Under the pieces are notes generated by a model. That model saw only the letters and a list, made by a program, of their open reading frames with translations. It did no database searches and was not told where the DNA came from. This document shows, in pieces, positions 1 to 64,000 of a stretch of 64,000 bases of DNA. How positions within the stretch are numbered: position 1 is the first letter of the stretch; every line of letters begins with the position of its first letter. The DNA comes from Eledone cirrhosa. Lineage: Eukaryota. The translations under genes and the position numbers were made by a program. Location of the stretch: assembly GCA_964016885.1 (NCBI GenBank), contig OZ024744.1:25172001-25236000 (forward strand), read 5' to 3'.

Positions 1-1540
1 GATGTCCAGAATTGGGAGTTGATCTTGGCTGTATTCCATTGTGAATTGGATGTGGTTATTGATGCCGTTTATTAAGTTTTTGAAATCCTTCAGTTGGTCG
101 AGTGTGTGGGACCAAAGAATGAGGCAATCATCCAAGTAGCGTTTCCAATTCTCTGATAAATATTTGTGGAAGTTCAATCCGTATTTTGATTTGGACTGTT
201 CATATATCTGGACTTCTAAGTATGCCATGACTAAGTTGGCATAAGTTGGAGCGGCTTTTGTGCCCATCGCAGTCCCCGATATTTGCTTGTAAGTATTGCC
301 ATCGAAATCAAAAAAGTTGTCTGTAGGATGAATTTTAATCCCTCGGTGATGAAGCTTTTTTCTATTCTGTCAGGTATCTCATTGGGATATTTCTCTAGCC
401 AGAATCCTATTGCTTCTAGTCCGTATTGGTGTGGGATCGTTGTGTAGAGATTCACTACATCGAAAGACACAATAATAGTGTCGTTGTTGACATGTTTGGG
501 GAGGTGGTTAAAGAGGTCCAGATCGTCTCTTACAAGGCTTGGTATGTGTTTTAGTATTGGTTTCAGTAGTATGTCTATAAAGTTGCTCAATCTGTGTGTT
601 TCACATTGTGGGCCCGCTACAATTGGTCTTGATTTAAGGTCTGTGGGGTATTGTGTGTTCACGCAGGCTGAGGTGGATTGTTTACAGGCATCGTTGATTA
701 TTTTACATTTGTGGATCTTCGGAAGTCCGTAAAGGTTGCTGGTTTTGTATTCAAAATTTGTTAAATAATCGCGTTCCTTTTTAGTTAGGTCTTCCTGGTA
801 TCGATAAATCAGTGTGTTTAATTTGGTCATTATTTTTTATTGCTGGTAGTTTTTTACTCTTTCATAGTAATTAGCATTTTGTAAGAGAGAGAACATAGAA
901 TTTTTATATTTTTCAGCCTCCATAATGACAACAGTACTTCCCTTGTCCGCTTCCTTAATTACAATGTCCGGATTGTTTTTTAGTTCATGGATAATCTCCC
1001 ATTCCCTTCGACTTGTGTTGGGTTTGGGTTTAGGTTGCGGTAGTTCATGGTATGGGAAGGTAGCTATGTGGTCACAAAATTTGTCCAGAACTCTGTTTCT
1101 ACCTTTTGTTGGGTTGTAGCTGCTTTTATTCCGTACAATTGATTCGTCGTTATTCTCCTTGTCAAAGAATTCCTCTGTGAGACGTAATTTTCTACAGAAG
1201 TGTGAGATATCGTCATTTATCTCGTTGGGGTTAGGATATTGTGGTGTTGGTGTGAATTTCAGACCTTTGGAGAGAATTTTTACTTGTTGGGCTGAGAGGT
1301 TTGTATTTGAAATGTTAATTATTTTCGGTTTTTCAAAATCGGTTTGTGCCACCGGGTGTCGTGAGTCCTGTAGCCTTGGTCTAAAAAATGATTTTTCTGG
1401 AATGTTTTTTCATTGGTATTATTATTATATCTAATGGTATTTCCCCTGTTGTTGTGTGGTCTTGTATAGAAGTTTCGGACGTATTGAGGTTCGGTTTGTT
1501 GATAGTCCGGGTTGTAGATTTGGTTCCTTTGTCGCAAAAA
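1..1540 (-). mobile_element. Penelope-like retroelement ORF (N-terminus + reverse transcriptase), disrupted; runs off window start
   Basis: PLE-type N-terminus KIINISNTNLS..ILSKGLKFTPTP and IVIKEADKGSTVV; then LYGLPKIHK, RPIVAG, VSFDVVNLYTTIPH. After a frameshift near 320 it reads YKQISGTAMGTKAAPTYANL...WKRYLDDCLILW (RYLDD at 127-141). An in-frame TAA at 837-839 separates the two tracked ORFs. Confidence 0.93.
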
Positions 1541-1544
1541 TGTA

Positions 1545-1971
1545 ATGAAAACTTGTTCACGTGACAGCCAAATTTCATTTATAACCAACCAAAAAAAAGC
1601 CTTCGTGAGCCTCATTTTTTCAAGTAAAAAGAAATTCAAACACTCATATATGAAAAAACAACCTGTGACAACCCCCCCCCCCCCTCTCTTATTTGAAGAA
1701 CTATTGTAACGCGAACTGGCGCGATATTTATTATAATTATTGACAAACCAATCAAATTACTTCTCGAAAAACCTGGTTTTCGAGCCACTTTTTCCATATA
1801 AAACAAGTAACATTTAGAGACCAACCAGATGTGAGAAAAACCACAGACCCTCCATCTCAACTCACCTTTTGAAAAGCAGAAGAACTGCGAAACCGGTAAA
1901 GGAACCAAATAAATATATATATTTTTTAAAAAAATAAGACTTCAGTTGCATTTTCGATTTCATCCCTTTTT

Positions 1972-1974
<3 letters not shown>
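1545..1974 (+). mobile_element. Probable inverted PLE terminal repeat (pLTR) segment ending in (TA)n
   Basis: Strand skew flips from T/G-rich to A/C-rich near 1545. The segment carries a + strand hammerhead and ends at a (TA)n tract. Inverted 5' pLTR pieces are an established PLE insertion feature. Confidence 0.55.
1865..1902 (+). ncRNA. Minimal type I hammerhead ribozyme, U3-A8 core variant
   Basis: CCTT-TTGAAAA-GCAG-aagaa-CTGC-GAAA-CCGG-TA-AAGG. Stem I CCTT/AAGG, stem II GCAG/CTGC, palindromic stem III ACCGGT, GUA cleavage triplet. Confidence 0.8.

Positions 1975-2002
<28 letters not shown>
1975..2002. repeat. (TA)n microsatellite
   Basis: Direct reading. Confidence 0.95.
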
Positions 2003-2006
<4 letters not shown>

Positions 2007-2269
2007 CAGTACATACATATGTGTATAGAAGAAGATTCTGATTGCCATATCAAGGTTATTGCGATGACAATCACCATTACTGTGTTGTATGTATGTATGT
2101 GTATATCAGTTTATATTTTCTGTTAAATCGTAGTAGTTTCTATGTATCTACTTACTTAAGGATTTCAAGTATTCTATTGAAAGTAATTGTCTCAATGAGT
2201 AATTTCGTACTGAGACGTAGCTACTTAACACACTGTTAACATTACTGCTGAGTAAATGGCAACTTTACC

Positions 2270-2307
2270 ATCTCTCCCCCTCCCTACCTCCCTCTCTCTT
2301 CCTCCAT

Positions 2308-2371
<64 letters not shown>

Positions 2372-2670
2372 TTCTCTCTCTCTCTCTCTCCCTTTCTCTC
2401 TCTCTCTTCTCTCTCTCTCTATCTTCATCACTCTCTCTCCCTCCCTTTATCTCTCTCTTTCTCTCTCTCTCTATCTCTCTCATTCTTTCTCCCTCCCTTT
2501 CTCTCTCTTCTCTCTCACTCTATCTCTCTCATTCTCTCTCCCTCCCTTCCTCTCTCTGTTCTCTTTCTCTCTATCTCTTTCCTCTCTCTTTCTCTCTCTC
2601 CTCTTTCTCGTATACCCCCTCTCTCTCACACACACTCTTACCCCTTCTCTCTCTCTCACACACATACACA
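2270..2670. repeat. (CT)n-rich polypyrimidine microsatellite
   Basis: Pure and degenerate CT repeats. Confidence 0.95.
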
Positions 2671-2798
2671 ATATTGCAAACTTGTAACTTGTTGATGTAA
2701 CTGTTTATTATCCGGTATCACGAGTGAGAGGTACAACCTGTAGCCTACTGTAGGTTAAGAATGAATTTAAAAAAATTATTTAGCGTAACTCTGTAACG

Positions 2799-3136
2799 CA
2801 GAGATTCCGCCCCACCACGCGGCCACGTAATACCCTCAGTGCCCCCACCCCTATTTCCAGCGAGACCTCCTACACACAAATTGTAAATAATATATAATAA
2901 ATATATAATAAATAAAACTGTTAATTTATATATAATAAATAATATAATATATACTATGTATAAATAAATATTATATATTTTTTATTTTACTATATATATA
3001 TATATAATATATATATATGTATCATATGATATTTAATATACTATTATATCATCTCTACCGCCAACACCCACAGCCCTTCTCCCCCCATGGACCTTCTCGA
3101 CACCCCCGGGGGTAGCGCCTACTTTGAGAACCTCTG
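2799..3136. mobile_element. hAT (Charlie-like) non-autonomous MITE
   Basis: Ends CAGAGATTCC... and ...TTTGAGAACCTCTG form an imperfect terminal inverted repeat. Flanked by an 8-bp duplication CTGTAACG (2791-2798) / CTGTAACA (3137-3144). Confidence 0.7.
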
Positions 3137-3439
3137 CTGTAACAGAATATATGTAAGGAGGCGACGATATTAAGATGACATTAATTCCCTGTGTGCCCAA
3201 GTCAATATGTTCTAACGTAGCATGGTTGTGGTGTTGATATCAAATCTGTTTGCTGAGAGAGATTTTCATTCTACAAAATGTTTCAAGAGAAACTACCAAG
3301 AGCAATTATCATATTTGAACATCAGATATGACATCACACAAGTTAAACCAAGAGAAAGTCACATCATTAAAACTAGTGTTGACGGTTTAGGGAATTCACA
3401 GAATCAGTAATGGCGCCGGACAAACACTTTTGAAGTTCC

Positions 3440-3600
3440 TTAATTTTCTGACCTGAGTTCAAATCACGACAGGAACGGCTTCAGTTTTCATTTATTTAGG
3501 ATCGATAAAACATGTTCTGTTAATTAACTGCAAGTCGTCGATTGAGGATATGACTTATCTTTAAAATTGTGAACATATGCTGTTATAAGAATTCATTAGA
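3440..3600 (+). mobile_element. Degenerate tRNA-derived SINE
   Basis: B-box-like CTGAGTTCAAATC followed by TTTTCATTT..GGATCGATAAAA, similar to the copy at 8077. Confidence 0.55.
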
Positions 3601-3957
3601 ATCAAATCATAAGCCATCAGGTACAGAATCACTTAAAAACAAACCATCAAATGTCGTTTAGATTTTAATGATGAGAGGAAATGATATTTTTTATTTATTA
3701 ATAGAACGGCCATAAATATATCGCATTTTGTGACTAAGTGTGAGGAGTAATGTCAGTTAGTGCCATCATGTTTTCTATGGGATGCCGAGATTGGTAGGAG
3801 GAAGAGAGAAAGTTATACTTATACTGGGGACTTGTGAAAGGGCAAGGTACTAATGTTAAACTGAGCGGCGTTTTAAGTTTAGCACCCAATAACAGGAATG
3901 GAAACATTTAATGTAATTCTGATTATATTTCTGTTGTTTTTGTTGATGCTTAACCGG

Positions 3958-4090
3958 CTCATTTCAGGTGTGGTCGGGCAAATAATGACAACTCATTTCA
4001 GGTGTGGTCGGGCAAATAATGACAACTCATTTCAGGTGTGGTCGGGCAAATAATTACAACTCATTTCAGGTGTGGTCGGGCAAATAATGA
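3958..4090. repeat. 34-bp minisatellite, ~3.9 copies
   Basis: CTCATTTCAGGTGTGGTCGGGCAAATAATGACAA starts at 3958, 3992, 4026 and 4060. Confidence 0.95.
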
Positions 4091-4182
4091 TGAAAAATGT
4101 AGCAGCGGTATAAAGTCTTCCTAAACAGAGTATCATCACATGACTCTATTACTGTGGTATTACAAGATCAAGTGACCGCTTT

Positions 4183-4592
4183 ACACACTCACAAACACAC
4201 AAGCGCACGCACGCACACACACATACATAAACACACATACACATACACACATACACACACATGCACGCGCGCACATACACACACACATACACATAAACAC
4301 ACATACACATACACACACATACACGCACATACACACACATGAACACGCAGACATACACACACACGCATACACACGCACACTTATACACATACACACACAT
4401 GCACACATATACACACACATACACATGCACACATACACACGCACACATATACACATACACACACATACACATACACACACATACACATACACACACACAC
4501 TCACATATATACAAACACACACACATACATACACACACATATGCATACACACATACACACACATATACACACATATATACAAACACACACAC
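4183..4592. repeat. Compound (CA)n/(CATA)n microsatellite
   Basis: Direct reading. Confidence 0.95.
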
Positions 4593-7430
4593 ATTTCCTA
4601 AAATGATGCCTAAAGACCGATGTAATCCTCAAAACCAACCAAAACATCTACCAGGTCGCCTGCGTTCACCAACCTTGGAAAACACCGCCAACCGCATACA
4701 TTGCACATGAATCAAGAAGATTCTGCGACACCATTGCCATCAGCTGCAACTTCACATACGGACACTCTCTGAGTGGAAACAACACTTAACACTGACACCC
4801 GATGACCTGCTCCTTAAAACTCCGAAAGTGATCGACCAGTGTTACTATTTCCGGGTACAACATGAAAAGAAACGACTCAAGCGGAAATTAGAAGAGATCC
4901 TTAAAAAACAACAACAATAAAAACACCTACGCTAACGGACAAATAGACAGGAACCACGAAATGGGCACCAACATGACAACCACCAGCACCACCCCACAGA
5001 CCAGCAACATGGCACACCTGGTCACCAACCTAAACAGTACCCTCACAAAAGACGAGCTGGAACTTCTACACCTCCGATCCAAGTTCATCGTCTCACAGAG
5101 CCGCGACGACAGACTCGACATTGAGGCCAACTTCTGTCGAGCAGCTTAACAACTCAAATGGATAACCGCCATCAACACTACCACCGAAAATGACAATACT
5201 TAGACATCCCGCCCTAAATTCCCCACCTACCACCTTCACAACCCACTCCACCACCCCCACCCACCAACCACGAACTCGACAAGAAATTCATCAGGTTGAA
5301 ACACTATCTCTGACATCCTACATAAGCACACACTCACACAACATGCAACCTCACTAAATCACAACTCACTACTCTCACAAAGCTGAAATCGAGGAACCTC
5401 GTTTACCTCCCATCCGACAAATGTCTGCGTCATCACCAACGAGGCCTACAACAACCTAACTCTCCGACACCTTCACAATGACAGCTTCTACTCCAAGGTC
5501 ACAGGGATGACCACCTCAAAGATCGAATAACATCAACGCCATTAGGACCAACATCTGCGACCGGCGGAAACTCCCGAATAGGCTAAAAAAACAACCTCTT
5601 TCCGGAGAACAGTAGTAGACCCGCCTTCCATCACTTCGCCAAAACCGACAAACAAGGAGCCGACCTAAAAATCAAGTCCATTGTATCCAGCGTGGAAGGA
5701 ACACTTAACAAAATCTCATGATTCCTGTGCAAAATCCTGAAACCTCTACTGGCCACCTTACTGGAACACATCAACAGTTTTGAAGAGGTTATAGAACGAC
5801 TGCACCAAATGAAACCTGACGCCCGAAAGGATAACAGGTATGCCTTCAGCCTTTGTATGGTCGCTTTATACACCACAGTTCCAGCACTCTCCACCGTCGA
5901 CATACTGACGGAACGAGTCCAGTCCACCAACTTACACTGCTTCGGACTCACATCCACCAGAATGCACCAGCTCCTATCCGTTGTCATTGACAACACATAC
6001 TTCGACCTTCTCGGCTACACACACCGGCAGACTTCAGGGCTACCCATGGGTTCAAGCCTGTCGGGTGTGCTAGCGATCTCGTATATGGACTGACTAGAAC
6101 TCAAGGCACTCAACACCTGCCACCCCAACGCTGCCTTTTTCTCAAGATATGTGGATGATATTCTCATCCTCACGTCTTCTCGAGAGACGACTGACGGGAT
6201 TTACGAGGCGTCCAATAACATGGACGAGAACATCGATTTCAGTATAGAGCACCCCAGCGACGACGGGTCCCTTGTCCTCCTTGATTTCCGACTAAACACC
6301 CTGGAACACGGAGGGGTCAACGCTGACTTCTACCGCAAGGCGACTTGCATGGGCCCATTCGTCCAGTTTAAGTCTGCCCTCCCTAACAATGTCAAAAGAG
6401 GATATATCCCAAACGAGGTCACGTGGATAAGAGATAGTGGCAGTGCACATGTGAGCGGAGTCACTCGTACCAAGCAGTTCCACAGGGTGTTGGAAGCTAA
6501 CGGCTATCCAACATCTTTTACTAACTTAATAAGGGACCCTAGACACAGGAGGCACAGAAGCCTGAAGGATAAGTACTTCCTCAAAATCCCGAATCTGGGC
6601 GAAAAAACCACCAGCGCTATCCTCAGAGCCATACGAAGGGAGGCTTTGGACATCCAATTGGCCCACTTGGGACCCTACCTACGGAAATGCCCCCCCCCCC
6701 CCGGAAACATTACAACGCAGACAATGCATTCTCCCTCAGCAATTGTCCGATATGACAAACAAACTATTGCATACGCATCTATGTCGTTTATAAGATCGAA
6801 CGTGACAAGTGCAAGGACTTTTACACCGGCAGCATCATCCGACCACTGCACATACGAATCAAGGACCACGATAGCACTAGAGCCTCGTCCTTTCAGAAAC
6901 ACATCACCAAATGTGGAAACAAGGAGGAAAGATACCCTGTCACAGTGCTAGCGATGGAGCGCAACATTGGAACTCTGAGGAATAAGGGAGCACTTTGGAT
7001 AAAACGACTAGGACCGCCATACAACAATAGATCCGATAGGAGTGAGACGAGATGACTGGTTTAAATCGAACGACGACACACAATAAGAGATGAGCGAATG
7101 TTACTGTACATATCGCTTGCCTACTGACATACCAACAAACAACAAACGGACAGAGCCTACTACTACATCTGTCACCAGTTTAGACCCATCCTACCACTAC
7201 CAGAAAACAAAGAGTCGGCAACATTGGTAAGCAAACCTGCCATCCCACGCCTTAGTGACGACGACTACTAATTTAACGAACTTTGAAAGATGGCACCTAT
7301 TTCGCATGTGCGCGCCCCCGATAGAGAATAGTTTCTGACACACAACAACCAGTCGGACATTGACGGCAGCTACAAACGGCCACATTGTTCCCGTCCCCGA
7401 CATATCTATTTCTTTTCGGAAACCCCCTTC
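4593..7430 (+). mobile_element. Degraded near-full-length Penelope-like element (RT + C-terminal GIY-YIG endonuclease), Naiad-like
   Basis: RT motifs LVTNLNSTLTKDELELL, FHHFAKTDK..KIKSIVS, ALYTTVP, QTSGLPMGSSLSGVLA, RYVDD (6145-6159), FYRK, ANGYP. After a frameshift: NCPI*QTNYC-VVYKIERDKCKDFYTGSIIRPLHIRIKDH...KHITKC...ALWIKRLGPPYN, stop at 7053-7055. Several stops and frameshifts. Clade assignment is by motif resemblance only. Confidence 0.9.
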
Positions 7431-7755
7431 GAATGCAACCATTACTGTTGGAAGCTCCCGGATAGTGGAGTTGATAACTCCACTATCCGGGAGCTTCCAA
7501 CAGTAATGGTTGCATTCTTTAAGGGTATGTCAATATTTATTTATAAAACTGTTCTATATTATATTTTATCTGATGAAAGCATACCATAATTTAACTTGGT
7601 GTCCTTGAAATATGTATAATGAAATAACTATGGTTTTATAAATATAGTTTCCATTTATTAATATCGTATTTTTACTCCAAATATTTGTTGAGTGCTTCAT
7701 ATCAGTTATAAAAATATTTGCTTGTTGTATCCCAACAATTTAAATAGAACTTTAC
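7431..7755 (+). mobile_element. Short pLTR-like insert (family A, copy 1) with 5' fold-back and hammerhead-like core
   Basis: Perfect 42-bp inverted repeat 7431-7472/7476-7517. CTGATGA at 7570 and GAAA at 7607. Ends in (TA)n. The same sequence recurs at 12745-13119. Confidence 0.7.
7566..7620 (+). ncRNA. Hammerhead-like motif with atypical stem I
   Basis: CTGATGA-AAGcATACCA-loop-TGGTGTcCTT-GAAA-TATG-TA. Stem II is good and stem III ATATGT is self-complementary with G-U pairs, but stem I (TTA/TAA) needs one bulged base. Confidence 0.5.
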
Positions 7756-8076
7756 ATATATATATATAGATAAGTTGTGTGTATATGTGTATGCGTAAAC
7801 ACCTTAAAATTAATCACATAACACTTCTTAACTGACTAGAGATACTGAAAGTTCTTCATTAGGAATCCATCGAAAGTGAATAACAGCCACCGAAGAAACA
7901 ACGTAAGTAGGTACTCTAATCCATAAACAGGTATTTATCTAGAAACTTACACGCCAATACTGACAATAGCACTGCAAGAGGTACCAATCGACAAAATATA
8001 TATATATCGAACAGACAACTGTTTAAAGAATCTAATCAGCATATAGACTCATTCTACATTATTTATAGAAGCAACG

Positions 8077-8255
8077 GTGGATTGGCAGTATCGGTAGAGG
8101 GTCGGACGCCATGCTTTCCAGCATAGTTACGTCCCTTTACCATCTGAGTCCAAATCCCGCCGAGGTTGACTTTGCCTTTCATCCTTACGGGGTCGATAAA
8201 ATAAAGTACCAGTAATGCACTGGTAATTGCTGGCCTTGTGCCTAAAGTAGAAACA
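8077..8255 (+). mobile_element. tRNA-derived SINE with target-site duplication
   Basis: A-box-like TGGCAGTATCGG, B-box-like GAGTCCAAATCC, core GCCTTTCATCCTTACGGGGTCGATAAAAT. TSD ATTATTTATAGAAGCAACG at 8058-8076 and 8256-8274. Confidence 0.88.
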
Positions 8256-8782
8256 ATTATTTATAGAAGCAACGCAACGTGCCACTCGAAACAAACACCT
8301 GTGACTTAATTCAGCATAGTGTAAATATGAATACGAACCTTCCACCTTTTACAAACAATATTTCGAGGATATGCTCCTTTTTCACAACAGAAAAATAAGG
8401 CCATGATTGCTTCCTCTGTATCCATCATTTAGCTACAGAACTAGACAAAGGCAACGATAAACCATAGACCAGCCTTGATCTTAGTTTCCTTCAGATTTAT
8501 ATTTTCCTCGCTTACCCATATCTTGTAGAACTACCCTGTTAATATGCTTGTTGTACACCAGCTCGGCTTAACCTCTCGTCTCGTTCTCTGTCTTAAAACG
8601 AAACTTATGATTTTATTTCGATGTATCACACATTTAGTCATATGTCTCTATTGAGGCAACTGATACAACAATTGTGGTGAGCACCACTTCTTTCCGCTTG
8701 AATCAGACTTCTTACAGCGTGCATAAATATACAGTAAATAAGTTTTTAAAAAGAAAAAATAATAATAGTAAAACATATCTTA

Positions 8783-9340
8783 TAATGATTAGAGAACTGC
8801 GAGACTGTCAGAGTTATTTTTTCTGAACACGTTATTAAAATACGTTGGATTACTTTGAATAAATCATTAATGAATATTATGTAATTAATCTACTAAATTT
8901 CTTAGCTCTTGATTAAACATAAATATTCTTATATATGATGTATTGTTTATTTCACGATTGACTTTTTTTTTAATTTTCAAATGTCAACAATTCCGTTAGC
9001 GTCCTTTATATCATAGCACTTCATCGTACGCTATAATTACATCGTTATATAACGTTTATATTTCCGTCGCTAATTTTCTCCTTTTTCGTTTTCATAACAT
9101 TTCTCCATAATGCAGTTTATATATAATATCGTCTTTTTAAAATGTATCATGGATTATTTTACTGATTACAGAAGAGAGTGTAACACAGTCCCTCTTCAAT
9201 TTTTGTGTATATTCACAATTTACTTTTTATTTGATGTATCATATCTACATGCACGTATATTTGCGTATAATAACAATATGCACACTACACATGCTAGCAG
9301 AAAACCCCTCGTAGGTTGGTATTTCTACCGGTAGTTGATA
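8783..9340. repeat. Local direct duplication, copy 1 (paralog at 11602-12326)
   Basis: Colinear similarity from TAATGATTAGAGAACTGCGAGACTGT to GGTAGTTGATA. Confidence 0.9.
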
Positions 9341-9959
9341 ATACTTAAAGATAACCTTTAGCTATTGTTTTAACTAATGAGGGAGACGTTGGAATCTTCC
9401 GAAGCGCTTTAGCGATAAAAAACAAAACAAAATAAAAAAGAAAACTTTTTCTCTTTCTTTTATTGAATGAAAATATCTCCTGCGCGGAGCTGTGTGAAAC
9501 GTGACAGTTCATAGTGCTGCTTCGGTCGCCGATAGAAAACGATAAAGTAAATGTAAACAAATAAAGTGCAGAAGTCAGTTGATTTCATCAGACACTTCTC
9601 TAAAGGTTGAAATAGGAGAAGACTTAACGTAAGTTATTCAGATCAGTAATACACTATTTCCCTTGTAACAACATCTGGATTTCTAACGCTACACCAGGAA
9701 GCTCAATAGCTTCCACACAACCGGATTTAAGGGAAATATTTTCTCAGTGTTTGTCAGTGTTTGTCTACACAAGTTTATATTCCAGCCGTTGAAATATTTA
9801 CCTAAGAAGGTCTCCACAGCATCAACAACAGCAATATGTAATTCTCAATTAGAACGGATAATTCATCTAGCATATATATTAGATTAATGAATGCCCATAT
9901 TAGTCTTCATAGAAGAATTAATTACAACAAACTCAGTTTTATCGGGTACATAGCTTATT

Positions 9960-10146
9960 ATTATCTCCTCGTCCTCGGTCTTAAAACCAGGCATGGTTAT
10001 ATGTGCTCTTATCCAGTCGATGTATCACATATTCAGTCATATGCCCTTATTGAGGCTACTGATACTACCATTGTACTGAGCACCTCTTCTTTTCGCTTCA
10101 GCCAGGCTTCGTGCAACACCGTATATCAGGTAAAACTTCGAAGTTA
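9960..10146 (-). pseudogene. Possible decayed exon with weak C-type-lectin/Link-like start; paralogous remnant at ~8575-8730
   Basis: An acceptor-like TTCATTGTCAG precedes TSKFYLIYGVARSLAEAKRRGAQYNGSISSLNKGI*. The paralog reads AVRSLIQAERSGAHHNCCISCLNRDI*. Strand and family are uncertain. Confidence 0.25.
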
Positions 10147-10773
10147 CTGACAATGAAATCATAATAAATATTAAACTCTACACTTTATGTAGTCCTTTAT
10201 TCAATCACAGCTCGTTGTTTTTATGCATATAAAATATTTATTTTTAATTGAATTACACAAATCAAGTCTTTTTAGAGACTTAAACTCGTTCGATGGAATA
10301 TTCGTAGTTTAGTGAGTTAAATCCACAAAGAAGCAACGAATGAAATATAAGTATTCAAAGTCAGTATAATAACTTATCTTCCATATTAATTTTGTGGATT
10401 GTATTAGGTGTTGCACCACTTTTATGTTCCCATTTCATATTATGTCGGTGTTGACGTTGTTTTTTTTTATTTTTGGTGTCAATGAAATACAATATAGTTT
10501 CTGGCAGAGCTTGGGCTCTCCATTATACACTTTAATGTTACATTCGATAAAAGTTAGAATAAAATCTTAGAACATATAGCAGCTAATTTACCAAGTTTCG
10601 CCCAAGTCGATGTGATAGAAATAGCAGTTAAATTTTACTAAACTTCACAGGCTACTGTCGTACAAATAATTTAATTTTTTATGATGTAACTTCGGATATA
10701 TTGTGTCTAAAACAAAAGAATTGATTGTCATGGGTGGAATGTATGTTCATATGTATGTTCGATCAAGGGTTCA

Positions 10774-10840
10774 CCAACAATATCAACAACAACATCAACA
10801 ACAGTAAAAACAGTAACATCAACAGCAACAATAGCAATGA
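10774..10840. repeat. Degenerate (CAA)n microsatellite
   Basis: Direct reading. Confidence 0.8.
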
Positions 10841-10887
10841 AAAGTTAAATTATACTCACGTGATTTGATAGAGTCAATTTAAAGATC

Positions 10888-11260
10888 TCAGATGTACTCC
10901 GACACTATACTGTCAAGCTCCTCCGCAAGATCGGAACGTCGGTGGCCCGTCTGAGGAAGGAACCCTGTGAGGTGGGATGGCTGTTGCAGCGGGTGTCGCT
11001 GGCCATTGCCCGCGAGAATGCTTTTGCGGTCAGGTCCACGGGGCACAGCCCCATTGCAACCGTACCCTAGGCCCAGAGCCGAATCACCCTCAAACTCCTC
11101 CCCCTCCCCCATTTCCACGTCTTCATCCTCCCCATTCTTCTGTGACACAAGAGTCCTTACCCTGCCCTGTCCTTTTCCGGATTTCTTTTTCTTTTTTCTT
11201 TACATTTTCCTATTTTACATTCCATTCTTCTCAATCTATATTTTCTTTGTTTCTCATTCT
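10888..11260 (+). mobile_element. 3' fragment of a CRE-like (restriction-like endonuclease) non-LTR retrotransposon
   Basis: An untracked frame reads VKLLRKIGTSVARLRKEPCEVGWLLQRVSLAIARENAFAV (stop at 11068-11070). This matches the QRxSxAIxRGNA C-terminal motif, and a pyrimidine-rich 3' UTR follows. Confidence 0.7.
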
Positions 11261-24000: not shown

Positions 24001-27000
24001 TGTCTCTAGTGTACCAGCTGTATTGTCTCTTGTGTACCAGCTCTACTATCACTAGTGTACCAGTTCCACTATCTCTAGTGTACCAACTCTACTGTGTCTA
24101 GTGTACCAGCTCTACTGTGTGTAGTGTACCAGCTCCACTGTCTGTAGTGTATCAGCTCTACTGTGTCTAGTGTACCAGCTCTATTGTCTCTAGTGTACCA
24201 GCTCTATTGTCTCTAGAGTACCAGCCACACTGTCTCTAGTATACCAGCACTACAGTCTCTAGTGTACAAGGTCCACTGTTCTCTTGTGTACCAGCTCTAT
24301 TGTGTCTAGTGTACCAGCTCTACTCTCTCTAGTGTATCAGCTCAATGCCTCTAGTGTACCAGATCTACTGTCTCTAGTGTACCAGCACTATTGTCTCTAG
24401 TGTACCAGCTCCATTGTCTCTAATGTACCAGCTCTACTGTCTCTAGTGTACCAACTCTACTGTCTCTAGTGAACCAGCTCTACTGTCTCTAGTGTACCAG
24501 CTGTATTGCCTCTAGTGCACCAGCTCCACTGTCACTAGTGTACCAGCTCTACTGTCTCTCGTGTACCAGCTCTACTGTCTCTAGTGTACCAGTTATATTG
24601 TCTCTAGTGTACCAGCACTACAGTCTCTAGTGTACAAGGTCCACTGTTCTCTTGTGTACCAGCTCAACTCTTTCTAGTGTACCAGCTCTATTGTCTCTAG
24701 TGTACAAGCTCTACTGTCTCTAGTTTTCCAGCTCCACTGTCTCTTGTGTACCAGTTCTATTGTCTCTAGTGTACCAGCTATATTGTCTCTTGTGTACCAG
24801 CTCTATTGTCTCTAGTGTACCAGCCACACTGTATCTAGTGTACCAGCTCCACTGCCTCTAGTGTACCAGCTATATTGTCTATAGTGTACAAGCTTTATTG
24901 TCTCTAGTGTACCAGCTCCACTGTCACTAGTGTACCAGCTCTACTTTTTCTAGTGTACAAGCTCTACTGTCTCTAGTGTACCAGCTCTATTGTCACTAGT
25001 GTACCAGCTCCAATTTCGCTAGTGTACCAGCTCTACTGTCTCTAGTGTACCAGCCACACTGACTCTAGTGTACCAGCTCTACAGTCTCTAGTGTACCAGC
25101 TCCACTGTTTCTAGTGTACCAGATCTACTGTGTATAGTGTACCAGCTCTATTGTCTCTAATTTACCAGCTCCGCTGCCTCTAGTGTGCCAGCTCTATTGT
25201 CTCTAGTGCACCAGCTCCACCGTCACTAGTATACCAGCTCTACTGTCTCTCGTGTACCAGCTCTACTGTCTCTAGTGTACCAGCCACACTGTCTCTAGTG
25301 TACCAGCTCTACAGTCTCTAGTGTACCAGCTCCACAGTTTCTAGTGTACCAGATCTACTGTGTCTAGTGTATCAGCTCTATTGTCTCTAATGTACCATCT
25401 CTGCTGCCTCTAGTGTACCAGATCTATTGTCTCTAGTGTACCAGCACGACTGTCTCTAGTGTACCAAATCTACTGTCTCTAGTGTACCACCTCCATTGTC
25501 TCTAATGTACCAGCTCTGCTGCCTCTAGTGTACCAGATCTATTGTCTCTAGTGTACCAGCTCTACTGTCTCTAGTGTAATCAGCTCTATTGTCTCTATTA
25601 TACCAGCTCTATTGTCTCTAGTATACACGCTCTACTGTCTCTAGTGTACCAGCTCTATTGTCTCTAGTGTACCAGCTCTATTGTCTCTAGTGTACCAACT
25701 CTACTGTCTCTAGTGTACCAACTCTACTGTCTCTAGTGTACCAGCTCTACTGTGTCTAGTGTACCATCTCCACTGTCTGTAGTGTACCAGCTCCACTGTG
25801 TCTCGTGTACCAGCACTACTGTCTCAAGTGTACCAGCTCTATTGTCTCTAGTGTACCAGCTATATTTTCTCTAGTATACCAGCTCTATTGTCTTTAGTGT
25901 ACCAGCACTACTGTCTCTAGTGTACCAGCACTACTGTCTCTAGTGTAACAGCTCTTCTGTCTCTTGTGTACCAGCTCCACTGTCTCTTGTGTACCAGCTC
26001 TAGTGTCTCTAGTGTACCAGCTCTATTGTTTCGAGTGTACCAGCTCTATTGTGTCTAGTGTACCAGCTCTTGTCTCTCTAGTATACCAACTCTACTGTCT
26101 CTAGTGTACCAGTTATATTGTCTCTAGTGTACCAGCTCTATTGTCTCTAGTGTACCAACACTACTGTCACCCGTGTACCAACTCTATTGTCTCTAGTGTA
26201 CCAGCTCTATTGTCTCTAGTGTACCAGCTGTATTGTGTCTAGTGTACCAGCTCTACTATCACTAGTGTACCAGCTCCACTATCTCTAGTGTACCAACTCT
26301 ACAGTGTCTAGTGTACCAGCTCCACTGTCTGTAGTGTACCAGCTCTACTGTGTCTAGTGTACCAGCTCTATTGTCTCTAGTGTACCAGCTCTATTGCCTC
26401 AAGAGTACCAGCCACACTGTCTCTAGTATACCAGCATTACAGTCTCTAGTGTACAAGGTCCACTGTTCTCTTGTGTACCAGCTCAACTCTTTCTAGTGTA
26501 CCAGCTCTATTGTCTCTAGTGTACAAGCTCTACTGTCTCTAGTTTACTAGCTCCACTGTCTCTAGTGTACCAGCTCTATTGTCTCTAGTGTACCAGCTCT
26601 ATTGCCTCAAGAGTACCAGCCACACTGTATCTAGTGTACCAGCTCTACAGTCTCTAGTGTACCAGCTCCACAGTTTCTAGTGTACCAGATCTACTGTGTC
26701 TAGTGTACCAGCTCTATTGTCTCTAATGTACCAGCTATGCTGCCTCTAGTGTACCAGATCTATTGTCTCTAGTGTACCAGCACTACTGTCTCAAGTGTAC
26801 CACCTCCATTGTCTCTAATTTACCAGCTCCACTGCCTCTAGTGTACCAGATCTATTGTCTCTAGTGTACCAGCTCTACTGTCTCTAGTGTAATCAGCTCT
26901 ATTGTCTCTAGTGTACCAGCTCTACTGTCTCTAGTGCACCAGCTCTATTGTCTCTAGTGTACCAGCTCTATTGTCTCAAGAGTACCAGCCACACTGTCTC

Positions 27001-30000
27001 TAGTATACCAGCACTACAGTCTCTAGTGTACAAGGTCCACTGTTCTCTTGTGTACCAGCTCAACTCTTTCTAGTGTACCAGCTCTATTGTCTGTAGTGTA
27101 CAAGCTCTACTGTCTCTAGTTTACCAGCTCCACTGTCTCTAGTGTACCAGCTATATTGTCTCCAGTGTACCAGCTCTATTGTCTCTAGTGTACAAGCTTT
27201 ACTGTCTCTAGTGTACCAGCTCCACTGTCACTAGTGTACCAGCTCTCCTTTTTCTAGTGTACAAGCTCTACTGTCTCTAGTGTACCAGCTATATTGTCAC
27301 TAGTGTACCAGCTCCAATTTCGCTAGTGTACCAGCTCTACTGTCTCTAGTGTACCAGCCACACTGACTCTAGTGTACCAGCTCTACAGCCTCTAGTGTAC
27401 CAGCTCCACTGTTTCTAGTGTACCAGATTTACTGTGTATAGTGTACCAGCTCTATTGTCTCTAATTTACCAGCTCTGCTGCCTCTAGACTACCAGATCTA
27501 TTGTCTCTAGTGTACCAGCTCTGCTGCCTGTAGTGTACCAGATCTACTCTCTCTAGTGTACAAGCTCTACTGACTCTAGAGTACCAGCTCCACTGTCACT
27601 AATGTACCAGCTCTACTTTTTCTAGTGTACAAGCTCTACTGTCTCTAGTGTACCAGATCTATTGTCACTAGTGTACCAGAGTCACTGTCTCTAGTGTACC
27701 AGCTCTACTATCTCTAGTGTACCAACTCTATTGTCTCTAGTGCACCAGCTCTTGTGTCTCTAGTGTACCAGCTCTAGAGTCTGTAGTGTACAAGCTCTAC
27801 TGTCTCTAGTGTACCAGCTCTACTGTCACTAGTGTACCAGCTCCACTGTCTCTAATGTACCAGCTCCACTGTCTCTAGTGAACCAACTCTACTGTCTCTA
27901 GTGTACCAACTCCACTGTCTCTAGTGTACCAACTCTACTGTCTCTAGTGTACCAGTTATATCGTCTCTAGTGTACCAGCTCTATTGTCTCTAGTGTACCA
28001 ACACTACTGTCACCCGTGTACCAACTCTATTGTCTCTAGTGTACCAGCTCTATTGTCTCTAGTGTACCAGCTGTATTGTCTCTTGTGTACCAGCTCTACT
28101 ATCACTAGTGTACCAGTTCCACTATCTCTAGTGTACCAACTCTACTGTGTCTAGTGTACCAGCTCTACTGTGTGTAGTGTACCAGCTCCACTGTCTGTAG
28201 TGTATCAGCTCTACTGTGTCTAGTGTACCAGCTCTATTGTCTCTAGTGTACCAGCTCTATTGTCTCTAGAGTACCAGCCACACTGTCTCTAGTATACCAG
28301 CACTACAGTCTCTAGTGTACAAGGTCCACTGTTCTCTTGTGTACCAGCTCTATTGTGTCTAGTGTACCAGCTCTACTCTCTCTAGTGTATCAGCTCAATG
28401 CCTCTAGTGTACCAGATCTACTGTCTCTAGTGTACCAGCACTATTGTCTCTAGTGTACCAGCTCCATTGTCTCTAATGTACCAGCTCTACTGTCTCTAGT
28501 GTACCAACTCTACTGTCTCTAGTGAACCAGCTCTACTGTCTCTAGTGTACCAGCTGTATTGCCTCTAGTGCACCAGCTCCACTGTCACTAGTGTACCAGC
28601 TCTACTGTCTCTCGTGTACCAGCTCTACTGTCTCTAGTGTACCAGTTATATTGTCTCTAGTGTACCAGCACTACAGTCTCTAGTGTACAAGGTCCACTGT
28701 TCTCTTGTGTACCAGCTCAACTCTTTCTAGTGTACCAGCTCTATTGTCTCTAGTGTACAAGCTCTACTGTCTCTAGTTTTCCAGCTCCACTGTCTCTAGT
28801 GTACCAGTTCTATTGTCTCTAGTGTACCAGCTATATTGTCTCTTGTGTACCAGCTCTATTGTCTCTAGTGTACCAGCCACACTGTATCTAGTGTACCAGC
28901 TCCACTGCCTCTAGTGTACCAGCTATATTGTCTATAGTGTACAAGCTTTATTGTCTCTAGTGTACCAGCTCCACTGTCACTAGTGTACCAGCTCTACTTT
29001 TTCTAGTGTACAAGCTCTACTGTCTCTAGTGTACCAGCTCTATTGTCACTAGTGTACCAGCTCCAATTTCGCTAGTGTACCAGCTCTACTGTCTCTAGTG
29101 TACCAGCCACACTGACTCTAGTGTACCAGCTCTACAGTCTCTAGTGTACCAGCTCCACTGTTTCTAGTGTACCAGATCTACTGTGTATAGTGTACCAGCT
29201 CTATTGTCTCTAATTTACCAGCTCCGCTGCCTCTAGTGTACCAGCTCTATTGTCTCTAGTGCACCAGCTCCACCGTCACTAGTATACCAGCTCTACTGTC
29301 TCTCGTGTACCAGCTCTACTGTCTCTAGTGTACCAGCCACACTGTCTCTAGTGTACCAGCTCTACAGTCTCTAGTGTACCAGCTCCACAGTTTCTAGTGT
29401 ACCAGATCTACTGTGTCTAGTGTATCAGCTCTATTGTCTCTAATGTACCATCTCTGCTGCCTCTAGTGTACCAGATCTATTGTCTCTAGTGTACCAGCAC
29501 GACTGTCTCTAGTGTACCAAATCTACTGTCTCTAGTGTACCACCTCCATTGTCTCTAATGTACCAGCTCTGCTGCCTCTATTGTACCAGATCTATTGTCT
29601 CTAGTGTACCAGCTCTACTGTCTCTAGTGTAATCAGCTCTATTGTCTCTATTATACCAGCTCTATTGTCTCTAGTATACACGCTCTACTGTCTCTAGTGT
29701 ACCAGCTCTATTGTCTCTAGTGTACCAGCTCTATTGTCTCTAGTGTACCAACTCTACTGTCTCTAGTGTACCAACTCTACTGTCTCTAGTGTACCAGCTC
29801 TACTGTGTCTAGTGTACCATCTCCACTGTCTGTAGTGTACCAGCTCCACTGTGTCTCGTGTACCAGCACTACTGTCTCAAGTGTACCAGCTCTATTGTCT
29901 CTAGTGTACCAGCTATATTTTCTCTAGTATACCAGCTCTATTGTCTTTAGTGTACCAGCACTACTGTCTCTAGTGTACCAGCACTACTGTCTCTAGTGTA

Positions 30001-33000
30001 ACAGCTCTTCTGTCTCTTGTGTACCAGCTCCACTGTCTCTTGTGTACCAGCTCTAGTGTCTCTAGTGTACCAGCTCTATTGTTTCGAGTGTACCAGCTCT
30101 ATTGTGTCTAGTGTACCAGCTCTTGTCTCTCTAGTATACCAACTCTACTGTCTCTAGTGTACCAGTTATATTGTCTCTAGTGTACCAGCTCTATTGTCTC
30201 TAGTGTACCAACACTACTGTCACCCGTGTACCAACTCTATTGTCTCTAGTGTACCAGCTCTATTGTCTCTAGTGTACCAGCTGTATTGTGTCTAGTGTAC
30301 CAGCTCTACTATCACTAGTGTACCAGCTCCACTATCTCTAGTGTACCAACTCTACAGTGTCTAGTGTACCAGCTCCACTGTCTGTAGTGTACCAGCTCTA
30401 CTGTGTCTAGTGTACCAGCTCTATTGTCTCTAGTGTACCAGCTCTATTGCCTCAAGAGTACCAGCCACACTGTCTCTAGTATACCAGCATTACAGTCTCT
30501 AGTGTACAAGGTCCACTGTTCTCTTGTGTACCAGCTCAACTCTTTCTAGTGTACCAGCTCTATTGTCTCTAGTGTACAAGCTCTACTGTCTCTAGTTTAC
30601 TAGCTCCACTGTCTCTAGTGTACCAGCTCTATTGTCTCTAGTGTACCAGCTCTATTGCCTCAAGAGTACCAGCCACACTGTATCTAGTGTACCAGCTCTA
30701 CAGTCTCTAGTGTACCAGCTCCACAGTTTCTAGTGTACCAGATCTACTGTGTCTAGTGTACCAGCTCTATTGTCTCTAATGTACCAGCTATGCTGCCTCT
30801 AGTGTACCAGATCTATTGTCTCTAGTGTACCAGCACTACTGTCTCAAGTGTACCACCTCCATTGTCTCTAATTTACCAGCTCCACTGCCTCTAGTGTACC
30901 AGATCTATTGTCTCTAGTGTACCAGCTCTACTGTCTCTAGTGTAATCAGCTCTATTGTCTCTAGTGTACCAGCTCTACTGTCTCTAGTGCACCAGCTCTA
31001 TTGTCTCTAGTGTACCAGCTCTATTGTCTCAAGAGTACCAGCCACACTGTCTCTAGTATACCAGCACTACAGTCTCTAGTGTACAAGGTCCACTGTTCTC
31101 TTGTGTACCAGCTCAACTCTTTCTAGTGTACCAGCTCTATTGTCTGTAGTGTACAAGCTCTACTGTCTCTAGTTTACCAGCTCCACTGTCTCTAGTGTAC
31201 CAGCTATATTGTCTCCAGTGTACCAGCTCTATTGTCTCTAGTGTACAAGCTTTACTGTCTCTAGTGTACCAGCTCCACTGTCACTAGTGTACCAGCTCTC
31301 CTTTTTCTAGTGTACAAGCTCTACTGTCTCTAGTGTACCAGCTATATTGTCACTAGTGTACCAGCTCCAATTTCGCTAGTGTACCAGCTCTACTGTCTCT
31401 AGTGTACCAGCCACACTGACTCTAGTGTACCAGCTCTACAGCCTCTAGTGTACCAGCTCCACTGTTTCTAGTGTACCAGATTTACTGTGTATAGTGTACC
31501 AGCTCTATTGTCTCTAATTTACCAGCTCTGCTGCCTCTAGACTACCAGATCTATTGTCTCTAGTGTACCAGCTCTACTGTCTCTAGTGTACCAGCTCTAT
31601 TGTCTCTAGTGTACCAGCTCTATTGACTCAATGTACCAGCTCTACAGCCACTAGTGTACCAACACTACTGTCTCTACTGTACCAGCTCCATTGTCTCTAG
31701 TGTACCAGATCTATTGTCTCTAGTGTACCAACTCTACTGTCTGTAGTGTACCAGCTCCATTGTCTCTAATGTACCATCTCTGCTGCCTCTAGTCTACCAG
31801 ATCTATTGTCACTAGTGTACAAGCTCGACTCCCTCTAGTGTAGCAACTCTACTGTCTCTAGTGTACCAGCTCTACTGTCTCTAGTGTTCCAAATATGCTG
31901 TCTGTAGTGTACCAGCTCCATTGCCTCTAATGTACCAGCTCTGCTGCCTCTAGTCTACCAGATCTATTGTCACTAGTGTACCAGCTCGACTATCTCTAGT
32001 TTAGCAACTCTACTGTCTCTAGTGTACCAGCCCTAGTGTCTCTAGTGTACCAGCTCTATTGCCTCTAGTGTACCAGCTCTATTGTGTCTAGTGTACCAGC
32101 TCTACTCTCTCTAGTGTATCAGCTCACTGCCTCTAGTGTACCAGATCTACTGTCTCTAGTGTACCAGCACTATTGTCTCTAGTGTACCAACTCTGCTGTC
32201 TCTAGAGTACCAACTCTACTGACTCTAGTGAACCAGCACTACTGTATCTAGTGTACCAGCTCTATTGTCTCTAGTGTACCGGCTGTATTGCCTCTAGTGC
32301 ACCAGCTCCACTGTCACTAGTGTACCAGCTCTACTGTCTCTCGTGTACCAGCTCTACTGTCTCTAGTGTACCAGCCACACTGTATCTAGTGTACCAGCTC
32401 TACAGTCTCTAGTGTACCAGCTCCACAGTTTCTAGTGTACCAGATCTACTGTGTCTAGTGTACCAGCTCTATAGTCTCTAATGTACCAGCTATGCTGCCT
32501 CTAGTGTACCAGATCTATTGTCTCTAGTGTACTAGCACTACTGTCTCTAGTGTACCAACTCTACTGTCTCAAGTGTACCACCTCCATTGTCTCTAATGTA
32601 CCAGCTCTGCTGCCTCTAGTGTACCAGATCTATTGTCTCTAGTGTACCAGCTCTACTGTCTCTAGTGTAATCAGCTCTATTGTCTCTAGTGTACCAGCTC
32701 TACTGTCTCTAGTTTACCAGCTCCACTGTCTCTAGTGTACCAACTCTACTGTCTCTAGTGTACCAGCTCCACTGTCTATAGTGTAGCAACTCTACTGTCT
32801 CTAGTGTACCAGCTCTACTATCTCTAGTGTACCAGCTCTACTGTCACTAGTGTACCAACTCTATTGTCTCTAGTGTACCAGCTCTATTGTCTCTAGTGTA
32901 CCAGCTCCACTGTCTCTAGTGTACCAACTCTACGGTCTCTAGTGTACCAGCTCTACAGTCTCTACTGTACAAGCTCGACTATCTCTAGTGTACCAAATCT

Positions 33001-36000
33001 ACTGTCTCTAGTGTACCAGCTCTACTGTGTCTAGTGTACCAGCTCCACTGTCTGTAGTGTACCAGCTCTACTGTGTCTAGTGTACCAGCACTACTGTCTC
33101 TAGTGTACCAGCTCTACTGTCTCTAGTTTACCAGCTCTATTGTCTCTAGTGTACCAGCTCTAGTGGCTCTAGTGTACCAGCTCTATTGTCTCTAGTGTAC
33201 AAGCTCTACTGTCACTAGAGTACCAGCTCTACTTTTTCTAGTGTACAAGCTCTACTGCCTCTAGTGTACCAGATCTATTGTCACTAGTGTACCAGCTCCA
33301 CTGTCTCTAGTGTACCAGCTCTACTGTCTCTATTGTACCAGCTCTACTATCTCTAGTGTACCAACTCTATTGTCTCTAGTGTACCAGCTCTAGAGTCTCT
33401 AGTGTACCAGCTCTACTCTCTCTAGTGTACCAGCTCTACTGTCTCTAGTGTAGCAGCTCCACTGTCACAAGTGTACCAGCTCTATTGTCTCTAGTGTACC
33501 AACTCCACTGTCTCTAGTCTACCAACTCTATTGTCTCTAGTGTACCAGCTCCACTGTATCTAGTGTACCAGATCTATTGTCACTAGTGTACCAGCTCCAC
33601 TGTCTCTAGTGTACAAGCTCTACTGTCTCTAGTGTACCAGCTCTACTATCTCTAGTATACCAACTCTATTGTCTCTAGTGTACCAGCTCTAGAGTCTGTA
33701 GTGTACCAGCTCCACTGTCTCTAATGTACCAGCTCCACTGTCTCTAGTGTACCAACTCTACTGTCTCTAGTGTACAAACTCCACTCTCTCTAGTGTACCA
33801 ACTCTACTGTCTCTAGCGTACCAGCACTTCTGTCTCTAGTGTAGTAGCTCTACTCTCTCTAGTGTACCAACTCTACTGTCTCTAGTGTACCAGTTATATC
33901 GTCTCTAGTGTACCAGCTCTATTGTCTCTAGTGTACCAACACTACTGTCACCCGTGTACCAGCTCTATTGTCTCTAGTGTACCAGCTGTATTGTCTCGTG
34001 TGTACCAGCTCTACTATCACTAGTGTACCAGCTCCACTATCTCTAGTGTACCAACTCTACTGTGTCTAGTGTACCAGCTCTACTGTGTGTAGTGTACCAG
34101 CTCCACTGTCTGTAGTGTATCAGCTCTACTGTGTCTAGTGTACCAGCTCTATTGTCTCTAGTGTACCAGCTCTATTGTCTCTAGAGTACCAGCCACACTG
34201 TCTCTAGTATACCAGCACTACAGTCTCTAGTGTACAAGGTCCACTGTTCTCTTGTGTACCAGCTCTATTGTGTCTAGTGTACCAGCTCGACTCTCTCTAG
34301 TGTATCAGCTCACTGCCTCTAGTGAACCAGATCTACTGTCTCTAGTGTACCAGCACTATTGTCTCTAGTGTACCAGCTCCATTGTCTCTAATGTACCAGC
34401 TCTACTGTCTCTAGTGTACCAACTCTACTGTCTCTTGTGAACCAGCTCTACTGTATCTAGTGTACCAGCTCTATTGTCTCTAGTGTACCAGCTCTATTGT
34501 CTCTAGTGTACCAGCTCTATTGTCTCTAGTGTACCAGCTCTACTCTCACTAGTGTACCAACTCTACTGTCTCTAGTGTACCAGCTCTATTGTCTCTAGTG
34601 TACCAGCTGTATTGTCTCTAGTGTACCAGCTCTATTGTCTCTAGTGTACCAGCTCTACTGTCTCTAGTGTAATCAGCTCTATTGTCTCTAGTGTACCAAC
34701 TCTACTATCACTAGTGTACCAGCTCGACTATCTCTAGTGTACCAACTCTACAGTCTCTAGTGTACCAGCTCTACTGTGTCTAGTGTACCAGCTCCACTGT
34801 CTGTAGTGTACCAGCTCTACTGTGTATAGTGTACCAGCACTACTGTCTCTAGTGTACCAGCTCTACTGTCTCTAGTTTACCAGCTCTATTGTCTCTAGTG
34901 TACCAGCTCTAGTGGCTCTAGTGTACCAGCTCTATTGTCTCTAGTGTACCAGCCACACTGTCTCTGGTGTACCAGCACTACAATCTCTAGTGTAACAGGT
35001 CCACTGTTCTCTAGTATACCAGCTCCACAGTTTCTAGTGTACCAGCTCTGCTGCCTGTAGTGTACCAGCTCTACTGTCTCTAGTGTACCAGCTCTATTGT
35101 CTCTAGTGTACAATCTCTACTGTCACTAGAGTACCAGCTCTACTTTTTCTAGTGTACAAGCTCTACTGTCTCTAGTGTACCAGATCTATTGTCACTAGTG
35201 TACCAGCTCCACTGTCTCTAGTGTACCAGCTCTACTGTCTCTATTGTACCAGCTCTACTATTTGTAGTGTACCAACTCTATTGTCTCTAGTGTACCAGCT
35301 CTTGTGTCTCTAGTGTACCAGCTCTAGAGTCTCTGGTGTACCAGCTCTACTGTCTCTAGTGTACCAGCTCTACTGTCTCTAGTGTACCAGCTCTACTGTC
35401 TCTAGTGTACCAGCTCCACTGTCTCTAGTGTACCAAATCTACTGTCTCTAGTGTACCAACTCCACTGTCTATAGTGTTCCAGCTCTACTGTCACTAGTGT
35501 AATCAGCTCTATTGTCTCTAGTGTACCAACTCTACTGTCTCTAGTGTACCAGCTCTATTGTCTCTAGTGTACCAGCTGTATTGTCTCTAGTGTACCAGCT
35601 ATATTGTCTCTAGTGTACCAGCTCTACTGTATCTAGTGTAATCAGCTCTATTGTCTCTAGTGTACCAACTCTACTATCTCTAGTGTACCAGCTCTACTGT
35701 GTCTAGTGTACCAGCTCCACTGTCTGTAGTGTACCAGCTCCACTGTGTCTCGTGTACCAGCACTACTGTCTCAAGTGTACCAGCTCTATTGTCTCTAGTG
35801 TACCAGCTATATTTTCTCTAGTATACCAGCTCTATTGTCTTTAGTGTACCAGCACTACTGTCTCTAGTGTACCAGCACTACTGTCTCTAGTGTAACAGCT
35901 CTTCTGTCTCTTGTGTACCAGCTCCACTGTCTCTTGTGTACCAGCTCTAGTGTCTCTAGTGTACCAGCTCTATTGTTTCGAGTGTACCAGCTCTATTGTG

Positions 36001-39000
36001 TCTAGTGTACCAGCTCTTGTCTCTCTAGTATACCAACTCTACTGTCTCTAGTGTACCAGTTATATTGTCTCTAGTGTACCAGCTCTATTGTCTCTAGTGT
36101 ACCAACACTACTGTCACCCGTGTACCAACTCTATTGTCTCTAGTGTACCAGCTCTATTGTCTCTAGTGTACCAGCTGTATTGTGTCTAGTGTACCAGCTC
36201 TACTATCACTAGTGTACCAGCTCCACTATCTCTAGTGTACCAACTCTACAGTGTCTAGTGTACCAGCTCCACTGTCTGTAGTGTACCAGCTCTACTGTGT
36301 CTAGTGTACCAGCTCTATTGTCTCTAGTGTACCAGCTCTATTGCCTCAAGAGTACCAGCCACACTGTCTCTAGTATACCAGCATTACAGTCTCTAGTGTA
36401 CAAGGTCCACTGTTCTCTTGTGTACCAGCTCAACTCTTTCTAGTGTACCAGCTCTATTGTCTCTAGTGTACAAGCTCTACTGTCTCTAGTTTACTAGCTC
36501 CACTGTCTCTAGTGTACCAGCTCTATTGTCTCTAGTGTACCAGCTCTATTGCCTCAAGAGTACCAGCCACACTGTATCTAGTGTACCAGCTCTACAGTCT
36601 CTAGTGTACCAGCTCCACAGTTTCTAGTGTACCAGATCTACTGTGTCTAGTGTACCAGCTCTATTGTCTCTAATGTACCAGCTATGCTGCCTCTAGTGTA
36701 CCAGATCTATTGTCTCTAGTGTACCAGCACTACTGTCTCAAGTGTACCACCTCCATTGTCTCTAATTTACCAGCTCCACTGCCTCTAGTGTACCAGATCT
36801 ATTGTCTCTAGTGTACCAGCTCTACTGTCTCTAGTGTAATCAGCTCTATTGTCTCTAGTGTACCAGCTCTACTGTCTCTAGTGCACCAGCTCTATTGTCT
36901 CTAGTGTACCAGCTCTATTGTCTCAAGAGTACCAGCCACACTGTCTCTAGTATACCAGCACTACAGTCTCTAGTGTACAAGGTCCACTGTTCTCTTGTGT
37001 ACCAGCTCAACTCTTTCTAGTGTACCAGCTCTATTGTCTGTAGTGTACAAGCTCTACTGTCTCTAGTTTACCAGCTCCACTGTCTCTAGTGTACCAGCTA
37101 TATTGTCTCCAGTGTACCAGCTCTATTGTCTCTAGTGTACAAGCTTTACTGTCTCTAGTGTACCAGCTCCACTGTCACTAGTGTACCAGCTCTCCTTTTT
37201 CTAGTGTACAAGCTCTACTGTCTCTAGTGTACCAGCTATATTGTCACTAGTATACCAGCTCCAATTTCGCTAGTGTACCAGCTCTACTGTCTCTAGTGTA
37301 CCAGCCACACTGACTCTAGTGTACCAGCTCTACAGCCTCTAGTGTACCAGCTCCACTGTTTCTAGTGTACCAGATTTACTGTGTATAGTGTACCAGCTCT
37401 ATTGTCTCTAATTTACCAGCTCTGCTGCCTCTAGACTACCAGATCTATTGTCTCTAGTGTACCAGCTCTACTGTCTCTAGTGTACCAGCTCTATTGTCTC
37501 TAGTGTACCAGCTCTATTGACTCAATGTACCAGCTCTACAGCCACTAGTGTACCAACACTACTGTCTCTACTGTACCAGCTCCATTGTCTCTAGTGTACC
37601 AGATCTATTGTCTCTAGTGTACCAACTCTACTGTCTGTAGTGTACCAGCTCCATTGTCTCTAATGTACCATCTCTGCTGCCTCTAGTCTACCAGATCTAT
37701 TGTCACTAGTGTACAAGCTCGACTCCCTCTAGTGTAGCAACTCTACTGTCTCTAGTGTACCAGCTCTACTGTCTCTAGTGTTCCAAATATGCTGTCTGTA
37801 GTGTACCAGCTCCATTGCCTCTAATGTACCAGCTCTGCTGCCTCTAGTCTACCAGATCTATTGTCACTAGTGTACCAGCTCGACTATCTCTAGTTTAGCA
37901 ACTCTACTGTCTCTAGTGTACCAGCCCTAGTGTCTCTAGTGTACCAGCTCTATTGCCTCTAGTGTACCAGCTCTATTGTGTCTAGTGTACCAGCTCTACT
38001 CTCTCTAGTGTATCAGCTCACTGCCTCTAGTGTACCAGATCTACTGTCTCTAGTGTACCAGCACTATTGTCTCTAGTGTACCAACTCTGCTGTCTCTAGA
38101 GTACCAACTCTACTGACTCTAGTGAACCAGCACTACTGTATCTAGTGTACCAGCTCTATTGTCTCTAGTGTACCGGCTGTATTGCCTCTAGTGCACCAGC
38201 TCCACTGTCACTAGTGTACCAGCTCTACTGTCTCTCGTGTACCAGCTCTACTGTCTCTAGTGTACCAGCCACACTGTATCTAGTGTACCAGCTCTACAGT
38301 CTCTAGTGTACCAGCTCCACAGTTTCTAGTGTACCAGATCTACTGTGTCTAGTGTACCAGCTCTATAGTCTCTAATGTACCAGCTATGCTGCCTCTAGTG
38401 TACCAGATCTATTGTCTCTAGTGTACTAGCACTACTGTCTCTAGTGTACCAACTCTACTGTCTCAAGTGTACCACCTCCATTGTCTCTAATGTACCAGCT
38501 CTGCTGCCTCTAGTGTACCAGATCTATTGTCTCTAGTGTACCAGCTCTACTGTCTCTAGTGTAATCAGCTCTATTGTCTCTAGTGTACCAGCTCTACTGT
38601 CTCTAGTTTACCAGCTCCACTGTCTCTAGTGTACCAACTCTACTGTCTCTAGTGTACCAGCTCCACTGTCTATAGTGTAGCAACTCTACTGTCTCTAGTG
38701 TACCAGCTCTACTATCTCTAGTGTACCAGCTCTACTGTCACTAGTGTACCAACTCTATTGTCTCTAGTGTACCAGCTCTATTGTCTCTAGTGTACCAGCT
38801 CCACTGTCTCTAGTGTACCAACTCTACGGTCTCTAGTGTACCAGCTCTACAGTCTCTACTGTACAAGCTCGACTATCTCTAGTGTACCAAATCTACTGTC
38901 TCTAGTGTACCAGCTCTACTGTGTCTAGTGTACCAGCTCCACTGTCTGTAGTGTACCAGCTCTACTGTGTCTAGTGTACCAGCACTACTGTCTCTAGTGT

Positions 39001-42000
39001 ACCAGCTCTACTGTCTCTAGTTTACCAGCTCTATTGTCTCTAGTGTACCAGCTCTAGTGGCTCTAGTGTACCAGCTCTATTGTCTCTAGTGTACAAGCTC
39101 TACTGTCACTAGAGTACCAGCTCTACTTTTTCTAGTGTACAAGCTCTACTGCCTCTAGTGTACCAGATCTATTGTCACTAGTGTACCAGCTCCACTGTCT
39201 CTAGTGTACCAGCTCTACTGTCTCTATTGTACCAGCTCTACTATCTCTAGTGTACCAACTCTATTGTCTCTAGTGTACCAGCTCTAGAGTCTCTAGTGTA
39301 CCAGCTCTACTCTCTCTAGTGTACCAGCTCTACTGTCTCTAGTGTAGCAGCTCCACTGTCACAAGTGTACCAGCTCTATTGTCTCTAGTGTACCAACTCC
39401 ACTGTCTCTAGTCTACCAACTCTATTGTCTCTAGTGTACCAGCTCCACTGTCTCTAGTGTACCAGATCTATTGTCACTAGTGTACCAGCTCCACTGTCTC
39501 TAGTGTACAAGCTCTACTGTCTCTAGTGTACCAGCTCTACTATCTCTAGTATACCAACTCTATTGTCTCTAGTGTACCAGCTCTAGAGTCTGTAGTGTAC
39601 CAGCTCCACTGTCTCTAATGTACCAGCTCCACTGTCTCTAGTGTACCAACTCTACTGTCTCTAGTGTACAAACTCCACTCTCTCTAGTGTACCAACTCTA
39701 CTGTCTCTAGCGTACCAGCACTTCTGTCTCTAGTGTAGTAGCTCTACTCTCTCTAGTGTACCAACTCTACTGTCTCTAGTGTACCAGTTATATCGTCTCT
39801 AGTGTACCAGCTCTATTGTCTCTAGTGTACCAACACTACTGTCACCCGTGTACCAGCTCTATTGTCTCTAGTGTACCAGCTGTATTGTCTCGTGTGTACC
39901 AGCTCTACTATCACTAGTGTACCAGCTCCACTATCTCTAGTGTACCAACTCTACTGTGTCTAGTGTACCAGCTCTACTGTGTGTAGTGTACCAGCTCCAC
40001 TGTCTGTAGTGTATCAGCTCTACTGTGTCTAGTGTACCAGCTCTATTGTCTCTAGTGTACCAGCTCTATTGTCTCTAGAGTACCAGCCACACTGTCTCTA
40101 GTATACCAGCACTACAGTCTCTAGTGTACAAGGTCCACTGTTCTCTTGTGTACCAGCTCTATTGTGTCTAGTGTACCAGCTCGACTCTCTCTAGTGTATC
40201 AGCTCACTGCCTCTAGTGAACCAGATCTACTGTCTCTAGTGTACCAGCACTATTGTCTCTAGTGTACCAGCTCCATTGTCTCTAATGTACCAGCTCTACT
40301 GTCTCTAGTGTACCAACTCTACTGTCTCTTGTGAACCAGCTCTACTGTATCTAGTGTACCAGCTCTATTGTCTCTAGTGTACCAGCTCTATTGTCTCTAG
40401 TGTACCAGCTCTATTGTCTCTAGTGTACCAGCTCTACTCTCACTAGTGTACCAACTCTACTGTCTCTAGTGTACCAGCTCTATTGTCTCTAGTGTACCAG
40501 CTGTATTGTCTCTAGTGTACCAGCTCTATTGTCTCTAGTGTACCAGCTCTACTGTCTCTAGTGTAATCAGCTCTATTGTCTCTAGTGTACCAACTCTACT
40601 ATCACTAGTGTACCAGCTCGACTATCTCTAGTGTACCAACTCTACAGTCTCTAGTGTACCAGCTCTACTGTGTCTAGTGTACCAGCTCCACTGTCTGTAG
40701 TGTACCAGCTCTACTGTGTATAGTGTACCAGCACTACTGTCTCTAGTGTACCAGCTCTACTGTCTCTAGTTTACCAGCTCTATTGTCTCTAGTGTACCAG
40801 CTCTAGTGGCTCTAGTGTACCAGCTCTATTGTCTCTAGTGTACCAGCCACACTGTCTCTGGTGTACCAGCACTACAATCTCTAGTGTAACAGGTCCACTG
40901 TTCTCTAGTATACCAGCTCCACAGTTTCTAGTGTACCAGCTCTGCTGCCTGTAGTGTACCAGCTCTACTGTCTCTAGTGTACCAGCTCTATTGTCTCTAG
41001 TGTACAATCTCTACTGTCACTAGAGTACCAGCTCTACTTTTTCTAGTGTACAAGCTCTACTGTCTCTAGTGTACCAGATCTATTGTCACTAGTGTACCAG
41101 CTCCACTGTCTCTAGTGTACCAGCTCTACTGTCTCTATTGTACCAGCTCTACTATTTGTAGTGTACCAACTCTATTGTCTCTAGTGTACCAGCTCTTGTG
41201 TCTCTAGTGTACCAGCTCTAGAGTCTCTGGTGTACCAGCTCTACTGTCTCTAGTGTACCAGCTCTACTGTCTCTAGTGTACCAGCTCTACTGTCTCTAGT
41301 GTACCAGCTCCACTGTCTCTAGTGTACCAAATCTACTGTCTCTAGTGTACCAACTCCACTGTCTATAGTGTTCCAGCTCTACTGTCACTAGTGTAATCAG
41401 CTCTATTGTCTCTAGTGTACAAGCTCTACTGTCTCTAGTGTACCAGCTCTATTGTCTCTAGTGTACCAGCTGTATTGTCTCTAGTGTACCAGCTATATTG
41501 TCTCTAGTGTACCAGCTCTACTGTATCTAGTGTAATCAGCTCTATTGTCTCTAGTGTACCAACTCTACTATCTCTAGTGTACCAGCTCTACTGTGTCTAG
41601 TGTACCAGCTCCACTGTCTGTAGTGTACCAGCTCTACTGTGTCTAGTGTACCAGCACTACTGTTTCTAGTGTACCAGCTCTACTGTCTCTAGTTTACCAG
41701 CTCTATTGTCTCTAGTGTACCAGCTCTAGTGGCTCTAGTGTACCAGCTCTATTGTCTCTAGTGTACAAGCTCTACTGTCACTAGAGTACCAGCTCTACTT
41801 TTTCTAGTGTACAAGCTCTACTGCCTCTAGTGTACCAGATCTATTGTCACTAGTGTACCAGCTCCACTGTCTCTAGTGTACCAGCTCTACTGTCTCTATT
41901 GTACCAGCTCTACTATCTCTAGTGTACCAACTCTATTGTCTCTAGTGTACCAGCTCTAGAGTCTCTAGTGTACCAGCTCTACTCTCTCTAGTGTACCAGC

Positions 42001-45000
42001 TCTACTGTCTCTAGTGTAGCAGCTCCACTGTCACAAGTGTACCAGCTCTATTGTCTCTAGTGTACCAACTCCACTGTCTCTAGTGTACCAAATCTATTGT
42101 CTCTAGTGTACCAGCTCCACTGTCTCTAGTGTACCAGATCTATTGTCACTAGTGTACCAGCTCCACTGTCTCTAGTGTACAAGCTCTACTGTCTCTAGTG
42201 TACCAGCTCTACTATCTCTAGTATACCAACTCTATTGTCTCTAGTGCACCAGCTCTTGTGTCTCTAGTGTACCAGCTCTAGAGTCTGTAGTGTACCAGCT
42301 CCACTGTCTCTAATGTACCAGCTCCACTGTCTCTAGTGTACCAACTCTACTGTCTCTAGTGTACCAACTCCACTATCTCTAGTGTACCAACTCTACTGTC
42401 TCTAGCGTACCAGCACTTCTGTCTCTAGTGTAGTAGCTCTACTCTCTCTAGTGTACCAACTCTACTGTCTCTAGTGTACCAGTTATATCGTCTCTAGTGT
42501 ACCAGCTCTATTGTCTCTAGTGTACCAACACTACTGTCACCCGTGTACCAACTCTATTGTCTCTAGTGTACCAGCTCTATTGTCTCTAGTGTACCAGCTG
42601 TATTGTCTCGTGTGTACCAGCTCTACTATAACTAGTGTACCAGCTCCACTATCTCTAGTGTACCAACTCTACTGTGTCTAGTGTACCAGCTCTACTGTGT
42701 GTAGTGTACCAGCTCCACTGTCTGTAGTGTATCAGCTCTACTGTGTCTAGTGTACCAGCTCTATTGTCTCTAGTGTACCAGCTCTATTGTCTCTAGAGTA
42801 CCAGCCACACTGTCTCTAGTATACCAGCACTACAGTCTCTAGTGTACAAGGTCCACTGTTCTCTTGTGTACCAGCTCTATTGTGTCTAGTGTACCAGCTC
42901 GACTCTCTCTAGTGTATCAGCTCACTGCCTCTAGTGAACCAGATCTACTGTCTCTAGTGTACCAGCACTATTGTCTCTAGTGTACCAGCTCCATTGTCTC
43001 TAATGTACCAGCTCTACTGTCTTTAGTGTACCAACTCTACTGTCTCTTGTGAAGCAGCTCTACTGTATCTAGTGTACCAGCTCTATTGTCTCTAGTGTAC
43101 CAGCTCTATTGTCTCTAGTGTACCAGCTCTATTGTCTCTAGTGTACCAGCTCTACTCTCACTAGTGTACCAACTCTACTGTCTCTAGTGTACCAGCTCTA
43201 TTGTCTCTAGTGTACCAGCTGTATTTTCTCTAGTGTACCAGCTCTATTGTCTCTAGTGTACCAGCTCTACTGTCTCTAGTGTAATCAGCTCTATTGTCTC
43301 TAGTGTACCAACTCTACTATCACTAGTGTACCAGCTCGACTATCTCTAGTGTACCAACTCTACAGTCTCTAGTGTACCAGCTCTACTGTGTCTAGTGTAC
43401 CAGCTCCACTGTCTGTAGTGTACCAGCTCTACTGTGTATAGTGTACCAGCACTACTGTCTCTAGTGTACCAGCTCTACTGTCTCTAGTTTACCAGCTCTA
43501 TTGTCTCTAGTGTACCAGCTCTAGTGGCTCTAGTGTACCAGCTCTATTGTCTCTAGTGTACCAGCCACACTGTCTCTGGTGTACCAGCACTACAGTCTCT
43601 AGTGTAACAGGTCCACTGTTCTCTAGTATACCAGCTCCACAGTTTCTAGTGTACCAGCTCTGCTGTCTGTAGTGTACCAGCTCTACTGTCTCTAGTGTAC
43701 CAGCTCTATTGTCTCTAGTGTACAAGCTCTACTGTCACTAGAGTACCAGCTCTACTTTTTCTAGTGTACAAGCTCTACTGTCTCTAGTGTACCAGATCTA
43801 TTGTCACTAGTGTACCAGCTCCACTGTCTCTAGTGTACCAGCTCTACTGTCTCTATTGTACCAGCTCTACTATTTGTAGTGTACCAACTCTATTTTCTCT
43901 AGTGTACCAGCTCTTGTGTCTCTAGTGTACCAGCTCTAGAGTCTCTGGTGTACCAGCTCTACTGTCACTAGTGTACCAGCTCTACTGTCTCTAGTGTAGC
44001 AGCTCCACTGTCACTAGTGTACCAGCTCTATTGTCTCTAGTGTACCAACTCCACTGTCTCTAGTGTACCAACTCTATTGTCTCTAGTGTACCAGATTTAT
44101 TGTCTCTAGTGTACCAGCTGTATTGTGTCTAGTGTACCAGTTCTACTATCACTAGTGTACCAGCTCCACTATCTCTAGTGTACCAACTCTACTGTGTCTA
44201 GTGTACCAGCTCTACTGTGTCTAGTGTACCAGCTCTATTTTCTCTAGTGTACCAGCCACACTGTCTCTAGTGTAGCTGCACTATAGTCTCTAGTGTACAA
44301 GGTCCACTGTTCTCTAGTGTACCAGCTCAAATCTTTCTAGTGTACCAGCTATACTGTCTCTAGTGTACCAGCTCTATTGTCTCTAGTGTACAAGCTCTAC
44401 TGTCTCTAGTGTACCAGCTTCACTGTCTCTAGTGTACCAGCTCTATTGTCTCTAGTGTACCAGCTCTATTGTCTCTAGTGTACAAGCTTTACTGTCTCTA
44501 CTGTACCAGCTCCACTGTCACTAGTGTACCAGCTCTACTTTTTCTAGTGTACAAGCTCTACTGTCTCTGGTGTACCAGCTCTACTGTCACCTAGTGTACC
44601 AGCTCCACTTTCTCTAATGTATCAGCTCTAATGTCTCTAGTGTACCAGCCACACTGTCTCTAGTGTACCAGCTCTACAGTCTCTAGTGTACCAGCTCCAC
44701 TGCTTCTAATGTACCATATCTACTGTGTATAGTGTACCAGCTCTCTTGTCTCTAATTTTCCAGCTCTGCTGCCTCTAGTGTACCAGATCTATTGTCTCTA
44801 GTGTACCAACTCTACTGTCTGTAGTGTACCAGCTCCATTGTCTCTAATGTACCAGCTCTGCTGCCTCTAGTCTACCAGATCTATTGTCTCTAGTGTACCA
44901 GCTCTATTGTCTCAATGTACCAGCTCTACAGTCACTAGTGTACCAACTCTACTGTCTCTACTTTACCAGCGCTATTGTCTCAATGTACCAACTCTACGGT

Positions 45001-48000
45001 CTCTAATGTACTAGCTCAAGTGTCACTAGTGTACCAGCTCGACTATCTCTAGTGTAGCAACTCTACTGTCTCTAGTGTACCAGCTGTACTGTCTCTAGTG
45101 TACCAAATATGCTGTCTCTAGTGTACCAGCCCTAGTGTCTCTAGTGTACCATCTCTACTGTCTCTAGTGTACCAGCTCTATTGTGTCTGGTGTACCAGCT
45201 CTACTCTCTCTAGTCTACCAGCTCACTGTCTCTAGTGTACCAGATCTATTGTCTCTAGTGTACCAGCTCCACTGTCTCTCGTGTACCAGCTCTACTGTCT
45301 CTCGTGTACCAGCTCTACTGTCTCTAGTGTACCAGCCACACTGTCTCTAATGTACCTGCTCTACAGTCTCCAGTTTACCAGCTCCAGAGTTTCTAGTGTA
45401 CCAGATCTACTGTGTCTAGTGTACCAGCTCTATTGTCTCTAACGTACCAGCTCTGCTGTCTCTAGTGTACCAGCTCCACTGTCCCTAGTGTACCAACCTT
45501 ACTGTCTCTAGTGTACCAACTCCACTGTCTCTAGTGTACCAACTCTACTGTCTCTAGTGTACCAGCATTACTGTCTCTAGTGTACCAGCTCTGCTGTCTC
45601 TAGAGTACAAGCTCTACTGTCTCTAGTGCAACAGCTCTACTTTCCCTTGTGTACCAGCTCCACTGTCTCTAGTGTACCAGCTCTAGTGTCTCTAGTGTAC
45701 CAGCTCTATTGTCCCTAGTGTATCAGCTCTATTGTCTCTAGTGTACAAGCTCTGCTGTCTCTAATGTACCAGCTCCACTGTCTCTAGTGTACCAGCTCTA
45801 GTATCTCTGGTGTACCAACACTATTGTCTCTAGTGTAGCAGCTCTTGTCTCTCTAGTGTAGCAGCTCTAGTGTCTCTAGTGTACCAGCTCTACTGTCTCT
45901 AGTGTACCAGCTCTACTGTCTCTAGTGTACCAGCTCCACTGTCTCTAGTGTACCAAATCTACTGTCTCTAGTGTACCAACTCCACTGTCTATAGTGTACC
46001 AACTCTACTATCTCTAGTGTGCCAGCACTACTGTCTCTAGTGTAGCAGCTCTCCTGTCTCTAGTGTACCAGCTCTATTGTCTCTAGTGTACCAGCTCTAC
46101 TCTCACTAGTGTACCAACCCTACTGTCTCTAGTGTACCAGCTCTATTGTCTCTAGTGTACCAGCTGTATTGTCTCTAATGTACCAGCTCTATTGTCTCTA
46201 GTGTACAAGCTCTGCTGTCTCTAATGTACCAGCTCCACTGTCTCTAGTGTTCCAGCTCTAGTAACTCTGGTGTACCAACTCTATGGTCTCTAGTGTACCA
46301 GCTATTGTCTCTCTAGTGTAGCAGCTCTAGTGTCTCTAGTGTACCAGCTCTACTGTCTCTAGTGTACCAGCTCTACTGTCTCTAGTGTACCAGCTCCACT
46401 GTCTCTAGTGTACCAAATCTACTGTCTCTAGTGTACCAACTCCACTGTCTATAGTGTTCCAGCTCTACTGTCTCTAGTGTAATCAGCTCTATTGTCTCTA
46501 GTGTACCAACTCTACTGTCTCTAGTGTACCAGCTCTATTGTCTCTAGTGTACCAGCTGTATTGTCTCTAGTGTACCAGCTATATTGTCTCTAGTGTACCA
46601 GCTCTACTGTATCTAGTGTAATCAGCTCTATTGTCTCTAGTGTACCAACTCTACTATCTCTAGTGTACCAGCTCTACTGTGTCTAGTGTACCAGCTCCAC
46701 TGTCTGTAGTGTACCAGCTCTACTGTGTCTAGTGTACCAGCACTACTGTCTCTAGTGTACCAGCTCTACTGTCTCTAGTTTACCAGCTCTATTGTCTCTA
46801 GTGGACCAGCTCTAGTGGCTCTAGTGTACCAGCTCTATTGTCTCTAGCGTACCAGCCACACTGTCTCTGGTGTACCAGCTCCACAGTTTCTAGTGTACCA
46901 GCTCTGCTGCCTGTAGGGTACCAGATCTATTGTCACTAGTGTACCAGCTCCACTGTCTCTAGTGTACCAGCTCTACTGTCTCTATTGTACCAGCTCTACT
47001 ATTTCTAGTGTACCAACTCTATTGTCTCTAGTGTACCAGCTCTTGTGTCTCTAGTGTACCAGCTCTAGAGTCTCTAGTGTACCAGCTCTACTGTCTCTAG
47101 TGTACCAGCTCTACTGTCTCTAGTGTAGCAGCTCCACTGTCACTAGTGTACCAGCTCTATTGTCTCTAATGTACCAACTCCACTGTCTCTAGTGTACCAA
47201 CTCTATTGTCTCTAGTGTACCAGCTCCACTGTCTCTAGTTTACCAGATCTATTGTCACTAGTGTACCAGCTCCACTGTCTCTAGTGTACAAGCTCTACTG
47301 TCTCTATTGTACCAGCTCTACTATCTCTAGTGTACCAACTCTATTGTCACTAGTGTACCAGCTCTATTGTTTTTAGTGTACCAGCTCTATTGTCTCTAGT
47401 GTTCCAGCTCTTCTGTCACCAGTGTACCAACTCTATTGTCTCTAGTGTACCAGATTTATTGTCTCTAGTGTACCAGCTGTATTGTGTCTAGTGTACCAGT
47501 TCTACTATCACTAGTGTACCAGCTCCACTATCTCTAGTGTACCAACTCTACTGTGTCTAGTGTACCAGCTCTACTGTGTCCAGTGTACCAGCTCCACTGT
47601 CTGTAGTGTACCAGCTCTACTGTGTCTAGTGTACCAGCTCTATTGTCTCTAGTGTACCAGCCACACTGTCTCTAGTGTACCTGCACTACAGTCTCTAGTG
47701 TACAAGGTCCACTGTTCTCTAGTGTACCAGCTCAAATATTTCTAGTGTACCAGCTCTACTGTCTCTAGTGTACCAGCTCTATTGTCTCTAGTGTACAAGC
47801 TCTACTGTCTCTAGTGTACCAGCTCCACTGTCTCTAGTGTACCAGCTCCACTGTCTCTAGTGTACCAGCTCTATTGTCTCTAGTGTACCAGCTCTATTGT
47901 CTCTAGTGTACAAGCTTTACTGTCTCTACTGTACCAGCTCCACTGTCACTAGTGTACCAGCTCTACTTTTTCTAGTGTACAAGCTCTACTGTCTCTGGTG

Positions 48001-51000
48001 TACCAGCTCTACTGTCACTAGTGTACCAGCTCCACTTTCTCTAATGTATCAGCTCTACTGTCTCTAGTGTACCAGCCACACTGTCTCTAGTGTACCAGCT
48101 CTACAGTCTCTAGTGTACCAGCTCCACTGTGTATAGTGTACCAGCTCTCTTGTCTCTAATTTACCAGCTCTGCTGCCTCTAGTGTACCAGATCTATTGTC
48201 TCTAGTGTACCAACTCTACTGTCTGTAGTGTATCAGCTCCATTGTCTCTAGTGTACCAGCTCTATTGTCTCAATGTACCAGCTCTACAGTCACTAGTGTA
48301 CCAACTCTACTGTCTCTACTGTACCAGTTCTATTGTCTCAATGTACCAACTCTACGGTCTCTAATGTACTAGCTCATGTGTCACTAGTGTACCAGCTCGA
48401 CTATCTCTAGTGTAGCAACTCTACTGTCTCTTGTGTACCAGCTCTACTGTCTCTAGTGTACCAAATATGCTGTCTCTAGTGTACCAGACCTAGTGTCTCT
48501 AGTGTACCAGCTCTACTGTCTCTAGTGTACCAGCTTTATTGTGTCTGGTGTACCAGATCTACTCTCTCTCGTCTACCAGCTCACTGTCTCTCGTGTACTA
48601 GATCTATTGTCTCTACTTGTACCAGCTCCACTTACTCTAGTGTACCAGCTGTATTGCCTCTAGTGCACCAGCTCCACTGTCTCTCGTGTACCAGCTCTAC
48701 TGTCTCTCGTGTACCAGCTCTACTGTCTCTAGTGTACCAACTCCACTGTCTCTCGTGTACCAGCTCTACTGTCTCCCGTGTACCAGCTCTACTGTCTCTA
48801 GTGTACGAGCCACACTGTCTCTAGTGTACCTGCTCTACAGTCTCCAGTTTACCAGCTCCAGAGTTTCTAGTGTACCAGATCTACTGTGTCTAGTGTACCA
48901 GCTCTATTGTCACTAACGTACCAGCTCTGCTGCCTCTAGTGTACCAGATCTATTGTCTCTAGTGTACCAGCTCTACTGTCTCTAGTGTAATCAGCTCTAT
49001 TGTCTCTAGTGTACCAGCTCTACTGTCTCTAGTGTACCAACTCTACTGTCTGTAGTGTACCAGCTCTATTGTCTCTATTGTACCAACTCTACTGTCTCTA
49101 GTGTACCAGCTCTAGTGTCACTAGTGTACCAGCTCCACTGTCTCTAGTGTACCAGCTCTACTGTCTCTAGTGTACCAGCTCTACTGTCTCTAGTGTACCA
49201 GCTCTACTGTCTCTCGTGTACCAGATCCATTGTATCTAGTGTACCAACTCTACTGTCTCTAGTGTACCAGCTCTATTGTCTCTAGTGTACCAGCTCAACT
49301 CTCTCTAGTGTATCAACTCTACTGTCTCTAGTGTACCAGCTCTATTGTCTCTAGTGTACCAGCTCTACTGTCTCTAGTGTAATGTGCTCTATTGTCTCTA
49401 GTGTACCAACTCTACTGTCTCTAGTGTACCAGCTCTATTGTCTCCAGTGTACCAGCTCTTCTGTCACCAGTGTACCAACTCTATTGTCTCTAGTGTACCA
49501 GCTCTATTGTCTCTAGTGTACCAGCAGTATTGTGTCTAGTATACCAACTCTACTATCACTAGTGTACCAGCTCCACTATCTTTAGTGTAACAGCTCTAGA
49601 GTCTCTAGTGTACCAGCTCTACTGTCTCTGGTGTACCAGCTCTACTGTCTCTAGTGTAGCAGCTCCACTGTCACTAGTGTACCAGCTCCACTGTCTCTAG
49701 TGTACCAAGTCTATTGTCTCTAGTGTACCAACTCCACTGTCTCTAGTGTACCAACTCTACTGTCTCTAGTGTACAAGCTCTACTGTCTCTAGTGTACCAG
49801 ATCTATTGTCTCTAGTGTACCAGCTCCACTGTCTCTAGTGTACCAGCTCTACTGTATCTATTGTACCAGCTCTACTAACTCTAGTGTACCAGCACTACTG
49901 TCAATAGTGCACCAGCTACACTGTTCTCTAGAGTACCAGCTCAAAACTTTCTAGTGTACCAGCTCTACTGTCTCTAGTGTACCAGCTCTATTGTCTCTAG
50001 TGTACAAGCTCTACTGTCTCTAGTGTACCAGCTCCACTGTCTCTAGTGTACCAGCTCTATCGTCTCTAGTGTACCAGCTCTATTGTCTCTAGTGTACAAG
50101 CTTTACTGTCTCTAGTGTACCAGCTCCACTGTCACTAGTGTACCAGCTCTACTGTCTCTAGTGTACCAGCTATACTTTTTCTAGTGTACAAGCTCTACTG
50201 TCTCTAGTGTACCAGCACTACTGTCAATAGTCCACCAGCTCCACTTTCTCTAATGTACCAGCTCTACTATCTCTAGTGTACCAGCTACACTGTCTCTAGT
50301 GTACCAGCTCCACTGTTTCTAGTGTACCAGATCTACTGTGTATAGTGTACCATCTCTATTGTCTCTAACTTACCAGCTCTGCTGCCTCTAGTGTACCAGA
50401 TCTATTGTCTCTAGTCTACCAGCCACACTGCCTCTGGTGTACCAGCACTACAGTCTCTAGTGTAACAGGTCCACTGTTCTCTAGTGTACCAGCTCCACAG
50501 TTTCTAGTGTACCAGCTCTATTGTCTCTAGTGTACCAGCTCTATTGTCTCTAGTGTACAAGCTCTACTGTCTCTAGAGTACCAGCTCCACTGTCACTAGA
50601 GTACCAGCTCTACTGTCTCTAGTGTACCAGCTCTACTGTCTCTATTGTACCAGCTCTACTATCTCTAGTGTACCAACTCTATTGTCTCTAGTGTACCAGC
50701 TCTTGTGTCTCTAGTGTACCAGCTCTAGAGTCTCTAGTGTACCAAATCTACTGTGTCTAGTGTACCAGCTCTATTGTCTCTAATGTACCAGGTCTGCTGT
50801 TTCTAGTGTACAAGCTCTACTGTCTCTAGTGTACCAGATCTATTGTCACTAGTGTACCAGCTCCACTGTCTCTAGTGTACCAGCTCTACTGTCTCTAGTG
50901 TTCCAGCTCTACTGTCTCTATTGTACCAGCTCTACTATCTCTAGTGTACCATCTCTATTGTCTCTAGTGTACCAACTCTGCTGTCTCTAGTGTACCGGCT

Positions 51001-54000
51001 CTACTGTCTCTAGTGTACCAGCTCTACTGTCTCTCGTGTACCAGCTCTATTGTCTCTAGTGTACCAGCTCAAATCTCTCTAGTGTACCAACTCTACTGTC
51101 TCTAGTGTACCAGCTCTATTGTCTCTAGTGTACCAGCTCTACTGTCTCTAGTGTAATCAGCTCTATTGTCTCTAGTGTACCAGCTCTACTGTCTCTAGTG
51201 TACCAGCTCCATGGGATCTAGTGTACCAGCTCCACTGTCTGTAGTGTACCAGCTCTACTGTGTCTAGTGTACCAGCTCTATTGTCTCTAGTGTACCAGCC
51301 ACACTGTCTCTAGTGTACCAGCACTACAGTCTCTAGTGTACAAGGTCCACTGTTCTCTAGTGTACCAGCTCAAATCTTTCTACTGTACCAGCTCGACTGT
51401 CTCTAGTGTACCAGCTCTATTGTCTCTAGTGTACAAGCTCTACTGTCTCTAGTGTACCAGCTCCACTGTCTCTAGTGTACCAGTTCTATTGTCTCTAGTG
51501 TACAAGCTTTACTGTCTCTAGTGTACCAGCTCCACTGTCACTAGTGTACCAGCTCTGCTTTTTCTAGTGTACAAGCTCTACTTTCTCTAGTGTACCAGCT
51601 CTACTGTCACTAGTGTACCAGCTCCACTTTCTCTGATGTACCAGCTCTACTGTCTCTAGTGTACCAGCAACACTGTCTCTAGTGTACCAGCTCCACAGTC
51701 TCTAGTGTACCAGCTCCACTGTTTCTAGTGTACCAGATATATTGTGTATAGTGTACCATCTCTATTGTCTTTAATTTACCAGCTCTGCTGCCTCTAGTGT
51801 ACCAGATCTATTGTCTCTAGTGTACCAGCTCTATTGTCTCAATGTACCAGGTCTACAGTCACTAGTGTACCAACTCTACTGTCTCTACTGTACCAGCTCT
51901 ATTGTCTCAAGTGTACCAACTCTACAGTCTCTAATGTACTAGCTCAAGTGTCACTAGTGTACCAGCTCGACTATCTCTAGTGTAGCAACTCTACTGTCTC
52001 TAATGTACCTGCTCTATTGTCTCTAGTGTACCAGCTCTACTGTCTCTAGTGTACCAAATATGCTGTCTCTAGTGTACCAGCCCTAGTGTCTCTAGTGTAC
52101 CAGCTCTACTGTCTCTAGTGTACCAGCTCTATTGTGTCTGGTGTACCAGCTCTACTCTCTCTAGTGTAGCAGCTCACTGTCTCTAGTGTACCAGCATTAT
52201 TGTCTCTACTTGTGCCAGCTCCACTTACTCTAGTGTACCAGCTCTATTGTCTCTAGTGTACCAGCTCTATTGTCTCTAGTGTACCAGCTCTATTGTCTCT
52301 AGTGTACCAGCTCCACTGTCACTAGTGTACCAGCTCTACTTTTTCTAGTGTACAAGCTCCACTGTCACTAGTGTACCAGCTCAAATCTTTCTAGTGTACC
52401 AGCTCTACTGTCTCTAGTGTACCAGCTCTATTGTCTCTAGTGTACCAGCTCTATTGTCTCTAGTGTACCAGTTCCACTGTCACAAGTGTACCAGCTCTAC
52501 TTTTTCTAGTGTACAAGCTCTACTGTCTCTAGTGTACCAGCTCTATTGTCACTAGTGTACCAGCTCCACTTTCTCTAGTGTACCAACTCTATTGTCTCTA
52601 GTGTACCAGCTCTATTGTCTCTAGTGTACCAGCTCCACTGTCACAAGTGTACCAGCTCTACTTTTTCTAGTGTACAAGCTCTACTGTCTCTAGTGTACCA
52701 GCTCTATTGTCACTAGTGTACCAGCTCCACTTTCTCTAGTGTACCAACTCTACTGTCTCTAGTGTACCAGCCACACTGTCTCTAGTGTACCAGCTCTACA
52801 GTCTCTAGTGTACCAGCTCCACTGTTTCTAGTGTACCAGATCTACTGTGTATAGTGTACCAGATCTATTGTCTCTAGTGTACCAATTCTACTGTCTGTAG
52901 TTTACCAGCTCCATTTTCTCTAATGTACCAGCTCTGCTGCCTCTAGTCTAGCAGATCTATTGTCTCTAGTGTACCAGCTCTACTGTCTCTAGTGTACCAA
53001 CTCTACTGTCTCTAGTGTACCAGCTCTAGTCTCTCTGGTGTACCAGCTCGACTATCTCTAGTGTAGCAACACTACAGTCAGTAGTGTACCAACTCTACTG
53101 TCTCTACTGTATCAGCTCTATTGTCTCTAGTGTACCAACTCTACTGTCTCTAGTGTACCAGCTCTACTGTCTCTATTGTACCAGCTCTACTGTCTCTCGT
53201 GTACCAGCTCCATCGTATCTAGTGTACCAACTCTACTGTCTCTAGTGTACCAGTTCTATTGTCTCTAGTGTACCAGCTCTACTGTCTCTAGTGTACCAGC
53301 TCTACTGTCTCTAGTGTAATCAGCTCTATTGTCTCTAGTGTACCAACTCTACTGTCTCTACTGTACCAGCTCTATTGTCTCTAGTGTACCAGCTCTACTG
53401 TCTCTAGTGTAATCAGCTCTATTGTCTCTAGTGTACCAGCTCTACTGTCTCTAGTGTATCAGCTCTATTGTCTCTAGTGTACCAGCTCTATTGTCTCTAG
53501 TGTACCAGCTGTATTGTGTGTAGTGTACCAGCTCTACTATCACTAGTGTACCAGCTCCACTATCTCTAGTGTACCAACTCTACTGTGTCTAGTGTACCAG
53601 CTCTACTGTATCTAGTGTACCAGCTCTATTGTCTCTAGTGTACCAGCTACACTGTCTCTGGTGTACCAGCACTACAGTCTCTAGTGTACAAGGTCCACTG
53701 TTCTCTAGTGTACCATCTCCACTGTCACTAGTGTACCAGCTCTACTGTCTCTCGTGTACCAACTCTACTGTCTCTAATGTACCAGCCACACTGTATCTAG
53801 TGTACCTGCTCTACAGTCTCTAGTTTACCAGCTCCAGAGTTTCTAGTGCACCAAATCTACTGTGTCTAGTGTACCAGCTCTATTGTCTCTAATGTACCAG
53901 GTCTGCTGCCTCTAGTGTACCAGATCTAATGTATCTAGTGTACCAGCTCTACTGTCTCTAGTGTACCAGCTCTGCTGCCTCTAGTGTACCAGATCTATTG

Positions 54001-57000
54001 TCTCTAGTGTACCAGCTCTATTGTCTCAATGTACCAGGTCTACAGTCACTAGTGTACCAACTCTACTGTCTCTACTGTACCAGCTCTATTGTCTCAAGTG
54101 TACCAACTCTACAGTCTCTAATGTACTAGCTCAAGTGTCACTAGTGTACCAGCTCGACTATCTCTAGTGTAGCAACTCTACTGTCTCTAATGTACCTGCT
54201 CTATTGTCTCTAGTGTACCAGCTCTACTGTCTCTAGTGTACCAAATATGCTGTCTCTAGTGTACCAGCCCTAGTGTCTCTAGTGTACCAGCTCTACTGTC
54301 TCTAGTGTACCAGCTCTATTGTGTCTGGTGTACCAGCTCTACTCTCTCTAGTGTAGCAGCTCACTGTCTCTAGTGTACCAGCATTATTGTCTCTACTTGT
54401 GCCAGCTCCACTTACTCTAGTGTACCAGCTCTATTGTCTCTAGTGTACCAGCTCTATTGTCTCTAGTGTACCAGCTCTATTGTCTCTAGTGTACCAGCTC
54501 CACTGTCACTAGTGTACCAGCTCTACTTTTTCTAGTGTACAAGCTCCACTGTCACTAGTGTACCAGCTCAAATCTTTCTAGTGTACCAGCTCTACTGTCT
54601 CTAGTGTACCAGCTCTATTGTCTCTAGTGTACCAGCTCTATTGTCTCTAGTGTACCAGTTCCACTGTCACAAGTGTACCAGCTCTACTTTTTCTAGTGTA
54701 CAAGCTCTACTGTCTCTAGTGTACCAGCTCTATTGTCACTAGTGTACCAGCTCCACTTTCTCTAGTGTACCAACTCTATTGTCTCTAGTGTACCAGCTCT
54801 ATTGTCTCTAGTGTACCAGCTCCACTGTCACAAGTGTACCAGCTCTACTTTTTCTAGTGTACAAGCTCTACTGTCTCTAGTGTACCAGCTCTATTGTCAC
54901 TAGTGTACCAGCTCCACTTTCTCTAGTGTACCAACTCTACTGTCTCTAGTGTACCAGCCACACTGTCTCTAGTGTACCAGCTCTACAGTCTCTAGTGTAC
55001 CAGCTCCACTGTTTCTAGTGTACCAGATCTACTGTGTATAGTGTACCAGATCTATTGTCTCTAGTGTACCAATTCTACTGTCTGTAGTTTACCAGCTCCA
55101 TTTTCTCTAATGTACCAGCTCTGCTGCCTCTAGTCTAGCAGATCTATTGTCTCTAGTGTACCAGCTCTACTGTCTCTAGTGTACCAACTCTACTGTCTCT
55201 AGTGTACCAGCTCTAGTCTCTCTGGTGTACCAGCTCGACTATCTCTAGTGTAGCAACACTACAGTCAGTAGTGTACCAACTCTACTGTCTCTACTGTATC
55301 AGCTCTATTGTCTCTAGTGTACCAACTCTACTGTCTCTAGTGTACCAGCTCTACTGTCTCTATTGTACCAGCTCTACTGTCTCTCGTGTACCAGCTCCAT
55401 CGTATCTAGTGTACCAACTCTACTGTCTCTAGTGTACCAGTTCTATTGTCTCTAGTGTACCAGCTCTACTGTCTCTAGTGTACCAGCTCTACTGTCTCTA
55501 GTGTAATCAGCTCTATTGTCTCTAGTGTACCAACTCTACTGTCTCTACTGTACCAGCTCTATTGTCTCTAGTGTACCAGCTCTACTGTCTCTAGTGTAAT
55601 CAGCTCTATTGTCTCTAGTGTACCAGCTCTACTGTCTCTAGTGTATCAGCTCTATTGTCTCTAGTGTACCAGCTCTATTGTCTCTAGTGTACCAGCTGTA
55701 TTGTGTGTAGTGTACCAGCTCTACTATCACTAGTGTACCAGCTCCACTATCTCTAGTGTACCAACTCTACTGTGTCTAGTGTACCAGCTCTACTGTATCT
55801 AGTGTACCAGCTCTATTGTCTCTAGTGTACCAGCTACACTGTCTCTGGTGTACCAGCACTACAGTCTCTAGTGTACAAGGTCCACTGTTCTCTAGTGTAC
55901 CATCTCCACTGTCACTAGTGTACCAGCTCTACTGTCTCTCGTGTACCAACTCTACTGTCTCTAATGTACCAGCCACACTGTATCTAGTGTACCTGCTCTA
56001 CAGTCTCTAGTTTACCAGCTCCAGAGTTTCTAGTGCACCAAATCTACTGTGTCTAGTGTACCAGCTCTATTGTCTCTAATGTACCAGGTCTGCTGCCTCT
56101 AGTGTACCAGATCTAATGTATCTAGTGTACCAGCTCTACTGTCTCTAGTGTACCAGCTCTACTGTCTCTAGTGTACCAACTCTACTGTCTGTAGTGTTCC
56201 AGCTCTATTGTCTCTAGTATACCAACTCTACTGTCTCTAGTGTACCAGCTCAAGTGTCACTAGTGTACCAGCTCCACTGTCTCTAGTGTACCAACTCTGC
56301 TGTCTCTAGTGTACCAGCTCTACTGTCTCTAGTGTACCAGCTCTACTGTCTCTCGCGTACCAGCTCCATTGTATCTAGTGTACCAACTCTACTGTCTCTA
56401 GTGTACCAGCTCTATTGTCTCTAGTGTACCAGCTCTACTATCACTAGTGTACCAGCTCCACTATCTCTAGTGTACCAACTCTACTGTGTCTAGTGTACCA
56501 GCTCTACTGTGTCTAGTGTACCAGCTCCACTGTCTGTAGTGTACCAGCTCTACTGTGTCGAGTGTACCAGCTCTATTGTCTCTAGTGTACCAGCCACACT
56601 GTCTCTAGTGTACCAGCACTATAGTCTCTAGTGTACAAGGTCCACTGTTCTCTAGTGTACCAGCTCAAATCTTTCTAGTGTACCAGCTCCACTGTCTCTA
56701 TTGTACCAGCTCTATTGTCTTTAGTGTACAAGTTCTATTGTCTCTAGTGTACCAGCTCTATTGTCTCTAGTGTACCAGCTCCACTGTCACTAGTGTTCCA
56801 GCTCTACTTTATCTAGTGTACAAGCTCTATTGTCTCTAGTGTACCAGCTCTATTGTCTCTAGTGTACCAGCTCCACTGTCACTAGTGTACCAGCTCTACT
56901 TTTTCTAGTGTACAAGCTCCACTGTCACTAGTGTACCAGCTCAAATCTTTCTAGTGTACCAGCTCTACTGTCTCTAGTGTACCAGCTCTATTGTCTCTAG

Positions 57001-60000
57001 TGTACCAGCTCTATTGTCTCTAGTGTACCAGCTCCATTGTCACTAGTGTACCAGCTCTACTTTTTCTAGTGTACAAGCTCTACTGTCTCTAGTGTACCAG
57101 CTCTATTGTCACTAGTGTACCAGCTCCACTTTCTCTAGTGTACCAACTCTACTGTCTCTAGTGTACCAGCCACACTGTCTCTAGTGTACCAGCTCTACAG
57201 TCTCTAGTGTACCAGCTCCACTGTTTCTAGTGTACCAGATCTACTGTGTATAGTGTACCAGCTCTATTGTCTCTAATTTACCAGCTCTGCTGCCTCTAGT
57301 GTACCAGATCTATTGTCTCTAGTGTACCAATTCTACTGTCTGTAGTGTACCAGCTCCATTTTCTCTAATGTACCAGCTCTGCTGCCTCTAGTCTAGCAGA
57401 TCTATTGTCTCTAGTGTACCAGCTCTACTGTCTCTAGTGTACCAACTCTACTGTCTCTAGTGTACCAGCTCTAGTCTCTCTAGTGTACCAGCTCGACTAT
57501 CTCTAGTGTAGCAACACTACAGTCAGTAGTGTACCAACTCTACTGTCTCTACTGTATCAGCTCTACTGTCTCTAGTGTACCAGCTCTACTGTCTCTCGTG
57601 TACCAGCTCCATTGTATCTAGTGTACCAACTCTACTGTCTGTAGTGTACCAGCTCCATTATCTCTAATGTACCAGCTCTGCTGCCTCTAGTCTACCAGAT
57701 CTATTGTCTCTAGTGTACCAGCTCTACTGTCTCTAGTGTACCAACTCTACTGTCTCTAGTGTACCAGCTCTAGTGTCTCTAGTGAACCAGCTCGACTATC
57801 TCTAGTGTAGCAACTCTACAGTCACTAGTGTACCAACACTACTGTCTCTACTGTACCAGCTCTACTGTCTCTCGTGTACCAGCTCCATTGTATCTAGTGT
57901 ACCAACTCTACTGTCTCTAGTGTACCAGTTCTATTGTCTCTAGTGTACCAGCTCAACTCTCTCTAGTGTACCAACTCTACTGTCTCTAGTGAACCAGCTC
58001 TACTGTCTCTAGTGTACCAGCTCTACTGTCTCTAGTGTAATCAGCTCTATTGTCTCTAGTGTACCAACTCTACTGTCTCTAGTGTACCAGCTCTAGTGTC
58101 TCTAGTGAACCAGCTCGACTATCTCTAGTGTAGCAACTCTACAGTCACTAGTGTACCAACACTACTGTCTCTACTGTACCAGCTCTACTGTCTCTCGTGT
58201 ACCAGCTCCATTGTATCTAGTGTACCAACTCTACAGTCTCTAGTGTACCAGTTCTATTGTCTCTAGTGTACCAGCTCAACTCTCTCTAGTGTACCAACTC
58301 TACTGTCTCTAGTGAACCAGCTCTACTGTCTCTAGTGTACCAAATATGCTGTCTCTAGTGTACCAGCCCTAGTGTCTCTAGTGTACCAGCTCTACTGTCT
58401 CTAGTGTACCAGCTCTATTGTGTCTGGTGTACCAGCTCTACTCTCTCTAGTGTAGCAGCTCACTGTCTCTAGTGTACCAGCATTATTGTCTCTACTTGTG
58501 CCAGCTCCACTTACTCTAGTGTACCAGCTCTATTGTCTCTAGTGTACCAGCTCTATTGTCTCTAGTGTACCAGCTCTATTGTCTCTAGTGTACCAGCTCC
58601 ACTGTCACTAGTGTACCAGCTCTACTTTTTCTAGTGTACAAGCTCCACTGTCACTAGTGTACCAGCTCAAATCTTTCTAGTGTACCAGCTCTACTGTCTC
58701 TAGTGTACCAGCTCTATTGTCTCTAGTGTACCAGCTCTATTGTCTCTAGTGTACCAGTTCCACTGTCACAAGTGTACCAGCTCTACTTTTTCTAGTGTAC
58801 AAGCTCTACTGTCTCTAGTGTACCAGCTCTATTGTCACTAGTGTACCAGCTCCACTTTCTCTAGTGTACCAACTCTATTGTCTCTAGTGTACCAGCTCTA
58901 TTGTCTCTAGTGTACCAGCTCCACTGTCACAAGTGTACCAGCTCTACTTTTTCTAGTGTACAAGCTCTACTGTCTCTAGTGTACCAGCTCTATTGTCACT
59001 AGTGTACCAGCTCCACTTTCTCTAGTGTACCAACTCTACTGTCTCTAGTGTACCAGCCACACTGTCTCTAGTGTACCAGCTCTACAGTCTCTAGTGTACC
59101 AGCTCCACTGTTTCTAGTGTACCAGATCTACTGTGTATAGTGTACCAGATCTATTGTCTCTAGTGTACCAATTCTACTGTCTGTAGTTTACCAGCTCCAT
59201 TTTCTCTAATGTACCAGCTCTGCTGCCTCTAGTCTAGCAGATCTATTGTCTCTAGTGTACCAGCTCTACTGTCTCTAGTGTACCAACTCTACTGTCTCTA
59301 GTGTACCAGCTCTAGTCTCTCTGGTGTACCAGCTCGACTATCTCTAGTGTAGCAACACTACAGTCAGTAGTGTACCAACTCTACTGTCTCTACTGTATCA
59401 GCTCTATTGTCTCTAGTGTACCAACTCTACTGTCTCTAGTGTACCAGCTCTACTGTCTCTATTGTACCAGCTCTACTGTCTCTCGTGTACCAGCTCCATC
59501 GTATCTAGTGTACCAACTCTACTGTCTCTAGTGTACCAGTTCTATTGTCTCTAGTGTACCAGCTCTACTGTCTCTAGTGTACCAGCTCTACTGTCTCTAG
59601 TGTAATCAGCTCTATTGTCTCTAGTGTACCAACTCTACTGTCTCTACTGTACCAGCTCTATTGTCTCTAGTGTACCAGCTCTACTGTCTCTAGTGTAATC
59701 AGATCTATTGTCTCTAGTGTACCAGCTCTACTGTCTCTAGTGTATCAGCTCTATTGTCTCTAGTGTACCAGCTCTATTGTCTCTAGTGTACCAGCTGTAT
59801 TGTGTGTAGTGTACCAGCTCTACTATCACTAGTGTACCAGCTCCACTATCTCTAGTGTACCAACTCTACTGTGTCTAGTGTACCAGCTCTACTGTATCTA
59901 GTGTACCAGCTCTATTGTCTCTAGTGTACCAGCTACACTGTCTCTGGTGTACCAGCACTACAGTCTCTAGTGTACAAGGTCCACTGTTCTCTAGTGTACC

Positions 60001-63000
60001 ATCTCCACTGTCACTAGTGTACCAGCTCTACTGTCTCTCGTGTACCAACTCTACTGTCTCTAATGTACCAGCCACACTGTATCTAGTGTACCTGCTCTAC
60101 AGTCTCTAGTTTACCAGCTCCAGAGTTTCTAGTGCACCAAATCTACTGTGTCTAGTGTACCAGCTCTATTGTCTCTAATGTACCAGGTCTGCTGCCTCTA
60201 GTGTACCAGATCTAATGTATCTAGTGTACCAGCTCTACTGTCTCTAGTGTACCAGCTCTACTGTCTCTAGTGTACCAACTCTACTGTCTGTAGTGTTCCA
60301 GCTCTATTGTCTCTAGTATACCAACTCTACTGTCTCTAGTGTACCAGTTCAAGTGTCACTAGTGTACCAGCTCCACTGTCTCTAGTGTACCAACTCTGCT
60401 GTCTCTAGTGTACCAGCTCTACTGTCTCTAGTGTACCAGCTCTACTGTCTCTCGCGTACCAGCTCCATTGTATCTAGTGTACCAACTCTACTGTCTCTAG
60501 TGTACCAGCTCTATTGTCTCTAGTGTACCAGCTCTACTATCACTAGTGTACCAGCTCCACTATCTCTAGTGTACCAACTCTACTGTGTCTAGTGTACCAG
60601 CTCTACTGTGTCTAGTGTACCAGCTCCACTGTCTGTAGTGTACCAGCTCTACTGTGTCGAGTGTACCAGCTCTATTGTCTCTAGTGTACCAGCCACACTG
60701 TCTCTAGTGTACCAGCACTATAGTCTCTAGTGTACAAGGTCCACTGTTCTCTAGTGTACCAGCTCAAATCTTTCTAGTGTACCAGCTCCACTGTCTCTAT
60801 TGTACCAGCTCTATTGTCTTTAGTGTACAAGTTCTATTGTCTCTAGTGTACCAGCTCTATTGTCTCTAGTGTACCAGCTCCACTGTCACTAGTGTTCCAG
60901 CTCTACTTTATCTAGTGTACAAGCTCTATTGTCTCTAGTGTACCAGCTCTATTGTCTCTAGTGTACCAGCTCCACTGTCACTAGTGTACCAGCTCTACTT
61001 TTTCTAGTGTACAAGCTCCACTGTCACTAGTGTACCAGCTCAAATCTTTCTAGTGTACCAGCCCTACTGTCTCTAGTGTACCAGCTCTATTGTCTCTAGT
61101 GTACCAGCTCTATTGTCTCTAGTGTACCAGCTCCATTGTCACTAGTGTACCAGCTCTACTTTTTCTAGTGTACAAGCTCTACTGTCTCTAGTGTACCAGC
61201 TCTATTGTCACTAGTGTACCAGCTCCACTTTCTCTAGTGTACCAACTCTACTGTCTCTAGTGTACCAGCCACACTGTCTCTAGTGTACCAGCTCTACAGT
61301 CTCTAGTGTACCAGCTCCACTGTTTCTAGTGTACCAGATCTACTGTGTATAGTGTACCAGCTCTATTGTCTCTAATTTACCAGCTCTGCTGCCTCTAGTG
61401 TACCAGATCTATTGTCTCTAGTGTACCAATTCTACTGTCTGTAGTGTACCAGCTCCATTTTCTCTAATGTACCAGCTCTGCTGCCTCTAGTCTAGCAGAT
61501 CTATTGTCTCTAGTGTACCAGCTCTACTGTCTCTAGTGTACCAACTCTACTGTCTCTAGTGTACCAGCTCTAGTCTCTCTAGTGTACCAGCTCGACTATC
61601 TCTAGTGTAGCAACACTACAGTCAGTAGTGTACCAACTCTACTGTCTCTACTGTATCAGCTCTACTGTCTCTAGTGTACCAGCTCTACTGTCTCTCGTGT
61701 ACCAGCTCCATTGTATCTAGTGTACCAACTCTACTGTCTGTAGTGTACCAGCTCCATTATCTCTAATGTACCAGCTCTGCTGCCTCTAGTCTACCAGATC
61801 TATTGTCTCTAGTGTACCAGCTCTACTGTCTCTAGTGTACCAACTCTACTGTCTCTAGTGTACCAGCTCTAGTGTCTCTAGTGAACCAGCTCGACTATCT
61901 CTAGTGTAGCAACTCTACAGTCACTAGTGTACCAACACTACTGTCTCTACTGTACCAGCTCTACTGTCTCTCGTGTACCAGCTCCATTGTATCTAGTGTA
62001 CCAACTCTACTGTCTCTAGTGTACCAGTTCTATTGTCTCTAGTGTACCAGCTCAACTCTCTCTAGTGTACCAACTCTACTCTCTCTAGTGAACCAGCTCT
62101 ACTGTCTCTAGTGTACCAGCTCTACTGTCTCTAGTGTAATCAGCTCTATTGTCTCTAGTGTACCAACTCTACTGTCTCTAGTGTACCAGCTCTATTGTCT
62201 CTAGTGTACCAGCTCTTCTGTCACCAGTGTACCAACTCTATTGTCTCTAGTGTACCAGCTCTACAGTCTCTAGTGTACCAGCTCCACTGTTTCTAGTGTA
62301 CCAGATCTACTGTGTATAATGTACCAGCTGTATTGTCTCTAATTTACTAGCTCTGCTCCTTTAGTGTACCAGATCTATTGTCTCTAGTGTACCAACTCTA
62401 CTGTCTGTAGTGTACCAGCTCCATTATCTCTAATGTACCAGCTCTGCTGCCTCTAGTCTACCAGATCTATTTTCTCTAGTGTACCAGCTCTACTGTCTCT
62501 AGTGTACCAACTCTACTGTCTCTAGTGTACCAGCTCTAGTGTCTCTAGTGAACCAGCTCGACTATCTCTAGTGTAGCAACTCTACAGTCACTAGTGTACC
62601 AACTCTACTGTCTCTACTGTATCAGCTCTATTGTCCCTAGTGTACCAACTCTACTGTCTCTAGTGTACCAGCTCAAGTGTCACTAGTGTACCAGCTCAGC
62701 TATCTCTAGTGTACCAGCTCTACTGTCTCAAGTGTACCAAATATGCTGTCTCTAATGTACCAGCCCTAGTGTCTCTAGTGTACCAGCTCTACTGTCTCTA
62801 GTGTACCAGCTCTATTGTGTCTAGTGTACCAGCTCTACTATCTCTAGTGTACCAACTCTATTGTCTCTAGTGTACCAGCTCTTGTGTCTCTAGTCTACCA
62901 GCACTACTGTCTTTAGTGTACCAGCTCTTGTGTCTCTAGTGTACCAGCTCTTCTGTTTCTAGTGTACCACTCTACTGTCTCTAGTGTAGCAGCTCCACTG

Positions 63001-64000
63001 TCACTAGTGTACCAGCTCCACTGTCTTTAGTGTACCAACTCAACTGCCTCTAGTGTACCAACTCCACTGTCTCTAGTGTACCAGCTCTTCTGTCACCAGT
63101 GTACCAACTATATTGTCTCTAGTGTACCAGCTCTACTATCACTAGTGTACCAGCTCCACAATCTCTAGTGTACCAACTCTACTGTCTGTAGTGTACTAGC
63201 TCTACTGTGTCTAGTGTACCAGATCTATTGTCTCTAGTATACCAGCTCTATTGTCTCTAGTGTACCAGCCACACTGTCTCTGGTGAACCAGCACTACAGT
63301 ATCTAGTGTACAAGGTCCACTGTTCTCTAGTGTACCAGCTCAAATCTTTCTAGTGTACCAGCTCTACTGTCTCTAGTGTACCAGCTCTATTGTCTCTAGT
63401 GTACAAGCTCTATTGTCTCTAGTGTACCAGGTCCACTGTCTCTTGTGTTCCAACTCTATTGTCTCTAGTGTACCAGCGCCATTGTCTCTAGTGTACAAGC
63501 TTTACTGTCTCTAGAGTACCAGCTCCACTGTCACTAGTGTGCCAGCTCTAGTTTTTCTAGTATACAAGCTCTACTGTCTCTAGTGTACCAGCTCTATTGT
63601 CACTAGTGTACCAGCTCCACTTTCTCTAGTGTACCAGCTCTACTGTCTCTCGTGTACCAGCTCTACAACCTCTAGTGTACCAGCCACACTGTCTCTAGTG
63701 TACCAGCTCTACAGTCTCTAGTGTACCAGCTCCAATGTTTCTAGTGTACCACATCTAGTGTGTATAGTGTACCAGCTCTATTGTCTCTAATTTACCAGCT
63801 CTGCTGCCTCTAGTGTACCAGATCTATTGTTTCTAGTGTACAAACTCTACTGTCCGTAGTGTACCAGCTCCATTTTCTCTAATGTACCAGCTCTGCTGCC
63901 TCTAGTCTACCAGATCTAGTGTCTCTAATGTACCAACTCTACTGTCTCTAGTGTACCAGCTCAAGTGTCACTAGTGTACCAGCTCGACTATCTCAAGTGT
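21032..64000. repeat. 23-bp satellite DNA array (consensus TAGTGTACCAGCTCTACTGTCTC), ~1,870 monomers, continues past window end
   Basis: Period 23 (for example TAG at 21061 and 21084). Single orientation, occasional 22- and 24-bp variants, multi-kb duplicated blocks. Confidence 0.99.

Follow-up and report, generated by a model that had tools for sequence, protein, structure and literature searches.

Within a 64,000-nt window of the Eledone cirrhosa genome (contig OZ024744.1, positions 25,172,001 to 25,236,000, the whole stretch analysed here), a short plus-strand motif resembling a hammerhead ribozyme lies next to reading frames of a Penelope element (PLE) that run on the minus strand; this raises the questions of what the motif belongs to, why it points the other way, and whether an RNA that carries it would cut. 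Read base by base, positions 1865–1902 were confirmed to have a minimal type I hammerhead layout with a U3-A8 core (Table 1; position names follow standard hammerhead numbering). The core has the form N3-U-G-A-N-N8-A with a Watson-Crick 3-8 pair, and GAAA at 1889–1892, the A15.1-U16.1 pair and an NUH triplet (GUA) are all present. Helix I, expected to have ~4–5 bp, and helix II, closed by G10.1-C11.1, are each 4 bp long, while helix III, expected to be palindromic or absent, is ACCGGU, which gave a 6-bp intermolecular helix in a cofold; G10.1 (1876) directly adjoins A9 (1875), the lack of an intervening base being a feature we did not treat as defining. The location in a PLE pLTR is likewise that expected of PLE minimal hammerheads, and U3-A8 is an accepted core variant (PMC4209133, PMC3088659). 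The position, strands, UUGAAAA core with U3-A8 in place of C-G, and palindromic stem III given in the preliminary description of this DNA all held; the stems it called perfect are so at this locus, but in 37 of 73 sampled arms of the family positions 1864–1865 are TA and stem I is there 3 bp.

Table 1. Features of the window around the motif, with the second hammerhead discussed in the text.
Feature	Position	Strand	Basis or remark
RT frame (DKG motif, YLDD)	1–1409	-	translations; stop near 836 plus frameshift(s)
ORF1 3' remnant, 5'-truncated	1319–1532	-	full ORF1 begins MPPK in copy L036
UUUUUUA heptamer, ORF1/RT-frame -1 overlap	1382–1388	-	6/6 spanning copies
Inverted 5'-truncated arm (pLTR part of 3' end), short 3' end	1533–1978	+	joins main arm at 1532/1533
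TATAAAA, likely pLTR TATA box	1797–1803	+	sequence; 30 nt spacing to 1827
Arm 5'-end hot spot, likely transcription start A1827	1826–1833	+	arm census
Leader hairpin, 5' foot coinciding with hot spot	1827–1858	+	fold
Minimal type I hammerhead layout	1865–1902	+	sequence, descriptor scan
Stem I CCUU/AAGG, 4 bp	1865–1868 with 1899–1902	+	read base by base
Core UUGAAAA	1869–1875	+	U3 1869, U4, G5, A6, A7, A8 1874, A9 1875
Stem II GCAG/CUGC, 4 bp	1876–1879 with 1885–1888	+	closed by G10.1-C11.1
G12 A13 A14 (GAA)	1889–1891	+	sequence
Stem III palindrome ACCGGU	1892–1897	+	A15.1 = 1892, U16.1 = 1897
Predicted cleavage after A17	1898	+	GUA site
(TA)n target microsatellite at short end	1979–2001		far, tailed end also enters (TA)n
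Second U3-A8 type I hammerhead	13338–13382	-	inside repeat about 13170–13560

A strict descriptor, which demanded a Watson-Crick 3-8 pair, stems I and II of 4 bp and a palindrome as stem III, matched once in window positions 1–20800 and not at all in 150 order-1 Markov simulations, both strands being scanned; from about 20900 a very large 23-bp satellite array fills much of the window. Rfam returned no hammerhead family at E≤10 over 1700–1960, nor at this place in a whole-window scan, and the folding energy of the motif was ordinary (z -0.94), so the case for a hammerhead depends on motif layout and context. The blank Rfam result and unremarkable fold are what a chance look-alike in A/U-rich pLTR sequence would give, but that explanation is largely refuted and scarcely credible given the empty simulations, the presence of every core position and the location in a pLTR, where PLE hammerheads are expected (PMC4209133).

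The motif sits in the inverted end-arm of a PLE that is broken and present at high copy number. Translations showed that the RT frame extends past the window into a CxxxxCxxC linker (CGRSNCGTC) and then a GIY-YIG endonuclease (Pfam PF01541, 31.6 bits against a cutoff of 22.6), and in the flank outside the window these are followed by a microsatellite-rich 3' UTR and a sense pLTR. Pfam left the RT fragments of the window unscored, and full-length homologues carry both PF00078 and PF01541. The element thus has the marks of an EN+ PLE: an RT with a DKG motif plus a GIY-YIG at the C terminus, together with pLTRs, an inverted 5'-truncated copy and, at one of the two ends, a tail (25 of 27 loci, L031–L057, selected for holding two matches), inverted copies and a one-end tail being known PLE features (PMC8557442, PMC3846280). 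A CX2-5CxxC linker between RT and EN and (TA)n targets are described for Neptune and Nematis (PMC8557442). The CGRSNCGTC linker, a motif carried by 113 of 120 homologues, and the (TA)n targets therefore point to a Neptune/Nematis-like element, an assignment by linker and targets that covers both clades. A full unit measures 4,693 bp, taken between the tandem hammerheads of a partial tandem (L036). The UUUUUUA heptamer in the overlap of ORF1 and the RT frame, seen in the copies that span it (L031, L034–L036, L057 and L058), is possibly a candidate for programmed frameshifting, or the RT frame may instead start at a GUG just downstream; the legend to Fig. 1 of PMC8557442 refers to a frameshifted ORF1 in PLEs. 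In L035 the heptamer is followed by 768 open codons, and the 120 homologues are at most 799 aa long. Elsewhere in the window, at about 4600–6950 (+), there is a second, decayed PLE-like RT region, which had no tblastn match to the proteins of the main element.

The orientation of the motif follows from the form of the insertions, which consist of two arms joined head-to-head, each 5'-truncated separately. In 25 of the 27 two-arm loci one arm ends at the equivalent of 1978 and the other is 73 nt longer, and nearly all arm ends enter (TA)n. The hammerhead belongs to the short-ended arm, and its plus orientation is just that of the sense strand of an inverted arm. The stretch 1533–1978 is repeated in sense at the 3' end of the element outside the window (98.4% over 450 nt; L031 5872–5423, i.e., G000:C28:25170372–25169923), a recurrence that the preliminary description had suggested checking for. 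Its proposal of an inverted 5' pLTR was right as to an inverted pLTR-type arm, but this is the 5'-truncated second arm of a head-to-head insertion and not this copy's functional upstream pLTR. As the two hammerheads of the locus are on opposite strands, a tandem cis dimer is impossible here and needs a partial tandem such as L036. Many whole insertions among L039–L055 (G000:C1) are MITE-like palindromes of ~350–450 bp, in which two leader arms are joined near 1826–1833. A 13-nt likeness between the 1533 truncation point and the post-cut sequence was also considered and dropped, since the stretch belongs to ORF1 and the truncation points of other copies lie elsewhere.

In three loci (L033, L035 and L056) the short-ended arm is longer than the tailed arm, so neither arm can represent a complete copy of its partner, and fold-back copying as the sole origin of the second arm is ruled out for these loci. 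Across 43 scorable loci the arms agree at a subfamily site in 40 (three further loci were unscorable); the discordant loci comprise an alignment-edge case (L099), a single change (L130) and the sole clean subfamily switch (L138). These arms bear on a purely structural role for the motif, by which ACCGGU would pair two element RNAs in the manner of a retroviral dimerisation signal, a protein dimer would prime synthesis on the two DNA strands and so produce both arms, and U3-A17 pairing would delay cutting. The regular coupling of one short and one tailed arm, the three loci whose arms are not complete copies of one another, the subfamily switch in L138, and the Poseidon element of Anolis carolinensis (PAc), a predicted dimer that extends both strands (PMC11167929), are all consistent with such a role. 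The general concordance of the arms, with L138 the only clean exception, argues the other way and would also suit either conversion between arms or a single RNA serving twice, and Naiads form the same inverted structures without canonical hammerheads (PMC8557442); we consider a structural role of this kind distinctly improbable.

The 5' ends of these arms bear on which RNA was copied into them. Among the first 85 of 9,687 exact matches of a probe at 1833–1856, 49 arms start at 1826–1833: in a group of 73 there are 39 such arms, with one beginning at 1818 and 33 running further upstream, and the remaining 12 include another 10. Where solo arms meet (TA)n, the join falls directly at about A1827-G1828, and loose ends at 1826–1829 occur in contigs of run X1 (a run of unrecorded kind). 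By the rule for the spacing between a TATA box and a transcription start, TATAAAA would place the start at A1827, and we infer that the pLTR promoter starts RNA near this base and that the short arms are probably run-off copies of the 5' leader of the RNA. The hot spot need not be a start site, however, as copying might instead be released at the foot of the leader hairpin. The Penelope promoter of D. virilis is internal and TATA-less (PMC2377424), so that element is not simply the source of the TATA reading. A 3' splice site at the CAG at 1826–1828 is an unlikely cause of the hot spot, since there is no pyrimidine tract and the arms include A1827/G1828. Genome counts upstream and downstream of the hot spot (765 vs 9,687) were rejected as a measure of truncation because the upstream probe holds a subfamily SNP, and truncation was judged from the sampled loci instead. 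Our literature search found no paper on start-site run-off copies of PLE leaders, a subject that Lunse 2017, Przybilski 2007, the Terminon paper and supplement file 1 of Cervera might cover. The inverted arm aims its likely promoter (1827 onward, +) outward into host DNA, and this could drive a readout transcript with one hammerhead.

If the RNA were cut before being copied, 5' ends should lie at the cleavage site. A double-mismatch probe for such ends gave 119 matches, of which 21 of the 30 inspected were true 5' ends, and a control 9 nt upstream gave 93 matches, with 13 true ends in 30. Extrapolation gives ~83 ends at the cut site against ~40 at the control, an excess of ~2-fold that is weak, as some matches are two arms of the same insertion and the control holds a CpG. 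Both classes are few compared with the hot spot, for which extrapolation gives several thousand ends, and this abundance of ends at the hot spot and scarcity at the cut site suggest that genomic copies are likely templated mostly by uncut RNA. The ~2-fold excess leaves room for some cutting, and uncut templates are compatible with it, since cut RNA may be lost or may yield cDNA too short to integrate.

A 34-mer probe with positions 3 and 8 left free had 6,254 exact matches in the genome (reversed control, 0), of which 6,229 were U3-A8 and none C3-G8; position 3 was changed in 17 matches, all of which kept A8, and position 8 in eight. That family copies keep U3/A8, as the preliminary description required, was thus borne out, but in a young family (~95–99% identity) this is largely identity by descent and not proof of selection. 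The same description took U3-A8 for a known, rare functional variant; known it is (PMC4209133), but within this genome it is not rare. No C3-G8 core joined to an ACCGGU stem III was found under the pattern used. Other families do have C3-G8 cores (60 matches against two in the control, under one narrow pattern); for instance, L205–L218 have canonical C3-G8 cores, e.g., with stem II GCCC/GGGC, and one of these loci is near a weak PLE endonuclease match. Among the sampled arms, several shared subfamily variants lie in the flanks, but none was seen in the core, stem II or stem III. The TA version with its 3-bp stem I has a monomer MFE structure without stems I and II, and occurs at a similar share in the X1 contigs. 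In L140 both arms carry G5A, expected to kill catalysis, which may reflect either a dead-ribozyme source or conversion between arms.

The second hammerhead of the window has a UUGAUAA core, a 12-nt palindromic stem III and a GUC site, and because of the GUC there is no conflict between U3 and A17. It belongs to an unrelated 320-nt repeat that is (TA)n-inserted, sometimes tandem, and has PLE-like short and tailed ends, with 1,736 first-look candidates in the genome; the repeat would be either retrozyme-like or a non-autonomous PLE. U3-A8 is present in 27 of 28 anchors (the loci may overlap) with wholly different stems, and L191 has a compensatory change in stem II (GCAC/GUGC to GUAC/GUAC). This family offers better conservation support for U3-A8 than the copies of the main family do.

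Folding of the main motif suggests why cutting might be weak. In the monomer, stems I and II pair at p 0.70–0.83, stem III is not formed (A15.1-U16.1 p 0.0), and a U3-A17 pair (p 0.56) lengthens stem I. The active double hammerhead has -18.9 kcal/mol as a dimer, compared with 2 x -6.4 for the monomers, and is beaten by 1.4 kcal/mol by a dimer with U3-A17 pairs (-20.3 kcal/mol). By analogy, the U3-A17 mispair would resemble the inhibitory C3-G17 trap that is accepted as the reason why G17 minimal hammerheads are weak, and in which the 3-17 Watson-Crick pair can mask the site by stacking on helix I (Kalweit and Hammann 2013, PMC3884650); here the pair is U3-A17 and the motif natural, and the analogy comes from folding. 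A literature search returned no paper on a U3-A17 trap, although Lunse 2017, Przybilski 2007, the Terminon paper and supplement file 1 of Cervera could cover it. On these models the motif is likely a weak ribozyme, predicted to need the pairing of two RNAs through ACCGGU before it can cut after A1898.

The folds are also relevant to the possibility that the motif is a dead relic, the fold of a hammerhead ancestor that no longer cuts, owing to the U3-A17 trap and a stem I of 3–4 bp, and that owes its survival only to its place in the 3' end that a recently amplified family copies. Such a relic would explain why copies pass through the uncut site with few 5' ends at 1899, why the U3-A17 register leads in the dimer and is so prominent in the monomer, why the TA subfamily is so widely spread, and why both L140 arms have G5A, and it is also in keeping with the lack of effect of hammerhead mutants on insertion in vitro (PMC11167929). 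It is harder to reconcile with a core, stem II and stem III that lack common subfamily variants amid flanks that have several, and with a second family in which U3-A8 persists on different stems alongside a compensatory change. On balance we think it unlikely that the motif is dead.

We instead favour, at a probability of roughly three in four, the view that the motif lies in the 5' leader of a Neptune/Nematis-like PLE, is copied through uncut, and is a weak ribozyme that depends on dimer formation and on protein. In RNA starting near A1827 the hammerhead would be part of the 5' leader, at a distance of 72 nt from the cap; RT of the element would start downstream of the hammerhead at two fixed sites and copy through the uncut motif; and RT working on the leader copy would reach the 5' end of the RNA and run off, which would produce short arms with their start at 1826–1833. 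As the monomer would lack stem III, with U3 tending to pair with A17, a dimer formed in trans, and probably a PLE protein, would be needed for cutting. Schistosome minimal hammerheads have no activity as monomers and are weak as dimers (PMC4209133), while in the anole element hammerhead cleavage needs protein and uncut RNA is the main inserted template (PMC11167929); together with the U3-A17 tendency, these results make a weak leader ribozyme dependent on dimer and protein the best reading.

The motif is a new example of a published kind, the U3-A8 minimal hammerhead of a PLE pLTR, for which ~1,300 matches were reported in S. mansoni (Cervera 2014, PMC4209133), UUGAAAAA and UUGAUAAA cores being given in supplement file 2 of that paper. 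The Cercyon pLTR hammerheads of Schistosoma mansoni described there are likewise type I and minimal with a short helix I and a predicted dimer; their family 4 shares the U3-A8 core UUGAAAA(A), and they too are mostly solo copies or close opposite-strand pairs. Helix II is 4 bp here and usually 7–8 in Cercyon, and unlike Cercyon our motif lacks an additional base between 9 and 10.1 and has a 6-nt palindrome as helix III and a host element with a Neptune/Nematis-type Cys linker (PMC4209133). PAc (Frangieh 2024, PMC11167929) is similar in that its RT begins in vitro at two internal, tail-defining sites, both strands are extended, the target is AT-rich and the template is uncut RNA. It differs in having C3-G8 and an ORF that starts inside the hammerhead, which here lies entirely in the leader, and in that ORF1 and the RT frame are split here; the two ends, 73 nt apart here, are typically 30–40 nt apart (PMC8557442). 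The same core covariation is known from natural U3-A8 hammerheads (Perreault 2011, PMC3088659), a paper that cites earlier in vitro activity for pairs covarying at 3 and 8; its passages on these motifs do not describe them as PLE minimal hammerheads or discuss U3 combined with A17.

We also speculate, while holding this to be improbable, that U3-A8 with A17 acts as a safety catch: ACCGGU would dimerise two RNAs in one integration complex that writes both arms from two RT sites, cutting would come later and only with protein, and the short arms would be run-offs of uncut leaders. If this were true, cutting may turn a capped leader into a translated or discarded form, and the thousands of short arms would document, in vivo, both internal initiation and the start site. 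Viral hammerheads have been reported to drive translation by cleavage (PMC13725137), which by analogy is only a lead for the PLE hammerhead here.

This is one more large U3-A8 family, and searches for CUGANGA only miss much of the hammerhead content of this genome: one subfamily has 6,229 or more exact copies, compared with 60 C3-G8 matches under one narrow pattern. With its thousands of copies, this young family also records the transposition cycle, in two fixed 3' ends, one per arm, in a 5' pile-up 30 nt past a TATA box, and in few cut-site ends, an in vivo record that agrees with the in vitro finding in the anole that uncut RNA is the template. The family is a clean system in which to ask what a PLE hammerhead is for.
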